Assembly (NCBI GenBank): GCA_943354385.1
Contig: CALRBR010000005.1
Location: 1 to 61,352, forward strand
Direction: 5' to 3'
Length of the DNA stretch: 61,352 bases
Source of the DNA: Candidatus Tayloriibacteriota bacterium
GTDB lineage: Bacteria; Patescibacteriota; Minisyncoccia; Phycocordibacterales; PALSA-1337
Shown here: positions 1 to 61,352 of the stretch, in pieces
Layout of the letters: the number at the start of each line of letters is the position of its first letter
Numbering within the stretch: the stretch's first letter is position 1
Program-made: the position numbers and the translations under genes
Notes under the pieces: model-generated
What the model saw: the letters and a program-made list of their open reading frames with translations, nothing else
The model's database searches: none
What the model was told of the DNA's origin: nothing

Positions 1-377
1 ATGTTGGTCTTATCGAAATTATAAGTCCAGATGCTTACGTGCGCGGAATAACATCAATACAAAAAGTCTTTACCGAATCATTTTGTGCATATACTCCATC
101 TCTCGGTGAAAAAGTAGCCATACTCGGATATCCTGTCATCGGTACAGTAGGAGATATTACAGCAACCGAGGGAATTATTTCCGGCTATGACAGTGACTAC
201 TACATTACTTCGGCTAAAATCGAACATGGCAACTCGGGCGGTATCGCACTTTCAATAGATAAAAATTGCATCCTCGGCATCCCAACTTTTGTCCGTAAAG
301 GTGAGATCGAAACCCTCGGCAGAATACTTTCAGCACAAGCTATCTTTGCAAAATGGGGTGTACCTTTGAACCAGTAA
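1..377 (+). CDS. Trypsin-like serine protease, C-terminal part (5' end outside window)
   Basis: The frame is open from the window start (VGLIEI...). It contains GYP...GDITATEGIIS and the catalytic-Ser motif HGNSGG. Confidence 0.8.
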   Translation, partial: VGLIEIISPDAYVRGITSIQKVFTESFCAYTPSLGEKVAILGYPVIGTVGDITATEGIISGYDSDYYITSAKIEHGNSGGIALSIDKNCILGIPTFVRKGEIETLGRILSAQAIFAKWGVPLNQ

Positions 378-472
378 AGTCCCCTAGCCAGAGTACTGTC
401 ATTACAGTGTCGATCGTTTGTGATCGACACATGTAGACGACCTTTGGAAATGGAAACTTGTGTGTGGATCAA

Positions 473-522
473 TTCCTCCTTTTCTAAAGGAGGTGCCTAG
501 TAATCTGGGTGGAGGATTTTAA
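473..522. repeat. REP-like palindrome, family A (CCTCC-TTTTCTAAA-GGAGG...GGAGGATTTT)
   Basis: Related copies occur at 13699-13750, 28302-28432, 34477-34526 and 46725-46890. Confidence 0.75.
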
Positions 523-577
523 ATAAGAATTTCGAATCACAACGATATATCGTAGTGATTCGACCAAAAACTGCTTC

Positions 578-606
578 AAAGGCTCAACGCCACGCCGTTG
601 AGCCTT
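578..606. repeat. REP-like palindrome, family B (AAAGGCTCAACG...CGTTGAGCCTTT)
   Basis: Related copies occur at 7492-7577, 17802-17832, 42855-43040, 45564-45598, 61085-61220 and inside ligA. Confidence 0.7.
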
Positions 607-670
607 TCAGCCGAATAAGGCCCATACTTAGGGCTACTTTTCACAAAAAACACAAAATAGCTGTATAGAT

Positions 671-1942
671 CTACACCGATGCGTCATCCTGGCCTCGAAT
701 AGCTGTTGAAGCAAACTTGAAGAATAGAATAAGTGCCGTAAGCCAAAAAGCTCCTAGGGCAAAGCCGGCTATCACATCAGAAACCCAGTGCACATTGAGA
801 TATACTCGACTAAACCCAACAAGGATAAAAAGTAATAGGCTAAGTGTGCCAAAAATCTCTCTACCTATCTTGTTTTTAATCACACCACCAAACACATAAA
901 TCAGTGCGCAGAAAAATATCGCCGCCATAGTCGCATGGCCACTCGGAAAGCTAAACCCTGTCTCAAGTATCACCGCATTCTCTGGTCTTACCCGCTCAAC
1001 CAGCTCTTTTAACACGCCTTGAAAGAGCGCCCCGCCAAGTAATGCAAAAGAAATGACAAGTGCCTGATGGATTCTCTTTTTCCACATCAAATAACAGGCA
1101 ATCGCGAGACCTGCGAGTACCAAGTGGACTGGTCCAAAAAAATTAGTAATTCCCGTAAAAATATCTGCTCCCATCACATTCTGTATACTCATCATCTTTA
1201 GATTGACCCACACATCGAGCTCAGCTAGGGACGACTCAACACTAAATACGTCTTGAATTGTCTTGAAAAAAATATAGAGAGAAGTGATGTTTACGAGTAA
1301 TGTATAAAAATGGTACTTCGCAAAAATATGTTGCTGTCGGTTTATAAAACGATATGCCCATACAATAAGAATACTCAAAATAATGGCGATACCGACAAAC
1401 TTTCCTATGTACTGCGAAGCGATTTCGTAACTTGCCCCAAAAACATACCCGACTAGTACCGAGGAGACTGACCATAGAATCCCCCCTGAAATATTATAGA
1501 GCCAAAATTTATTCACATGCACATCTCCCGCTCCTGCCAAAAAAGGTGTAAACGCTCGTGTCACCGGACTAAATCTTCCTATTACAAGTGCCTTTCCTGT
1601 ATGTCTATTCATGGCGTCTTTGGCTTTCTGTAGATGGGCTTCTGTGATAAAAAAGTATTTACCAAATTTACGAATCAAATCGTAGCCATATTTCTTACCA
1701 ACCCTATAGCCGATCACATCTCCAACTATTGCTCCAAGGGAAACAATAAACAAAACTGGCCACAAATCTAGTGTGCCGAGCCGTACCAGAAACCCACTTA
1801 AAATCACCAGTGAGTGTCCGGGAATAAATGTCCCAACGAGTGGCAGGGCCTCTATCACTGCAATCAAAAATAGCACTGTATACGCCCCATACCCCAAAGT
1901 GTCGAGTGGAATGCTATTTATAAGTGATTCAAAATCGAACAT
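671..1942 (-). CDS. Bifunctional DedA family / PAP2 phosphatase membrane protein
   Basis: N-terminal DedA motifs (GAIVGDVIGY, GRF.P..R) and C-terminal PAP2 motifs (K...RVRP, SFPSGH, SRVYLNVHW.SDV). Confidence 0.9.
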   Translation of the reverse strand: MFDFESLINSIPLDTLGYGAYTVLFLIAVIEALPLVGTFIPGHSLVILSGFLVRLGTLDLWPVLFIVSLGAIVGDVIGYRVGKKYGYDLIRKFGKYFFITEAHLQKAKDAMNRHTGKALVIGRFSPVTRAFTPFLAGAGDVHVNKFWLYNISGGILWSVSSVLVGYVFGASYEIASQYIGKFVGIAIILSILIVWAYRFINRQQHIFAKYHFYTLLVNITSLYIFFKTIQDVFSVESSLAELDVWVNLKMMSIQNVMGADIFTGITNFFGPVHLVLAGLAIACYLMWKKRIHQALVISFALLGGALFQGVLKELVERVRPENAVILETGFSFPSGHATMAAIFFCALIYVFGGVIKNKIGREIFGTLSLLLFILVGFSRVYLNVHWVSDVIAGFALGAFWLTALILFFKFASTAIRGQDDASV

Positions 1943-1955
1943 ACAGAATAAGTCT

Positions 1956-2705
1956 CTACCTTAGAGCAAATGATGCCTTAACTGTAAGCATAATGTCCTT
2001 TTCAATTTTAGACATGTCGTATGAGCCGTAGTCATTTATTTCATTAGAATTTTTACTCAATACCTGGACCACGCCACTAGAGGCTGACCTTAGAGAACCA
2101 ATCTTTTTACCGCTCGCTTCAGCAATCTTTGAAGCCCGCGCCTGAGCATCTCGTATCGCATCCTCCAAAAGAGAGACCCTTAGCTCACTAAGTTTTGAAT
2201 ATGAATACTCTATACCACCCGTTGAGAAAATCACACCTCTTTCAATAAGTTGCTGAACATTTTTCGCCACCTCTGTAATGCGGGTGACGTCTTTAGAATT
2301 TATTTCTATATTTTGGCTCAAGGTATATTCCCTTTCAGTTCCAGATGATTGATTGTAATCATACACCTGATCCATAAAAACTGGTGAGATGTCTATCTCA
2401 AGGTCTTTAACTACTTTCGCTTTTAAAAAAACCTTCACCTGAAAGAGATCGCTCTCCATCTTTGCATAACCAGCTTTTAGACCACTAAGTTTTACTGTAC
2501 GACTAAATACGCCCTTCCATTTTACGGTATCAGAAACCACACCAGTACGAACAGAACCGGTTACAGAAAGAGCGTCAGAAAGTGACTGCGCGCGATAATA
2601 TGTCCATGATGCGATTATCGTACACAAAATCAGGCTAGATGCCATAATATATGGTGCAAACTGCAAAGGTTTGAGTATTTGATTTTTATTTGTTTCGGTA
2701 GCCAT
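1956..2705 (-). CDS. SIMPL domain (DUF541) protein
   Basis: N-terminal TM, LSVTG motif, A..DA..RA..IA...G..IG.L motif, C-terminal V.ASF. Confidence 0.85.
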   Translation of the reverse strand: MATETNKNQILKPLQFAPYIMASSLILCTIIASWTYYRAQSLSDALSVTGSVRTGVVSDTVKWKGVFSRTVKLSGLKAGYAKMESDLFQVKVFLKAKVVKDLEIDISPVFMDQVYDYNQSSGTEREYTLSQNIEINSKDVTRITEVAKNVQQLIERGVIFSTGGIEYSYSKLSELRVSLLEDAIRDAQARASKIAEASGKKIGSLRSASSGVVQVLSKNSNEINDYGSYDMSKIEKDIMLTVKASFALR

Positions 2706-2717
2706 TTTAAAATGTAT

Positions 2718-3146
2718 TTAGTTTAGTGACGAGACATCCTTCACCCAAAACTTTTTTAGAGCGTATTTTCCAGAACCTAGACATGCAACACCTAGCAATA
2801 CTAGAAATAATACTAGATCGAGCTCATAACCCGCCTTACCCGGCATACCTGCAAATCCATTACCAAACTTCACTAGCGAAATAGCAACAAACATAACGAT
2901 GGCTAGTAAAACGGCTGAAACTTCCACAAACAAACCCAAAAGAAGTGCGATTCCACCAAAGAATTCTGCCGCCGCAACAACATAAGCAAAAACTTCTGGT
3001 ACATTTAGCATCGAAAAGAATCCAGTGGTCTGAGCCATGTTTTGAAACTTCCCTAGTCCATGATAAATAAAGACGATCGCCAAGGCCACTCGTATAAGAA
3101 GAAGACCTACGTTTGGATTATATATTTTTGATGCAAAATTCTTCAT
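2718..3146 (-). CDS. DoxX family membrane protein
   Basis: LLIRVALAIVFIYHGLGK, EFFGG, GYE and GSGKYAL motifs. Start placed at the internal ATG (MKNF). Confidence 0.9.
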   Translation of the reverse strand: MKNFASKIYNPNVGLLLIRVALAIVFIYHGLGKFQNMAQTTGFFSMLNVPEVFAYVVAAAEFFGGIALLLGLFVEVSAVLLAIVMFVAISLVKFGNGFAGMPGKAGYELDLVLFLVLLGVACLGSGKYALKKFWVKDVSSLN

Positions 3147-3213
3147 ATAAATTAAAATTACGATAAATGAATAAATACCACTGCGTATCAATAATATAAC
3201 ACTAAAACAGCCT

Positions 3214-4059
3214 TTAATCTAGGCGGTACAAGTCCTGATTGTACTCACCCACGCCAATATATTCCGCCTCACCTTTGATAATCTTTTCAAAGGGTATGCA
3301 TGCAAAACAACCACTTTCTCCTCGTGGACAAATATACTTGCCGGACTCTCGAGCCGATTTTACCTTTCTAGCTACTTTTATTACTCTGTTGTATGATTCT
3401 TTTACAGATGGCAGCTCGACAGATATCGGTGCATCATCCTTGTCTAAATACCAGTAGCTCGCACAAGTGACTTTTCTCTTTTGTAACTTATTCAAAAGCA
3501 GTTGGTAAATAGGTAGCTGGAGTGATTCCAAATTTTCTTCATTTTTACCCGTTTTGAAATCAAGTACTCGAATACTGTCATCTTCCGGGACATACTCGAG
3601 CCAGTCTATCTTGCCACAAAGAATAATATTCTCTTCTTCCGAAAGAAAAAAATTGGGTGGCATGTCGTTTTGGCCATTTTTGAGTTTCAGTGCCTTATTC
3701 AAAAGTGGGCCAGGGTTTTTCATTACTCGAAGTATCATATCCCTACCACGATTTTTGGCCAAAAGCTCATCCGCTTCACTGGTAAATCCCCCTTTTTTGC
3801 CTGACACTTTTTGCCAAGCTTGTTCGTATTGTTCTAGTAGTGGCTGGTTAAAACGTTCTTCGGATTTGTAATTTGCTAGCCCCTCTACCACTTCGTGCAC
3901 CGACACACCAAGTGCAAGCGCTGGACTGACGAGATTTATTTTCCGTTTCGTTTTTGGATCTTTATATACATTATGTAAAAAATACGCCCGAGGACATTTA
4001 AGAAAATCCCCCATCGATGAATGTGATACCCACACTGCTTTATATTTGTCTTGAGGCAT
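3214..4059 (-). CDS. PD-(D/E)XK nuclease (RecB/Cas4-like, probable Fe-S)
   Basis: S.S....F..CP, G...H, GKID, DFKTG and QLPIY motifs, with C-terminal C..C..C. Confidence 0.85.
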   Translation of the reverse strand: MPQDKYKAVWVSHSSMGDFLKCPRAYFLHNVYKDPKTKRKINLVSPALALGVSVHEVVEGLANYKSEERFNQPLLEQYEQAWQKVSGKKGGFTSEADELLAKNRGRDMILRVMKNPGPLLNKALKLKNGQNDMPPNFFLSEEENIILCGKIDWLEYVPEDDSIRVLDFKTGKNEENLESLQLPIYQLLLNKLQKRKVTCASYWYLDKDDAPISVELPSVKESYNRVIKVARKVKSARESGKYICPRGESGCFACIPFEKIIKGEAEYIGVGEYNQDLYRLD

Positions 4060-4240
4060 TGATATAGTCTACCGCGAATTACAAAATACGTCGAAGATCT
4101 ATATCCTCATTTCAACAATCAACCGCAACACCATTTCACCGATCAAGTTTAATGTTACCTGACTAATTTACTCGTCAGAATATTTTTCCAAAAATAGGAT
4201 TTACACCTCTGGTGATGTAAAAGACTTTGTTAGTAACCAA

Positions 4241-5554
4241 CTAGTTCCAACTTCTGGCTGGACTTTTTTCCATCACACTTTCAAGCTCTTTTACTTTCTC
4301 TAACATTTTTTTATCAAGAGGTCTGAGGACAGCTAGGAAATCTTTCTCTTTTGGTGTAAGTGTTAGTCGGCCTATTTGCTCAAGACGATCCCTAGACTCT
4401 TGGAGTAATTTACCGATAGTCAGATTTTTGTCTTCAGCAAGTTTTCGCGCAAAAACCCCATCCACCTTAATTATATCGTTATAGTCGATCAGGCCAGCCG
4501 AGGACAACTTTTCAATTCCTTTTTGTGCCGAATCCCTGGTACTAAGTTTTTTATTTACTTCGTCGAGCAATTTCTGCTCCTCATCAAGATGTTTTTGTCT
4601 GACAGCTTGTTCACCATCAATTTTCCTCCCCTTAAAACCCAAAAAACCACGGGATTGACCGGCATTGTGACGGATCTCCTGTTCAGATTGTCTTATTTTG
4701 CCTTCGAGCTCTCGTTGTTTGTTTAGATTTACTGAATCTTCTTGTCGAGAGGCGCTGGTTGGTTCGATTCGAACTCGACCTTCACCATAGAGTTGCGCAT
4801 AGATTCGTGTATCAAAAAGCTCTGACAGTTCAGCCTGTAGCAACAAAACTGATTCTAGTTTTCTTTTCGCCGACTCCTTATTTTCTTCAATTTCCTTGTC
4901 TATTTCTTCAAGCGCGCTAAAACTCCCCAAATATCTCCTATCAGCTGGGTCAATCTTCGCGAATCTCCATCCCCGAACTAAATTCTGAATCTCTGTAGCC
5001 TTTTCCTCAGTTGCTACCAAGTGTTTTCTGTATTCCTCCTGGGCATTACTGAATTCCTTAAATGCCCAGGATGTTTCTACTTGAGTTTCTAGCCTATTTT
5101 TTACATCCTGCTTAAACTTTTCAATTGCTTCTTCACTTTCAAAAACACTACTCTGTGGTCCTGTGCGGTCCGCTTGATCTATAGTTACTCTTATACCTCT
5201 TTTCTCCTCTACTTTTTTTGCTCTTTCAATTTCCTTATCAATTGCCTTCTTGTATGCCTCAACTTTTGCTTGCCGAACAAAATCAGCGCCAACTTTTTGT
5301 GCATCAGAAAGATCATCCTCTGTGGTTAAGAGGTCTATTGTAGATGCTACTGCATAATTTGGCTCTCTAATCAAAGCTGTGACAGCGTTGATATTACCAT
5401 CAGCCTCTTTTTCAATCCTTTCACGAACAACGTCTTCGGGGGTTTGTTCGACTATTTCTTTTTTTTCATCTTCAACCTTGGTGGTTTCAATTAGATTTGG
5501 TTTTATGATTCCTCCCTCGACAGGAGCCTCATTTTTTCTAGGCATATAAAACAT
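4241..5554 (-). CDS. Hypothetical coiled-coil protein
   Basis: 437-aa ORF rich in Glu/Lys and predicted helical. No recognised motif. Confidence 0.7.
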   Translation of the reverse strand: MFYMPRKNEAPVEGGIIKPNLIETTKVEDEKKEIVEQTPEDVVRERIEKEADGNINAVTALIREPNYAVASTIDLLTTEDDLSDAQKVGADFVRQAKVEAYKKAIDKEIERAKKVEEKRGIRVTIDQADRTGPQSSVFESEEAIEKFKQDVKNRLETQVETSWAFKEFSNAQEEYRKHLVATEEKATEIQNLVRGWRFAKIDPADRRYLGSFSALEEIDKEIEENKESAKRKLESVLLLQAELSELFDTRIYAQLYGEGRVRIEPTSASRQEDSVNLNKQRELEGKIRQSEQEIRHNAGQSRGFLGFKGRKIDGEQAVRQKHLDEEQKLLDEVNKKLSTRDSAQKGIEKLSSAGLIDYNDIIKVDGVFARKLAEDKNLTIGKLLQESRDRLEQIGRLTLTPKEKDFLAVLRPLDKKMLEKVKELESVMEKSPARSWN

Positions 5555-5665
5555 AGTTAATGATAATACAAATATTATAGCATGATATTTTACAAAACAT
5601 ATCCTACTGTTTTTTAAACCTTTCGATACCGAGCCAAACCTCTATTGATATGATAGTATTGAATC

Positions 5666-6376
5666 ATGGTAATTTCAAGCAAAAAACAGAGAAAAGTAGC
5701 GATTTTTGATGTTGATGGCACCATTTTTCGCTCAAGTTTGCTCATAAAGCTCGTGGAAGTGTTTATTGAAGAGAACATTTTTCCATCTACTGCCAAAAAG
5801 GGCTACGCCAACGAACACAAGCTTTGGCTCGAACGTAAAGGAACTTATGACGAATACATCGAAGCAATCATCAGAGTTTTTATCGAGCACATACGCGGGG
5901 TATCCTACATCGACTTTTTAAAAATAAGTAAAAAGGTTGTCGACAAACACAAAGATGAAACATATGTCTACACACGGACATTAGTAAAGAAATTAAAAAA
6001 ACAAGGGTACTTCCTACTAGCCATTTCCCAATCTCCAAAAGGAATCTTGGACACATTTTGTAAATATCTAGGTTTTGACAAGGTTTACGGACGATTTTAC
6101 GAAACTGACGCCGATGATAATTTTACCGGGCACGTAGCCGAGCTCCACCTAATAGCAAATAAAGCCAACATTGTAAAACGAGCGGTGGAAAGAGAAAATC
6201 TATCACTCAAAGGATCGTTTGGCGTTGGGGATACCGAGGGCGATATTCCAATGCTTGAGCTCGTCGAAAATCCAATCTGTTTTAATCCAAACCAAAAACT
6301 CTATCGTTTCGCTAAATTAAATAAATGGAAAGTGGTGGTAGAGAGAAAGGATGTGATGTACGATATTGCTGGGTAG
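5666..6376 (+). CDS. HAD-IB family hydrolase (phosphoserine phosphatase-like)
   Basis: DVDGT motif I and GDTEGD motif IV. Confidence 0.9.
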   Translation: MVISSKKQRKVAIFDVDGTIFRSSLLIKLVEVFIEENIFPSTAKKGYANEHKLWLERKGTYDEYIEAIIRVFIEHIRGVSYIDFLKISKKVVDKHKDETYVYTRTLVKKLKKQGYFLLAISQSPKGILDTFCKYLGFDKVYGRFYETDADDNFTGHVAELHLIANKANIVKRAVERENLSLKGSFGVGDTEGDIPMLELVENPICFNPNQKLYRFAKLNKWKVVVERKDVMYDIAG

Positions 6377-6421
6377 AAATTAGACATCAGATTTAAGAAG
6401 TAAGATTAATGATTCGGGGAA

Positions 6422-6464
6422 AGAAAATCCCCCGCGGCATAATAGCCGCGGGGGATTTTCTTTT
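6422..6464. terminator. Bidirectional intrinsic terminator
   Basis: GAAAATCCCCCGCGGC-ataata-GCCGCGGGGGATTTTC perfect hairpin between convergent genes. Confidence 0.85.
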
Positions 6465-6473
6465 GTCTAATGT

Positions 6474-7013
6474 CTAAATACTACGACCTACCCCCTTCTC
6501 CAAATAATTCAGAATTCTTTCCGCCACCTTCTCTATTGGTGTGGTAGTCGTATCTATAGATATATCAAAAGCTGAATCTGGTGCAAAATCTGAAATATTA
6601 TAAAATTCTTTATACCTCTGCGCACCAAATGATTCGCGTGCGGTTGTTAGTTTCTCTGCTTCCTCAATAGTAACAGCGTCTCTTTTTGCCACCCTTCCGA
6701 TACGCTCAGGAAAGTCACAGTGTAATTTTATCTTTGTAGAATCAGGAATAAAATACCATGCGAGACGACTTTCAATGACAAAATTATTATTATTTTCTCC
6801 AAAATTTTTAACCTCCTGATCAAGAGCCCTGTCGTGTTCAGGATTCTCATTGCATAGTTCCTCAAATTGATGCAAGGAGAGTCCGAGCGATTCTGCCTTG
6901 GCTCTAAAAATATTTCCGGTCGACATAAATGTATATCCTAGCCTTTTTGCGAGAATCTTGCCCATAGAGCTCGTGCCTGTACCCGCAAGACCAAATAGTG
7001 TAATTTTTGCCAT
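6474..7013 (-). CDS. cmk: Cytidylate kinase, archaeal-type
   Basis: Degenerate P-loop GLAGTGTSS, GNIFR and ESRLAW. Start placed at MAKIT. Confidence 0.75.
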   Translation of the reverse strand: MAKITLFGLAGTGTSSMGKILAKRLGYTFMSTGNIFRAKAESLGLSLHQFEELCNENPEHDRALDQEVKNFGENNNNFVIESRLAWYFIPDSTKIKLHCDFPERIGRVAKRDAVTIEEAEKLTTARESFGAQRYKEFYNISDFAPDSAFDISIDTTTTPIEKVAERILNYLEKGVGRSI

Positions 7014-7600
7014 GTAATATCCTAGCACGAAATCATAATAATTAACCACCCCGTGTCAGTAAGACCATGGATTATGGCTTTGCCGAATCAATACTTTCGT
7101 GCAAAGAATCCTAGATCCAAGTACCTACCTACAGTGTCGACTAAATCTGGTATTCAAAACCTGACTCGTAGAAAATGCGGTTTTTTATTTTGTGGAAAGA
7201 TTTTTGGAACAAAAACAGTTAAATGAGATACCCACGAAATTTTCTAAGGAAACTTTCGTGGTCATAAAAAAATTATTAAAATACTTCAGATTACGAAAGG
7301 CCGTCGCAGGCGTATCTTTTTTGATAGGTTTTTAAGGCTGTCCTACCGAAAACTTCAGGATTTTTCTAGCCCAGAAAAATACGTACTTCGTCTACAGAGG
7401 CATATCTCTAACCGATAGGCCTCAAAAAGATACGCCAATAGAGGTATTTTGTAATTCGGAGTAAATATCCCTCTTTAGAAGCCTATTTTGGTGTAAAGGC
7501 TCAACGAGCGAAGGCGAGGAAGATAACGGGTCTAGCAAGACGCGTACCAATAACGGTACACCGTTGAGCCTTTACACTCTTTTTTTGCCTAATCCACCCA

Positions 7601-7641
7601 AATCAAAACCGGCCGCCCTTTCGGGCGGCCGGTTTTGATTT
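7601..7641 (-). terminator. Intrinsic terminator of the RRM gene
   Basis: AAATCAAAACCGGCCGCCC-tttc-GGGCGGCCGGTTTTGATTT hairpin immediately after the stop codon. Confidence 0.85.
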
Positions 7642-7643
7642 GC

Positions 7644-7955
7644 TTACCAGCTTCTCTTCTCTCCACCACCAAAACCTCGACTACCACCTTCTCGTGGTGC
7701 TCGTGGCTCCATAGGGCGAGCTTCGTTTACGGTAAGAGTTCGACCATCGAGCTCTTTTCCGTTAAACATAGAAACGGCGTTCGCAGCTTCCTCGTCTGTC
7801 GTCATTTCTACGAAACCAAAACCCTTTGATCGGCCAGTCATCTTGTCCATGATGATCGTAGCTGATGAAACGTTTCCGGCTGCACCGAAATGTGACTTGA
7901 GAGCGTCCTGGCTAGTACCATAAGAGATACCACCTACATACAACTTCTTTGCCAT
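7644..7955 (-). CDS. RRM-domain RNA-binding protein with Gly-rich tail
   Basis: RNP2 LYVGGI, RNP1 KGFGFVEM and L.VNEARP. Confidence 0.95.
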   Translation of the reverse strand: MAKKLYVGGISYGTSQDALKSHFGAAGNVSSATIIMDKMTGRSKGFGFVEMTTDEEAANAVSMFNGKELDGRTLTVNEARPMEPRAPREGGSRGFGGGEKRSW

Positions 7956-8075
7956 ACGTCTATATATTTTATGAATAAAATGTAAGGCGACCTATTTTAA
8001 CACTCCCAATCTTTACGACACCTCTCGGCGAAACCAAGAAAAGCACGATACTGTTGGAAGAAACTTACACAATAC

Positions 8076-8103
8076 ATTGTATACCAATGACTAGAAATGT
8101 CAA
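8076..8103 (-). promoter_or_regulatory. Sigma70 promoter of the RRM gene
   Basis: TTGACA...TACAAT on the minus strand, about 115 nt upstream of the ATG. Confidence 0.6.
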
Positions 8104-8117
8104 CCGTGGGCATAAAG

Positions 8118-8552
8118 CTACTGCGTCTGTTTTAAAAGCATTGCCCGAAATGTCTTTACACTAAAATAAAGTGCCAAAAAGAAAACCAGCGCTAAAGCCT
8201 GATTAAATACAAAATATGTCTCCATCGAGCCATGCCTGTTGTAGAGGCTTATAGCAATCACTTCAAAGGTAAAGCTCCCAAGTACCGAAAGCACCACATC
8301 TCCCCACATAATCCAAGTGTGTTTTGGTGTCGTCAGTCCAGCATAGAGCCCAAGAACCAATATTCCAGAAATGGCCATAAGGACTCCCCCTGTCACAACC
8401 GAAGCAAAAAATGGTAGGCCCACCAGCATAATCAGTCCAGCTAAAACAAAAAGTCTACGAACAATGTGGCCATGATAATGTGGTATCGTAGTGTGCTTTC
8501 TTAGACCGAGAAACGACCGCTTTGGTATAGGTATATTATCCTCATTTTCCAT
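8118..8552 (-). CDS. Hypothetical 4-TM membrane protein
   Basis: 144-aa ORF with four hydrophobic segments. Confidence 0.75.
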   Translation of the reverse strand: MENEDNIPIPKRSFLGLRKHTTIPHYHGHIVRRLFVLAGLIMLVGLPFFASVVTGGVLMAISGILVLGLYAGLTTPKHTWIMWGDVVLSVLGSFTFEVIAISLYNRHGSMETYFVFNQALALVFFLALYFSVKTFRAMLLKQTQ

Positions 8553-8679
8553 TGAACAATTATATCACATGTTAACAGACTCCACAAACATTTGGTACTT
8601 TAAAAAATCTGCTTAGAATGTATCCGCCCGCATCGACAATTGATGGATAAAAAGTTAAAATGACCAATATATATCAATC

Positions 8680-9219
8680 ATGGCTTCTTTTCTTAAAATT
8701 CTCCTCCGTATAGTTATTGTGTTTCTGCTTATTGGAGCCCTTGTTGCCCTAGTTGGTTATATCGGTAGTTATGCAAAAACGCTTAAGCAGTCCCTTATAG
8801 GCCAGCCGACACAGAGCATCCCTAACAGCTCTTACTCGCCACAAAATAGTACAACTCCCTCTGTCGCCGTCGGTAATACACTCATCCCTGTGGAGGTAAC
8901 GAGAGACTACGCGTCCATTCAAAAAGGTCTCTCGGGTAGACCGTATCTAGACCAAAATAGTGGCATGCTTTTTATCTTCCCAAAAGCCAGTATATATAGT
9001 TTCTGGATGCCTGACATGAATTTTCCTATCGATATTCTCTGGATAAACAACGGCCGAGTAGTCGACACAGATGAAAACATGAGCAATGTTTTTGATCCAG
9101 CTAATCCACGTTACTATAGACCGTCCTCCCCAGCTCAATTTGTACTAGAAATAAATGCTGGTTTTATAAGGAGAAATAATATTCGAATTGGCGACCCGGT
9201 GATTTTTAATAACATCTGA
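8680..9219 (+). CDS. DUF192 domain protein
   Basis: GLSGR..L....GMLFIF, FWMPDMNFPIDILWI and VLEINAG motifs. Confidence 0.9.
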   Translation: MASFLKILLRIVIVFLLIGALVALVGYIGSYAKTLKQSLIGQPTQSIPNSSYSPQNSTTPSVAVGNTLIPVEVTRDYASIQKGLSGRPYLDQNSGMLFIFPKASIYSFWMPDMNFPIDILWINNGRVVDTDENMSNVFDPANPRYYRPSSPAQFVLEINAGFIRRNNIRIGDPVIFNNI

Positions 9220-9226
9220 TACTCCC

Positions 9227-10270
9227 ATGGAAATACATGCATCTACGGAACAGGAAGAAAGGCATTGGAATGATTTTGTAAAAAAACACTACCCTCCTGT
9301 CGGTGCTTTTATGCAAAGTTTTGAGTGGGGTGAATTTCAAAAATCGCTTGGACGTTCTGTTGAGAGATACCTGGTCATAGAAGAGGGTGTAACGATCGCC
9401 GCCTTTAGTCTCGCCTACTACACACTACCTTTTTCTCTCCAGTATGCGTATAGCCCTCGCGGTCCAGTGTTCAAATCATCTATCGGTATTGCAAAACAAT
9501 GGCGTATTTTTCAAACGATTCGTAGCTGGGTACAAAAAAATAAACCCAAGTTACTTTTTGTTCGACTCGAGCCGCCAATTATTCCTTATCCGAAATCAAA
9601 AATACCAAGAGGTTTTTATATTCCGAGATACTACATTCAACCAAAACATAATCTTGCCATACCGCTCGATGTATCTGAATCAGAAATTCTAGCCACTTTT
9701 CACCCATCGACTCGATCAAACATATCCCGTGCAGAGCGTCGTGGAGTAACTGTAAAAATGAAGGACAAATTGACCGAACAGGATTATCAGCATTTTTTTA
9801 ATATGATTGCTGAGACGCTAAAAAGAAACGGTGGCAAAGGCGTGTACCCTGGAGAATCATACTTTCGCTCACTTGTGAAAGCGATGCCACTTGTTGGAGC
9901 TAAAGATTATTCTGGAAAAACAGGACTGACTCTGTGGTACGCGTATCAGGAAGGCAAGGTTGCTACAGCTTATTTTGTGCTTTTCTTTGCAGGTACTGCC
10001 ACGTATATTTTTGGTGCTTCGTACAGCGACTCACTCAATTCAAAAGCCACTACCTATCTCCACTGGACTGCCATGAAAGAGGCAAAAAAGCGTGGCATGT
10101 ATTTTTATGATTTGGGTGGTATCGATGAAAAACGCTGGCCAACTATTACCACCTACAAACGTCAGTTCAGGGGGCGAGAGTTTGGCTACATCGGTAATAT
10201 AGACATCCCGATACGACCACTACTATATAGACTATATAATGCCGTGCGAGTTCTGAGGAAAACGGAGTAG
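9227..10270 (+). CDS. FemA/FemB/FemX family peptidoglycan bridge aminoacyltransferase
   Basis: FMQS.EWG, YSPRGP, VRLEP, R.NI.RA..RGV and YDLGGI motifs. Confidence 0.9.
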   Translation: MEIHASTEQEERHWNDFVKKHYPPVGAFMQSFEWGEFQKSLGRSVERYLVIEEGVTIAAFSLAYYTLPFSLQYAYSPRGPVFKSSIGIAKQWRIFQTIRSWVQKNKPKLLFVRLEPPIIPYPKSKIPRGFYIPRYYIQPKHNLAIPLDVSESEILATFHPSTRSNISRAERRGVTVKMKDKLTEQDYQHFFNMIAETLKRNGGKGVYPGESYFRSLVKAMPLVGAKDYSGKTGLTLWYAYQEGKVATAYFVLFFAGTATYIFGASYSDSLNSKATTYLHWTAMKEAKKRGMYFYDLGGIDEKRWPTITTYKRQFRGREFGYIGNIDIPIRPLLYRLYNAVRVLRKTE

Positions 10271-10397
10271 TTAAAAAGCTAACTTCGGAAGTTATCCTTT
10301 TAAACTGGCTCTACATAGCCATTCAAAAAAACAAGGTTCGACCTAGTTTTTTTGTTAATTAAAAATAAAAAACAGGTGGCTTTCCCTGTTGCTTGAG

Positions 10398-11243
10398 TTA
10401 CCTACCCAATTTGACTGCCACCGCCCGTGAGAAACCATTGGTGTAGGGAGTGCCGACCTCTTTCAGTCGTTCCTCCACAGCTCTCACCGATGGAGCCAAA
10501 AAAGTATCCATCAGCACATACAGCAGGCCATCGCTTCCCAAGAAACCTGTTCCGCTCTCACCAGGAATTGGCTTATAGTCAAACACCAAAAAGGTCTGAG
10601 CCATCACTGTCTTGGGGTTATCTATCACCAAAAGCAGTGGCTGATACATTTTATTTTTGACTAGCGAGGTCAAAACAAGGTTGGTGTCCGAGAGCCTAGC
10701 AAACTGCGACAAAGGTTCCCGACGTCTTGGTAGACTGGAAAATGAGCTTACTGGCCTAGCAGGACCCCGCACGGCAACAGCCACATCAACCTCACCGTCC
10801 TGATCAATACTCTTGTCTCGAGTCATTTGATGAGAATTAAAGACTTTTTCAACACCATACAGTAGCCAATTTTTTTCCCCCACCTTTCGGTAGAAAAATA
10901 GATTGGTGTTACGATTTGAATTGAAGATATGACCTGAGGTAATGATATACTCCTTGATAACCCCTTTGTTATTCTGGAGATACATCGTGCCTGTGCCACA
11001 CCAATCCAGTCGATTGCTTGAACATGAGTATAAATGAACGGGTGTCAAACGTTCGGATGCTTTCTCTGTAGCAACCGTTTTCAGTAAGCCTTGATACTCA
11101 GGGCTAGCCGAAATGATTGCATTTGACACCACTGTTTGTCCAACAAGTTGTCCGTAGGTGTAGCGCACCTGCGAGCTAGAATCGGCAATCCCCAAGAGGA
11201 GGCCGAGCGTGACCGATAAAACCAGACTCAGTGTGGTTTTCAT
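10398..11243 (-). CDS. Secreted divergent trypsin-like peptidase (putative)
   Basis: Signal peptide MKTTLSLVLSV..., then CGTG, IITSGH (His), DVAVA (Asp) and PGESG (Ser). Confidence 0.6.
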   Translation of the reverse strand: MKTTLSLVLSVTLGLLLGIADSSSQVRYTYGQLVGQTVVSNAIISASPEYQGLLKTVATEKASERLTPVHLYSCSSNRLDWCGTGTMYLQNNKGVIKEYIITSGHIFNSNRNTNLFFYRKVGEKNWLLYGVEKVFNSHQMTRDKSIDQDGEVDVAVAVRGPARPVSSFSSLPRRREPLSQFARLSDTNLVLTSLVKNKMYQPLLLVIDNPKTVMAQTFLVFDYKPIPGESGTGFLGSDGLLYVLMDTFLAPSVRAVEERLKEVGTPYTNGFSRAVAVKLGR

Positions 11244-11354
11244 AAGTTTGAACTGCGATTGTTTGTGGAAGAACGTCGAAATATATAGTACTTTACATAG
11301 ATTACTATTGTCAAATAAACAAAACAACCGGGCATTCCCGGTCGTTTTGTTTAT

Positions 11355-11495
11355 TTATTTATTTTTACCTTTCTTACTCTTTTTTGCTTTCTGCGCTGAC
11401 AGTCTCGCATTCTTTATCGCTTTACGCTTGGTGGTCTTTCTTGAACGTGTTGTCCGAGCCTTGCCTCTTATATCATGTGCATTTCTATATGCCAT
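11355..11495 (-). CDS. Small very basic protein, 46 aa (not in ORF track)
   Basis: Translated by hand: MAYRNAHDIRGKARTTRSRKTTKRKAIKNARLSAQKAKKSKKGKNK*. Confidence 0.6.
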   Translation of the reverse strand: MAYRNAHDIRGKARTTRSRKTTKRKAIKNARLSAQKAKKSKKGKNK

Positions 11496-11524
11496 TTTAT
11501 TTTTTATATTAAATTAATTAAAAA

Positions 11525-11584
11525 CTACTTCGCTTTCTTTTTTTTCTTCTTGTCCTTCTGCTGTGCATTATTTCCTTTAGCCAT
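11525..11584 (-). CDS. Tiny Lys-rich peptide, 19 aa (not in ORF track)
   Basis: Translated by hand: MAKGNNAQQKDKKKKKKAK*. A TATACT -10-like element lies upstream at about 11622-11627. Confidence 0.5.
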   Translation of the reverse strand: MAKGNNAQQKDKKKKKKAK

Positions 11585-11991
11585 ATATTTATTTTAAAAG
11601 ATATTAATTGGTAATGTATTAAGTATACAAGGGAATATAGAAAATAGATACCCGCCCAAAAAAATATTTAGCTATTTATTGGTAAAGAAAAGTATGATTA
11701 CAAAGATTACTACAAAACAAACGAAGAAGACTACAGTTTTGGAAAATGTGGCCAATGCTTCTTTTTGTCGCTTCTCAATCAAAAGCAGTACGGGTTCATA
11801 AAAGAACAAAAACGCCATCACCGTTACAGACAAAACTAGCAAGCTCAGCATCCTTGTCGGAATGATTATGTTTGGTTATGGAATAGCGGGGCCTAAGGTA
11901 GTTATCTACGCAAGAACGGTTATTGCTAAACATAGTAAATATGAACTCAAAATCGATGCACCCCAGCTAGTTAAAAATAATAAATCTTAAT

Positions 11992-12867
11992 TTAGCAAGG
12001 ACAGTCCTTGTTAATACTTATTTCCCCATAAACACCTTTAACCAAGCCGAGATCTTTTCCACTTTTAGTCAACAGCTCGATATTTTTATCTTCGAGTGCT
12101 GTTAATATCTTGTGACTGTGTATGTCATCTGGAATCTTTTCTGTATACAGTTTTTTAAATGAAGCAAAGTCTTTTATAAAACACCCACCACCTGCACCCC
12201 GACCGCTTTTGTGTATTGGCTCGGAATATTGACTTGCTACAAACGGATCTGCAATTAGCGCCTGCCTGATCACAGACCAATCGCATCCGATCGTACGAGT
12301 AAAATCATACATCATATTGAAAAACATAATTTGGACATAACCACTCACGTTGTGGGTATATTTGATCATCTCTGCCTCCGTACTCGTACAGACAAGTTGA
12401 AATGGAGCATGGGGCAAAACAGATATAAGTTTATCAGATGCTGTGCGATGTCGCGGAGTGTCTAAAGACAAACCAATAATGTTCGAGAAAGGATAGGCGC
12501 TATCGTATTCTGCGGTTGCCTCACTCAAAAACTCTGGCTAATATATAATAGTCAAGATAGAATATTTTTCTTGAAATTGCGTTGTAGTCCCCGGCAACAC
12601 AGTTGACTTAATGACTGCGATTTTACCCCTACCAACAAGTGTCAATGCCTCCTCAACGATGTGGCCGTCAAAACCCTCTAGCGTAGTTGGTGTTGGGACA
12701 GCAATAAACACGATATCACAATCTTTAATTTTTTCTTTATTTTCTAGATATGGTTTTTCAAGAGAATATCTCACTGTATGAAATCCACGCTTTTCAAAAT
12801 CGTTTGCGTAATTCTTGCCAATCCATCCTTGACCGACAAATCCAATGAGTTGTTTTGATTGTGACAT
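11992..12867 (-). pseudogene. ugd: UDP-glucose/GDP-mannose dehydrogenase family gene with one in-frame TAG
   Basis: The two ORFs are in the same frame. Motifs GQGWIG, IAVPTP, KSTVLPGTT, AEMIKY and GAGGGCFIKD. TAG at 12538-12540 replaces the S/N of (S/N)PEFL. Confidence 0.85.
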
Positions 12868-13031
12868 ATGTGTTAGTTGTGTTTATAAAAATCAATCGTC
12901 TATGTAAGCCGATCATCAAAACCTACCAATGACTTATAGTTTAAAAACTTTTTTGTTTTGGATATGTCAGCCAGAGGGATAAAGGATAAATAATAAAGGG
13001 ACCAGTCCCCATTCTCCATTTATCATTTATC

Positions 13032-13217
13032 TTATTTAACATGAAAGGCTTCAGATTTGAAATTCTCATGTAAGCCGTCTACACAATTACATTTCACTAA
13101 TTGGTGATTGTGATTTGCACAATCCGGCGCTTGGCAGGTGCCAGGAGTTTTTGACACTCCCCTACAGCCTCCGACACAGACATAATGAATTTCTTTTTGT
13201 TTTTCTTCTGTACTCAT
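13032..13217 (-). CDS. Small Cys/His-rich putative metal-binding protein
   Basis: CVGGC...C....C..H....CNC...H in 61 aa. Confidence 0.7.
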   Translation of the reverse strand: MSTEEKQKEIHYVCVGGCRGVSKTPGTCQAPDCANHNHQLVKCNCVDGLHENFKSEAFHVK

Positions 13218-13437
13218 ATTTTTATTATAACATATTTATTGGCTGTCCGAGTACTAGCAATAACGGTTCTTGATAGCTACTCATTTATACCAGCGACTAA
13301 ATTTTCGTCACCGCTCAAATTTGTCTGGGCACCACCTCATATTTTTATTTGCTAATAAAAATTGGCTCCAGCGTTCGATTCCAAGCGAAAGTGGTACCCA
13401 CCACTTTCTTCCCTCAATAAAAATATCTTCGATATTT

Positions 13438-13511
13438 TGGCTGCGGGACTTGGACTCGAACCAAGATGAATCGCTTCAGAGGCGACTATCCTACCATTAG
13501 ATGATCCCGCA
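13438..13511 (-). tRNA. tRNA-Gln(CTG)
   Basis: TGCGGGA acceptor, anticodon arm GTCGC-CTCTGAA-GCGAT, GGTTCGAGTCC, encoded CCA. Confidence 0.92.
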
Positions 13512-13609
13512 ATGTATTAAACTGTAAATCTGCTTATCTACTCTATCTATAATATCACGCTCGTAGCGGTACTTGCTGTTTACAAATCAATCGGAGTACC
13601 TCTTGAGTA

Positions 13610-13640
13610 AACAGGTTGCCTACCTTTAGCCGATCCGGCA
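13610..13640 (-). pseudogene. 5' half of a tRNA-Gln-like gene
   Basis: TGCCGGATCGGCTAAAGGTAGGCAACCTG resembles an acceptor 5' strand plus D-arm. No T-arm or 3' acceptor strand follows. Confidence 0.45.
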
Positions 13641-13756
13641 ATATTTATACATTAACTAACCTTACTAAAGTACCAGAAAAAGGGCTTTTAATCAAGAAAA
13701 AATCCTCCACCTTGACTACAAGGCACCTCCTTTTCTAAAGGAGGAATAAGAAGTGA

Positions 13757-15424
13757 CTATTTCTTCTTTGTAACACGTTCTTTCGAAGCCCTCACAAATG
13801 CACTGAAAAGCGGGTGGGGGTTTAGAGGGCGGGCTTGGAGCTCGGGGTGAAATTGTGAACCAACGAAGAACGGGTGTTTGGTAGTCGGTAACTCAGCTAT
13901 TTCACACAGCGCGCCATTTGGAGAAAGGCCAGAAAAAACCAGTCCTGCCTTAGAAAGCACCTCGACATAGACAGGGTTTACTTCATATCTATGTCGATGA
14001 CGCTCTTTGATAAGCTCCTTGCCGTACGCCTCGCGAGCAATACTTCCCTCTTTGAGCAAAGCGAGATATGAGCCGAGACGCATTGAGGCACCGAAATTAC
14101 CCTCTGTGAGCTTCTTTTTCTGATCGGGCATAATGTCAATGATAGGATTCTTTGTCTTTGGGTCTATTTCGGTCGTCGTCGCATCTTTGAGACCGAGCAC
14201 ATTGCGAGCATACTCTACTACCATGAGTTGCATACCGTAACAGAGGCCGAGATATGGAATCTTTTTCTCTCGAGCAAATTTGATCGCCTTGATCACCCCC
14301 TCGATACCCGATGTACCAAAACCACCAGGCACGATAATCCCAGCGTACTCGGCAAGCGACTCTATTTTCAGCTCCCCAGTCTCAAACTTTTTGGAATTGA
14401 TCCAAGTGAGTGACGCCTTTACCTCAGCCTCATAGCAAGAATATTTTGTTGCCTCAATCACAGAAAGATATGCGTCTGAAAGTACAAAATCTCCCGTGTC
14501 AAAATATTTACCGACAACCGCAATCTTGAGCTCGTCTTTTGATGATTTCGTCCGAGATACAAACGCTCGCCATGGAGCCAGGCCGTCGTGCTTGGCTTTG
14601 GTATTTGGCCTGAGTTTCAGTGCTTTCAAAAGTTGCTCGCCGAGCTTATCTCGCTCAAAGTTTATCGGCACATCATACACACTCTCGATGTCTGGAGCTG
14701 AAATGACATGCTCAGGGCGAATGTTACACATAAGGGCAATCTTCTCCTTGCGTTTGTGGTCGAGCGGGAGTGTACTGCGGGCGACAATAAAGTCTGGCTG
14801 AATACCGTAACCGTTGAGCTGATGCACGGCATTTTGGGTCGGACGGGTTTTCATTTCACCGAGAGTTCCTGGCACAGGTAGGTATGAGACCATCACAAAA
14901 AGCACATCGTCTGGATGCTTTATCTTGAGAATTCTCGCGGCTTCCATAAAAAGGACATTTTGGTAGTCGCCGATAGTACCGCCGATTTCCACCACCGTGA
15001 CATTTGAGCCGTGCCGATGGACTGCCTTTTTGATACGATTCAAAATCTCCTCGGTAATATAGTACACTGGCTCTACACATTTACCACCGTAACCGAGAGC
15101 TCGCTCACGGTCGATCACTGCTTTGTAGACCATACCACTCGTCATATAGTCCTCAGGTGAAAGGTCGAGGTCGAGGAAGCGCTCGTAGTTACCCATGTCC
15201 TGATCGGTCTCTAGGCCAGAGTTGAGAACAAAGACTTCCCCATGCTCGGTAGGATTCATCGTGCCTGCATCGACATTCAGATACGGGTCAATTTTGATAG
15301 GATTTACCTTGTAGCCCTTGGCCTGGATGATTTTAGCGATAGAAGCTGTGGCAATACCTTTGCCCACCCCAGACATTACTCCCCCCACCACGAAGATATA
15401 TTTATGATTGTCTTTTTTAGGCAT
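13757..15424 (-). CDS. pyrG: CTP synthase
   Basis: GGVMSGVGKG, KIDPYLNVDAGTMNP, GLCYGMQ, ERHRHRYE and QFHPE motifs. Confidence 0.98.
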   Translation of the reverse strand: MPKKDNHKYIFVVGGVMSGVGKGIATASIAKIIQAKGYKVNPIKIDPYLNVDAGTMNPTEHGEVFVLNSGLETDQDMGNYERFLDLDLSPEDYMTSGMVYKAVIDRERALGYGGKCVEPVYYITEEILNRIKKAVHRHGSNVTVVEIGGTIGDYQNVLFMEAARILKIKHPDDVLFVMVSYLPVPGTLGEMKTRPTQNAVHQLNGYGIQPDFIVARSTLPLDHKRKEKIALMCNIRPEHVISAPDIESVYDVPINFERDKLGEQLLKALKLRPNTKAKHDGLAPWRAFVSRTKSSKDELKIAVVGKYFDTGDFVLSDAYLSVIEATKYSCYEAEVKASLTWINSKKFETGELKIESLAEYAGIIVPGGFGTSGIEGVIKAIKFAREKKIPYLGLCYGMQLMVVEYARNVLGLKDATTTEIDPKTKNPIIDIMPDQKKKLTEGNFGASMRLGSYLALLKEGSIAREAYGKELIKERHRHRYEVNPVYVEVLSKAGLVFSGLSPNGALCEIAELPTTKHPFFVGSQFHPELQARPLNPHPLFSAFVRASKERVTKKK

Positions 15425-15821
15425 GGATAAGTAAATTTGATTAGTTTATTGTAATTGCGGATAAATCCCCGACGACTTGTCGCGGGGATGAATCCGCAAG
15501 AATGAAGATGAGGTCGGCGGAGACGGCACCTATACAACAAGGTTTACCCTGGTGTCTCGCCTAATACCTAGCCGAGGTATTCCGAGGAAATAGTAGGCTC
15601 ACGGGGATAGGAAGAGACTAAACCTTATAGGACGTGCGTATTTGCGATACATTTCATGGCACAAGCAAGCAACAAGCCTACCACATGTTAAATATGATAA
15701 ACAAAATACCGAGCTTACTACAAAGAAGTGCGTCAAACGCGTATGTCCTATCTATTGTATCAGGAAAAAGGGAGCAGTCTAGTTGCTCAAAACGAGAAGA
15801 GGTGTCGTAGAAAAAAACAAA

Positions 15822-16748
15822 CTAAACCTTCAAATACCGTCGCACAGCCAAATAGCTAGAAACTGCTCCTAGAATAATTCCTGACCCAGCAATAATAAGA
15901 AAAATTTGGCCAAAATTATTGCCGTAGTAGCTCACCAAATCCAAACCTGGAGAAAAGCTTGCAAGCAACTTGTTTACATAATATACAATTGGATAAAAGA
16001 CGATGAGTGTAACCAGAGCCGAAATAATACCGTACATCAATCCACTCACTACAAATGGCCATCGGATATAGCGGTTGCTCGCGCCGACAAGCCTCATCAC
16101 AGAAATCTCATCGCGAGAAGTAAAAATGACAATACGGATAGTATTAAATGTAATGATAATAGAAATAAGTACAAAGAAAATAATTAGCCCTAGACCGAGA
16201 CGATTTGCTGAATCGACTATTTTACTAAGTCGGTCAATAATCTGCTTATTTTTATGGAAATTAATACTTTCAACGATAGTAGAGCCGTCTTTTGAAAGTG
16301 CGTTTTTACTCTCGAGAAACTTGGCGATGCTATCGTACTGGGATGGCTCCTTGGCCTTGATATTGAGAACGGCACCTAGCGGATTTTCACTGAGCTCTTC
16401 GAGGCCCTGGAGAGTCGGCTCGTCATCCTGATGTTTGAGCTTGAAATTTTTCAAAGCCTCATCTCGAGAGACGTACTCTGTGCGAGCGACTTGCTCGAGA
16501 CTCTCGATAGTTTTTTTCAAAGCAAGAATATCTTTCTCTAATGAATTGGTCGTAAAGTACACATTAATGTCTACTTTATCTTTTACCTGACCTAGGTATG
16601 AATTACTGAGCAAACTAAGGAAGATAAGAGAAGTGAATACAAAAAGTGTCATCGTCACAACCAGAATCGACGAGAAAGACACGAAGCCATTACGCCAAAA
16701 GTTAATGAAACCTGCCTTGATTACTCTTTTTATGCTTAACCAAATCAT
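15822..16748 (-). CDS. ftsX: Cell division permease FtsX
   Basis: NTIRI.I..R..EI.VMRLVGA motif. Lies downstream of ftsE. Confidence 0.93.
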   Translation of the reverse strand: MIWLSIKRVIKAGFINFWRNGFVSFSSILVVTMTLFVFTSLIFLSLLSNSYLGQVKDKVDINVYFTTNSLEKDILALKKTIESLEQVARTEYVSRDEALKNFKLKHQDDEPTLQGLEELSENPLGAVLNIKAKEPSQYDSIAKFLESKNALSKDGSTIVESINFHKNKQIIDRLSKIVDSANRLGLGLIIFFVLISIIITFNTIRIVIFTSRDEISVMRLVGASNRYIRWPFVVSGLMYGIISALVTLIVFYPIVYYVNKLLASFSPGLDLVSYYGNNFGQIFLIIAGSGIILGAVSSYLAVRRYLKV

Positions 16749-16865
16749 ATTTTTTTTAGAATTTTGAAAATCTGTTAGAAACTTTTATACTCGATACTTA
16801 AGACTTTTGACTAGTATAGTATACTACCTTTCTCTGTTTTTGTAATAAGTACTTTCGATTTTTGA

Positions 16866-17546
16866 CTACAGCACATACTTGCCATTTTTGTCGTCTCGGG
16901 TAATCTTGCCGTTTTCCATCGTAATCACTCGCCCACCGAGGGCATCGATCACTCCTTTATTGTGTGTGGTGATGATAACTGTCGTGCCAAGGTCATTTAT
17001 TTTCTTTAGGATACGAATGATTTCGTGGGTGTTGGTCGGGTCTAGATTACCAGTCGGCTCGTCGGCGATAATGAGATCTGGCTGGTTTACAATCGCTCTT
17101 GCAATGGCGACACGCTGTTTTTCACCACCAGAAAGCTCATGTGGGAAACTCCAAATCTTTTTACCGAGATCTACGAGCTCGAGCACATGAGGTACATCGG
17201 CCTGGATCTCTTCGTCTGTTCGTCCCGCCGCCTCCATAGCAAAAGCTATATTTTCATAGGCGGTCTTGTTGGGCAATAATCTATAGTCCTGAAAAACTGT
17301 ACCGATACGGCGACGGAGGGTGTTTATTTTACTTTTTTTGAGCTTGTGGATGTTAGTAGACTCAAAGAAAACCGAACCTTTGGTGGGTTTCTCTTCTGCA
17401 AGAAGCATTTTTAGCAAAGTTGTCTTGCCTGCACCAGAATGGCCGACAATTGAGACGAATTCCTTTGCTTCTATGGTAAAAGAGATGTCGATTAGTGCCT
17501 TTGAATTATCTGCATACGTCTTCGATACTTTATCGTAGTAAATCAT
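16866..17546 (-). CDS. ftsE: Cell division ATP-binding protein FtsE
   Basis: GHSGAGKT, VFQDYRLL, LSGGEKQR and ADEPTGNLD motifs. Confidence 0.95.
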   Translation of the reverse strand: MIYYDKVSKTYADNSKALIDISFTIEAKEFVSIVGHSGAGKTTLLKMLLAEEKPTKGSVFFESTNIHKLKKSKINTLRRRIGTVFQDYRLLPNKTAYENIAFAMEAAGRTDEEIQADVPHVLELVDLGKKIWSFPHELSGGEKQRVAIARAIVNQPDLIIADEPTGNLDPTNTHEIIRILKKINDLGTTVIITTHNKGVIDALGGRVITMENGKITRDDKNGKYVL

Positions 17547-17850
17547 TATCTTTTATTATACTCCGTATCAAGGAAAAATTCTATAGGCGTCGATTTATAT
17601 CCCGTTTTACAAAGAGCGAAGCGACTATATAAAACGAGGACACCGAAGTATTCTCTTCGGTGAAGGCCAATTAGACGCCAAAGGCGACAAAACGATACAT
17701 GTCCCCCGGAATTTTCAGTAGAAAATTCCGGGGGACGAGCTTCCTCTTCCCCAAAATATACTTTTTGGCTGTTTTTATAAAACGTCTCTGTAAAGCCCTA
17801 CTAAACGGCTCATTAGCTTAATGAGCCGTTTAAATCTTCGTCTTTTTGAC

Positions 17851-18723
17851 CTAATTCAAACTCTTCTCCGCTTCAATAAAAAGATCCAAATCCCCCCCAA
17901 ACACATCGTCTATTTTGCTAGTCTCAGCATCTGTCCGATGGTCTTTGACCATCTTGTAAGGATGTGTCACGTAGGAACGGATCTGATTGCCCCACTCCAC
18001 TGATGTGGTCTTGCTGATATACATACCTTTTTCTTTGGCAATCCTTTCATCATCTCTCATACGGTATATTTTAGCCGATAGGATGGCGAGGGCTTTCTCT
18101 TTGTTTTGCCCCTGACTACGTTCCGAGGTCACGTGTACTGAAAGCTTAGTCGGTAGATGCACTATACGCACAGCAGTCTCCCGCTTGTTTACATTTTGCC
18201 CCCCTGGACCGCCAGATTTTGCTGTCGTCACTTCGAGCTCATCTGGTGGAATGTCTACCTCTGTCACTTTTTCAAATTTAGGGATCACCTCCACCATCGA
18301 GAAAGACGTATGGCGAAGCTTCTTGGCATTAAATGGCGAGATGCGTACAAGGCGGTGTACACCTGACTCATTTTTGAGTGTACCGTACACATTTTTCCCC
18401 GCTATCTCAAAAGTGATGTTTCGGAAACCACCATGGTCATTTTCGTTGCTATGAATGACCGACATACCCCACCCCATACGATCAATATACTTTTGATACA
18501 TTTTAAAAAGAATAGCAGAAAAATCTTCGGCGTCGTCTCCGCCGGCGCCAGAAAAAATAGTGATAATCGCGTCACCCTTGTCGTATTTTCCTCCCCCTTC
18601 TATCTCGGCCTTGAGGTCGGCAATATCCTTTAGGATCGACTGCGCCCGATTTTTGTCGGCCCAAAAATCGGGCTCCTGGAGGCTGGCTTCGAGCTCCGCA
18701 AGTTTTTGTTTCTTATCTTCCAT
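17851..18723 (-). CDS. prfB: Peptide chain release factor 2, N-terminally shortened, no frameshift
   Basis: SPF anticodon-mimic (RISPF), GGQ motif and WGNQIRSY. Start MEDKK lies 6 nt after a TGCTATAGT -10. Confidence 0.93.
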   Translation of the reverse strand: MEDKKQKLAELEASLQEPDFWADKNRAQSILKDIADLKAEIEGGGKYDKGDAIITIFSGAGGDDAEDFSAILFKMYQKYIDRMGWGMSVIHSNENDHGGFRNITFEIAGKNVYGTLKNESGVHRLVRISPFNAKKLRHTSFSMVEVIPKFEKVTEVDIPPDELEVTTAKSGGPGGQNVNKRETAVRIVHLPTKLSVHVTSERSQGQNKEKALAILSAKIYRMRDDERIAKEKGMYISKTTSVEWGNQIRSYVTHPYKMVKDHRTDAETSKIDDVFGGDLDLFIEAEKSLN

Positions 18724-18779
18724 AAAGCTACTATAGCATGCAGAATGATGGAGAAAAAGTGTCAGGAAATTACATAGAA

Positions 18780-18910
18780 AAATTCGCCCTGAATCCATTT
18801 GGTCAGGGCGATAAGAACGATTGCCACGGATGTGCTGAGAGGTGCGCCATGCCGATTTCTCGACAAGCTGGCTGCTGTTAGCCAGTCTCCCTACCCACAC
18901 CCGTGACCCC
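18780..18910 (-). ncRNA. Unassigned structured small RNA with own promoter and terminator
   Basis: 12-bp closing stem with G-U pairs on the minus strand, two internal hairpins (one GAAA tetraloop), TATACT at 18914-18919 and a terminator hairpin at 18785-18810. Confidence 0.6.
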
Positions 18911-18951
18911 TTAAGTATAGAAAAATAGATCTGCGAAAGCAACCTCGAAAA

Positions 18952-19509
18952 CTAAACCTTCTGACTTAAAAATTTCTCGACTTGATGAGCTAAATCCGCC
19001 AAATTGCCATCGTTTCTAATAACCACATCCGCTCGACGCATGCACTCTGAGATATTTTGCTTAGTCGGATCAGACGATGTCATTTCACGTTGCTCATCAG
19101 ATACAAATTTATCAAAAGAAACTTTATCCAAATCACTTTTACGTCCCACAATTCTTTCATAACGTACCTTCTGATCAGAATCAACGGCCAGCAGATAAAA
19201 TACCTTTTGAGCCTGAGCTTTCAGAAAATCAATCTCTCCTGGTGTGCGCACTGATTCAATCACCGCATTCCCCTCTTTTAATGTAGCCTGGTTATAGAGC
19301 TGTTCAATAATATATCTTGGAGAATATGTCTTTCTCAGTTCGTTTGCTAACAGAGTCATCATGTCTCTATTTACCTCTGTATTGCGCTTTTTCAATTCTT
19401 GCGTCAAAAAATCTCGAACAGAATAATGTGTAAAGTTTTTTGTCTTTAGTATAGAAACTATTTCTCCCTTTCCAGCACCAAGGGTTCCAGTAATGCCGAT
19501 AATAATCAT
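18952..19509 (-). CDS. P-loop nucleotide kinase (archaeal dephospho-CoA kinase-like)
   Basis: IIGITGTLGAGK, VIESVR..GE and ADVVIRNDG motifs. Confidence 0.8.
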   Translation of the reverse strand: MIIIGITGTLGAGKGEIVSILKTKNFTHYSVRDFLTQELKKRNTEVNRDMMTLLANELRKTYSPRYIIEQLYNQATLKEGNAVIESVRTPGEIDFLKAQAQKVFYLLAVDSDQKVRYERIVGRKSDLDKVSFDKFVSDEQREMTSSDPTKQNISECMRRADVVIRNDGNLADLAHQVEKFLSQKV

Positions 19510-19581
19510 GTAGATTAGTATAATGCTAGACAAGATTAAAACAAAATATAAACTGGAGCCAATTCTTATTTCTTATTACGG

Positions 19582-19652
19582 AGCCAAATGTGAGAATCGG
19601 ACTCACGTTCCTGCTTTACGAAAGCAGTGTTCTACCACTGAACTAATTTGGC
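19582..19652 (-). tRNA. tRNA-Thr(CGT), atypical T-loop
   Basis: GCCAAAT/ATTTGGC acceptor, CTGCT-TTCGTAA-AGCAG anticodon arm, T-loop TCCGATT. Confidence 0.85.
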
Positions 19653-20098
19653 CTAGTAGCAATCAACAAACGTGCTTCTTGTGCCCTCTTACTTCGAAAC
19701 CGATTCCCTCGGCCCTTAACTCTATTAAGCCCAGAATAAGTAGAGGTCAACGAATCGCAATTTGGACAAATCAAACGAAGATTATCTTCAAGATTATTCC
19801 TCCAGTTACCGTCAATATGGTCAGCGACCAACGGAACCTGTCCGGTCTTTACACTAATCTCAGCCCAGTGACACAAACAACATTTATCACCAAACTTCTT
19901 TCTAAGATATCTTTTAATATGGTTAGAAACAATACCTAATCCTTGCAAACCTTGAATCTTGCCGGATTGCCACTCAAATATATAGGTCAGGTACTGATAT
20001 TCAAGCTGACAAAGATTACTACAGTATTTGTAAGTAGGGCGTGTAGTTTCTTTTTGGCAATTATGACACTTTTTTCTCGGTTTTCTGATATTTGGCAC
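19643..20098 (-). CDS. HNH endonuclease with N-terminal Zn-finger
   Basis: C..C...YCSNLC, CCLC and DHIDGNWRNN..NLRLICPNC motifs. Confidence 0.9.
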   Translation of the reverse strand: MPNIRKPRKKCHNCQKETTRPTYKYCSNLCQLEYQYLTYIFEWQSGKIQGLQGLGIVSNHIKRYLRKKFGDKCCLCHWAEISVKTGQVPLVADHIDGNWRNNLEDNLRLICPNCDSLTSTYSGLNRVKGRGNRFRSKRAQEARLLIATRPN

Positions 20099-20297
20099 AA
20101 GTTAAGTATAACAGACCCACAGACCACTTGCAAAAATAAAAGCGGTTGCTTTTATTTAAAAAAACTGGGTTCGTGTCTACCCGAACCGACCTCCTCCCAC
20201 GGTTCAACCCCGACACCGGTTCCTTCACTTCGTTCGGAGTCCCTCTTATTAGATTTAATGACAAATTTTTGCTAAAGTAAGTTCTCTTTGATTGCGG

Positions 20298-20370
20298 AGC
20301 CGTCGATCGGGATCGAACCGATGACCTCGTCATTACCAATGACGTGCTCTACCAACTGAGCTACAACGGC
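20298..20370 (-). tRNA. tRNA-Thr(GGT)
   Basis: GCCGTTG acceptor, CGTCA-TTGGTAA-TGACG anticodon arm, GGTTCGATCCC. Confidence 0.95.
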
Positions 20371-20399
20371 TTACTTTAAAACAGAACCATGTAACAATA

Positions 20400-20965
20400 C
20401 TACAACTGAGTAATATTTTCAATCGATTCAACAAATCTTGATAGATGTGTACCCACCAAAATCGCATCCGCAGTGACCTCCATATCACCCAAGGTCTCTA
20501 TATTACTCGCCTGACAGAGCCAGCCAGGAAAAATCGCTCGAGCTTCTTTAAATGTTTCTTTCTTCAAACCACCAGTTTTAAGGTCACGACTGTTCCAAAC
20601 CACTTTGAGATTTTTCGGAAGGGCCCGTAACTCTTCCAATGTATTTGGCTCAATCAAACACTTGTCGAGATGTACTTTCGGAATCCGCCCACCACCAATA
20701 CAAAATCTGCACCGCTTGCAACCGCCTTTACCACTGACTCATCGGTCTCATGAATCCCTTTTGCGAGTATAGGTTTCTTTGTCAATGATTTTGTTTTTTT
20801 AATTAACTCAAAAGACCCGTCACAACTCGCATCTGTGTGTATCGAGATTATATCCCCCACTTTTTCGGCAATAACAAACATCTCATCCCAGCTTTTGGTC
20901 GAGATATAGCCCAAGGGAGAACAAGTCTTTACTTCAGCGAGTATGGTAATATTTTTATCCTGGGA
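20400..20965 (-). pseudogene. Frameshifted indole-3-glycerol-phosphate synthase-like (TrpC-fold) gene
   Basis: ILAEVK..SP, ISIHTD, KPILAK and GADFVLVV motifs. A 1-nt frameshift near 20686 continues as RIPKVHLDKCLIEP...NSRDL...DAILVGT. No clear start codon. Confidence 0.7.
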
Positions 20966-21305
20966 GGTAAACGCTGTATATAGTATAAAAAACAAAAAAT
21001 CTATTTGGATGGCTCGACGGGAACCTCTTTCCTTACAGGAACGGTACAGGCTTCGTATCTCATTTTTGCAACACAAAAATGATGTCTGCGAAAATATCTC
21101 AGCTTAAGCTAAGATATTTTCGCAGATTTACCGCTTCGCTCCGACCTATATACTTAGCCTTTTCGAGTCCCTTTCGGAGCTAACGCTCCTCACGAGCGCG
21201 CAAATATAAAACGGCACTGAAAGTCGTTTTATATTTGCGCGACATGGTGGACTGTGTTAGAACTGCGTTTGATGCAATAAATTATACACAGATATACATT
21301 CCTAA

Positions 21306-21728
21306 TTAATTTATTACTACAACGATGCCTTTCATCATTGGGTGAATAGCGCAGTGATAACTGAAAGAACCAGTTTTGGTGAAAGTAAAGCTAAAAAATT
21401 GTCCTGTGGAAAGAGTAGCTGAGCTAAGAATACCTCCCGAATTAGAAGTGATGTTATGGGGAGCCGAACCGTTGTTTGTCCATACAACTTTCGTACCAAC
21501 CTTAATATTTAAGATAGGGGGATTAAATGCGAAATTTTTTATATCAACTGTAACATTTGCAGGAGTAGGTGTTGTGGTGGGCGTAGGATTTGTTGAAATA
21601 GGAGAATTGTTTATATCCGAAGAATTCGTCGGAACTATTGTAAAGTTATTGTTCGAAATCATGTAATATCCCCCGAAACCTAAAATCAACACTATAACTA
21701 TACCTATACCTATTATTGTATTTTTCAT
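21306..21728 (-). CDS. Membrane-anchored cupredoxin (plastocyanin-like)
   Basis: FAFNPP, WTN....H and YHCAIHPMMKG type-1 copper ligands, with a Pro/Thr linker. Confidence 0.9.
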   Translation of the reverse strand: MKNTIIGIGIVIVLILGFGGYYMISNNNFTIVPTNSSDINNSPISTNPTPTTTPTPANVTVDIKNFAFNPPILNIKVGTKVVWTNNGSAPHNITSNSGGILSSATLSTGQFFSFTFTKTGSFSYHCAIHPMMKGIVVVIN

Positions 21729-21766
21729 ATTTTTATTATTAATTTGTAATATTTAATTCTATTAAA

Positions 21767-22255
21767 TTATTTTCCTACTGTACTATTTTTAAATTCATTA
21801 AGCCCTTTTATTTGTAATTCATGCAAGTGAATTGAAGACCTTTTTGATTTAATTAATTGAATTGAATCTTCAACGCTCATTCCCTTACTGATTAAATATG
21901 CTGAAAACAAAGTCGGTGCTCGACCATGACCATTTTTACAATGAATAAAAGTTTTTATCTTATTACTAATTAAAAAATCTAAAAATTTAACCCCTATTTC
22001 AAAATCTTTAGGACTTGGAGAGGTTTTATCTTCAATTGGTAACCACAAAAAATAATCTACCCCGCTTGGAGCATCCGTGCGGTCTTTTTCTAGACTAATG
22101 TCGGCACGTACACCTTTCGATAAAAGTTCTTTAGAAAAACCAACCTGACAACACATATTTGTACCAATAAAAACTTCATTAGTAATTTGATTATAATCAA
22201 AACCAACTTGCCCAGTTAAATGATTAAAAATATCTCTTGGCCCATGTGCAATCAT
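21767..22255 (-). CDS. Dual-specificity protein phosphatase
   Basis: HCKNGHGRA (CX5R) active-site motif. Confidence 0.9.
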   Translation of the reverse strand: MIAHGPRDIFNHLTGQVGFDYNQITNEVFIGTNMCCQVGFSKELLSKGVRADISLEKDRTDAPSGVDYFLWLPIEDKTSPSPKDFEIGVKFLDFLISNKIKTFIHCKNGHGRAPTLFSAYLISKGMSVEDSIQLIKSKRSSIHLHELQIKGLNEFKNSTVGK

Positions 22256-22537
22256 AGTTTCTATTATAACATTTCCAACGTCCAATAGACAATTAACAAA
22301 GGTGCTTCAGGTCAGAACCTAAAAGTCCTTACCATTAAACGGTAAGATATAGAAATTCTCCTTTGCGCGCTCGATGGGACATTCGAAACCTACAGTTTCA
22401 GTACCCCGATTGGATATTTTGTTTCGCTTTGCTCACAAAATATCTCGATCAGGCTTCGAGTCCCACCGAAAGTGAAGACTTTCACTTTCTTCTAGCGCGC
22501 AAATTAAAAACCGCCCCGAAAGGCGGTTTTTTATTTG

Positions 22538-22611
22538 CGCGCTCGATGGGACTCGAACCCACGACCTCTCCCGTGACAGGGGAGCGTTCTAGCCAGCTGA
22601 ACTACGAGCGC
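22538..22611 (-). tRNA. tRNA-Asp(GTC)
   Basis: GCGCTCG acceptor, CTCCC-CTGTCAC-GGGAG anticodon arm, GGTTCGAGTCC. Confidence 0.95.
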
Positions 22612-22893
22612 AATGGATATGAATATAACAGGAAAATGAGCGGAAAGCAATAAATACGGGCCGCGGGTATCTTCCTCTACGAGGACAGTATCCTGTTTGG
22701 ATTTTTTGTTCATGATTACACTTCAAAAAATGCTCAAACAGGCTTCGACCCATACAGGGTCTGTACACCTTTCACTTTTCTCAGACGAAATGTTCAAGGT
22801 CCTGCAGAAGCTCCAGGTTTTCGCTTCTTCAACCTCCACGCAGGCAAAACCCTTTGCCTGCTCCACCGACAAAACTTCACTTCGTTCAATTTG

Positions 22894-22966
22894 TGTCGGC
22901 GGGAGGGATCGAACCTCCGACCCCAGGCTTATGAGTCCTGTGCTCTACCGACTGAGCTACGCCGAC
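22894..22966 (-). tRNA. tRNA with CAT anticodon (probably elongator Met; Ile2 not excluded)
   Basis: GTCGGCG acceptor, CAGGA-CTCATAA-GCCTG anticodon arm, GGTTCGATCCC. Confidence 0.9.
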
Positions 22967-23058
22967 AGTGATTAGTACGATAACACATTTAAAGCAATCT
23001 CTCAACAACCCTAAAACTAAATCCGTCCACCAGAGGTAGACGGATTTAGTTTTACTTG

Positions 23059-23129
23059 TTGCGGGGCCCGGAATCGCACCGGGGACTCAAGGTTATGAGC
23101 CTTGCGAGATACTGCTCCTCCACCCCGCG
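23059..23129 (-). tRNA. Initiator tRNA-fMet(CAT)
   Basis: CGCGGGG acceptor with C1:A72 mismatch and CAT anticodon. A terminator hairpin follows at 23012-23054. Confidence 0.85.
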
Positions 23130-23185
23130 TATTGCCCTTCGTAGAGCTGAATCATCATTATACCGCGGATTTCGAGTCTATGCAA

Positions 23186-23779
23186 CTATATAAACCTAAG
23201 CTCTTCAAAAACAGTCTGGTAAAGTGACAATACTCTTTTAACCTCTCGATTATTCAAAAGTACAGATGACCCTCCGTGTGCCAGACTATTTCGGACTCGG
23301 TGTGCTTCCCACGCATTATCAAGTGTACGTAAATTACCCCGAGTAAGACTTTTCAACATCTCCCCGACACCATCACCTACGGCACCGTCTTTTTCCAATA
23401 TCTCCCCTAATATTATATCAGCCTCAATAATAGCTGACATCCAATCATTAGGGTTTTGTGACCCAGCGTGTTGAGCGATTTTATCCCAGCGCAAAAGATT
23501 ACCGCCGTCCCTAGATTGCTCTACAGCATTGAGCGCATGGTAATCGGCTAAATACTTTTCCTGAACCTGCTCATTAAGACGTCGTAGTTGCAACACAGCA
23601 TAAATGATGCCCGCGAAACAAATTAGGCTAATCAAAATGGTAATCCATCTTGTATGTGGCGCAATAAAATAAAAAACATCAGCCACCCAGTTCCAAAAAC
23701 GTGACAGTGTATTGCCAGTAAAAAACTGATATATCTGAGAGAAAAAATATTCTATGTTTAAAAAAGGAACCTGATTCAT
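23186..23779 (-). CDS. Hypothetical membrane protein
   Basis: One TM segment and W..AIIEAD..L...AWEAH.VRN..AH motif, of a kind seen in CPR genomes. Confidence 0.75.
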   Translation of the reverse strand: MNQVPFLNIEYFFSQIYQFFTGNTLSRFWNWVADVFYFIAPHTRWITILISLICFAGIIYAVLQLRRLNEQVQEKYLADYHALNAVEQSRDGGNLLRWDKIAQHAGSQNPNDWMSAIIEADIILGEILEKDGAVGDGVGEMLKSLTRGNLRTLDNAWEAHRVRNSLAHGGSSVLLNNREVKRVLSLYQTVFEELRFI

Positions 23780-23794
23780 ACAGGTAGAAGTATA

Positions 23795-25222
23795 CTACTT
23801 TTCACCCAAAAAATCTTTCCCTAACGTAAAAAGGATGTCTTCTCGGCCATGCGGGGCTGTCATCTGAATACCGAGTGGCAGGGAGACGCTTCCCTCTTTT
23901 GCAAAACCAGATGGTATCGAAATAGCTGGCATACCAGTCAGGTTTGCAGTAACCGTAAAAATGTCAGCTAGATACATAGAAAGTGGGTCATTGGCTTTTT
24001 CACCAATTTTAAATGCGGGTGTTGGGGTTGTCGGGGTAAGTACTACATCTACCTGAGTAAAGACATCTGTAAAATCTTTGGTGATAGTTTTTCGCACCGC
24101 ATTAGCTTTATTATAATACGCATCATAGTAACCCGATGAAAGAACATAGGTACCGAGCAAAATTCGGCGTCGAGCCTCCTTACCAAACCCTTCGGCCCGA
24201 GTAGCAAAATAATCTTCGATACTATTTTTCCCGTTCACATGTAAACCATATTTTACACCGTCGAAGCGAGCGAGGTTTGAAGAGACTTCAGCGGGCATCA
24301 GCACATAGTATACTGACAACGCATAGCCAATATTAGGAAGTGTAATATCTATCACCGTGTGACCGAGTTTTTTTAAACGAGTTAGAGATTCTTCAAAATT
24401 TACTAACACCTGAGGATCAACGCCTTTTTCCATTGTATGTCTAGGTACTCCTATGGTGAGACTTTTTTTAAGTGGGCTTTTTGCATACGTATCAGATGAA
24501 ATCGTCGTCGCGTCCATCATATCTCTCCCTGCCAAGGTACTAAAAAGTATTTCTATATCCGTCACCGTTTTTGCAAAAGGACCAGCCTGGTCAAGAGACG
24601 ACCCCATCGCAATCAGTCCGTGACGAGAAATCGCTCCGTATGTAGGCTTGAGACCCACCACCCCACAAAAGCTGGCTGGCTGGCGCACCGATCCACCCGT
24701 ATCAGTGCCGAGTGCAACCAGACATCCGTCCATCGCAAGCGCCGCCGCCGATCCACCAGAGGAACCACCAGGAACCCGAGTTAGGTCATGTGGATTATGA
24801 GTAGTACCAAAAGCTGAGTTCTCAGTCGAGCCACCCATCGCAAATTCATCCATGTTTGTACGGCCGAGAAAGATTGCACCAGCATCTTTCAGCTTTTTAA
24901 TCACGGTCGCATCGTAAGTCGCATGATAATTTTCAAGCATTTTCGAAGACGCACTCGCTATTTTCCCTTCGATCAAAATATTATCTTTTATGGCAAAGGG
25001 TATACCGGTAAGAACATCGGCAGTACCATTATCAAAACGTTCTTGAGCTTTTTTTGCCTGGTTTTCAATATCATCAAAGATCTCTAGATATGCATGTACT
25101 TCTGGATCTCTCTTTTTGATATTTTCCACATACGCATTTGCAAGCTCAAGTACGGTATACTTTTTTGCAAGCAAGTCCTCGTGAGCTTTTTTGGCTGTCA
25201 GGTTTTTTAAATCAATCGACAT
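23795..25222 (-). CDS. gatA: Glu/Asp-tRNA amidotransferase subunit A
   Basis: Amidase signature NMDEFAMG, PGGSSGGS and GTDTGGSVRQPA. Confidence 0.97.
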   Translation of the reverse strand: MSIDLKNLTAKKAHEDLLAKKYTVLELANAYVENIKKRDPEVHAYLEIFDDIENQAKKAQERFDNGTADVLTGIPFAIKDNILIEGKIASASSKMLENYHATYDATVIKKLKDAGAIFLGRTNMDEFAMGGSTENSAFGTTHNPHDLTRVPGGSSGGSAAALAMDGCLVALGTDTGGSVRQPASFCGVVGLKPTYGAISRHGLIAMGSSLDQAGPFAKTVTDIEILFSTLAGRDMMDATTISSDTYAKSPLKKSLTIGVPRHTMEKGVDPQVLVNFEESLTRLKKLGHTVIDITLPNIGYALSVYYVLMPAEVSSNLARFDGVKYGLHVNGKNSIEDYFATRAEGFGKEARRRILLGTYVLSSGYYDAYYNKANAVRKTITKDFTDVFTQVDVVLTPTTPTPAFKIGEKANDPLSMYLADIFTVTANLTGMPAISIPSGFAKEGSVSLPLGIQMTAPHGREDILFTLGKDFLGEK

Positions 25223-25226
25223 AGGA

Positions 25227-25505
25227 TTACAAAATTTTCTTAACCTTAATGCAGTTTTCTTCTATGTCTGGAGCCTCAGCTAAAATCGCTTTGGTATACT
25301 GACCTGGTGTATGCGCACCTGTGTCTTCACGGAGCACATTATAGACCGGGCCCACCTCCACATACGAAGCGCCAGTGCTCGCCTTTTGTATTTCACCCAC
25401 ATATTTCAGAATAGACTCTATTTCGGTAAGAAAAGTAGCCTTTTCCTCATCCGTAATGCGAATACGAGCCAAAGTAGCGAGTTTTTCGATATCTTTAATC
25501 TCCAT
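25227..25505 (-). CDS. gatC: Glu/Asp-tRNA amidotransferase subunit C
   Basis: IEKLATLARI, LRED and AP...IKVKKIL motifs. Adjacent to gatA. Confidence 0.92.
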   Translation of the reverse strand: MEIKDIEKLATLARIRITDEEKATFLTEIESILKYVGEIQKASTGASYVEVGPVYNVLREDTGAHTPGQYTKAILAEAPDIEENCIKVKKIL

Positions 25506-26054
25506 AAGTGCATCCATCATAGCACGATGTGGCCTTATTTGGGTAGATTCAGTAGCTGTGACTTATAGCGGGCGTACTGGGCTCACTAGAGCGTAGTATA
25601 ATAATCTAGATTCAAGATTTAAGAATAAAAACAAAAAATGTTATTACTCCCATTTTATAAATACATAAATATCTAACGGTCGTGAGATATTTGAGTATTT
25701 ATTTTGATTTTATCCACAGTTGACATTTGCCGTCTAGTACACTATGATAATTCTTGGCGTTCTTTTTGGGTCTGCGGATAAGGTTCGCGGAAAAATGACG
25801 CCTTTTCAAAAACATGCACAAGCAGCAAAATCGGCGGAAGGTGAAAAAAATTCTTCGTGAAGCGCAGGCACAGTCGTCAAGCTGACCAAAAAAGATATTT
25901 AATACCCAATCAGTAAGCAACCCCAGTCCATTGATTCAGTCGGTGGTCTTTTTATTTCCAAACAAACCCACATCATCATACACTGATTATATGCACATAC
26001 GTATAATCAGTGTATGATTCCGGCAAGAGGCCGACTCCTAACGCCCCCCAAAAA

Positions 26055-28265
<2,211 letters not shown>

Positions 28266-28441
28266 CTACCTTAAATTTGGAAATTTGCGAACACAAAAAT
28301 GAATTATTCTCCCTTTTTTAAAGGGAGCAGGCCAAGAGGCCGAGGGATTTAAAATCCTCCATCTAGAGTACCAGCCGAGTCGATCGTTTGTGATCGACAC
28401 CTGTCGACGGCCTCCTTTAGAAAAGGAGGAATAGATACCTA

Positions 28442-29014
28442 CTATTGCAAAGTCTCTCTCAAACCTCTCTCAACACGGCGAGGGTCGGTGGTGACACAGG
28501 TGTTGTAACCTCGGGATTCAATAATAGTACTTAGTAGATTGTAGGCGGCTGGAATCTCTGGAGAAGTTTCAGTCAAAGGGGTTCCTGCACTATAGGTGTA
28601 ATTTTTAGTAACTTTTATCTCAGCGCAAAATCCAGGGTATGTTGAAAGACTTGGAACATTTATAGAGAGGGTTGCAACACTTTTCAAATTCGACTGGGTC
28701 GGAGGAACAATGGTCACTGGAATAGACCCTAGTCCACCACAAGAAACAGTTCCACCATTTGGAACTCCAGCAGACGTTACACCTAAGGGGCTGTTGGTCT
28801 GTGCGTTCCAAAAATGCGCACATTCCACCCCACCATCAGCGGCATAAAAAGCAATGGCGGACTCGCGAGCAATCGCCGAAAGTATCACTTCCTTTTTACT
28901 CACATTGAGTATAAAAATACCAATAGACAGGAGAATACTCGAAACCAGCACCGCAAAAAGCATCGTGTAGCCGGCGGTCTTTTGTACTCCATATTGTGCG
29001 TGGTGTAGTAACAT
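28442..29014 (-). CDS. PilX-like minor pilin
   Basis: GYTMLFAVLV hydrophobic N-terminus lacking E5, AFYAADGG.EC and IESRG motifs. Confidence 0.75.
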   Translation of the reverse strand: MLLHHAQYGVQKTAGYTMLFAVLVSSILLSIGIFILNVSKKEVILSAIARESAIAFYAADGGVECAHFWNAQTNSPLGVTSAGVPNGGTVSCGGLGSIPVTIVPPTQSNLKSVATLSINVPSLSTYPGFCAEIKVTKNYTYSAGTPLTETSPEIPAAYNLLSTIIESRGYNTCVTTDPRRVERGLRETLQ

Positions 29015-29015
29015 A

Positions 29016-29627
29016 CTAATTTAGTTTAAAAAGATTTTCGACGATTTTTACATCCCTTGTCTGGCCAGAGAGTGTCGACCAAGATACAGTGACGGTAACC
29101 CGAGCCTCAACACCCAAAGTGCTAATGTCAGAAATCACTCCACCGCTCGGAGTTTCAATCTTAACTGTTCTACTAAAAGGAGTCGGTGTACGTCCAGAAT
29201 CATGACTATATCTAACTTCATCCCCATTAACAGTTTTTGTAATTAAACATCCTGCCGCCGAACAAGCTGTAGGAATATTCGTAGAAAAAGAAGGTTGGCT
29301 AGTGTCAACCTTACAAGTTCCTCCAATACACTCTGACAAAGATCCAGTGATCAGAACCGACAACCAATCCGCACCGATCGCCGTGCCCACCCCGCTGACC
29401 GCATTCGTATCCCGCACATTTCGTACATACTCCATCGCGTCTTGGGCGAGATAGTAGGCGATCATTTGATCTTTTGCGTATGCCGCCGCTGAAAGACCTT
29501 TTTGGGAAATCACCAGCGGGCCAGTGACCGCGAGCATCAGTATCGAAATAGCCACCAAAGTTTCGATCAGGGTAAATCCCTTTTTTGTCGAACTATTTTG
29601 TACTATTTTAAAAAATGGTCGATACAT
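29016..29627 (-). CDS. Minor pilin (PilV-like)
   Basis: KKGFTLIETLVA prepilin site, A.YLAQD.ME.VRN.RD and VTVSW motifs. Confidence 0.85.
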   Translation of the reverse strand: MYRPFFKIVQNSSTKKGFTLIETLVAISILMLAVTGPLVISQKGLSAAAYAKDQMIAYYLAQDAMEYVRNVRDTNAVSGVGTAIGADWLSVLITGSLSECIGGTCKVDTSQPSFSTNIPTACSAAGCLITKTVNGDEVRYSHDSGRTPTPFSRTVKIETPSGGVISDISTLGVEARVTVTVSWSTLSGQTRDVKIVENLFKLN

Positions 29628-29631
29628 AAAC

Positions 29632-30177
29632 TTAATAATTTAACTTTCTCTGAGACACGGTGGTCTGTATTTCAAAACTGGTTTGATATTTTATATTATT
29701 TCCCGCCATTCCACTGACCGTAATAAAGACTCGGGGTTGGGTCCCCCCAGATACACCGCCGATTTTAGTAAATTTGAGACTTTTGACGTTTACTTCGGGA
29801 GCGGTGATTACCCCTTCTAGACCAGAACCTTTTTGTTTTGTTATTTTACCTTTATCACTTCCAGATGCTCCAACAAAAGTATAGACTACCGTATCTACAT
29901 TGCCCTTATCTTTAAAACTAATCTTTGAACCGACCCCACTACCTCCATCCGTCACCACATAATCACTCCCTGTATGAATCTCTCGGGTCATACCCTCCAG
30001 CGCCAAATTGAGATTGGTCAGCACTGTCTGGGTCGCCTGAGCTTTTTTAGTAGCGTCAATCGTCGACAAAAGTGCTCCGGTCGCCACCACCACCACTATC
30101 GCAAAAATAGCCAGAGACACCATGATCTCAATGAGCGAAAAGCCTTGCTTTTTCTGGTTTTTCATAGGAGTAATCAT
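29632..30177 (-). CDS. Minor pilin (PilW/GspJ-like)
   Basis: GFSLIEIMVS prepilin site and C-terminal QTTVSQR. Confidence 0.85.
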   Translation of the reverse strand: MITPMKNQKKQGFSLIEIMVSLAIFAIVVVVATGALLSTIDATKKAQATQTVLTNLNLALEGMTREIHTGSDYVVTDGGSGVGSKISFKDKGNVDTVVYTFVGASGSDKGKITKQKGSGLEGVITAPEVNVKSLKFTKIGGVSGGTQPRVFITVSGMAGNNIKYQTSFEIQTTVSQRKLNY

Positions 30178-30189
30178 ATCAAAAATAAA

Positions 30190-30903
30190 CTATGGGGTAC
30201 ATGAGGTGCCAGTATTATTAGAATTTTGCACGGAAATCTGCCCGACACTGGTGACCACGATACATTTATACACGGCATCCGTGGTGCCAGGAGATTTGAT
30301 GATGATGAAAGCTTTGGTTATGGAATCTGATGTTTTGACTCCATTATTCGCCGTAATAATAGCATTTGGCTCTGGGCGTACATAAGTAATAGACAGATCA
30401 TTGACAGGGTTGCTGAAGTCATTCACATACAGGCCGAAGATAGTGTTACCCGGTTTTAATTTAAATTTCAAGATTTTCTCGTCAGGTGGTATAGCGTATT
30501 TTTCATCTGGTGGTGTAGTACCAGACTTCACATCAATAAACTGCGTAAAAGAGTACGCATTCGTAGTTGTATCCAAGACCTTATCAAAATACACTCCATA
30601 GCCATTCCCAAAAGATTGCGTGGTGTTCTGCTGATACGCCTTCACCGAAATACCATACGTCTGCATTTCTCGGATCGAAAGGGCGATTTCGTAGACCAGA
30701 TTACTGAAGAGGATGCCACTGTTGAAATCATTGTTTCGGATCAAAACAATACCTGTGATAATAGCAAAAATAGAAAGAGAAACCATCATTTCGACGAGGG
30801 TAAAACCGAGGGATTTTGCAAATGGAAGACTCGCTCTTCCCCGCGCCGTACTCGGCGCGGGGACAGGATTCATTTTATTCTCTTGTCGTATAAAAAAATA
30901 CAT
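30190..30903 (-). CDS. Minor pilin (FimT/GspH-like) with extended leader
   Basis: GFTLVEMMVS prepilin site, GYGVYFD and GQI motifs. Confidence 0.85.
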   Translation of the reverse strand: MYFFIRQENKMNPVPAPSTARGRASLPFAKSLGFTLVEMMVSLSIFAIITGIVLIRNNDFNSGILFSNLVYEIALSIREMQTYGISVKAYQQNTTQSFGNGYGVYFDKVLDTTTNAYSFTQFIDVKSGTTPPDEKYAIPPDEKILKFKLKPGNTIFGLYVNDFSNPVNDLSITYVRPEPNAIITANNGVKTSDSITKAFIIIKSPGTTDAVYKCIVVTSVGQISVQNSNNTGTSCTP

Positions 30904-30905
30904 GA

Positions 30906-31736
30906 TTATGAAAAAAGGATAAGATTGAGACCGAGCAAATCAACACCAGAAAATAGCGCGACAAAAGTACCGACGATCAGATACGGTGCAAACGGTATCG
31001 CGCTTTTGAAACTAAGCTGTGGTAGACGTAAATACCTCGCCACTTTTTTGACCGATGACAGAGCAAGGACTTTACTGAGCCCCATGACAAGCAGGCTCAC
31101 TCCCGCACCAATCCAAAAACCGAGAATGATCGCCGAAACACCCTGCACCAAGCCGAGCGTCCAGCCGATCCCCCACGCAAGCTTTGCATCACCAAAACCC
31201 ATCCAAGTGCCTTTGGAAAAATACCAGAGCGCCCAGAATGGGAGAAAAAGGATGGGGCCAGCGAGCAGATTCCAGATTTCCGGCTTGTGGATAAGTGAGG
31301 CAAGAGGTGTTTCGTAAAGTAATCTCAGAAGCCCTAGCCCGATAAATGCAAAAACAAGGCCATCGGGGATAATCATATGACGGATATCGTACACAGTGAT
31401 GACGACGAGTAAGCACGAGATGATTAAATAGTACGCTAGCAAAACGAGTGATTGGCTTTGATACCAATACATCAACACAAACAGTAGGCCGGTGACAAAC
31501 TCGACCAGCGGATATTGCGGCGAGATCTTGCTTTTACACTGTGAGCATCGGCCACAGAGACAGAGGTAGCTGACGACCGGAATGAGTTCTACCGCTTTGA
31601 GCTTTTTACCACAAGAAAAACATGCGGATCTGCCGGTAGGTGGACGACCGGTATTATAGCGAAGCGCGACTACATTGAGAAAACTCCCCATCAAAACACC
31701 GAAGATAAAAAAGAGACTAGCGACGAGCATTTCCAT
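30906..31736 (-). CDS. pilD: Prepilin peptidase/N-methyltransferase
   Basis: GSFLNV, RS.C..C, C..C, YD..H..IPD, MGFGD.KL and IPFAPYL motifs. Confidence 0.95.
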   Translation of the reverse strand: MEMLVASLFFIFGVLMGSFLNVVALRYNTGRPPTGRSACFSCGKKLKAVELIPVVSYLCLCGRCSQCKSKISPQYPLVEFVTGLLFVLMYWYQSQSLVLLAYYLIISCLLVVITVYDIRHMIIPDGLVFAFIGLGLLRLLYETPLASLIHKPEIWNLLAGPILFLPFWALWYFSKGTWMGFGDAKLAWGIGWTLGLVQGVSAIILGFWIGAGVSLLVMGLSKVLALSSVKKVARYLRLPQLSFKSAIPFAPYLIVGTFVALFSGVDLLGLNLILFS

Positions 31737-31832
31737 AGGCTTAATTATATACCGAGATGGTCTTTTTCGGAAGGTATACTGGGTAGAAGCATGATGTACG
31801 ATTCAAGATTCATGAATGGGTAAAAATAAAGA

Positions 31833-31863
31833 AAACCCGCGGCGAGTACGCCGCGGGTTTTTG
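31833..31863 (-). terminator. Terminator after pilin
   Basis: AAACCCGCGGCG-agta-CGCCGCGGGTTT hairpin. Confidence 0.8.
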
Positions 31864-31865
31864 TA

Positions 31866-32351
31866 TTACCGCCCTTTTACATCGTAGCATTTGTCTGTTT
31901 GACCTGGCACCGACGCACTACAAAGACAGTCCTGACTATCCCCCCTAAAACCACTTGTCCAAGAGACCCCGGTTGCACAAGAGAAAAAGTTTTCATTTGC
32001 ATTATAGCTTGCTGGATTCATCTGTTCCAAAATTGCCCCCAAATGATAATTTGTAGGACTTGTAGCTGAATTGACGGCATACTTATAATCAACCCCACCT
32101 ACTGGATCTTTCGGAACACTATTCATATATACTGGACTCAAATCAGTGTCCGTAGAAATAGTTGTTGGATATTTCCTATTCTGCTCGTAATACAACTCCA
32201 GCGCCAGCTGTATCTGGCCAATATCCGATACCCTCTTCCCATCCCGCGCCCTCGCTCGAGATGAGCCGAGAGAAGCAATAATCACCCCGCTCAAAATACC
32301 GATAATCGCAATGACCACCATAAGCTCAATAAGTGTAAAACCTTTTTTCAT
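31866..32351 (-). CDS. Type IV pilin / GspG-like pseudopilin
   Basis: MKKGFTLIELMVVIAII, ARD.KR..D...IQLALELY and P.DP motifs. Confidence 0.9.
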   Translation of the reverse strand: MKKGFTLIELMVVIAIIGILSGVIIASLGSSRARARDGKRVSDIGQIQLALELYYEQNRKYPTTISTDTDLSPVYMNSVPKDPVGGVDYKYAVNSATSPTNYHLGAILEQMNPASYNANENFFSCATGVSWTSGFRGDSQDCLCSASVPGQTDKCYDVKGR

Positions 32352-32411
32352 GGAATAAGTATAACATACAACCAAAAAACTTTTTTCTTAAAGTATAGTA
32401 GGCACAAACCA

Positions 32412-32438
32412 CTTACGCAAGGACGGTCCTTGCGTAAG
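32412..32438. repeat. REP-like palindrome GCAAGGACGGTCCTTGC (downstream of transposase 1)
   Basis: Near-perfect 27-bp palindrome. Further copies at 33176-33192 and 11993-12013. Confidence 0.85.
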
Positions 32439-32467
32439 GGGTTATACCCTTACTGCTTACTACTGCT

Positions 32468-33148
32468 CTACAAAACTATAAAATAATCTTCGACAAAGTT
32501 TTTAAACTCCTTTGAATCTTTAAAATAGTCTGGGAAACTTTCGGTAGTGAGTATATTTTTCTCTACCCGATCAACACCTATATAATCCTGATAGCTGGAA
32601 TATCGATACTCTTCTAGAAACTTTTTCATGCCATTTGTCTCATCTGAAGATTGTTTGATTTTATTTTTCCACCCTGAAAATTTTATATCGAGTGGGTTTA
32701 AATGAAGATATCCAAACAAATGTCGCAAATACACATCATCCACCCCAATTAATTTTGACTTAAATAATCCACCAAATAACGCACCCTTTCGCTGATATTT
32801 GATATTGAAAAACATCGAATAACCCGTACCAAGTTTTTTCATAAACTTTGTAATACCGCCGTCTACGTCCTGACGAATCAGTAGGTGAAAATGATTGGAC
32901 ATCAGAGACCACGCGCCAATAGAGACCAGTGGTTCACTTCTATCAAGTAAAAGAACCTCCTCAAATGTGTTATGTTGTCTGGTCACAAGATCGTCAAGCC
33001 GGAAAGAATCTTTTGAATTTGCAACATAGAGAAGCATCATGAACCGTTCATAATCTCTTACTAACTTAAAAATAACTCTTTTGTCTATACCTCGGTTGTA
33101 CAAATGATAATACTCACCGGTGACAAAAGGATCTTTACGTAACATCAA
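32468..33148 (-). mobile_element. REP-associated tyrosine (HUH/Y1, IS200-like) transposase
   Basis: YHLYNRG, LMSNHFHLL (HUH), YLHLNP (catalytic Tyr) and YRYSSY motifs. Flanked on both sides by the same palindrome. Confidence 0.9.
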
Positions 33149-33157
33149 TACAGTATA

Positions 33158-33706
33158 TCAATAGATGCTTTCTGCGCAAGGACGGTCCTTGCATAACACA
33201 TATTTATCTGGCAAAGATACTGGCAATCCTGAGAGTAGCTTTTTTTGTTTCTGGCTACCAAAAACCCTCGCCCACACACTGCCCCATTGCCATAGCTCAG
33301 CCCGATCCACTAGCTTTGCCCTCAATTGATTTCGTTCAACATATTTAATCAGTGTTAAAAGGTATGCATCATTATCCACAAGAAATGATTTGTAGCGTCC
33401 TTGATAAAGGTGCCCACTTCCATTTGTACCTGTCTCTGCATGCACTTTCCTAGTATGCGAATTTGTAAGACGATGCATGAAAATTCCAAGATCCCCATCC
33501 AACACTGGCTGAAGTATTAAGTGCCAATGATTTGGCATCAATGTATATGCAAGTATTCGCATCCCTGTCAGCTCTTGCGCTTCAACAAGCAACTCTAGAA
33601 AAAACTAATAGTCTTTTGGTTCGGTAAAAATCTGTAGTCTGCCGTTGGCACGATTGAGTACGTGATATATTTCTCCCGCAATATCGATACGAGCGTTTCT
33701 TGGCAT
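33158..33706 (-). pseudogene. Second REP-associated tyrosine transposase with internal TAG and truncated 3' end
   Basis: MPRNARIDIAGEIYHVLNRAN..., TAG at 33605-33607, then LMPNHWHL, GHLYQGRYKSF and YVERN motifs. Confidence 0.85.
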
Positions 33707-33735
33707 AAAACAACTATATTATAGTTTTTAGCAAA

Positions 33736-33900
33736 GAATGGTGGCTGTCCCCTTTATCCATAAATATTTACTAATGTAGTGATAATTGTATCAATAAACA
33801 AACTTATTATAAAAGAAAATACCTCCACAGTGGAGGTATTTTCTTTTTTTACTATTACACCACACTTTTTATAAAAGAATGGTGACTGTCCCCTTTATCC
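33736..33900. repeat. Second REP type GAATGGTG(G/A)CTGTCCCCTTTATCC, two direct copies
   Basis: Copies at 33736-33759 and 33877-33900, with an inverted relative at 12993-13014. Confidence 0.8.
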
Positions 33901-33922
33901 CCCTGGTGACTGTTCTGTTTAT

Positions 33923-34339
33923 CTAGTTATTTGTCACCCCGATGGAAGTAGCTGTGAATATCACTGCTGAATCTCTACAAATTGTCGCTGGACAAGTTAC
34001 AGTGATTCTAGGATCATTTGCAACATTACCCGTTACGACGCCATAGACCACGGTACTACCTATACTAGCTAGACTTGGGTATATTGCAGAGACGGCAACT
34101 GTACAAATGTCTCCTCCACCAGTATTGATGTTCAATGGATCTTTTGCCACTGCTGCACTTGACTGGTCTTGGCAAAGCATCAGTGCTGGCACCAAACCTC
34201 TTGCTGTAGCCTGTGTTGCTGCAAACTTAGCCTTTGCTCGGGCAGAATTCAAAGACACCATTACAACTGATGACAAAATACCGATAATCGCTATCACGAC
34301 CAAAAGTTCAATCAGTGTAAAACCTTGTTTCTTATTCAT
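33923..34339 (-). CDS. Type IV pilin (candidate major pilin)
   Basis: [30 protein letters not shown], followed by a variable Cys-containing C-terminus. Confidence 0.9.
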
Positions 34340-34611
34340 AGTTAAATTAATTAATGATTATATAAAATATACTTTCTCCTTGTTTTTTGAATATCTCTGA
34401 TTTCGACCTGTTATGTATGCCTCTTATTATAGCGCATCTAGGAAAGAAAAGGGAGAAGGGATGGGTGGGGATAAAAAAAATCCTCCGCCCTGAGTACAAG
34501 ACACCTCCTTTAAAAAAGGAGGAATAATAAAGGGAGATTCGGGGATGTGGTTCTCTCCCCGGGTCCCTCCCTCTTCCCCGGCCGAGGATACGGCCGGGGA
34601 CCTGCTATGAC

Positions 34612-35820
34612 CTAGGTGCCCTGCGCGATATTGTATATAGGAATAAGGACAGAAGAAAGCAAGAAACCTACTCCCAGACCCAAAAGCACGATCATGATAG
34701 GTTCGATCAGATCCACGAGTGTATCCACTGCGTTGTTGACCTCGCGGGTATAGAAACGAGCCAGCGTTTTCAAGATATTGCCCAGATCTCCTGTCTCCTC
34801 ACCCACCTTAATCATCTGAATCATAATACCTGGTATCTCATCGTTGCGAGACAGCGCATCGGAAACCGAGCTACCCGCCTTGACCCGACTGATGGCATCA
34901 GTGAAAATCTCTTTATAGACAGTGTTATCGATCACATCAGAAGTAATCTCGAGTGCACGAATCATCGGAATACCTGACAAAAGCATAGTGTTCATGTTGT
35001 CGGCCATGCGGGACAAATACAACTTACGAAAAAGTCGACTCACATATGGAATAGATAGCTTTATCTGAGACAAAACCCGTTTACCCTCTGTTGTTCGGAA
35101 AAATCTCCAAAGTACAACCCCACCCACCACAACCAGGGCGAGAAGACCGAGTCCATAATCTACAAAAAAGTCACTAATGCCCAGCACGACTTTTGTATAA
35201 ATAGGAATTTCTTGTCCAGACTCAATCAAAATCCCGCTAATTTTTGGAATCACCAAGGTGAGCATGAGTACCATCACACTGATAAAAGTGATGACGACAA
35301 AAGCTGGGTAAATGAGAGCATTTCGAGCTTTTGAAGTTACTTCGTAGGTACGGTCAAGGTAGTCAGCGAGGTATAGAAAAGATTGATCAAGCTTGCCAGA
35401 CTCCTCACCAGCTCGTACGATATTGATGTAAAAATTACTAAATACCGATGGGTGCTTTGAGAGGGCACCGGAGATCGATGTTCCGCCCTGCAAATCATCG
35501 GAGATTTGAGCTAGATTTTTGGCAAGTAACGGGTTGTCATTTTCGGCAGAAAGTAGTCGAAAGATACGCAGAGCCGAGACCTGCGCCTCAAAAAGGGTCG
35601 ACATTTGTCTCGAAAGAATCACCACATCCTTACCCGATACTCGCTCAAAAAAGGTAAACTTTTTATCAAAAAATGAACCACTTCCGGTATCTTCTTTTAT
35701 AGACGAAATAACGAGCGCCCTACGCTGAAGTGAGGTAATAGCCACATCAACATTGATCGCCTCAATGGCGCCTGTTTTCTCTTGTCCGGTATTATCGAGA
35801 GCTTTGTAATTAAAAAGCAT
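34612..35820 (-). CDS. pilC: Type IV pilus platform protein PilC (GspF family)
   Basis: GEESGKLD, ALIYP, GEETGDL and LIEP motifs. Confidence 0.95.
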   Translation of the reverse strand: MLFNYKALDNTGQEKTGAIEAINVDVAITSLQRRALVISSIKEDTGSGSFFDKKFTFFERVSGKDVVILSRQMSTLFEAQVSALRIFRLLSAENDNPLLAKNLAQISDDLQGGTSISGALSKHPSVFSNFYINIVRAGEESGKLDQSFLYLADYLDRTYEVTSKARNALIYPAFVVITFISVMVLMLTLVIPKISGILIESGQEIPIYTKVVLGISDFFVDYGLGLLALVVVGGVVLWRFFRTTEGKRVLSQIKLSIPYVSRLFRKLYLSRMADNMNTMLLSGIPMIRALEITSDVIDNTVYKEIFTDAISRVKAGSSVSDALSRNDEIPGIMIQMIKVGEETGDLGNILKTLARFYTREVNNAVDTLVDLIEPIMIVLLGLGVGFLLSSVLIPIYNIAQGT

Positions 35821-35829
35821 TGTATATGT

Positions 35830-36891
35830 TTAGATAAGACGCTGAAGATTCTTTGTATCGAAGGAGTGAATATATGCTTGCTCTGGAGTAATCTCCCCCC
35901 GTCGCACGAGGTCCGCGAGGCAACGGTTCATATCAATCATTCCTTCAGTAGAACCAGTCTCAATAACCGTCATAATCTCATGGGTACGACCTTCTCGAAT
36001 AAGATTTGATACAGCATTATTGGCAATCAAAAGTTCATACGCTGGTATGAGTCCCCCAGAAATACGCGGGATAAGGCGCTGGGAAAATATACCTGTCAAA
36101 CTTCCAGCGAGCTGGATACGAATCTGATCTTGTTGATCCGAAGGAAATGAGTCGATGATACGGTTTATAGTCTGAGCGGCGTTGTTAGTATGCAGTGTCG
36201 AAAGGACAAGGTGTCCCGTCTCGGCGGCAGTCACGGCAGTAGATATAGTCTCAAGACCACGCATTTCCCCAATCATCACCACATCAACATCTTCTCGAAA
36301 AATACTAATCAACGCTGTATGAAAATCTTTTGTATCTATACGCACTTCACGCTGATCAATAATAGACTTTTTTGGCTCATATACATACTCAATCGGATCC
36401 TCAATGGTGATAATGTGCTCTGCACGATCGTGGTTGATCATATCTACCATAGATGCGAGGGTGGTGGTCTTACCGTGTCCTACTGGCCCAACCACCAAAA
36501 AGAAACCTTGCTGTTTTTGCGTAAAGGTTGCAAGAATCGGTGGAAGACCGAGCTCCTCAAGTGTACGAATTTTTTTTGAAATCAAACGCAAAGCGATACT
36601 AATAGCCCCCTGTTGGAAAAAGGCGTTTCCACGAAAACGATCTCCGCCAGCATAGTTATAAGAAAAATCAATCTCTTTGTTTGTTTCAAAACGATCTCTG
36701 TTTGATTTGTCGAGCATGACATCTAGCATCCCACTCGTATCTTCCTTTGAAAGTGCTGGGTGTTTTAAAAGTGGAATAAGTACACCAGAAACTCGAATAG
36801 TGGGGTGCCTTCCATCAGAAAGATGGATGTCTGATCCGCCCTCCTTTGTAACTGTTACCAATAGATCATCGAGTTGTTTTTTGTAATCCAT
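35830..36891 (-). CDS. pilT: Retraction ATPase PilT
   Basis: GPVGHGKTT, EDPIE, AAETGHLV.STLHT and AVSNLIRE motifs. Confidence 0.95.
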   Translation of the reverse strand: MDYKKQLDDLLVTVTKEGGSDIHLSDGRHPTIRVSGVLIPLLKHPALSKEDTSGMLDVMLDKSNRDRFETNKEIDFSYNYAGGDRFRGNAFFQQGAISIALRLISKKIRTLEELGLPPILATFTQKQQGFFLVVGPVGHGKTTTLASMVDMINHDRAEHIITIEDPIEYVYEPKKSIIDQREVRIDTKDFHTALISIFREDVDVVMIGEMRGLETISTAVTAAETGHLVLSTLHTNNAAQTINRIIDSFPSDQQDQIRIQLAGSLTGIFSQRLIPRISGGLIPAYELLIANNAVSNLIREGRTHEIMTVIETGSTEGMIDMNRCLADLVRRGEITPEQAYIHSFDTKNLQRLI

Positions 36892-36909
36892 ACTATTGTA
36901 TATATAAAA

Positions 36910-37299
36910 TTAAATCTTACATTTTGAAACGATCTCTACCACCTCATGCACCACCTCTGATGGAATGGTGCTTGCCTTTACAATGTATCCTGCCACACCG
37001 AGCTTTGTTGCTCGATCGATCTCTGTAGACTGGCTTTGATTGGTAAGCATAACCACCACCGTATTCAGAATAAGTTTTTCTTTACGAATAGTTTCAAGAA
37101 GCTCTAAGCCGTCCATTCCTGGCATAATGATATCAAGAACAATGACATCAGGTACAAGCCCCTCTCGCAACATTTTTAATGCATCGAATGACGAGCCTGC
37201 TACTTTCGTATTATGGCCACTTTTAGTAAACTTGATCGAATACATATCAAGGAGGAATCGGTCGTCATCTACAAGGAATACTATGTATTTTTTGTCCAT
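36910..37299 (-). CDS. Single-domain response regulator
   Basis: VDDD, LDIIMPGMDG, LTN and YIVK motifs. Confidence 0.92.
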   Translation of the reverse strand: MDKKYIVFLVDDDRFLLDMYSIKFTKSGHNTKVAGSSFDALKMLREGLVPDVIVLDIIMPGMDGLELLETIRKEKLILNTVVVMLTNQSQSTEIDRATKLGVAGYIVKASTIPSEVVHEVVEIVSKCKI

Positions 37300-37311
37300 G
37301 GTTTTATTATA

Positions 37312-39042
37312 CTACAGCTTGTTGACTTCCTCAATCGGAATTTCGCGGTTGACTGCTTTGATGATTGCGTCCTCTTTCATGGTAAGCATTCCCTTCTCTC
37401 TCAAGGCTTTGAAAATATCGGCTTCTGTCGCTCGATTGAGAATGACCCGCTCGATATCGTGATCCATTTTAAATAACTCGAATACAGCCGTACGACCACG
37501 AGTACCGTTTGGACAATCTTGAGTCCGTTCAACATTATATACATTGTCCATTTTTGGTAAATCTTTTTTATATACTTCCGGTAAGTCCGCAAATTGTTTA
37601 TCGAACATCATTTTGATACTTCCCTCAACTGGTTCGGCTTTTCCACTATTTGGACAGAGGGTGGTGACTAGACGCTGGGCAATAGTCAGTATCAGTGTCG
37701 GGGCAATCAAATACGGGTCAATACCCATATCCATAAGTCTTGGGATCACGCCGGCTGCGGTGTTGGTGTGGATAGTAGAAAGCACAAGATGACCGGTAAG
37801 CGCGGCCTGCACTGCAAGCTCCGCTGTCTCTTTATCACGAATTTCTCCCACCATAATCACATCTGGGTCTTGACGAAGTGCGGTACGAAGACCGCTGGCA
37901 AAGGTATAGCCGATTTCTGGTTTTACCTGAGATTGACTCATACCCTCTATGTTGTATTCAATCGGATCTTCAAGTGAAAGCACATTAGACCCCTCTCGAT
38001 CGACTTCGTTCAGCATAGAATATAGTGTCGTGGTCTTTCCAGAGCCTGTCGGACCAGTAAGAAGTATGAGACCGTACGGCCGAGCAAGAGCCTCGCGAAT
38101 AAGCGCTAGATTCTTTGGACTAAGACCCATCTCATCTATCTTTTTAACACCCTTTTCCTGATCCAAAATACGCATCACGATTTTCTCACCGTAATATGCT
38201 GGAAAAGTCGAGACACGGAAATCGATTTTGCGCCCCTCGATACGAGCAGAAAAACGCCCATCTTGTGGCTTTCTCTTTTCATCAAGCTTCATGTTGGACA
38301 AGATTTTAATACGAGCTATCACCGCACTATGGACCTTGATCGGCAAAACGAGACTAGTATTCAAAGTACCGTCCACACGAAATCGCACGCGTATTTTGTC
38401 TCGCATATGTTCAATATGTACATCGGACGCATTACCCTCGGTAGCGTAACGCAGTATTGTTGCCACGATTTTTGTAACCGGCGCGTCTTCGATGATTTTA
38501 GTGTTAGTATTATTTTGTTCAGCGGTGGTCTTGCCAACGGAAGATGGCAATGTAACACTCTCCTCATCTACAGAGAGTTCGCTTTCGAGCTCGGAGAGCG
38601 CTTTGGTCACTTCCCCCGAAAGACCTCTGTAGGTTTCAATTACCTTGTCAAAATCTCCTTGTGAGATGAGGAACATCTTAAAAGGTAAGTTGATTTTTGA
38701 AGAAATAAAACTGAGTGCGTCACGCGCCTCAATATTGTCCGGGTCAACAATACCCACTTCGAGCACCCCGTCTTTGAAACCTATTGGTGCAAAACTATAG
38801 TGAATTGCCGATTCCTCAGGAATATATTCGAGAAGATTAAAGGGTATATTTTTGTCCTGCAAACTTCGAGTTGGGATATTTAAATACTCACCTTTTGCAT
38901 TCAAAATCCCTTCAGGGCTAACCCCTTTTAAAATCAAGACTTTTTCCAGGGTAGAATTAGGCGCGCCTGAATCCCGCTTAATGGCGGGAATTTCCTCTTT
39001 TCGTATGAGATTTTTGCTGGCCAGTATTTCTAATATACCCAT
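37312..39042 (-). CDS. pilB: Type IV pilus assembly ATPase PilB (GspE family)
   Basis: ASDVHIE, PQDGRF, GPTGSGKTT, LRQDPD and GHLVLSTIH motifs. Confidence 0.95.
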   Translation of the reverse strand: MGILEILASKNLIRKEEIPAIKRDSGAPNSTLEKVLILKGVSPEGILNAKGEYLNIPTRSLQDKNIPFNLLEYIPEESAIHYSFAPIGFKDGVLEVGIVDPDNIEARDALSFISSKINLPFKMFLISQGDFDKVIETYRGLSGEVTKALSELESELSVDEESVTLPSSVGKTTAEQNNTNTKIIEDAPVTKIVATILRYATEGNASDVHIEHMRDKIRVRFRVDGTLNTSLVLPIKVHSAVIARIKILSNMKLDEKRKPQDGRFSARIEGRKIDFRVSTFPAYYGEKIVMRILDQEKGVKKIDEMGLSPKNLALIREALARPYGLILLTGPTGSGKTTTLYSMLNEVDREGSNVLSLEDPIEYNIEGMSQSQVKPEIGYTFASGLRTALRQDPDVIMVGEIRDKETAELAVQAALTGHLVLSTIHTNTAAGVIPRLMDMGIDPYLIAPTLILTIAQRLVTTLCPNSGKAEPVEGSIKMMFDKQFADLPEVYKKDLPKMDNVYNVERTQDCPNGTRGRTAVFELFKMDHDIERVILNRATEADIFKALREKGMLTMKEDAIIKAVNREIPIEEVNKL

Positions 39043-39073
39043 ACAAATAAACTTTTAAAAATAATCATACTCC

Positions 39074-39457
39074 CTATCGGCCTAAAGATGTCGCGTCCCC
39101 TGCTCCGGCTGTGCTCGCTTTTCTACTACCTGGGAGCGGTGCAAATGGATTATCAGTAGCATCACGAGTAGTTTGACTTAGAATCTCAACTCCAAAATCC
39201 ACTAAAGACTTAAATCTAGTATCATCAAAAAAACCATTATCGATATCTAGATTGTTAACTGGTCGAAGGAGATTGAGCAACTTTTTACCTACCTCCACCG
39301 TTTTTGCATTTTGTGCTATGAGAGCACCCTGCTCAACAGTCAGCTCACTGGTAGAAGTGCTGGCCTTACTTTTCATAAACACAAAAACCCCAAAGGCCAC
39401 TATCAAAAGGATGATGACGATGACTACGGTGGTGGTTGTTTTTTTATTATTTTCCAT
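39074..39457 (-). CDS. Pilus assembly protein (PilP position)
   Basis: N-terminal TM and NPFAP motif. Located between pilO and pilB. Confidence 0.6.
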   Translation of the reverse strand: MENNKKTTTTVVIVIILLIVAFGVFVFMKSKASTSTSELTVEQGALIAQNAKTVEVGKKLLNLLRPVNNLDIDNGFFDDTRFKSLVDFGVEILSQTTRDATDNPFAPLPGSRKASTAGAGDATSLGR

Positions 39458-39478
39458 GGGTGAATATGATTATAATCT

Positions 39479-40036
39479 CTACTTTAGCCAATGTGTCTTG
39501 ATACCAACATCATACTGATACACATCGCTCGTATCTGTCGCACGGAATGAAATAGCAATCACATCAACAATACGAAGACTTGACTCAAGATCTCTTAAAA
39601 TCTTCAAAAATGTACTGTACGATGCAGCGATACTGAAGTTTAGTGTCACCGAATTATAATCTTTATTCTCAGTAATATTTGGAACATCTCTTCTACCGGC
39701 CTTATTTTCTTGAGTGTTTTCAAAACGAATATTTTTGATACTCACTCCATATCGTGAAGTAATACCATCATTGATATCGACTATCAGCCGAACATTATCA
39801 ATCGAATCAGGGATCAACTTTGAAATACTCACCTTGTCACTCGATCTAATTTTGTTGAGTTTTACAATCAAGCCATCACGCTTCTTTAGGAGTTCGTCAG
39901 CATCATCAAACACCTTCTGGTACTCCTGACTGCGTGCCCTCATCTCCTTTACAACTTCATAATGCGGTGCGGTAAAACTCGTATATATACCGATAGCTGC
40001 AAGTATTAGGATAATTGGAAATATAAGTTTATTCAT
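39479..40036 (-). CDS. pilO: PilO-like protein
   Basis: N-terminal TM, LIPD and Y..F..IL.DLE.SLRIVDV motifs. Synteny with pilMN. Confidence 0.8.
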   Translation of the reverse strand: MNKLIFPIILILAAIGIYTSFTAPHYEVVKEMRARSQEYQKVFDDADELLKKRDGLIVKLNKIRSSDKVSISKLIPDSIDNVRLIVDINDGITSRYGVSIKNIRFENTQENKAGRRDVPNITENKDYNSVTLNFSIAASYSTFLKILRDLESSLRIVDVIAISFRATDTSDVYQYDVGIKTHWLK

Positions 40037-40800
40037 CTTAGGTTATTGAGAGTATTATTTGGCAAAACGTTCGTACTTCCTCCAGTTACTGGAGATCTGT
40101 TGTTTTGACTGGTCGAAGACGTGGCCGAGGTTCTCTGTGTTTGATTTGTCGATCCACTAGAATTAGTACTCTGGGTTGAAGTAGCAGTACCCGTTACCGA
40201 AGTGGTAGCGGTCGTTGTTCTAACAGCTTTATAGGAAACTACATTTGCAGCCAAAGATGCAGTAAAGTCAAAGTCGACTGTCCCCTCATTATTCACTGCA
40301 AGATTTGAAATTATCGGATCTTTAAAAATAAGGTTCTTCTTTGAAAAAATATCTGATTGGAGAGCTACCGACTTAAAATCACGACCCTCGCCCTTCATCG
40401 AAATAGTAATTTTTTCAGCTGAAACATATTTATAATCAAATGACTTGAAACGGACGCTCTGGAGTGTCAGTGTGCTGAGATTTTTAATAAAATCAGATAC
40501 AGCAATGTGTTTTGAAAGGATATCTTTTGCCGCATTGATCTGGGTGTTTTTTACCTGTATTTCGTTCAAGGTAGCTGGCTCAAAACGTTTCTCTTTTTCG
40601 CCAAGTTTTTTATCATTTTCAAGATTCGCCTTTTCCAACGTCTTTTCATACACATACACTCCAGCAGCAGAAGCCACAGAAGTCAAAAACAATATCAATG
40701 CGACTACGAAAAAAGCGCTCACTCGTACCGTGCTATGCACAGCATCACTACCTATGATAGGTTTTTTGGGGATAAACGATGTTTGAAATCTAGTATCCAT
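40033..40800 (-). CDS. pilN: PilN-like protein with Ser/Thr-rich tail
   Basis: TSFIPKK, TM and SVALQSD motifs. Synteny with pilM. Confidence 0.7.
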   Translation of the reverse strand: MDTRFQTSFIPKKPIIGSDAVHSTVRVSAFFVVALILFLTSVASAAGVYVYEKTLEKANLENDKKLGEKEKRFEPATLNEIQVKNTQINAAKDILSKHIAVSDFIKNLSTLTLQSVRFKSFDYKYVSAEKITISMKGEGRDFKSVALQSDIFSKKNLIFKDPIISNLAVNNEGTVDFDFTASLAANVVSYKAVRTTTATTSVTGTATSTQSTNSSGSTNQTQRTSATSSTSQNNRSPVTGGSTNVLPNNTLNNLR

Positions 40801-40836
40801 AACTTTACTTATTATACTATGTAGTTTTTTAAAATG

Positions 40837-41952
40837 CTATTCGATTTCTTGCAACTTTCTGAGAGCAATACCCATTGCTACTGCAAACTCTGGGCCAGCA
40901 TTCTTTAACACCTCTTCTAGAAACGCTGGAGTCTCCACTTTACCGAATGGATTTCCTAGCGATACCTCGGACTGCAAACTGCTTTTTGCCAATTCATCAA
41001 AACCCTTTAAAAGTACGCCACCGCCTGTTAAAATCACTTTTCCAATAGTTTTGTTATACTTTTTTTGGTAGTTTAGAAGCACCCGATTTGCCTCATAAAA
41101 AATAAAATCCAGGGTCAAAGAAATACTCTCAGAGAGGTCCTTCTTTTCAGGATTCTTTAGTCCATAGGTGCGCTTCATAGTTTCTGCTTCTGCTATAGTT
41201 ATCCCCAACGACTTTGATATAGCCAGGGTGATGTCCTGTGAACCTCTGCTAATCGTGTGAGAATTCTGCAACACCCCTCGCTCAATAATGTATAGCTTGG
41301 TCGAGCTTGCTCCCATATCAAAAATCATCTGTGACTGAATACCCTGATCGATAACAGACCGGATGGTACTAAAAATTTCAATCTCAAAAAATGACGCTTC
41401 CAGGATCGCTCGCTGACTGATATCCTGATATTTGGCAATAGCCTCATTATGAATAGCTACGACAAGCACATCCACCCCCTCGCGTTCTGGAGCTTTATTT
41501 TCTCCCGCAGGTGTATCTTGGAAATCCGGCTCTTCTTTTGGAATCACCCACCAATCGAGAGCCACCTCAGAAATAGGCACGGGGATGTATTTACGGGCTT
41601 CGATCGGAATCATTGTCGCCAAATCTTTTGGATCGATTAGTGGGAGTCTGATAAAGCTAATCAGACTCGCAGCTAGCGGAATAGAGATGCCACATTTTTT
41701 GGTATTGGTTTTTGATTCCTTAAGAATGTCGAGAAGTGCTTCAACAATCTTTTCTGTCGGCAAGCTGGTCGCACGACCGATCTCCACCCCTGCATACGGA
41801 CCGAGCGCTAGCTCACCATAGGTTTCGAGCACGGCTCGTCCCTTTTTCTTTTTGATTTGGACTACTTTGACCGATGATGAGCCAATATCAATACCCAAGA
41901 CACTTGGATCATTGCTACCGAACAGAGAAAAAAATTTTTGGAAAATACTCAT
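40837..41952 (-). CDS. pilM: Type IV pilus assembly protein PilM
   Basis: GIDIGSSSVK, EARKYIP, DMGASST, LTGGG and AMGIALR motifs. Start placed at MSIFQ. Confidence 0.93.
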   Translation of the reverse strand: MSIFQKFFSLFGSNDPSVLGIDIGSSSVKVVQIKKKKGRAVLETYGELALGPYAGVEIGRATSLPTEKIVEALLDILKESKTNTKKCGISIPLAASLISFIRLPLIDPKDLATMIPIEARKYIPVPISEVALDWWVIPKEEPDFQDTPAGENKAPEREGVDVLVVAIHNEAIAKYQDISQRAILEASFFEIEIFSTIRSVIDQGIQSQMIFDMGASSTKLYIIERGVLQNSHTISRGSQDITLAISKSLGITIAEAETMKRTYGLKNPEKKDLSESISLTLDFIFYEANRVLLNYQKKYNKTIGKVILTGGGVLLKGFDELAKSSLQSEVSLGNPFGKVETPAFLEEVLKNAGPEFAVAMGIALRKLQEIE

Positions 41953-41972
41953 ATAAAGACTATACTGATGTA

Positions 41973-42668
41973 GTGAAGTATACCACAAATCTTTTGAAAC
42001 ACGCACGGAATATCTCAGATTTACTACTAGAGCTTGTTTTTCCGAAAAGTCCCGAGCTAAAAGCACTCGAGGTACTATCTCCAAATGAATTCTTGAAAAA
42101 AGTCGAGCGATGTATCGGTACTGACAGTCCGGTAGTCGATGCGATTTTTCAATATCGCACACCATTTATGCGGGAAGCGATTTGGCAACTCAAATATCAT
42201 GGTAATAAAAAAATCGCAGGACTCCTCGCAGAGCATATGTATGAAGAAATGATTACCCTAGCCGGAGATGACTTTGAAAACGTGTCGGGAGATAACGCGC
42301 AGCAAATTTTCTTTCTCCCCATCCCCCTTTCTGTCAAAAGACGCAAAGAGAGAGGGTTCAATCAGGGAGAATTATTGTGTTCAGAAATAATTAAAATAGA
42401 TACGGCAAAAGTTTTCACTTATTCGCCAAAATGTCTCGAAAAAATAAAAGATATCCCGAGCCAGACCTCGATTTCAGATAGGCGGAAAAGAATTAAAAAT
42501 GTACGCGGGTGTTTTGAGGTGCCGGATGAAATGAAATCTGCTGTCCGAGGCAACACCTTCATCCTCATCGACGACGTGACTACAACAGGAAGCACACTTG
42601 AGGAAAGTCGACGAGCGCTACTGTCCGCGGGGGCTAGAAAGGTCATTTGTTTGGCGCTGGCTCATTAA
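41973..42668 (+). CDS. comF: ComF family competence protein (PRTase-like)
   Basis: LKY, RGFNQ and LIDDVTTTGSTL motifs. GTG start 6 nt after TATACT. Confidence 0.9.
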   Translation: MKYTTNLLKHARNISDLLLELVFPKSPELKALEVLSPNEFLKKVERCIGTDSPVVDAIFQYRTPFMREAIWQLKYHGNKKIAGLLAEHMYEEMITLAGDDFENVSGDNAQQIFFLPIPLSVKRRKERGFNQGELLCSEIIKIDTAKVFTYSPKCLEKIKDIPSQTSISDRRKRIKNVRGCFEVPDEMKSAVRGNTFILIDDVTTTGSTLEESRRALLSAGARKVICLALAH

Positions 42669-43100
42669 ATAGAATTTGCCTAGCTGGCGCACTTCTTTGT
42701 TGTTTCGTTCCGATGCTCCCTCACCCGATCTCGCGAAAGCGCGTCGCGTACCGTCCATTGAGTCGCGACGTTATGACTCGGTCGTTTCTCACTCACGCCT
42801 CGAATTGCATCCAGCTTGGCAAGTTCTATGACAATTACGATTTTTAGCATATTTGAAAAATGGCTCTATAGAAGCACGCTAAACGGCTAAACACTGTGTT
42901 TAGCCGTTTAGGTGGCTCAACTGAGCTACTCTAAAAATGAAATGGCTCTATAGAGCCATGTTCAAAGGCTCGAGGAGTGGAGACGACGAAGATAACGGGT
43001 CTAGTAAGACGCGTTACAAATGAGCTGCTTAGCCTTTGAAATGTAAGAAAACTGACGCTGGAAAAAAGTGCTTATCTATGTTACAGTGACCCGTACCCAC

Positions 43101-43189
43101 GGAGGGGTGTCAGAGTGGTCTAACGTACCTCTTTGCTAAAGAGGCAGGGGCTTTAAAACCCCTCGGGGGTTCGAATCCCCCCCCTTCCG
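43101..43189 (+). tRNA. tRNA-Ser(GCT)
   Basis: GGAGGGG acceptor, CCTCT-TTGCTAA-AGAGG anticodon arm, long variable arm, GGTTCGAATCC. Confidence 0.95.
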
Positions 43190-43238
43190 CAAAATCAAGC
43201 CTCTCCCATTATCTTCCCCTGTGGGGTACAATTACCCC

Positions 43239-45404
43239 ATGCATCCCCACAGCCCGATCACCGATCACTTCCGCCTCAATGAGTTTCAAAAAAAAGCTCT
43301 GGGGAAGCTCGGCATACATACCCCGTTTGACATGCTCTATCATTTCCCCGTACGCTATGGTAACACGTCGGATATGAAAAATATCGCCAGCCTGACCAAG
43401 GGAGAGACGGCCGTCATTTTTGGAAAGATTAGTGACCTCAAAATGAGCAAGGGATTTAAAAGTAAAATCCCGATGGCTGACGGTATGATCGAGGATGATA
43501 CGGGAAAAATAAAAGCAGTGTGGTTCAATCAACCCTATCTCGCCAAAATGACTGCCGAGGGTGCGCTCGTGCGAGTCGAAGGCAAAGTTTCCGAAAGAAA
43601 AAAGACTGGCGAGCTCTACTTGAGCAACCCAAAAATAGAAGTGGTCGGCAAGCTACCGGTCGGCGTAGGCGACTCTCTTTTTGGAGCCGACAAAGAGGCA
43701 CACACCCTCTATCCGGTCTATCCTGAAAGTCGTGGCGTCACTTCCAATTGGCTCTTCCACGGCATACAAAAAGTTTTCCGCTCGGGTTTACTCGACACCC
43801 TCACCGACCCGATCCCCGAAGAAATTCTGAAAAAATACAACCTCCCATCGCTCCGGAGTGCGCTCATTTGGATTCATGCGCCCCTGAAAAATGAAGATGC
43901 GCAGTCGGCCCGCAAACGTTTTGCCTTTGAAGAAATCTTTTTTATCCAACTCGAAAAGCAACACACTCGTCGAGAATATCAAAAACAAAAAGCCTTTGTC
44001 ATCGAGCCGTCAGCCGAGTCCGTCGGACAGTTTGTCTCACGATTCCCTTTTCAGTCTACCGAAGCACAGAAAAAAGCCATAGATGCCATACTCGCTGATT
44101 TTAAAAAGGGTCACGCCATGTCGCGCCTCCTCGAAGGAGATGTGGGCTCAGGCAAAACTGCCGTGGCTGCGACCAGTGCCTATGCGACTATCACCAGCAA
44201 GCCTGTGGGCCGACAATACGGTCATCTCCAAGTCGCCTACATGTGCCCGACCGAAATCCTCGCCAGTCAGCATTTCGAATCATTCATCGAATATTTTGCG
44301 TACCTCAATATTTCTGTCGGACTCGTGACCGGCTCCGGCTGTCGTAAGTTTCCATCCAAACTCAACCCAAAAGGCTGGACAGATATTTCAAAAGCGCAGA
44401 TACTCAAATGGGTGGCCTCTGGTGATATTCCCATACTGATCGGTACGCACGCACTCATTCAAAAGTCAGTAAAATTTAAACATCTAGCCTACGTGATCAT
44501 CGACGAACAACACAGATTTGGAACCGCTCAAAGACAAAAACTTGTTACCAAGGAAGGCCTCGCTCCGCATTTACTTTCAATGACCGCGACGCCTATTCCT
44601 CGCACACTCGCCCTCACTATGTATGGCGACCTCGACCTCACCCTACTCGACCAAATGCCTCATGGGCGCAAGCCGATTATTACTGAAATTGTATTACCCG
44701 ATCAGCGCACTCAGATGTATGAGAAAATTCGTGACGAGCTACAGACTGGCCGCCAGGCATATATTATTTGCCCACGCATAGACGAGCCCGACCCTACCAA
44801 AGAAATGGCCCTGATGGCAAAATCAGTAAAAGAGGAAGCCAAGCAACTCAAAGCCAAAGTTTTTCCAGAATACGAAATAGGTGTTCTCCACAGCAAAATG
44901 AATGACAAAGACAAAGAGCAAGTGATGCTTGATTTTAAGGCGGGAAAAATAGATATCCTGTGTGCCACATCAGTCGTAGAAGTGGGAGTAAACGTGCCAA
45001 ATGCGACCGTGATCGTGATCGAGGGTGCTGAGAGATTTGGTCTCGCTCAGCTTCACCAGCTCAGAGGGCGAGTGATACGAAGCAATCATCAAGCCTATTG
45101 TTTTGTGTATGCCGAAAGTGCAGGAGAAAAAACGAGGGACCGCCTACACGCATTAAAAACTGCCAAAAATGGTTTCGAGCTGGCTGAATACGACCTCAAA
45201 TTTCGTGGCGCTGGAGAACTTTCAGGGATGAAGCAATGGGGGGTGTCTGATATTGCCATGGAAGCTCTGCAAAATCTAAAAATGGTGGAGGCGGCTCGTA
45301 CCGAGGCAAATCGTCTCCTTGATATAGATGAGTCGCTGGCGGGATTCCCTCTCATCAGAAAATATCTTACTGAAAGATCCGCCGAAAAAATCCATTTTGA
45401 ATAG
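43239..45404 (+). CDS. recG: ATP-dependent DNA helicase RecG
   Basis: GDVGSGKT, DEQHRFG, MTATPIPRT and QLHQLRGRV motifs. Confidence 0.97.
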   Translation: MHPHSPITDHFRLNEFQKKALGKLGIHTPFDMLYHFPVRYGNTSDMKNIASLTKGETAVIFGKISDLKMSKGFKSKIPMADGMIEDDTGKIKAVWFNQPYLAKMTAEGALVRVEGKVSERKKTGELYLSNPKIEVVGKLPVGVGDSLFGADKEAHTLYPVYPESRGVTSNWLFHGIQKVFRSGLLDTLTDPIPEEILKKYNLPSLRSALIWIHAPLKNEDAQSARKRFAFEEIFFIQLEKQHTRREYQKQKAFVIEPSAESVGQFVSRFPFQSTEAQKKAIDAILADFKKGHAMSRLLEGDVGSGKTAVAATSAYATITSKPVGRQYGHLQVAYMCPTEILASQHFESFIEYFAYLNISVGLVTGSGCRKFPSKLNPKGWTDISKAQILKWVASGDIPILIGTHALIQKSVKFKHLAYVIIDEQHRFGTAQRQKLVTKEGLAPHLLSMTATPIPRTLALTMYGDLDLTLLDQMPHGRKPIITEIVLPDQRTQMYEKIRDELQTGRQAYIICPRIDEPDPTKEMALMAKSVKEEAKQLKAKVFPEYEIGVLHSKMNDKDKEQVMLDFKAGKIDILCATSVVEVGVNVPNATVIVIEGAERFGLAQLHQLRGRVIRSNHQAYCFVYAESAGEKTRDRLHALKTAKNGFELAEYDLKFRGAGELSGMKQWGVSDIAMEALQNLKMVEAARTEANRLLDIDESLAGFPLIRKYLTERSAEKIHFE

Positions 45405-45455
45405 TATCGGTGGTTTTTTATCAAAAAATAGGGTACGCTAGTGGAGTAATGCAAC

Positions 45456-45529
45456 GCGCCCTTAGCTCAGTTGGTTAGAGCACAGAGCTTATACCTCTGG
45501 GGTCCTTGGTTCGAATCCAAGAGGGCGCA
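45456..45529 (+). tRNA. tRNA-Ile(TAT)
   Basis: GCGCCCT/AGGGCGC acceptor with A73, CAGAG-CTTATAC-CTCTG anticodon arm, GGTTCGAATCC. Confidence 0.9.
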
Positions 45530-45749
45530 CAGATCATCGAATAATCTCGAATTACTCGGTTTATTAAACGGCTCCACAGACTTGTTGAGCCGTTTAATGT
45601 GCCTTAGAATGTAGGTTTTTGTAAAATAGGCCTGTGAGACTAACTAGAACCGCTCTTGCTAGGTTTCTATTAAATGGAGAAATAAAAAAATGGCACACAC
45701 AGGGCGGCCATTGGGGCTGGGTTGAGCGACTGAGCTGTTTTTTGATCTG

Positions 45750-46208
45750 TCAGTTCTGATCCCGTCGCACCTGTTCGACGAACCGGATCCACCCTTGGAC
45801 CTCGGACTCCCATCTTTCGTCGGGAAAGTCTTCAAGATGCTTGTTTAAGATTCTAGAAAATTCGCCTAAGATGGCGATCGCCGTAGGGTGGTCCCAGCTA
45901 GCGTTGAAGTTTTCTTGCTTCCAGTCGGTAACGCTTTCGAACGATTCCCGACATCGGCCACGGGATATTTCGATCGTCCCGAGGACTGCCCGTATCTTTG
46001 TTGCGAGTGGCTTCGGGCTGTTGAGATACCGCTTCTCTAGTGTTTTCCGGATCGCCGTCTCTGATGGGAACGCGAGCTTGGTGAAGCAGAAGACCGTTCC
46101 GATCCATAGAATGTGGCTGATCCAATTCGGAAACAGCCCCTCGTTGTTCCGAAACACCGGCAAGATCATCATGCATACATAACCGCCCACCACGTAGTTG
46201 GTTCTCAT
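45750..46208 (-). CDS. Hypothetical membrane-anchored protein, visibly GC-richer than its neighbours
   Basis: 152-aa ORF with ATG start and an N-terminal hydrophobic segment. Confidence 0.55.
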   Translation of the reverse strand: MRTNYVVGGYVCMMILPVFRNNEGLFPNWISHILWIGTVFCFTKLAFPSETAIRKTLEKRYLNSPKPLATKIRAVLGTIEISRGRCRESFESVTDWKQENFNASWDHPTAIAILGEFSRILNKHLEDFPDERWESEVQGWIRFVEQVRRDQN

Positions 46209-46337
46209 ATGTTTTTCCTGTAAAGCTGTGCGATGTCTACTGTCTGGAGACCATTCTAATCCTTCAGGTCGATTAAATCAAGGACTAAGTGGGTCGGGTA
46301 CCTCTATTTCCTCTGTTTTATAGGAATTATTAACTCA

Positions 46338-46658
46338 TCACAACTGATCAATCTTGGCTGCCAAAATAAAATCGTTCTCTGTGAGGCCTTTTACCGAGTG
46401 AGTAAAAAGAGTAATCACCACCTTTCCCCATGACAAGAGAATATCTGGATGATGCCCTTCTGACTCGGCGAGATCCGCCACTTCATTTACAAATGCCCAG
46501 GCCATTTTAAAATCTGGAAATGTGTATACCTTTTTAAGATGAGAATCATCAATCACCTTCCATAATACAAGCTGTTTCAAACCCTCTTCCACCTGCTCTT
46601 TCGTAAAGGCTTTGGTACCTTTTTCACACGGAACACATTTTTTATTGATTAGTGACAT
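46338..46658 (-). CDS. Pterin-4-alpha-carbinolamine dehydratase
   Basis: CVPC, AE.EGHHPDI and THSV.GLTENDF.LAAKID motifs. Confidence 0.95.
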   Translation of the reverse strand: MSLINKKCVPCEKGTKAFTKEQVEEGLKQLVLWKVIDDSHLKKVYTFPDFKMAWAFVNEVADLAESEGHHPDILLSWGKVVITLFTHSVKGLTENDFILAAKIDQL

Positions 46659-46890
46659 AGTTTTATAGTCTTAATTTTCCACTCTCACCTTTTCCCCCGA
46701 AAATTGCAGTAGCAATTTTCGGAAATGAATTATTCTCCCTTTCCTAAAGGGAGCAGGCTCCAGGCCGAGGGATTTATTATTCCTCCTTTCTCAAAGAAAG
46801 TGCTATGTGGAGAGCTGAGGATTTCAAATCTCAAGAAAATCCCTCCTTCACAGTAGTGAAGTGCTCCCTTTACAAAGGGAGAATAATTCT

Positions 46891-48831
46891 CTAACCCTGA
46901 TGCTCAATATCCAACTTCTTTTTCGGAATAATTCCGAACGCGATAATTATTTTCTCATATTCCTCTCGTTCAATATTTTCTACCTCGATCAGTTTTGTTG
47001 CAATCGCATCGAGCGCCTTGCGATGTGTCGTGATAATATCCTCCGCCTTTTTCAAAGCTTCACTCATAATCCGTGACACCTCCGCATCAATATCGGCACT
47101 CACCTTTTCAGAATACTCTTTGTCATCTAACCCTCGGCCAAAAAGCGCTCTTCCGCCGGCTCCTTCGAGAGCAAGAGCGCCGATCTTATCCGACATGCCG
47201 TATTTGGTCACCATATCTCGAGCTAGCGCAGTAGAAACTTGTAAATCATTTGATGGGCCAGTGGTCACATCATTGAAAATCATTTTCTCCGTCACGTAGC
47301 CCCCGAGAGACATGGCGATATCATCGAGAAATTCCCGCTTTGACTGGAGCTTTCGATCCTCAAGTGGCAGTTTCAAAGTATACCCCGCAGCCCGACCGCG
47401 AGAGATAATAGATATCTTATGTACTGGATCAGCGTACGGCAAAACAGACGCCACGAGCGCATGTCCCGCCTCATGATACGCAGTAATCTCTTTTTCTTTT
47501 TTCGACAAAATATGACTCTTACGCTCCGGACCGAGCATGACCTTTTCTATCGAGCGAATGAGGTCGTATTGAGCCACTTTGGTACGGTCCTCTCGAGCGG
47601 CAAGAATAGCCGCTTCGTTCATAAGCGAGTAAAGATCGGCACCGGAAAAGCCTGGTGTTCTTTCAGCGAGCACCGAAAGATTGACGTTCTCAGCAAATGG
47701 CTTCAGTCTCGCATGTATTTTCAAAATCTCCTCACGATCTTTGCGGTCAGGTAGGTCTATAGTAACTCGTCTGTCAAATCGTCCCGGGCGAAGTAGCGCT
47801 GGGTCCAAAACATCAGGACGGTTCGTCGCAGCCATCACAATCACTTTTTCGTTTGGTTCAAAGCCGTCCATCTCCACTAGTATCTGGTTTAAAGTCTGCT
47901 CTCGCTCGTCATTGCCTCCACCCACCCCTGTACCTCGTACTCGCCCGACAGCATCTATTTCATCTACAAAAATAATAGCGGGAGCAGTCTGCTTTGCAAG
48001 TTTAAAAAGATCTCGTACTCGAGACGCACCGACACCCACAAACATTTCCACGAACTCTGATCCGGAAATAGAAAAGAAAGCTACATTGGCCTCCCCCGCT
48101 ACTGCTCGAGCGAGCAACGTCTTGCCAGTACCTGGTGCACCCATAAGTAGAATACCTTTTGGAATACGTGCACCGATATCGAGAAACTTTTTAGGATTTT
48201 TCAGGAAGTCAACAATTTCTGAAAGCTCCTGCTTGGCTTCTTTTGCGCCAGCCACATCTGAAAATGTCACTCGTTGCTTTTTATCGTCCGGCATTGTGAC
48301 ACGAGCCTTTGACTGACCGAAAGAGAAAGCCTGCATCCCTGCCCCTCGTGCCTGACGAGTCATAAACCACAATATCGTGCCGATCAGAATTACAGGAAGG
48401 AGAAATGGCAAAATATTTACAAGAAATACAAAAAAACCTGACGGTGATTTTACCTCAATCTTTACTGCCGAAAGTTTTGTCTGAGGCACACCATAGTTCA
48501 CCAATGTTTGTGATAAAGCAGTACTATCTTCTTTTTTAGATTCTTTGTGTACTGCGTCTTTGATATATTCGATGTCGAGAGTATCACCTTCAACAGTTAC
48601 TTTCGAAACAAGCCCAGCAGAGATGTCTGAGGCTAGTTCAGAAACAGAAATCACGGATTTCGAAGATTGGCTGTCTGCGATGACAGAATAAGAAGCGATA
48701 ATAAAAAGAAAAATAACAATAAACTGGATTACCGTAGCAGTCGGACCATTCTTAGGGATAAAACTTTTACGACCTTTTTTGAGACCCTTTCCAGCTTTCG
48801 TACTCAATATTTTTTTCTTAAATAGTTCCAT
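46891..48831 (-). CDS. ftsH: ATP-dependent zinc metalloprotease FtsH
   Basis: Two TMs, GAPGTGKT, the second region of homology (SRH) and HEAGH. Confidence 0.98.
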
Positions 48832-48910
48832 AGAAAGGCATTGTAGCACAAAAAAACCGTCTCGTCTGCACTACTCGATAATACTATTTGAAATGTGTTA
48901 GTATAGACAA

Positions 48911-49357
48911 ATGGCGCCACTAATCCAAAACCGAAAAGTCTTTTTTAACTACGAAGTACTCGAGAAAATCGAGGCGGGTATCGAGCTGATCGGTATTGAA
49001 GTAAAATCACTAAGGGCAGGGCAAGGCGCTCTCGATGGGACACATATTACCATCCGAGGAGGTGAAGCCTACCTGATCGGCATGGACATACCCGCATACC
49101 AGCCTAAAAATACTCCCGCAGACTACAATCCAAAGCGTAATCGCCGGCTTTTGCTTACAAAGAAAGAGTTAGCAGACCTCTCCGGAAAGGAGTCAGCACG
49201 TGGCTTGACATTAGTACCCATCTCGGTGTATAATAAGGGTAGAAGTCTCAAGATGGAGATTGCTATCGTTCGGGGTAAAAAGAAGTTTGATAAACGCGAG
49301 AGTACAAAAAAACGCGAGACCGAACGAGAAATGCGGAGAACATTGAAAGGAGAATAA
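48911..49357 (+). CDS. smpB: SsrA-binding protein
   Basis: EAGIELIG.EVKS, R.RRLLL and GKK.FDKRE motifs. Adjacent to tmRNA. Confidence 0.97.
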   Translation: MAPLIQNRKVFFNYEVLEKIEAGIELIGIEVKSLRAGQGALDGTHITIRGGEAYLIGMDIPAYQPKNTPADYNPKRNRRLLLTKKELADLSGKESARGLTLVPISVYNKGRSLKMEIAIVRGKKKFDKRESTKKRETEREMRRTLKGE

Positions 49358-49376
49358 TCGTACAAGTAGTACACAT

Positions 49377-49778
49377 GGGGATGATCGGCCTAGACAGGAG
49401 ATTTCCGTATTTGTGTGCAATGCGGAGCACCGTTAACTCCTAAATCTGACGGAAATCGTAACTGCAAAAACAGTTGCTAAAGCAAAGGCTGTTGTGTCTC
49501 CATTCTATGGAGCCAACAACTTCGCTTTCGCTTACGCAAACGCCTAAGCGACATTGATCGAGCCTTCTCCACGGGGTTTGAATCGGTGTTATATTGTGGA
49601 TTAGAATATATCCCCTTCCCGAGATATGTTCGAAACTAAGGGAATCGGCATTCGTGAGTTTTGCTCATTCTATATCACGAGTTCCTAAATCTGCTCACGC
49701 AGGAAAAATAAGCTACGCATTGTAGACTCACTGATACTCATTTCTTGCACCCGAGTTCGATTCTCGGCATCTCCACCA
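49377..49778 (+). ncRNA. ssrA: tmRNA
   Basis: GGGGATG...CATCTCCACCA alanyl acceptor with G3-U, T-arm CCGAGTTCGATTCTCGG, and tag ORF at 49464-49547 after TAACT. Confidence 0.95.
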
Positions 49779-50189
49779 CTTCGAAATAACTCGCCAGTAT
49801 TCCTGGAGAGTTATTTCTTATGTTTCGATAAATCCCAATAATAATTGACGTCGTGAACAAAGAAAGACTCTCAATCATCACCGAGAAGTGGTAGGACTCC
49901 GCGTAGTACCAATGTAGCGGAGTATCGCACACAGACGCGAAGCGTTCCATTCAATCCATCATTGCCCAAATGGGTTTCCCAGGTGTTCGATAGCGAAGCG
50001 TCCCGGCGTCTCAATAAAATCAGTCAAAATTCTATAAGGTTGCTTCGCTCTATTGGCCTTGGCCGAAGAGAGTACTTCGTTCCGCTCGATTTACATCGTC
50101 GACTTGCTCCTTATAAATCGGCACCCATTGCTTAAAAAAGCCCAATATGCTATAATTCTAAGCCTAAAAGAGTAATAACCCAGCCACCA

Positions 50190-50702
50190 TTGAGTAACCT
50201 AAAAACAAGGATAAATCATCAAATCAGGGCCGTAGAATTGCGTGTTATAGGCCCCGACGGTGTTAATTTAGGAGTTATCACTCTTTCCCAAGCACTTGAA
50301 AAAGCGAATAGCCTAGGACTCGATCTCATCGAAGTTTCACCCAATGCCACTCCACCGATTGCAAAAATCATGGATTATGGTAAATTTCAGTACGACGAGA
50401 AAAAGAAACTCCGTAGTGCCAAAGCCAAATCACACACTACAGAAGTCAAAAATGTACAGGTGAAAATAGGCACGGGTGACCATGATTTAAATCTGAAAGC
50501 ACGAAAAGCTTCAGAGTGGCTCAAGGAGGGTCATCGTGTAAAAATCGACTTGTTTTTGACCGGAAGATCCAAGTACATGGATATCAAGTTTCTCAAGGAA
50601 CGTCTCGACCGAATATTGGTCCTCATTACCGAGCAATACAAAATCGCTGATGCACCGACAAAGAGCTTGAAGGGATTAACGACAGTCATAGAAAAAGCAT
50701 AA
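50190..50702 (+). CDS. infC: Translation initiation factor IF-3
   Basis: RIN..IR, DLIEVSP.A.PP.AKIMDYGK motifs. Non-AUG (TTG) start. Confidence 0.96.
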   Translation: MSNLKTRINHQIRAVELRVIGPDGVNLGVITLSQALEKANSLGLDLIEVSPNATPPIAKIMDYGKFQYDEKKKLRSAKAKSHTTEVKNVQVKIGTGDHDLNLKARKASEWLKEGHRVKIDLFLTGRSKYMDIKFLKERLDRILVLITEQYKIADAPTKSLKGLTTVIEKA

Positions 50703-50709
50703 TAATTAT

Positions 50710-50898
50710 ATGAAAACAAATAAATCATACTCAAAGCGTCTCAAGGTGACGCGCACAGGCAAAATTTTGGCTCGAGGAACTGGTCAAAACCATTTCAACT
50801 CAAAAGAGAGTCGCCGGTCACAGCTTCACAAAAAACGATCAGTGCCTTTCCATATGAGTAATAAGGAAAAGAGTCGATTCATCAACAGCGCTATCTAA
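50710..50898 (+). CDS. rpmI: 50S ribosomal protein L35
   Basis: MKTNKS..KRLKVT.TGK motif, in the infC operon. Confidence 0.93.
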   Translation: MKTNKSYSKRLKVTRTGKILARGTGQNHFNSKESRRSQLHKKRSVPFHMSNKEKSRFINSAI

Positions 50899-50927
50899 AT
50901 CAGTTTATATACATTTAAAATACACAC

Positions 50928-51272
50928 ATGACAAGAGTAAAGAAAGGAGTACATGCACTAAAGACCCGAAAGAACGTCCTCAAGATGGTAAAAGGCTATC
51001 GTTTTGGCCGATCATCAAAAGAGCGACAAGCATACGAGGCGATCTCACACGCCGGGGCATACGCATTTGCACACAGACGAGACAAGAAGGGTGATTTCCG
51101 AAAGCTTTGGATTGTGCGCATCAACGCCTCTCTCGATGCGATGGGAATTTCATATAGTAAATTTGCTGGTAATCTAAAGAAGTCTGGGGTTGCAATCAAC
51201 CGAAAACTACTCTCTCAGATTGCTCACGAAAATCCAAAAGCTTTTGAGGCGATTGTGGCGAAGGCGAAGTAA
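50928..51272 (+). CDS. rplT: 50S ribosomal protein L20
   Basis: MTRVKKG, FRKLWIVRINA and NRKLLS motifs. Confidence 0.97.
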   Translation: MTRVKKGVHALKTRKNVLKMVKGYRFGRSSKERQAYEAISHAGAYAFAHRRDKKGDFRKLWIVRINASLDAMGISYSKFAGNLKKSGVAINRKLLSQIAHENPKAFEAIVAKAK

Positions 51273-51387
51273 ACACCAAGGGTAATTTTTCAGTTTCAAA
51301 TTATCAATTTTCGAAATACCCCCCGAGGCTTCGCCTCGGGGGAGTATTTATTTCTGCAAACCATCCCATCACTTCCAAGTGACACAT

Positions 51388-52758
51388 TTAAAAATCCAAA
51401 ATCACGCTGTCATTTAGCTCAGGATGCACTGCATTGACTCCGATATAATCTCGTAAACGCTGTACCAGAAAAAGGGCTGACTTGGTCTCCCCCATCACCA
51501 CAAACACTTTTTTCACCGTATCTTTAGTCGTTGAAACAAACTCCACTAAATGATCAGAATCTTTGTGTGAAGAATATCCATAGATAGTATCGATAGTCGC
51601 AAGAACCGGCACTTTTGTGCCAAACAAAGTAATGTTTTTTACCCCACTCTGTATCTCCCGACCGAGAGTTCCCGCTGATTGATAGCCCACAAAAAGAAGG
51701 GTACTTTTCGGATCCGGTAAATATTTCATTTCATGATGAGTAATTCTCCCACCGTTAGACATCCCTGCACCGGCCAAAATAATCTTTGGATTAGACACCC
51801 GGTCGATCGCCTCGGACGCTTCCCTATTGACCGTAAATTGCAATTTAGGAAAATTAAAAATGTCATCTCCCCCATGGATTTCTGCTTGCACAGAAGGTTT
51901 AAAATGCTCCGTTGCCGTCTTGTAAATATCTGTCACTTTTATCGCCAACGGAGAATCCACAAACACTGGTATCTTTGGGATTTTCCCTGTTTCTACCAAC
52001 GAATTCATTTCATATAGGATCACCTGCGTGCGCTCTATTGAAAAAGCCGGTATCACAAGTGCTCCGCCCCTCGCGACACTTTCATTGATAATACGCTCAA
52101 GTTTTTCTTTTCTCTCTTTTACCGGCTCATGGTTGCGATCACCGTATACACTTTCCATCACCAAATAGTCTGCATCTGTAATTATCTCAGTATCCTGCAA
52201 AAGCGGTGTCGGTGAATTGCCCAAATCGCCGGTAAACACAATTTTCTTTTTGCCGTAGGTAAACTCAATCATCGCCGAGCCGAGAATATGTCCCGCATCT
52301 TTCAAGTAAACAGAAAGTCCTCCGGGTATTTCCGTACGAGTATGATATGAAATCTTTTTCCAAATTTTATGTGCCTGTTCAACATCTCCAATATCGTATA
52401 TCGGATTTCTACCATCTCGAGCCATCTCACGTTTCATAATCGCGAAAGCATCTTCCATAATTAGTCTCGCAAGACTTTTTGTCTCCGGTGTAGAATAAAT
52501 CACTCCTTTGAAGCCGTCATGGACAAGTTTTGCTATCCTTCCAACATGATCAAGATGTGCGTGGGTTACAAAAAGCATATCTATCTCGGCAGGATTATAG
52601 AAAAAAGGGGCACTATTCCATGCATTAGCCGTAGCAACTCCCTGCAAAAGCCCGCAGTCGATCAGTATCTTTATCGAATCATTTTCAAGTAAAAAGTTTG
52701 CCCCCGTAACTTGTCCCACACCTCCACAAAAAGTTAGTTTTAATTGATTTGGTTGCAT
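51388..52758 (-). CDS. MBL-fold beta-CASP ribonuclease
   Basis: THAHLDHVG, AGHILGS, FTGDLG, ESVYG and YSSH.D motifs. Confidence 0.92.
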   Translation of the reverse strand: MQPNQLKLTFCGGVGQVTGANFLLENDSIKILIDCGLLQGVATANAWNSAPFFYNPAEIDMLFVTHAHLDHVGRIAKLVHDGFKGVIYSTPETKSLARLIMEDAFAIMKREMARDGRNPIYDIGDVEQAHKIWKKISYHTRTEIPGGLSVYLKDAGHILGSAMIEFTYGKKKIVFTGDLGNSPTPLLQDTEIITDADYLVMESVYGDRNHEPVKERKEKLERIINESVARGGALVIPAFSIERTQVILYEMNSLVETGKIPKIPVFVDSPLAIKVTDIYKTATEHFKPSVQAEIHGGDDIFNFPKLQFTVNREASEAIDRVSNPKIILAGAGMSNGGRITHHEMKYLPDPKSTLLFVGYQSAGTLGREIQSGVKNITLFGTKVPVLATIDTIYGYSSHKDSDHLVEFVSTTKDTVKKVFVVMGETKSALFLVQRLRDYIGVNAVHPELNDSVILDF

Positions 52759-52764
52759 ATACGA

Positions 52765-53157
52765 TTATTTTTTATTAGACAAATAATATACCCCCGAAAA
52801 AACTACGCCAAGTATATCAACAGCCAAATCCTTTAAAACATCTAGACGATAGCTTCCGATGGTGTTAAAGGTTATTCCCTTTGCGTACTCAAAAAGCTCC
52901 CACGCTCCACCGACAAAAAGAATAGAGGCAATCAGTAGCGTCCATGCGGTATGCTCATCCTCTTTTATCATACCCTTCAGGCAAAAGAACCGATAGAAAA
53001 ATAATGCGATTGTCCCCACGAGCACACCTCCCAGCAAATGCATCGGTATATCAAACCACCAAATAAAAAAATAAAGATTGTAATAAGTTGCTAGTCCATG
53101 AAAAAAAGCGAGTGCTAATGAAAGATACAGAATAGTTTTTAGTGATATTCGGTCCAC
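52765..53157 (-). CDS. Hypothetical membrane protein
   Basis: Four TMs with D..MH.LGG, WELFE and D...DL..D motifs. Confidence 0.75.
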   Translation of the reverse strand: MDRISLKTILYLSLALAFFHGLATYYNLYFFIWWFDIPMHLLGGVLVGTIALFFYRFFCLKGMIKEDEHTAWTLLIASILFVGGAWELFEYAKGITFNTIGSYRLDVLKDLAVDILGVVFSGVYYLSNKK

Positions 53158-53221
53158 AAATAAATTATAACAGAAATCTAATTAAAAACACCCGCTCGAG
53201 ATTAGAGGCGGATGTTCTTAA

Positions 53222-53366
53222 TAGGACCATGAAGTATTGCCCTAGAAAAATCTAGGTGGGTGCCCTTGACTGAAAATGGTCAGAATACCCGAAGGTGCTC
53301 CTCGCATTTCAATATATCAGACTCCCTGTAAAAAAGTTATAGAGAAAATACTTCAATGATCCTAAA
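53222..53366 (-). ncRNA. ssrS: Probable 6S RNA
   Basis: ~17-bp closing stem, GGGAG and GGGCACCCACCT motifs like those of Bacillus 6S-1, 3' bubble hairpin, TTGCAA-16-TATAAT promoter and terminator at 53185-53216. Confidence 0.75.
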
Positions 53367-53407
53367 CTCATTATAAACCTCCTAAAAAGATTTGCAACAC
53401 TCCTCCA

Positions 53408-54013
53408 TTATTTCAACGCACCACCCATAAAATCCTCATATAAAATCGCTTCCTGCACCAATCGATAGTCAATGATCTCTTCAGTTCTAAACCAATGCTT
53501 CACTTCATCCACCGCCTCTTTGACCGAGCCCGACGCATGCACCAGATTGCGTATTGCCCGACCAGACTGATTAGCCAGCACATACGAATCGAGTACAAAA
53601 TCCCCGCGTATCGTACCGACATCCGAAGACAACGGCTCTGTACCGCCGATCATTTTTCGGACAATCGCTACTGCATGAGCTCCCTCCCACACCATCGCTA
53701 TCACTGGCCCACTCGTCAAATACTTTTTTAAATGTCCGAGCACAATAGTCCCGATCTCAAGAGGGTGTTCAGAGATAGGAACTCTGCCGTTTGCCCGAGC
53801 ACTTGTGATCTGCTTTTCTCCAGCTAAACGAATCCATTCTGGATCGATCGTATAATGCTTCTCAACTAGATCCTCACTCGGTACCAGCATTTTTATTCCC
53901 ACTAGTTTAAGCCCGATTTGCTCATATCGTTTAACAATCTCACCCACGAGTGAGCGTTGTATGCCGTCAGGTTTAATAATCACCAATGTTCTTTCGTGTT
54001 TGGGGTGTTTCAT
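53408..54013 (-). CDS. ndk: Nucleoside diphosphate kinase
   Basis: ERTL.IIKPDG, SGPV, GTIRGDF and NLVHAS motifs. Confidence 0.96.
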   Translation of the reverse strand: MKHPKHERTLVIIKPDGIQRSLVGEIVKRYEQIGLKLVGIKMLVPSEDLVEKHYTIDPEWIRLAGEKQITSARANGRVPISEHPLEIGTIVLGHLKKYLTSGPVIAMVWEGAHAVAIVRKMIGGTEPLSSDVGTIRGDFVLDSYVLANQSGRAIRNLVHASGSVKEAVDEVKHWFRTEEIIDYRLVQEAILYEDFMGGALK

Positions 54014-54027
54014 TTTTTTCAACAAAA

Positions 54028-54315
54028 CTACGCTGACAAATCCTTACGCACTTTTTCCAGAGCAACTACATCACCCACTTCTTGTTCTTTCTTATTTATC
54101 ATTTTGAGTGCCTCGAGAGTTTTTTGTAGATCAGCCAAGAAGTCCGCATCAATACTATTTTTTACTTGTACATAGAGCATAGCGAGAGTCACCAACGCCT
54201 CACCTCGTTCAATATCAGAGAGTGGTATATTGACCACTTCTTGCAAAATCGCTCGTACCTCATCTCGCTTACCTTCTGCCATCAAAACTCCAATATTTTT
54301 GAGATCTGTTTTCAT
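54028..54315 (-). CDS. Hypothetical helical protein
   Basis: 95-aa ORF in an operon-like arrangement. Confidence 0.7.
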   Translation of the reverse strand: MKTDLKNIGVLMAEGKRDEVRAILQEVVNIPLSDIERGEALVTLAMLYVQVKNSIDADFLADLQKTLEALKMINKKEQEVGDVVALEKVRKDLSA

Positions 54316-54323
54316 AGGTAAAA

Positions 54324-55454
54324 TTATTTATTTTTGGATAATTTTGTAGCGAGCTGTCGTGCTAGGATTTTCTTGGCTCTGATTTCTGTTTTATTTGCGG
54401 GGGTTTCAACAAGTGCATCCACTTGAGCATTTAGAGTCTCTACAATAAACTCAATACTCTCAGCCTTGTTCTTATCTCCCACGGTTTCAGTATTGATCGC
54501 TTGTTCATAAGCTTTCCATAGTTTAGAAAAAGCATTTGAACCGAGGCTCATTGAACCTAATATACTCTCAACTTTAGTATACACATAGCTTTCAGCATTA
54601 TGATTAAGGGCTGTCCTTACTTCATCTTCTGTTCCATCGGTCATATAATCTAGACCCGTCTCGGCATCTTTTCTAACACTAGACATTCGCGCAAAACCAG
54701 CTTCGGCTGATTTCAAGTCTCTTTTTGCCACGAGGGTATCAAGCTGGGCTTTTAATTTTTTCTGGGTGATCCGTTCCATATCCTCCCTCAATCCCGCATG
54801 ATTAAAGAGACTCTTTTTCATATCAGCAAATTGCTTTAAAAGAGCTTCGTTTCCACCAACCCATTTCTCCGAGCCAAGCTCTTTGACCGACAAATCCATC
54901 TGCGTAGAGATTTCTAAAATACGAGCATTTATTGCTTCTGGGGTCAGAGGAACGCCAGTTTTTTCCACTTTTTCTCGCGCAATAAAAGTCTTTCCAGCCT
55001 CTCCTTCCAAAAGATACTCCCCTGTCATTTTTACCTTACCCCAAAAACCACCGCCACTTTTTGCAAGTTCCAGAATTTCAGTATTTGCTTCTTTAATCTG
55101 ACCTGGTAATTCTTTAAATAACTTCATCTGGTCTCGCATTTCGTAAACCTCGCGAGGAGAATCTATCGCCTGTTTTTCCAAAAAGGCCTCAATACAGGCG
55201 AGATCATTTGCCTCCAGCTTTACTCCTATATCTCTAAAGATTTCGGCCTTATACACCTCTTTTACATCCTTGGCCACTCCGGCTTGTATTCCAAAAATTT
55301 CAAAACGACTCTCCATCTCTGCCGCGCTCACTTCTCCCGAGACTGAGTCTTCGTGCTTGGCCAAAAATTCAGCGAAGCCTTTTGTATTTAAAGCTTCTTC
55401 ATTATCAAAACCCCCTTTCTCTGCCCCTTCAGCCCCTTTTGGTATATCTGTCAT
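54324..55454 (-). CDS. Hypothetical protein
   Basis: 376-aa acidic/helical ORF directly downstream of the VirD4-like gene. Confidence 0.75.
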   Translation of the reverse strand: MTDIPKGAEGAEKGGFDNEEALNTKGFAEFLAKHEDSVSGEVSAAEMESRFEIFGIQAGVAKDVKEVYKAEIFRDIGVKLEANDLACIEAFLEKQAIDSPREVYEMRDQMKLFKELPGQIKEANTEILELAKSGGGFWGKVKMTGEYLLEGEAGKTFIAREKVEKTGVPLTPEAINARILEISTQMDLSVKELGSEKWVGGNEALLKQFADMKKSLFNHAGLREDMERITQKKLKAQLDTLVAKRDLKSAEAGFARMSSVRKDAETGLDYMTDGTEDEVRTALNHNAESYVYTKVESILGSMSLGSNAFSKLWKAYEQAINTETVGDKNKAESIEFIVETLNAQVDALVETPANKTEIRAKKILARQLATKLSKNK

Positions 55455-55486
55455 GTGTGTATATTAAACTTTGATAAGTGACTACA

Positions 55487-58255
55487 TTATAGCACTATTG
55501 GCTTCTTTTCCACCACCACCTCTTTCTTATATTTTCCCATAATTTCGCTCTCCACACCCGATCGCTCTTTGCCAAATTTTAGATATGAAAGTTCTTTTAG
55601 TTTGGCCACCTGTGAAGCATCTCCCTTTGGTGGTGGAAAGGCTTCGATATTAAACGGCTTGACTGGTCGGCCTTGAGAAAGCATTTTTATATACGCATTG
55701 TGATTATCGAGATTCATGATGTCACTCGCAGTAAAGACTGGGGCAAACTGTTTTTCGAGATATTCCGCGTCCTCGGCTCCCACACGGAAACTAGCAATAG
55801 AACCCACATTACCAAACACGGCGTCTTTGATTTTATCCTCGAGCTGGGCGATAAACTGATGCGCGATGGTTAATGACAGCTTGTACTTTCTCGCTTCAGA
55901 AAGTATTGTGGCTATCGAATCGGTAGTTACATTCTGGAACTCGTCGATATAGAGGTAAAAAGGTGGGACATCTTTACCAAAAGAATCAACACGGGACAGT
56001 GCAGCCATGAGGATTTTGCCTACCAAAATGAGTCCGAGGAGGTGTGAATTGATATCACCGAGTCGCCCCTTTGCAAGATTGACCAAGAGAATCTTTTTAC
56101 CGTCCATGATTTCTCGAAAGTTGAACGATGACTTTTCCTGACCAATAATCGGGCGCATAATTTCATTGGACAAAAAGACATCGAATTTATTCGTAATATA
56201 CGGCACCATGTTGGCAAGCGCAGATTCCCCACCCGCCTTTTCTGCCACCTCTTTCCAAAACTGCACTACGATCGGGTTTTTACATTTTGAAATTTTGAGC
56301 TCACGGAATGTTTTCGATGCGAGCACTCGTGCCACCTCGAGCAGCGTAGTTCCCGTTTCCGGATCCTCGAGGACGAGCAAGACCGCGTTTCTAAAATACT
56401 GCTCAAACATCGGCCCGCCAGCCACTTTCATATCAAAAAGCTTATTGAAAATACTAAGCATCTCATTGACCACAAAAGTTTTCTGCTCGGGATAGCGCAC
56501 ATCGTACTCGAGCATATTGAGCGCCATCGGTCGAGCGGTATAGCTTGGATCAAAATAGATCACATCCTCATAGCGATGTTTGGGAATAATCGCCAAAATA
56601 TCCTGTATATCTGAACCGTGCGGATCAATCATACAGACACCATCGCCATTTAGAATATCCTGCGTAATCATATTTTTAAGCAAGGTCGTCTTACCAGTAC
56701 CCGTCTGACCAATTGTGTAGAAATGTCTCATGCGATCCTCTCGACCAATATAGACATTTGACTTTAAATTCCTATTTATATTTACGCCGAGCAAAGTACC
56801 TGCCTGAGCCAGACCAGCCACTACCGGCGCAGTACCCGCCTTGGCCTGCTTGAGCTGTGGCGCGTCTTGGACAGATTTGGTTGGGAAATGCATGACCGTC
56901 GAAAGCTCCTTCAGGCTCAGTGGCAAAAGACTCCCTTGAGAAAAAAGTCTGAATAAAAAGTTTTTTACCAGTTCATCTAGCTTCCCTTTTTTCACGCGGG
57001 TAAAGGCAAACCTATTGCCGTTGGTATCCTCAAATTGATTAAAGGAGGCCTCGATATGACTCAAAATATCTGTGGCTTCCTCAGTAGTGGGTGCGGAGGC
57101 GATCAGTCGAATGTTAGTCTCCACTATTGGTGTCGAGATTTTATTTTTGATATTTTCTACCGCGAGCTGGTCGACGGCCTTTGCCTTATCGTCACCTTTG
57201 TCCTTGCCTACTTTATTAAAATCTTTGGCAATATGGACGAGGTGCTCAAAAAAGCTATCTGGCATATCGATCGCGTCTTTTACTTTTTCACCACCCTCGA
57301 TTTTCCTAAGTGCTTCAGCGTACTTCTTTGTGTACCCCTCACCGGCTGGAGCAAACACGATCTGAATCGCCGCCCCCTCACCATCACGATCTATTTTAGA
57401 AAAACTATTCAAGACAACATTTAGTGGGTCTAAATCAAAACGGTCGTATGTTTTCAAAGAAAAAACTGGTTTTTTTGACAATGTCGCGTATGAGCCAGCC
57501 ACAGCTCCAGACTCATGAAAAATATTGTAATCGTCGCGCTTCTCAACAATCTTAGCATTAGGAAAAATAGAAAGAAGTCCCTTTTCAAACAAATCCTTTT
57601 TACTCTGATGTACCGCTGAATAGAAAATAAACTCATGGCTGTGATTGGCGTTGGCAATCTCGAGTGTAAAATATGCCCGCGCCTTATCTGACGCATCCTG
57701 CACCGAAAGCATACTGGCGTAAAACTGCTCCATAGATGACAAAAGCTCTTTAAGAGTCTTTGGTGCGTTTTCATCCTCTTTTGCTGTTGGAAGTACAACC
57801 TCATACAACACCATATTGAGTGCACGAAAAAGCGGGTCTTTTTTATTCAGCCCTGTGACGGGAAACCCTTTGCGCACATATTCCACCAAGAAACGATGAA
57901 AATCGTCCTCTAGATGCGGGTTGTTCATTTTCCCAATAATCGAGAGTGTGTTTTTTACACCCTTTTCCTGAAGTATTGAGAGGAGCTCCTCAATCTTTTT
58001 ATCATGTGTTTCTGGGGAAAGTTCTAGCACAATCGCATCAGCATGTGTCTCAGGTATCGCTAATTTTGAATACAGCACCTGCTCTGGTTTGGCTTCGGCA
58101 TACTCTTTGACCACCTGAGAAATAATCACCTTCTGTTCAGGATTATTTCCCGACTCTTTTATTTGTTTTTCCTTTCGAGCAACTTCCCCGCGGAGATATT
58201 CGAGCTCCTGCGCCGGCGTTTGAAATTGTTTCCCTTCAGTCCCGATAGTTTCCAT
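55487..58255 (-). CDS. VirD4/TraG/HerA-like P-loop ATPase (type IV coupling protein-like)
   Basis: RH.Y.IGQTGTGKT, IDPHG, LYIDEFQN, LSEARKY.L.L..AHQ..Q and FGNVG motifs. Confidence 0.9.
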   Translation of the reverse strand: METIGTEGKQFQTPAQELEYLRGEVARKEKQIKESGNNPEQKVIISQVVKEYAEAKPEQVLYSKLAIPETHADAIVLELSPETHDKKIEELLSILQEKGVKNTLSIIGKMNNPHLEDDFHRFLVEYVRKGFPVTGLNKKDPLFRALNMVLYEVVLPTAKEDENAPKTLKELLSSMEQFYASMLSVQDASDKARAYFTLEIANANHSHEFIFYSAVHQSKKDLFEKGLLSIFPNAKIVEKRDDYNIFHESGAVAGSYATLSKKPVFSLKTYDRFDLDPLNVVLNSFSKIDRDGEGAAIQIVFAPAGEGYTKKYAEALRKIEGGEKVKDAIDMPDSFFEHLVHIAKDFNKVGKDKGDDKAKAVDQLAVENIKNKISTPIVETNIRLIASAPTTEEATDILSHIEASFNQFEDTNGNRFAFTRVKKGKLDELVKNFLFRLFSQGSLLPLSLKELSTVMHFPTKSVQDAPQLKQAKAGTAPVVAGLAQAGTLLGVNINRNLKSNVYIGREDRMRHFYTIGQTGTGKTTLLKNMITQDILNGDGVCMIDPHGSDIQDILAIIPKHRYEDVIYFDPSYTARPMALNMLEYDVRYPEQKTFVVNEMLSIFNKLFDMKVAGGPMFEQYFRNAVLLVLEDPETGTTLLEVARVLASKTFRELKISKCKNPIVVQFWKEVAEKAGGESALANMVPYITNKFDVFLSNEIMRPIIGQEKSSFNFREIMDGKKILLVNLAKGRLGDINSHLLGLILVGKILMAALSRVDSFGKDVPPFYLYIDEFQNVTTDSIATILSEARKYKLSLTIAHQFIAQLEDKIKDAVFGNVGSIASFRVGAEDAEYLEKQFAPVFTASDIMNLDNHNAYIKMLSQGRPVKPFNIEAFPPPKGDASQVAKLKELSYLKFGKERSGVESEIMGKYKKEVVVEKKPIVL

Positions 58256-58384
58256 GAGAATAGTATAGCATAGGCATAAATCAAAATAATAGCCAAAAAA
58301 AAGCAAGTTATTCGATCCGCAGCAATCCTCATCTAAGCCATGGCTTAGATGTACTTTTATATTCCACCATTTTTCCTTAATTTA

Positions 58385-59659
58385 TTACAGTCGATTCAGT
58401 ACTTCAATCGTCTTCTTTCCCATCACCCCTTTTTCGCCGATAATCCCATGTTTATTTTGAAAAAATTCTAATGCGGTACGCGTACACGGACCAAAACCAC
58501 TCGTCCTCGGACAATCACTCTTACTTTTTCCAGGCGGTGGGTAGACATCATCAAATATCAGAGCAGTTTGTAAGGCAAAAATACCAGAGGCGGTAGGTTC
58601 GGTGCCAGCAAATGAAATGTCCCATTTGTATGGCAATAAAGAAGTATCATATGGACCAGAACTGGTATACCTATTTTCCGGATCAAAAAAATCATGCACA
58701 CCGAGATATGTTTGAAAAGCGAGATCTTGTATTACGAGACTCCGCACCTCCCTATCCTGAAACTGTGGTTCGTAAATATAGCTGTACTCGATAAGTAAGC
58801 TCGCGGAGTCAGCAGTATTATGTGAACCGATAGCAATCAACTCTGGCCCATCGATAATACCACTTGATTCTCCTGCCAAATTACTGACTGGAGTATATTT
58901 TGATAATCGTTTAAAAATAGTATCCGCTACTACTTTTGTACTGGTGCTATTACCATACTGGCTCGCGGGTACATAGATCGAAAAGCCAGAATACTCGCCA
59001 GACTTCCGCACATTACGCCGAGGATTATCGTTGAAATGAATATGAATAGTAATATCTATAAGATTCTCATTTGCCCATTTGGTAATGCCGTAGAGACGGT
59101 AGGCAACACTTTTAGGGACATCGTTAGGGATAACAGTCGATTTTATTTGCGTGACCGCTCCCACTGACACCAGCCGAGCAAAATCTACTTTCGAGGCTTT
59201 TGTCCACTCTACAATATTATCCCAATTGTCTGTAAAATATGTGGCAAAATTTGGAGTCCATCCGTTACTATCACGAGTTATAAAAACCTCATATCGTGGA
59301 TCTTGATCCAAAAAAGACTTTAGTCCACGACCGAGCTCGAGTGCCATCTCCCGCTCTTTCAAATGAGTATACTCTGCACCGCCAAAAGTTGGTTCATGGC
59401 CTGGTACTATCAAAATACGAACTTTTTTATTTGACTGATCTACTACTGAGCCAGTATAACGTGATTTTATTTCATCTGCAGACCGAAAGTTGTGACTAAT
59501 GATCATGGACGCGAACTGGGCTCCCGCTTTTTCAATAACTGAGAGTGTTCGCTCGACCTGATTTGGAAAGACAAGATAGGAAACCAGAGGAAATAGAAAA
59601 ACACCAACAACACCAAAAGTCGCCCACCTGCTACCGAAATCTTTTTTAGACTTTTTCAC
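58385..59659 (-). CDS. N-acetylmuramoyl-L-alanine amidase with C-terminal peptidoglycan-binding domain
   Basis: ILIVPGH, E, IHIHFN and LIEYSY motifs. C-terminal LQTAL...FGPCT..AL..FQ. Confidence 0.85.
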   Translation of the reverse strand: MKKSKKDFGSRWATFGVVGVFLFPLVSYLVFPNQVERTLSVIEKAGAQFASMIISHNFRSADEIKSRYTGSVVDQSNKKVRILIVPGHEPTFGGAEYTHLKEREMALELGRGLKSFLDQDPRYEVFITRDSNGWTPNFATYFTDNWDNIVEWTKASKVDFARLVSVGAVTQIKSTVIPNDVPKSVAYRLYGITKWANENLIDITIHIHFNDNPRRNVRKSGEYSGFSIYVPASQYGNSTSTKVVADTIFKRLSKYTPVSNLAGESSGIIDGPELIAIGSHNTADSASLLIEYSYIYEPQFQDREVRSLVIQDLAFQTYLGVHDFFDPENRYTSSGPYDTSLLPYKWDISFAGTEPTASGIFALQTALIFDDVYPPPGKSKSDCPRTSGFGPCTRTALEFFQNKHGIIGEKGVMGKKTIEVLNRL

Positions 59660-59701
59660 GATACACTATAGTATACACTAGAAGATAAGCCGATTTAAAT
59701 A

Positions 59702-60976
59702 CTAAAAAGTGGCGTACGTCGAAGAAGCTGTGATTGTGAAGTAGTTATCACTATAGTCACTAGCGATTGATTTTCCCGTACCATCAGCAATAAAAACTTT
59801 ATACTGCCCAGCAGGCAAACTAGAAGGTAGTAAATAGGAAACCCTTCCCAAACTTGCAGTTACAGGATCAAGTGTACCGTAACCAATATCGCCTTTTGAT
59901 AAGTTTATTATTACCTTTTCGAGCCCCAGAGAATTCCACTTAAACTCATACATTTTCCCCATCTGCCAAACCTCCCCTCCGTTTGGATAAACCACCGTGA
60001 CAGAAGGATTTGCATTGGTGCTGCCCACATTTACACTCAAACTTGTTACCTGACTTGCATTTGCATTTCTCACATAAAATCGTGGGCTGAAAATAGCAGC
60101 ACGTCCATAAGTATGAGTGAAAGTCGAAGTTTGTACCCATGGAGCCTCTGTGGCATTCGATAATAAAGATGTCTCATCCCCCCAGACAACAGAGTATGAG
60201 AGACTTCCTCCGGTTGGATCATAAGCATTTACCGTCCAAGCTCCTTGCTGATTAATGTTTAATGATTGTGGGCCGCTTACCCCATTAATAACTGCGTTCA
60301 TCATTGCGATAGGGGGTTCATGAGGGTGTTCATGCCTGAACGTAGTACTTGATGGACACGACCTAAACTGACATGATGGTGCTACACGAGAAACATAGGA
60401 TCCGTCTGGACAATGCATTTCATCAGCAGTACAAATCACTCCATCAGCATGCGGATTTGGTGCCTGATTCCCACACCCATACAGACTATTCAATTTGGCT
60501 CGAGTGATCGGACCAACAAAACCGGTTTGAGATATGCCGTATTTTTTTTGGAAAGAGACTACAGCCTCAGCAGTAGATTCTCCAAATAAAGCATGTAGTG
60601 TGTTACGACTTTCTGAAAGATCTTGGGTAAAACCCTCCATACGCAAAACTTGTTTTAAGTATTTCATGTCTCCATTACCATTTTCATCTAAATCGTCTCC
60701 GAACTTCAAATTCTGATTAAAGTTATGACAAAAAACCACTGGAGCAGGAGTGCTCGGATCGGTCGATCTCGTCACTGCCCCATTCGCTCCCACACTAAAC
60801 CCCCGAGCCTTGAGCTGATCGATGAGTTGCATAATAATCGCCTCGAGTTGTGCGATGAGAGTGGCTTCGTCAGCGGAAGAAGCTACTGTAGTCTGAGCAG
60901 AGACTGGGTACACAGCGACAACTGTAGTGAAGGAAAGAATGAGGGCGATGACACCGAAACCAATGGCTTTTTTCAT
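59702..60976 (-). CDS. Secreted peptidoglycan-binding protein with PKD/Ig-like domains
   Basis: Signal peptide, FGEST..AV..FQ.KYGI..TG.VGP.TRAKLN, CT.D...CPDGSYVSR..P.C.F..CP, WGD...HTY and PNGGE.W motifs. Confidence 0.85.
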   Translation of the reverse strand: MKKAIGFGVIALILSFTTVVAVYPVSAQTTVASSADEATLIAQLEAIIMQLIDQLKARGFSVGANGAVTRSTDPSTPAPVVFCHNFNQNLKFGDDLDENGNGDMKYLKQVLRMEGFTQDLSESRNTLHALFGESTAEAVVSFQKKYGISQTGFVGPITRAKLNSLYGCGNQAPNPHADGVICTADEMHCPDGSYVSRVAPSCQFRSCPSSTTFRHEHPHEPPIAMMNAVINGVSGPQSLNINQQGAWTVNAYDPTGGSLSYSVVWGDETSLLSNATEAPWVQTSTFTHTYGRAAIFSPRFYVRNANASQVTSLSVNVGSTNANPSVTVVYPNGGEVWQMGKMYEFKWNSLGLEKVIINLSKGDIGYGTLDPVTASLGRVSYLLPSSLPAGQYKVFIADGTGKSIASDYSDNYFTITASSTYATF

Positions 60977-61233
60977 GAATTTGTTAAAATATGGCTTAAA
61001 ATGATAAATGTCCGACGATACTACTTATTATACCCCCCCCCCGATGGTTTAGGGCAATGGGGAGTGGGGATAACTTTGGACTCCAAAGGCTCAATGGCTC
61101 AGTGAGCCATTCAAATGGCTCTGTATAGGCACAGTTTGTAATATGGTATTCCCCCGAAAATCGGCAGATTTTCGGGGGAATCTCGTCAACGGCTCAGTGG
61201 TACACCACTGAGCCGTTGACGATTTCTAACAGC

Positions 61234-61352
61234 CTAAAGTTTCGTCAGCACCTCCGCGCCGCCCTTTGTCACCACTATGGTATGTTCAAAATGGGCACTT
61301 CTTTTGCCATCTACCGTACGATACGTATAGCCGTCTTTGTCTAGCTTAATTT
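61234..61352 (-). CDS. map: Methionine aminopeptidase, C-terminal fragment
   Basis: Translated by hand: [38 protein letters not shown]. Confidence 0.9.

Follow-up and report, generated by a model that had tools for sequence, protein, structure and literature searches.

Short non-coding cassettes with gene-matched arms behind tRNA and protein genes of a Tayloriibacteriota bacterium and other Patescibacteria

What kind of sequence trails the tRNA-Gln(CTG) gene of this Candidatus Tayloriibacteriota bacterium, and why does it carry the end of the gene a second time in inverted orientation? The gene lies on the minus strand at 13438-13511 (ARAGORN; Rfam tRNA model, 56.6 bits) of the window, i.e. 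the whole stretch of 61,352 nt analysed here, which is contig C5 of a host genome (G000) of 661,967 bases in 24 contigs that is 97% complete. A preliminary description, made from the letters of the window, had proposed that several tRNA genes are followed by a self-matched antisense copy of their 3' end. The overall observation proved to be real and wider than first seen, although some of the instances listed at that time fail.

All features of the tRNA-Gln trailer are read on the minus strand. The final ~23 nt of the gene, from the T-loop to CCA, constitute the first sense copy (S1). Immediately 3' of the gene, sequence and folding reveal a spacer at 13421-13437, an AT-only hairpin that the sister genome G001 has kept at its orthologous locus; it is the short hairpin (13437-13421) which had been noticed before. 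It is followed by an antisense copy (A) of the gene end in two parts. The first, A(acc), is a degenerate antisense copy of the 3' strand of the acceptor at 13409-13420 with 1 mismatch in 7, less well preserved than in a paralogous unit on contig C3. The second, A(T), covers the T-loop and the 3' strand of the T-stem at 13373-13386 and comprises 13 nt which are 92% complementary to 13449-13461 (1 mismatch in 12 in the census described below). Inverted-repeat analysis, from which A(T) was derived, also yielded the hairpin of 9 bp (13387-13408, 100% paired) that separates the acceptor part from the T-arm part. Such a splitting hairpin is a trait of the type B units and is found at the equivalent position behind the tRNA genes for Asp, Leu(TAA), Pro, Asn and Val(TAC). 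The degenerate, hairpin-split inverted copy of T-arm and acceptor (13420-13409, 13408-13387 and 13386-13373) and the insert hairpin at the matching position of the tRNA-Asp trailer had therefore been described correctly. The supposed direct remnant of the 3' end at 13363-13372, in contrast, is not Gln-specific: the motif recurs behind Gly(GCC), Thr(TGT) and the Lys(TTT) gene of G001 and is part of a conserved core, termed type B2. This core (13281-13372) consists of two hairpin modules according to folding and alignment with the C3 paralogue, and it is common to the units behind Gly(GCC), Pro (second unit) and Thr(TGT) and to the C3 paralogue. Beyond the core, the same alignment places the second sense copy (S2), a decayed repeat of the 3' end of tRNA-Gln, at ~13265-13280; it is intact in the C3 paralogue. 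The two trailers can be aligned to ~13283 and the boundary of S2 rests on this one paralogue alignment. Read from the sequence in this way, the tRNA-Gln unit is a decayed B2 copy with a predicted far end at ~13265, and the span of 13361-13511 assigned to it at first, right in what it described, stopped halfway.

Folding the 3' half of the tRNA-Gln gene together with spacer and antisense copy as a single strand results in one branched hairpin of -36.2 kcal/mol. The S1-spacer-A fold has a z value of -5.8, and none of 200 shuffled sequences (0/200) was as good. A(T) differs from its own S1 in the T-loop and agrees with the Gln(CTG) allele of G001.

Complete units are arranged in the order gene end (S1), hairpin spacer, inverted copy (A), folded core and forward copy (S2), and the old flank follows S2. 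They are about 100-300 nt long and non-coding; the spacing between S1, core and S2 is too short for any ORF, and an element-encoded protein is absent. At least three core types (A, B1 and B2) can be distinguished. In an alignment of 68 type A cores, the segments GGGTCGGG and CCCG.GGAGGAA are invariant and flank a hairpin with a co-varying stem: among 63 distinct first hairpins, positions 3-7 alternate between GC, AT and CG pairs, and G:T and A:C pairs occur 4 and 2 times, respectively, which gives no indication of the strand of a possible RNA. B1 and B2 are composed of other hairpin modules, and their A is split between acceptor and T-arm by the hairpin that had previously been called the insert scaffold of Gln and Asp. 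The cores form hairpins with GNRA-like loops and exhibit compensatory changes. The spacers are either hairpins with a GC stem and a T-run or mini-hairpins of the GCGAAGC type, and S1-spacer-A is often an uninterrupted palindrome centred on the spacer loop, as observed for Thr(TGT), Gly(GCC) and Asp. At tRNA genes, A has its inner edge and S2 its start at the T-loop, some 22-25 nt ahead of the spacer. Judged by eye, many spacers resemble terminators; a simple terminator scan left the Gln and Asp spacers unmarked and marked a site 18 nt behind the Asp S2, and the conserved cores extend well past a terminator.

The same layout had been claimed for tRNA-Asp, tRNA-Thr(GGT), tRNA-Met and the tmRNA of the window, and these claims fared differently. 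Behind tRNA-Asp (22537-22611, minus strand), alignment, census and folding identify a complete B1 unit at 22365-22536 on the same strand, with a terminator-like hairpin, a split antisense copy, a core and a perfect S2 (12/12). Its S1-spacer-A fold reaches a z of -11.2 and its A-core-S2 fold a z of -7.7, and the unit is better preserved than that of Gln. The tRNA-Thr(GGT) gene (20296-20370, minus strand) is followed by a truncated type A unit at 20161-20213 that retains an antisense T-arm and the 5' part of the core. For tRNA-Met (22893-22966, minus strand), one or more degenerate chained units at 22658-22892 can be made out by eye, but the gene has a cognate score of 13 and rank 25 in the test described below, while the tmRNA (score 14, rank 18) is without any cognate match. 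Chains of units were found at Ile(GAT), Pro and Trp and, without a tRNA, on contig C3, where the second unit is the one that aligns with the Gln trailer; within the chains each S copy precedes the next unit.

To quantify the fit between each unit and its own gene, the terminal 32 nt of each of 41 tRNA and tmRNA genes were reverse-complemented and aligned with the 300 nt 3' of every gene. In 17 of the 41 cases the own tail ranked first against its own trailer, where about one is expected by chance. This comparison of cognate and non-cognate tails, which had been named beforehand as a possible refutation, clearly favours the observation. Taken alone, Gln(CTG) is weak (score 21, rank 5 of 41), because the T-loop in its antisense T-arm is spelt as in tRNA-Gln(TTG) and in the G001 Gln(CTG) gene. 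No cognate excess was seen for the tmRNA or for both tRNA-Met genes (ranks 25 and 23). A strict census returned 30 units at the 73 tRNA genes of G000 and G001; to be counted, a unit could have no more than 2 mismatches in 12 in its antisense T part and no more than 4 in 12 in its second sense copy. In these 30 units, A and S2 have diverged from S1 to practically the same extent, with 16/150 versus 14/150 differences in the T-stem and 31/210 versus 30/210 in the acceptor. Both therefore carry mismatches at 10-15% of the sites, and the pairing between A and S2 is not kept, e.g. at Gly(TCC). In other assemblies, 39 loci with enough sequence among the matches listed were treated accordingly, each local tail being ranked among the 39 with the T-loop excluded; the cognate tail was best at 26 loci for the antisense copy and at 35 for the sense copy.

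Within the genus, filled and empty alleles of the same locus can be compared. The tRNA-Gly(CCC) locus of G001 is empty and consists of tRNA, terminator and flank, whereas that of G000 is filled and carries the same flank behind S2, together with a degraded terminator. Phe, Trp, Cys and Leu(TAA) are filled in G000 only, Arg(GCG) and Glu(TTC) in G001 only, and at Gln(CTG) a B2 unit in G000 stands against a type A unit in G001 with the spacer shared. At Arg(GCG), Ser(ACT) and Gln(CTG) of G001, S2 equals or nearly equals the tRNA allele of G000, whereas S1 and A have the other allele, with compensating changes in both strands of the stem. Arg(TCT) is filled in both genomes with different core variants. 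The terminator behind its S2 in G000 shares 90.6% identity with that immediately following the tRNA in G001, and although S1 and S2 of the G000 unit are identical, the stems of the S1 spacer and the S2 terminator are quite different. The cores, on the other hand, do not track loci: the same locus bears different variants in the two genomes, while the core of G000 Cys is 98% identical to that of G001 Gln(CTG) and the core of G000 Lys(TTT) 99% identical to that of G001 Arg(GCG). Contigs from four DNA runs over 13101-23100 were short and cross-mapped on tRNAs, yielding neither a usable empty-site joint nor an excised form.

The cassette family is not confined to tRNA genes. Among the matches listed, five copies follow rpsI. 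In four of the five, S2 reads in frame as ...P(Q/H/E)WSKR-stop, the fifth being masked by N, and its codons differ synonymously from those of the live gene end (Ser AGT versus TCG/TCC, Arg CGA versus AGA). An in-frame S2 with synonymous differences is not a fresh duplicate and indicates a displaced old end that was functional for a long time in another allele. In two of these copies (L068 and L114), A corresponds to the live rpsI end (19/19 and 15/15) rather than to the displaced one, and S2 of the rpsI copies extends further left than A. Some copies are without the hairpin or without A (L118 and L064). By eye, L064 lies after lepA and lacks a terminator. Another copy, L085, was seen by eye at the start of a GTPase gene, whose first codons it duplicates.

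The distribution of type A cores was surveyed by an exact-pattern search; B1 and B2 are known from two genomes. G000 contains 9 pattern copies and its two congeners G001 and G002 contain 7 and 9. The pattern was detected in 6 of 41 relatives, with a reversed control giving 0. In its exact form it was absent from 22 genomes of the other genera of the family, and it was present in 3 of 16 genomes from other families of the order, one of which (G025) holds a single copy. In these families, too, the arms correspond to the tRNA of the locus (Glu, Asp, Leu or Arg). Of 401 genomes sampled across the phylum 5 were positive, all of them in the same class, and here as well the reversed control gave 0. 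A public scan with one genome per species returned at least 119 stretches, chiefly in Saccharibacteria and Parcubacteria/Paceibacteria MAGs; about 10 GC-rich non-CPR matches among those listed have the appearance of chance hits within coding DNA. In 80 loci analysed among the matches listed, 41 of 82 motif matches have a tRNA on the same strand within 260 nt upstream. The type A core is present in many Patescibacteria assemblies, in every case with arms that match the local gene.

These data bear on the two explanations offered in the preliminary description. That of miniature elements fitted to each tRNA 3' end is supported, and now extends to protein genes, since arms specific to the locus flank a conserved core at about 15-25 of 40 tRNA genes here, presence and absence vary among congeners, and the same core occurs in many Patescibacteria assemblies. 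The other, a cis-antisense trailer that controls tRNA maturation or masks att sites, is unsupported: units are gained, lost and swapped within the genus, decay is as fast in the antisense as in the second sense copy, and at many loci a terminator-like hairpin precedes the antisense copy.

Which enzyme, if any, moves the cassettes was addressed by protein family searches. G000 encodes one tyrosine recombinase, which is Xer-like and located ~5 kb from the nearest tRNA, and yielded 0 matches to reverse transcriptase (PF00078) and 0 to TnpB (PF07282) in its 97% complete genome. An integron integrase was rejected, with TIGR02249 at 131.7 bits against a cut-off of 265. The window itself contains two adjacent Y1 transposase-like ORFs (32468-33148 and 33158-33592, the latter with an in-frame TAG upstream) that weakly resemble REP-associated transposases, with scores of 49.5 and 20.9 where the NCBIfam cut-off is 80; their flanks contain no cassette motifs. 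PF01797 (Y1) is present in 19 of 41 relatives, many of them without cores, and was not found in the core-bearing genomes G001, G002 and G025 with their 7, 9 and 1 type A cores. A Y1 or RAYT enzyme was thus ruled out as the mobilising enzyme of type A, given that genes and cores do not co-occur. At the RNA level, Rfam at the gathering threshold recovered 8 tRNAs and the tmRNA in the whole window and nothing else, and a relaxed search (E<=1) of 44.6 kb with ~20 units and the C3 chain returned tRNAs and microRNA or plastid look-alikes far below the cut-off. Readings of the type A core as akin to RNase P or SRP RNA, and of the units as permuted or split tRNAs, were dropped on inspection of the sequence; a hammerhead-like three-way junction was dropped on account of junction bases that are not conserved, and a retroviral-type primer-binding site on account of copies that take in flank and are without CCA. 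In the openly accessible full-text articles searched on Patescibacteria/CPR, such elements were not found described.

Comparison with known mobile systems results in partial likeness in each case. REP/REPIN sequences and the PATEs of IS200/IS605 elements are short palindromic non-coding repeats behind genes, and in IS200/IS605 the flank beside the element end serves as a guide matching the empty site. The cassettes are likewise short, palindromic and positioned behind genes, with single-strand hairpins as a likely substrate. Unlike these repeats, their arms are locus-specific and 15-25 nt long. REP/REPIN-RAYT membership fails for want of RAYT co-occurrence, and membership with IS200/IS605 PATEs or TnpB guide RNAs fails as well, with no TnpB and, where a fixed short target motif at the left end would be expected, with junctions that differ between tRNA and protein-gene copies. 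Retroelements (retron, group II intron or non-LTR-like) were dismissed, G000 being without a reverse transcriptase, and a classical MITE, a DDE transposon derivative with fixed terminal inverted repeats and a target-site duplication of 2-10 bp, does not match inverted arms that are locus-specific target copies and a direct repeat that consists of 12-36 nt of gene end. In integron attC and CTX-phage attP(+) sites, an imperfect palindrome folds in single-stranded form into the recombination substrate, and integration at such folded-strand sites leaves an inverted site pair around a 'loop' at one end. The A-core-S2 topology equals this inverted pair plus loop, and the heptamers at the core edges of tRNA units (..ATCGAAC / GTTCGAT..) resemble attC R boxes. 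They are, however, simply the T-loop of the tRNA target; R''/R'-like heptamers are missing at the rpsI copies, the arms are target copies and not fixed, and the host lacks an integron integrase, so that the cassettes are not integron cassettes. In Neisseria, minimal mobile elements spread without an enzyme of their own between conserved genes via transformation and homologous recombination, and DNA-uptake sequences often form inverted repeats behind genes in terminators. The enzyme-less spread proposed below would be similar. The cassettes differ in being present at ~10-25 per genome and not in thousands, and in having arms that are duplicated gene ends and not whole genes. Integration of islands and prophages at tRNAs brings a replacement 3' end with the insert and leaves the old end downstream as a direct repeat; direct 3'-end repeats from the T-loop onward are the classic signature. 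The S1/S2 repeat, the displaced old end and the cut from the T-loop onward are shared with these islands, and a direct repeat of the gene end was found at 30 of 73 tRNAs in G000 and G001. In contrast to islands, the cassettes measure 100-300 nt, have an extra inverted copy, use one core for many targets and leave no ORF room between S1 and S2 for an integrase or cargo, and their host has just the Xer-like recombinase. Finally, in fungal mitochondria, partial C-terminal copies of cob and atp6 occur in intergenic spacers holding LAGLIDADG or GIY-YIG homing-endonuclease ORFs (PMC6279837). The likeness consists in mobile DNA that separates the live gene from a partial copy of its 3' end further downstream; the fungal inserts encode the driving endonuclease, whereas the cassettes encode nothing and no matching nuclease was found.

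We consider it somewhat more probable than not, at roughly 55%, that the units are mobile, enzyme-less cassettes which recombine into their cognate gene, supply it with a new end and displace the old one. A cassette would enter the cognate gene by recombination, after which the gene would end in the incoming copy S1, travelling together with spacer and A, while the resident gene end would be pushed behind the core to survive as S2 and decay. After DNA uptake, the conserved arms (tRNAs, rpsI) would permit entry into the same gene of other lineages; recombination across lineages is possible since the arms are pieces of highly conserved genes. Repeated entries would produce chains. The recombination route, the origin of the arms at new genes and the functions of core and inverted copy are what we infer: the route could be RecA-type recombination on both arms or the action of a structure-specific enzyme on a folded single strand, and the inverted copy would allow two alternative long hairpins (S1-spacer-A and A-core-S2) of a single-stranded intermediate, which by analogy might behave in the manner of integron attC or CTX-phage attP(+).

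The cassette model is favoured by the cognate arms, by a conserved core with variable arms, by gain and loss among congeners, displaced old ends, chains and patchy spread, and by the lack of an own protein. It is weakened by the fact that no partner enzyme or drive was found; since plain homologous recombination is not biased towards the filled allele, persistence of that allele needs a drive or a benefit. Furthermore, cores that do not track loci call for gene conversion among cores or for frequent jumps accompanied by the making of new arms, and the latter is left unexplained by the model. The equal divergence of A and S2 would also be expected if the target had been copied in both orientations in a single event, and the Gln A, whose T-loop is that of the G001 allele and not that of S1, also counts against it.

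The main alternative is a different insertion process, which we regard as doubtful, in which the core alone moves and ~15-25 nt beside a hairpin, usually a terminator, are copied once inverted and once direct. This would be a new way of transposing, with target-matched arms. One possible route is that two staggered nicks free a single-stranded flap of gene end plus hairpin, which folds back and is extended to the duplex edge to give A, while its other end primes on the core to give core-S2. Near-identical cores with wholly different arms within and between genomes would follow naturally, as would the equal decay of A and S2, as of twins made together, the continuous S1-spacer-A palindromes (e.g. 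Thr(TGT), Gly(GCC), Asp) and the coincidence of the inner edge of A with the start of S2 at the T-loop, 22-25 nt before the spacer. The rpsI copies do not agree with such copying, as their S2 is a synonymously different, once-functional allele that reaches further left than A. The same holds for the three G001 tRNA loci at which the alleles of S2 and A differ, and for G000 Arg(TCT), where the stems of spacer and post-S2 terminator are unlike though S1 equals S2. Neither copies without hairpin or A (L118, L064) nor L085 at the 5' end of a gene are accommodated, and the cores are not associated with any reverse transcriptase or transposase.

An RNA device that is useful to the host appears improbable. 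Antisense RNA made by read-through would pair with the 3' end of the tRNA or mRNA or with S2 as a decoy and so regulate termination, decay or the processing of 3' ends; the A-core-S2 fold of type B would imitate the acceptor/T-arm half of a tRNA. The strong alternative folds (z = -5.8 to -11.2), the GNRA-like loops with compensatory core changes and the position directly behind highly expressed genes are consistent with this idea. A function for the host is difficult to reconcile with units whose presence, type and number vary within the genus at the same tRNA, with about half of the tRNAs being without a unit, and with a very patchy distribution. Moreover, A and S2 are mismatched at 10-15% per site without conservation of their pairing, the same cores stand behind protein genes and at a gene start, and no Rfam family corresponds to them.

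Scars of integrase islands or prophages, with S1/S2 as attL/attR, the cargo deleted and the core as a leftover attP arm, would account for the direct T-loop-onward repeats with a displaced old end, and a serine-recombinase-like ORF was seen by eye behind tRNA-Gln(TTG) on contig C6, but this origin is very improbable for ~20 loci in a 0.66-Mb genome that share three core types at tRNA and protein targets, with no integrase beside any unit and one Xer-like tyrosine recombinase in the genome, an inverted copy of the att region that is foreign to the classic signature, and no cargo-bearing version among 82 motif matches, in which core and tRNA are at most 260 nt apart or a tRNA is missing.

Beyond the cassette model as such, a bolder and tentative proposal is that the units represent enzyme-less selfish DNA distributed across the superphylum, in which a folded core gains forward and inverted copies of host gene ends and homes between lineages. 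The arms may arise by target-templated fold-back at hairpins or by recombination of an imported folded single strand. Gene ends, and perhaps whole tRNA alleles, may be replaced thereby, and the core may act as a signal for uptake, priming or recombination.

CPR/Patescibacteria have tiny genomes and are thought to be poor in selfish DNA. Despite its tiny genome, roughly half of the tRNA genes of this bacterium carry a cassette of 100-300 nt. Such cassettes explain spurious 'pseudo-tRNA' fragments, palindromes and assembly breaks beside tRNAs in CPR MAGs, and the displaced gene ends are molecular fossils by which gene flow can be dated and traced in organisms not cultivable by themselves. Should the cassettes spread in the proposed way, lineages would exchange gene ends and tRNA alleles without an enzyme encoded by the element, through natural DNA that brings its homology arms along; should the arms instead be written during insertion, the chemistry of transposition would be one that was previously undescribed.

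Besides tRNA genes, protein genes were also found to carry copies of the type A core, one of at least three core types of the cassette. In a Patescibacteria MAG (L085, ~6408) a translational GTPase gene, encoded on the strand opposite to such a core, has the core at its 5′ end. The live start codons of this gene are located on one flank of the core and a second copy of its first ~10 codons, differing synonymously from the live codons, on the other. Because the core is flanked by two copies of the GTPase start, gene starts are also open to duplication. In two further loci from public assemblies, L068 and L114, the displaced rpsI end downstream of the type A core, when traced to the left, continues into the last core hairpin, within its 3′ arm (GGTTTCCAAAG.. 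in the arm vs. GGTCTCAAAAAG.. in the rpsI gene). This continuity is a hint that an rpsI end may have given rise to part of the type A core itself.

A non-coding stretch of 840 nt, holding a chain of cassette units without a tRNA gene, was identified on contig C3 of the genome under study (~60,080–60,920, minus strand; L190 1583–2421). Its arms correspond to tRNA-Gln, yet an intact tRNA-Gln is absent, and a search of this stretch against Rfam returned no match. The module ..AAAAGTTCGGATTTTGTTCAGGAGACACAGC.. upstream of this stretch is found again in a Parcubacteria MAG (L092), where it adjoins a type A core. GCGAAGC-, GCGTAGC- or ACGAAGT-type mini-hairpins are repeated in the spacers and core ends of many units, immediately 3′ of the tRNAs and at the junction between the core and the second forward copy (e.g. 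at Arg(TCT) on C15, Lys(TTT) on C21 and Trp on C1). Motifs of the GCGAAGC kind form DNA hairpins of unusual stability.

In the window, the cassette is absent at both tRNA-Ile(TAT) (45456–45530) and the 402 nt tmRNA (49377–49778, tag AKAKAVVSPFYGANNFAFAYANA). Two neighbouring Y1 transposase-like ORFs of 226 aa and 144 aa, the latter with an in-frame TAG farther upstream, are located on the minus strand (32468–33670) with type IV pilin-like genes on either side. At 49.5 and 20.9 bits vs. a cut-off of 80, both show a weak likeness to REP-associated tyrosine transposases, and the occurrence of Y1-like genes across relatives does not match that of the cassette cores. On contig C6 an ORF starts ~240 nt downstream of tRNA-Gln(TTG) (880–953, minus strand). 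Judged by eye from its first residues (MNKFFLYARKSTDEPDRQ...) it looks like a putative serine recombinase, which would imply an ordinary integrated element adjoining this tRNA.

Comparison of the tRNAs with those of the congener G001 revealed highly divergent alleles, such as Thr(CGT) (52/75 identical), Ile(TAT) (51/76) and Leu(GAG) (62/87), beside others that are 100% identical. Arg(GCG) is changed only in the acceptor and T stems. Replacement of tRNA alleles, in whole or in part, seems to be common.

Follow-up and report, generated by a model that had tools for sequence, protein, structure and literature searches.

The elements that integrate by means of large serine recombinases include those of phiC31, Bxb1, A118/LI, TP901-1, SCCmec Ccr and TnpX/TndX. 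The genomic islands and prophages of tyrosine integrases (Islander-type) are inserted at the 3' ends of tRNA genes, and in phage Mx8 (intP/intX) and in SSV1-type elements, which likewise use tyrosine recombinases, attP lies inside the int gene and integration rewrites the C-terminus of the enzyme. The locus described here lies behind the tRNA-Asp gene in a window of 61,352 nucleotides (the whole stretch of DNA that was analysed) from a Candidatus Tayloriibacteriota genome (referred to as G000), and it can be compared with each of these systems as well as with integrons and with structured inserts behind tRNA genes. In this region insertions have been stacked one upon another behind the 3' end of the tRNA gene. 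It contains a cassette that we interpret, with a probability of about 0.7, as cargo put at the tRNA-Asp end by a tRNA-Asp-specific large serine recombinase acting in trans, within a series of such stacked insertions.

The tRNA-Asp(GTC) gene (22537-22611, minus strand; identified by ARAGORN, Rfam tRNA score 67.4 bits) does not encode CCA, and its last bases form the insertion point. These bases are part of the hairpin h1 (22491-22546, with 25-nt arms at 22491-22515 and 22522-22546 that are 92% complementary), a palindrome resembling a terminator, in which the tRNA-Asp 3' end and an inverted copy thereof serve as the outer arms and the loop is flipped in orientation compared with two genomes of the same genus, G001 and G002. 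The adjoining unit 1 (22362-22504, minus strand, 143 bp) is a structured tRNA-trailer element of the group designated family B (nhmmer E 2.2e-25), in which a distal arm (22362-22380) is followed by the core of the unit and then by a proximal arm (22452-22504), the latter being an inverted copy of the tRNA-Asp 3' end that is interrupted by a hairpin insert. The distal arm is an exact 19-bp direct copy of the tRNA-Asp end (22362-22380 is identical to 22534-22552), and this 19-bp sequence has only 2 matches in the 662-kb genome with up to 3 mismatches, as against 0 for the reversed control.

Beyond unit 1 lies the cassette (21242-22361, minus strand, 1,120 bp), which is flanked on both sides by an 8-bp core (21234-21241 and 22362-22369). 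Its tRNA-proximal end (22300-22361, minus strand) consists of a terminator-like hairpin (22327-22347), a T-run and the motif GTTCTGAC (22311-22318). Its far junction (21234-21309, plus strand) starts with the tRNA-end core, present as the remnant TTTGCGCG at 21234-21241, and continues into a P'-type half-site; the ORF of this junction (21235-21309, plus strand) begins in the remnant and encodes LRDMVDCVRTAFDAINYTQIYIPN followed by a stop codon. The two ends of the cassette are neither inverted repeats of each other nor attC-like palindromes. A restriction-modification (R-M) island on contig C3 of the same genome does have inverted-repeat ends, which the tRNA-Asp cassette does not. The core is also the outer end of a second hairpin, h2 (21197-21241, with 17-nt arms at 21197-21213 and 21225-21241 that are 100% complementary), which, judged by its sequence, is the displaced original trailer hairpin of tRNA-Asp, and it is followed by unit 2 (21006-21205, minus strand), an older structured trailer element with an inverted copy of the tRNA end at 21162-21205. 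The tRNA gene, the hairpins, the inverted copies, the 19-bp copy, the two AT-rich genes and the remnant had all been recognised in the original prediction, which was made from the DNA letters of this stretch, and each of them is found where it had been placed. The degenerate direct copy that was also proposed near 21006-21022 is weak, but it gains some support from the orthologous unit in G001 and from a weak match to family B at 21016-21086 (nhmmer E 1.5e-4).

The cassette carries two genes, both on the minus strand. The tRNA-proximal one (21767-22255, with the longest ORF starting from 22285) encodes a dual-specificity protein phosphatase with an HCxxGxxR motif (Pfam DSPc, 1.2e-14), and the other (21306-21728) encodes a membrane-anchored, amicyanin/plastocyanin-like cupredoxin (Pfam Copper-bind, 2.4e-12), whose match to the NCBIfam amicyanin model (9.1e-17) lies under the cut-off of that model. 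The GC content of the cassette is 0.322 against 0.428 for the genome (sd 0.032 in windows of 1,120 bp), a value as low as this occurring in only 15 of 3,191 windows. A promoter-like site (22263-22292, minus strand; TTGTCT, 18 nt, TATAAT with TG) stands immediately before the ATG of the phosphatase gene; it is a match to the consensus only, at 10 of 12 positions, in a region that shows no excess of such sites over shuffled sequences. The terminator-like hairpin is situated between this site and tRNA-Asp. In the related cassette of G359 sites of the TTGACA type were recognised by eye, again as matches to the consensus only. Homologues of the phosphatase occur in 12 of 301 genomes of the order (best identity 61%) and those of the cupredoxin in 51 of 301; neither gene was found in the three other genomes of the same family that were sampled. 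Around 22 loci with cargo homologues, a tRNA gene was present within 1.5 kb in 3 and a unit match in 3, while a recombinase and a clear P' arm were each seen in 0. By a rough estimate this proximity to tRNA genes and units is not above chance, and the idea that the cargo genes as such are tied to this insertion system was rejected.

If the cassette is a mobile addition, then its cargo should vary between relatives, and this had been suggested as a check. The cargo is not invariant: in both G001 and G002 the cassette and unit 1 are missing, and unit 2 with its hairpin follows directly after tRNA-Asp. The sequence of G000 that runs leftward from the core (21234-21241), comprising h2 and unit 2, is collinear with the tRNA-Asp trailers of these two genomes. 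The shared flanks are 91-98% identical to G000 in G002 and 84-93% in G001, and over parts of unit 2 and h2 the identity is 98% to G002 (21156-21211) and 85% to G001 (21132-21241); a 42-bp palindrome inserted in unit 2 (21085-21126) is unique in the genome and missing in G001. The cassette is also missing at tRNA-Asp in 8 of 8 further relatives, one of which (G009) shows only 5 nt downstream of the gene. These comparisons demonstrate an insertion polymorphism at tRNA-Asp, for which, without a rooted tree, a gain in G000 is formally inseparable from two deletions in G001 and G002. The assembled contigs of four sequencing runs (X2, X7, X8 and X9) contain the filled arrangement only, although contigs cannot reveal rare forms; the empty site does not occur in them, nor is about 21240 joined to 22362 in one orientation or the other, and the joints that were listed from contigs have sides of at most 21 nt and come from tRNAs of other organisms. 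Run data of this kind, being limited to contigs, are silent on excision and should not be interpreted as speaking either for or against mobility.

The far junction of the cassette is a member of a conserved family that is found behind tRNA-Asp in other genomes. When 400 other genomes were searched by blastn, 13 matches were obtained, of which 4 (in G359, G267, G322 and G275) were inspected. In the first three the core and the P' sequence lie downstream of the genome's own tRNA-Asp, and in G275 they are present with no tRNA nearby. A metagenome scan with the back-translated peptide VDDVRTAFE gave 60 loci, and the Asp-type junctions among them amount to 10 sites in 8 contigs; the other 50 of the 60 are unrelated, most of them representing one conserved motif, VDDVRTAFEHLVD, inside long ORFs. 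When the back-translated peptide VDCVRTAFD was searched in genome contigs, the 3 matches (in Streptomyces and Clostridia) were at the level expected by chance. The 10 metagenome sites and the 4 other genomes share a conserved stretch of about 70 bases beside the join, in one and the same register. In the part of the tail that is free of the search pattern, 355 differences fall at codon position 3 as compared with 224 at position 1 and 209 at position 2, an excess that is moderate (about 1.6- to 2-fold). Every Asp-type site sits in a short ORF of 28-94 aa, and Pfam gave nothing at E <=10 for the 41-aa stop-to-stop ORF of our locus (21184-21306). The other end of the cassette is conserved as well: the tRNA-proximal ends are alike in G000, in G359 and in a metagenome contig with three copies, and the layout of hairpin, T-run and GTTCTGAC is also seen after the tRNA-Asp end in G359 (locus L149) and in contig OBEQ011320992.1 (L187). 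In the three-copy contig the Asp-type junctions stand in series behind a tRNA-Asp, at spacings of 934 and 753 bp. In G000 it is in addition common for insertions to be stacked behind the 3' ends of tRNA genes, and the accretion at tRNA 3' ends that was originally proposed to be iterative is supported by both observations.

The far junction is, on comparison of the sequences, homologous to an alternative C-terminal tail, which is the attP half-site, of large serine recombinases. The recombinase family in question is present in 190 of 301 genomes of the order; its members have Resolvase, Recombinase and zinc-ribbon domains, and the best NCBIfam matches are CcrB and XisF. At 15 of 30 loci the 3' end of the recombinase gene overlaps the 3' half of a tRNA gene in antisense. 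Among 120 tails of homologues, 31 are of the attP type (W-R-C-F-L-D-E-V-R-T-F-F) and 59 of the tRNA-antisense type. The peptide at tRNA-Asp agrees with the attP-type profile without a shift of register, with 38 of 681,860 16-mers scoring as high under a fixed-register PSSM (p 5.6e-5), and at the DNA level 621 of 1,321,534 positions do so (p 4.7e-4); this likeness of the G000 peptide to tails of the Gln and Ser types is significant at the fixed position only. With a narrow HMM of attP-type tails the peptide is not among the best 25 matches listed, and the two clear junctions that this model finds in G000 (C3:60521 and C9:18560) lie beside displaced units. One example in which the two parts are found together is L165, where an Asp-type tail is contiguous with a C-terminal recombinase fragment (44% identical to L132, E 8e-8), with a frame offset of one base between the two and a recombinase gene at a distance of 1.5 kb. 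The original suggestion that the peptide read from the remnant resembles recombinase C-termini overlapping att sites is upheld through the Asp junction family.

The cassette itself is without a recombinase. By tblastn no recombinase gene was detected inside it and no recombinase fragment in 20900-22540, and because of this, action in trans, as had been predicted, is the natural reading. Elsewhere in G000 the family is represented by a gene at C6:3-668 that runs off the contig end. An intact recombinase with an Asp-type tail was found neither in the fetched loci nor in G000; G267 and G322 have Asp-type cassettes but no detectable family recombinase, G359 has a weak fragment only, and in G001, G002 and G036 units are present and the family recombinase was not found. 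As no recombinase is present in the cassette and none with an Asp-type tail was found in the genome, the cassette is probably immobile at present.

The comparison with known systems can now be made at the level of individual features. As in the elements of large serine recombinases, the junctions at the locus are hybrids around a short common core, and a long duplication of the target is lacking; at the cassette, the half-site of the host is followed by the core and then by an element half-site homologous to attP. A TTCGAA-like motif is 5 nt farther from the core in the element half-site than in the tRNA half-site, an offset that matches the attP/attB geometry of large serine recombinases. The locus differs from these elements in that the target is formed by the last bases of a tRNA gene, that the att site lies in the last codons of the recombinase, whose tail is altered on insertion, that the G000 cassette has no recombinase, and that cassettes can stack. 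An attachment site within the recombinase gene is likewise known from the Mx8 and SSV1-type systems; here, however, only the half-site coding for the tail is left, without the recombinase. As in Islander-type islands, the tRNA end is restored and a copy of it displaced, but there is no tyrosine integrase at the locus, the core measures 8 bp only and the cassette about 1.1 kb. As in integrons, small cassettes without recombinase genes, with their genes all in one direction, would be captured in succession at a single place in the chromosome by an enzyme whose gene lies elsewhere; a series is seen in the metagenome contig, and G000 has one gene cassette. Unlike integrons, the proposed enzyme is a serine and not a tyrosine recombinase, attC hairpin sites are lacking, the cassette has promoter-like sites of its own, and the platform is a tRNA 3' end instead of attI with Pc. 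The term "integron-like array" used in the original prediction is hence appropriate as an analogy, but not in a literal sense, there being no IntI, no attC and a promoter-like site within the cassette. In comparison with structured inserts behind tRNA genes, units 1 and 2 lie on the same strand as the tRNA, their arms match that tRNA and their fold is conserved, whereas a gene cassette with different ends of its own is placed here between two units.

These units had been noted to bracket the cargo, but they cannot be regarded as its recombination sites: the units are a separate, genome-wide structured family that stands behind many tRNA genes, and they are neither the ends of the cassette nor its recombination sites. 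An inverted copy of the tRNA's own end is present downstream of 18 of 40 tRNAs (score of at least 10.5) and upstream of 0 of 40, and a direct copy 133-316 nt downstream of 8 of 40. Of the nhmmer unit matches in G000, 28 of 32 lie within 1.5 kb downstream of a tRNA gene. The terminal arms vary from tRNA to tRNA, and the copies are confined to the 3' flanks of tRNA and tmRNA genes; an assignment to dispersed repeats of the MITE or REP type was rejected, as the units are bound to these flanks and their arms are not fixed. The units are folded elements. In the family-B fold (16 sequences) 93.2% of the cells are paired against 70.5% in shuffles, a value that 0 of 500 shuffles reach, compensatory changes are seen in 21 of 24 pairs, and slid controls give 46-59%; these sequences are paralogues, whose counts do not represent independent events. 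In 14 of 17 units the fold is the more stable on the tRNA-sense strand (-1125.7 vs -1032.5 kcal/mol, summed), but this strand is also the richer in G and U. Rfam gave no match to units 1 and 2 or to families A-D (19000-24000 at E <=1, the window at gathering scores, and nine unit loci at E <=0.1). Between genomes of the same genus the units differ or are exchanged at many tRNAs.

The evidence at the locus must also be weighed against other ways in which the present arrangement could have arisen. It is unlikely, though not far-fetched, that foreign DNA with a tRNA-Asp region was taken up by transformation and joined by homology-facilitated illegitimate recombination, with the conserved tRNA cluster as a homologous anchor, a join at the 8-bp GC-rich microhomology and no site-specific enzyme. 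The far junction and the tRNA end do have only 8 bp in common, the cassette has no recombinase, the family recombinase is lacking in several genomes that bear cassettes or units, and the differences and swaps of units at many tRNAs within the genus suggest that recombination around tRNA genes is frequent. However, a chance join leaves unexplained why about 70 bases have been kept, with no shift of register, at 10 sites and in 4 genomes, and it explains neither the conservation of the near end nor the likeness to recombinase tails. A history in which the cassette and unit 1 are ancestral and were lost in G001 and G002 is, in our view, quite improbable. Such a loss could have occurred between h1 and h2 with their cores, which are direct repeats of about 47 bp (81% identical and 1,299 bp apart) and between which deletion is easy, and direct repeats similarly enclose an additional unit that G000 has at tRNA-Ile(GAT). 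It would nevertheless require two losses in place of one gain, as G002 is nearer to G000 than G001 is, and it does not sit well with a cassette whose GC content is 10 points under that of the genome and whose cargo is not seen in the other sampled genomes of the family. Further, even if it were true, the ends of the cassette would still mark an earlier site-specific insertion.

It is much less plausible again that the locus is a true integron-like platform, with a resident tyrosine recombinase and with the trailer units as folded, attC-like sites. The units are imperfect palindromes with conserved folds that flank the cargo on both sides, the metagenome contig contains serial cassettes, and the sole tyrosine recombinase of the genome passes the NCBIfam model "XerA/integron integrase" (232.9 bits, the cut-off being 220). 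However, this protein, which is the only Phage_integrase match in the genome, is Xer-like and encoded on another contig (C2), and it fails the IntI models (131.7 vs 265 and 72.4 vs 435). Only unit 2 (21016-21086) of the 32 unit matches has coding cargo between itself and the tRNA, the other 31 being without, and the conserved ends of the cassette are distinct from the units and not mutual inverted repeats, in addition to which the cassette has its own promoter-like site.

On the preferred reading of a cassette put at the tRNA-Asp end by a serine recombinase in trans, the following history can be proposed. Unit 2 and h2 would represent the old trailer of tRNA-Asp, which would predate the split of this genus. 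A circularisable cassette of 1,120 bp, equipped with a promoter of its own and with a terminator that would serve the tRNA, may then have entered by site-specific recombination, the enzyme and the circular intermediate being postulated, with the crossover taking place within the 8-bp core that is common to the tRNA end and the cassette. The expected result is the hybrid junction at 21234-21309, composed of the old trailer, the core and the P' half-site of the element. Unit 1, which lies between the tRNA and the cassette, would presumably be the later arrival of the two. Each insertion would rebuild a working 3' end of the tRNA and displace the older material outward.

Both the tRNA-Asp cassette family, which is without a recombinase of its own, and its link to the family of serine recombinases are new. 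In the openly accessible literature, so far as it could be seen, we found no published description of tRNA-trailer elements in Patescibacteria, and in its listings and the openings of abstracts nothing on serine recombinases that target tRNA ends in this group. The locus ties the folded inserts behind tRNA genes to tRNA-end-targeting serine recombinases in CPR bacteria, and its att half-sites are a candidate tRNA-Asp-specific site pair of a serine integrase. A broader proposal, to which we give somewhat less than even odds, is that it represents a serine-recombinase counterpart of the integron in the ultra-small bacteria of the Patescibacteria/CPR, in which promoter-bearing cassettes of about 0.4-1.1 kb would be captured serially at a specific tRNA end by a recombinase acting in trans, with att halves at the cassette ends, one of them doubling as the tail of the recombinase, and with the units as gene-less members or landing pads. 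The locus illustrates how a genome as small as about 0.7 Mb, in which genes of mobile elements are very scarce, may still acquire and exchange accessory genes (those for a copper protein and a phosphatase here, kinase-like and toxin-antitoxin-like genes elsewhere) by way of short cassettes that a recombinase inserts at tRNA ends without having to persist itself.

The window is contig C5 of the genome under study (G000), which totals 662 kb in 24 contigs and whose size and gene content are those of a Patescibacteria (CPR) bacterium. The tRNA-Asp(GTC) gene is at 22537-22611 on the minus strand. Behind this gene are two folded tRNA-trailer elements, unit 1 (22362-22504) and unit 2 (21006-21205), and the interval separating them holds genes for a membrane-anchored cupredoxin and a dual-specificity phosphatase. 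All of the repeats reported in the original prediction are real, viz. the 19-bp copy, two long hairpins (h1, 22491-22546; h2, 21197-21241) and two inverted copies of the tRNA end, each interrupted by a hairpin. The 19-bp repeat is exact (22362-22380 and 22534-22552), and these are its sole copies in the whole genome even when up to 3 mismatches are allowed. The GC content of the 1,120-bp cargo is 0.322, as against 0.428 for the genome, and an equally low value is seen in just 15 of 3,191 windows of this size.

In both same-genus genomes, G001 and G002, unit 2 and a hairpin directly follow tRNA-Asp: G002 matches 21156-21211 at 98% identity, immediately adjoining its tRNA-Asp, and G001 matches 21132-21241 at 85% identity. 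Neither genome has unit 1 or the two cargo genes at tRNA-Asp. The cassette is also absent at the tRNA-Asp of 8 further relatives, one of which (G009) covers just 5 nt downstream; structured units follow this tRNA in two of the 8 (G036 and G027) and are lacking in five. Within the order the cargo homologues are patchy (phosphatase in 12 and cupredoxin in 51 of 301 genomes, G000 counted) and not usually tRNA-linked, a tRNA being near them in 3 of 22 loci. Public metagenome contigs from four studies contain the filled arrangement (0-2 differences); neither an empty site nor a circle joint was found in these contigs, which cannot show rare forms. The cargo at tRNA-Asp is very probably an insertion.

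Several other features were noted, at this locus and elsewhere. In h1 and h2 the stems are the same as in G001 and G002 (loci L003 and L002 compared), while the loops have the reverse-complement sequence, and it looks as if the hairpin centre has been flipped. A near-perfect 42-bp palindrome followed by a T-run (21085-21126) is inserted in unit 2; it is single-copy in the genome and missing from the G001 orthologue. An IGPS-like (TrpC-like) gene at 20400-21076 on the minus strand (Pfam 26.8 bits, just below the cut-off of 27) is split into two ORFs, 20654-21076 and 20400-20657, overlapping by 4 nt. Between two tRNA-Thr genes, and overlapping the 5' end of tRNA-Thr(CGU), lies a minus-strand ORF (19643-20098) with a weak, below-cut-off match to HNH_3 (E 0.001). 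The tRNA-Thr(GGU) of G001 (L003:77-330) has an interruption of about 200 nt in the anticodon region, which may be an intron; the G000 copy (20296-20370) is uninterrupted. ARAGORN finds 40 tRNAs in the whole G000 genome and no tRNA-His, of which G001 and G002 each have one; the gene may lie in an assembly gap.

The proposal that the structured units serve as the recombination sites of the cassette does not hold, as they are a genome-wide tRNA-trailer family and not cassette ends. An inverted copy of the tRNA's own last 26 nt occurs within 450 nt downstream of 18 of the 40 tRNA genes (score at least 10.5; trailers of other tRNAs average about 7) and upstream of none of the 40, and for 8 of the 40 the last 16 nt recur in direct orientation 133-316 nt downstream. 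By the core that separates the arms, the units form at least four families. Searching the whole genome with profiles yields 32 unit matches, 28 behind a same-strand tRNA and one behind the tmRNA; at 49971-50005, 193 nt downstream of the tmRNA gene (49377-49778), there is a partial family-A match (E 2.7e-5). Among G000, G001 and G002, filled and empty unit sites are seen at tRNA-Gly(CCC), Leu(TAA), Phe, Cys and Trp, and unit swaps at tRNA-Lys(TTT) and Ile(GAT). Unit 1 belongs to family B, in whose predicted fold (16 copies) 93.2% of cells are paired, a value reached by 0 of 500 shuffles (70.5% in shuffles); both sides have changed in 21 of 24 pairs, and 46-59% is obtained with slid controls. 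No Rfam family matches the units.

G000 has one tyrosine recombinase, which is Xer-like (contig C2), and one large serine recombinase (contig C6), whose gene begins 211 nt behind tRNA-Gln(TTG) and is cut off by the contig end. Of 301 genomes of the order, 190 contain the serine recombinase family, frequently in multiple copies, and four other taxonomic families harbour copies with 96-99% protein identity. At 15 of the 30 loci fetched, the 3' end of the gene overlaps the antisense 3' half of a tRNA, and the last residues, e.g. W-R-R-G-R-D-S-N-P, are read off the T-loop. Among the tails of 120 database homologues, 59 are tRNA-derived in this manner and 31 share an alternative, attP-type consensus, W-R-C-F-L-D-E-V-R-T-F-F-[DE]-x-N-P, in which the distance from the W codon to the TTCGAA motif is 5 nt greater than in the tRNA-derived tail. 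At 15 or more loci of other genomes (L113-L135) a second copy of the gene's own last codons plus the alternative tail stands on the opposite strand, immediately upstream of the start of the gene; this copy would represent a spare inverted attP. The two gene orientations that occur beside tRNA-Gln look like inversion isomers.

The peptide read from the 8-bp tRNA-end remnant at 21234-21241 had been suggested to resemble a recombinase C-terminus, and comparison with such termini supports this. In the register of the family, with the codon over tRNA positions 74-76 as position 1, a protein matrix derived from 21 distinct alternative tails gives the 16-mer at the remnant -4.6 bits (background -45.4, sd 8.4), and 38 of 681,860 genome 16-mers score as high; with a DNA matrix from 16 alternative-tail half-sites of other genomes, 621 of 1,321,534 positions score as high as the remnant site. 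The deciding evidence is the occurrence of relatives of the junction itself. A blastn search of 400 other genomes with this far junction (21234-21309, plus strand) gave 13 matches, and of the four inspected that cover the junction, three (G359, G267 and G322) have the same core and half-site downstream of their own tRNA-Asp; the fourth (G275) has both with no tRNA within 1.5 kb. A metagenome scan with a back-translated nine-residue motif gave 60 loci, 10 of which (on 8 contigs) are of this Asp type; in all 10 the motif is immediately preceded by the tRNA-Asp-end core and the tail ends in I-Y-I-P as in G000, and the copy at L171 agrees with the G000 peptide at 16 of 24 residues, counted by hand. 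Outside the part fixed by the search, tail differences number 355 at third codon positions versus 224 and 209 at the others, an excess which points to coding constraint. At L165 the tail is preceded, one base out of frame, by a C-terminal recombinase fragment that is 44% identical to the L132 recombinase (E 8e-8), and a recombinase gene starts 1.5 kb away. The tRNA-proximal cassette ends are alike in G000, G359 and metagenome contig OBEQ011320992.1, with a terminator hairpin, a T-run and a GTTCT[GA]AC motif. This contig has three junctions in series behind tRNA-Asp, 934 and 753 bp apart, with genes in the tRNA direction. Of its stacked cassettes (L187-L189), the middle one holds a 233-aa ORF and the outer one two small adjacent ORFs resembling, by eye only, an antitoxin-toxin pair.

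The segment 21242-22361 is read as a complete member of a tRNA-Asp-specific cassette family without a recombinase gene, flanked by the 8-bp core and by both half-sites of a serine-recombinase attachment site. Were the cassette removed, the 19-bp arm of unit 1 would abut h2, rebuilding the "tRNA end plus hairpin" of G001 and G002. The cassette may have been inserted at the genuine tRNA end ahead of unit 1, or afterwards at unit 1's copy of that end. An intact recombinase with an Asp-type tail was not found in the fetched loci or in G000, and the family is missing altogether from several genomes bearing cassettes or units; due to this, either the enzyme acted in trans and is gone, or ordinary recombination has also spread the cassettes. 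Serial insertion at the tRNA end, as originally proposed, is upheld, and the literal comparison with an integron is not.

The alternative-tail profile finds two strong sites in G000, C3:60521 and C9:18560, each adjoining displaced trailer units with tRNA-Gln or tRNA-Ser arms; each of these sites is the far junction of an island, the corresponding near ends being located on C6 and C24. The tRNA-Gln(TTG) island, outside the window, comprises C6:1-960 and C3:60200-66105. Its C6 end has a recombinase C-terminal fragment reading into tRNA-Gln (C6:712-957, plus strand) beside an inverted recombinase gene start (C6:668 to 3, minus strand). At its far junction the strong P' arm lies beside a restriction-modification cassette and two displaced units with tRNA-Gln arms. 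In the second island, that of tRNA-Ser(ACT) (C24:2216-2482 and C9:18400-18640), C24 bears a recombinase C-terminal fragment that overlaps the tRNA, and C9 has a P' arm next to an orphan family-C unit whose arms are tRNA-Ser-like. As the junction sites adjoin displaced units, islands inserted at the tRNA ends of this genome do push older units outward, and the layout is the same as that at tRNA-Asp.
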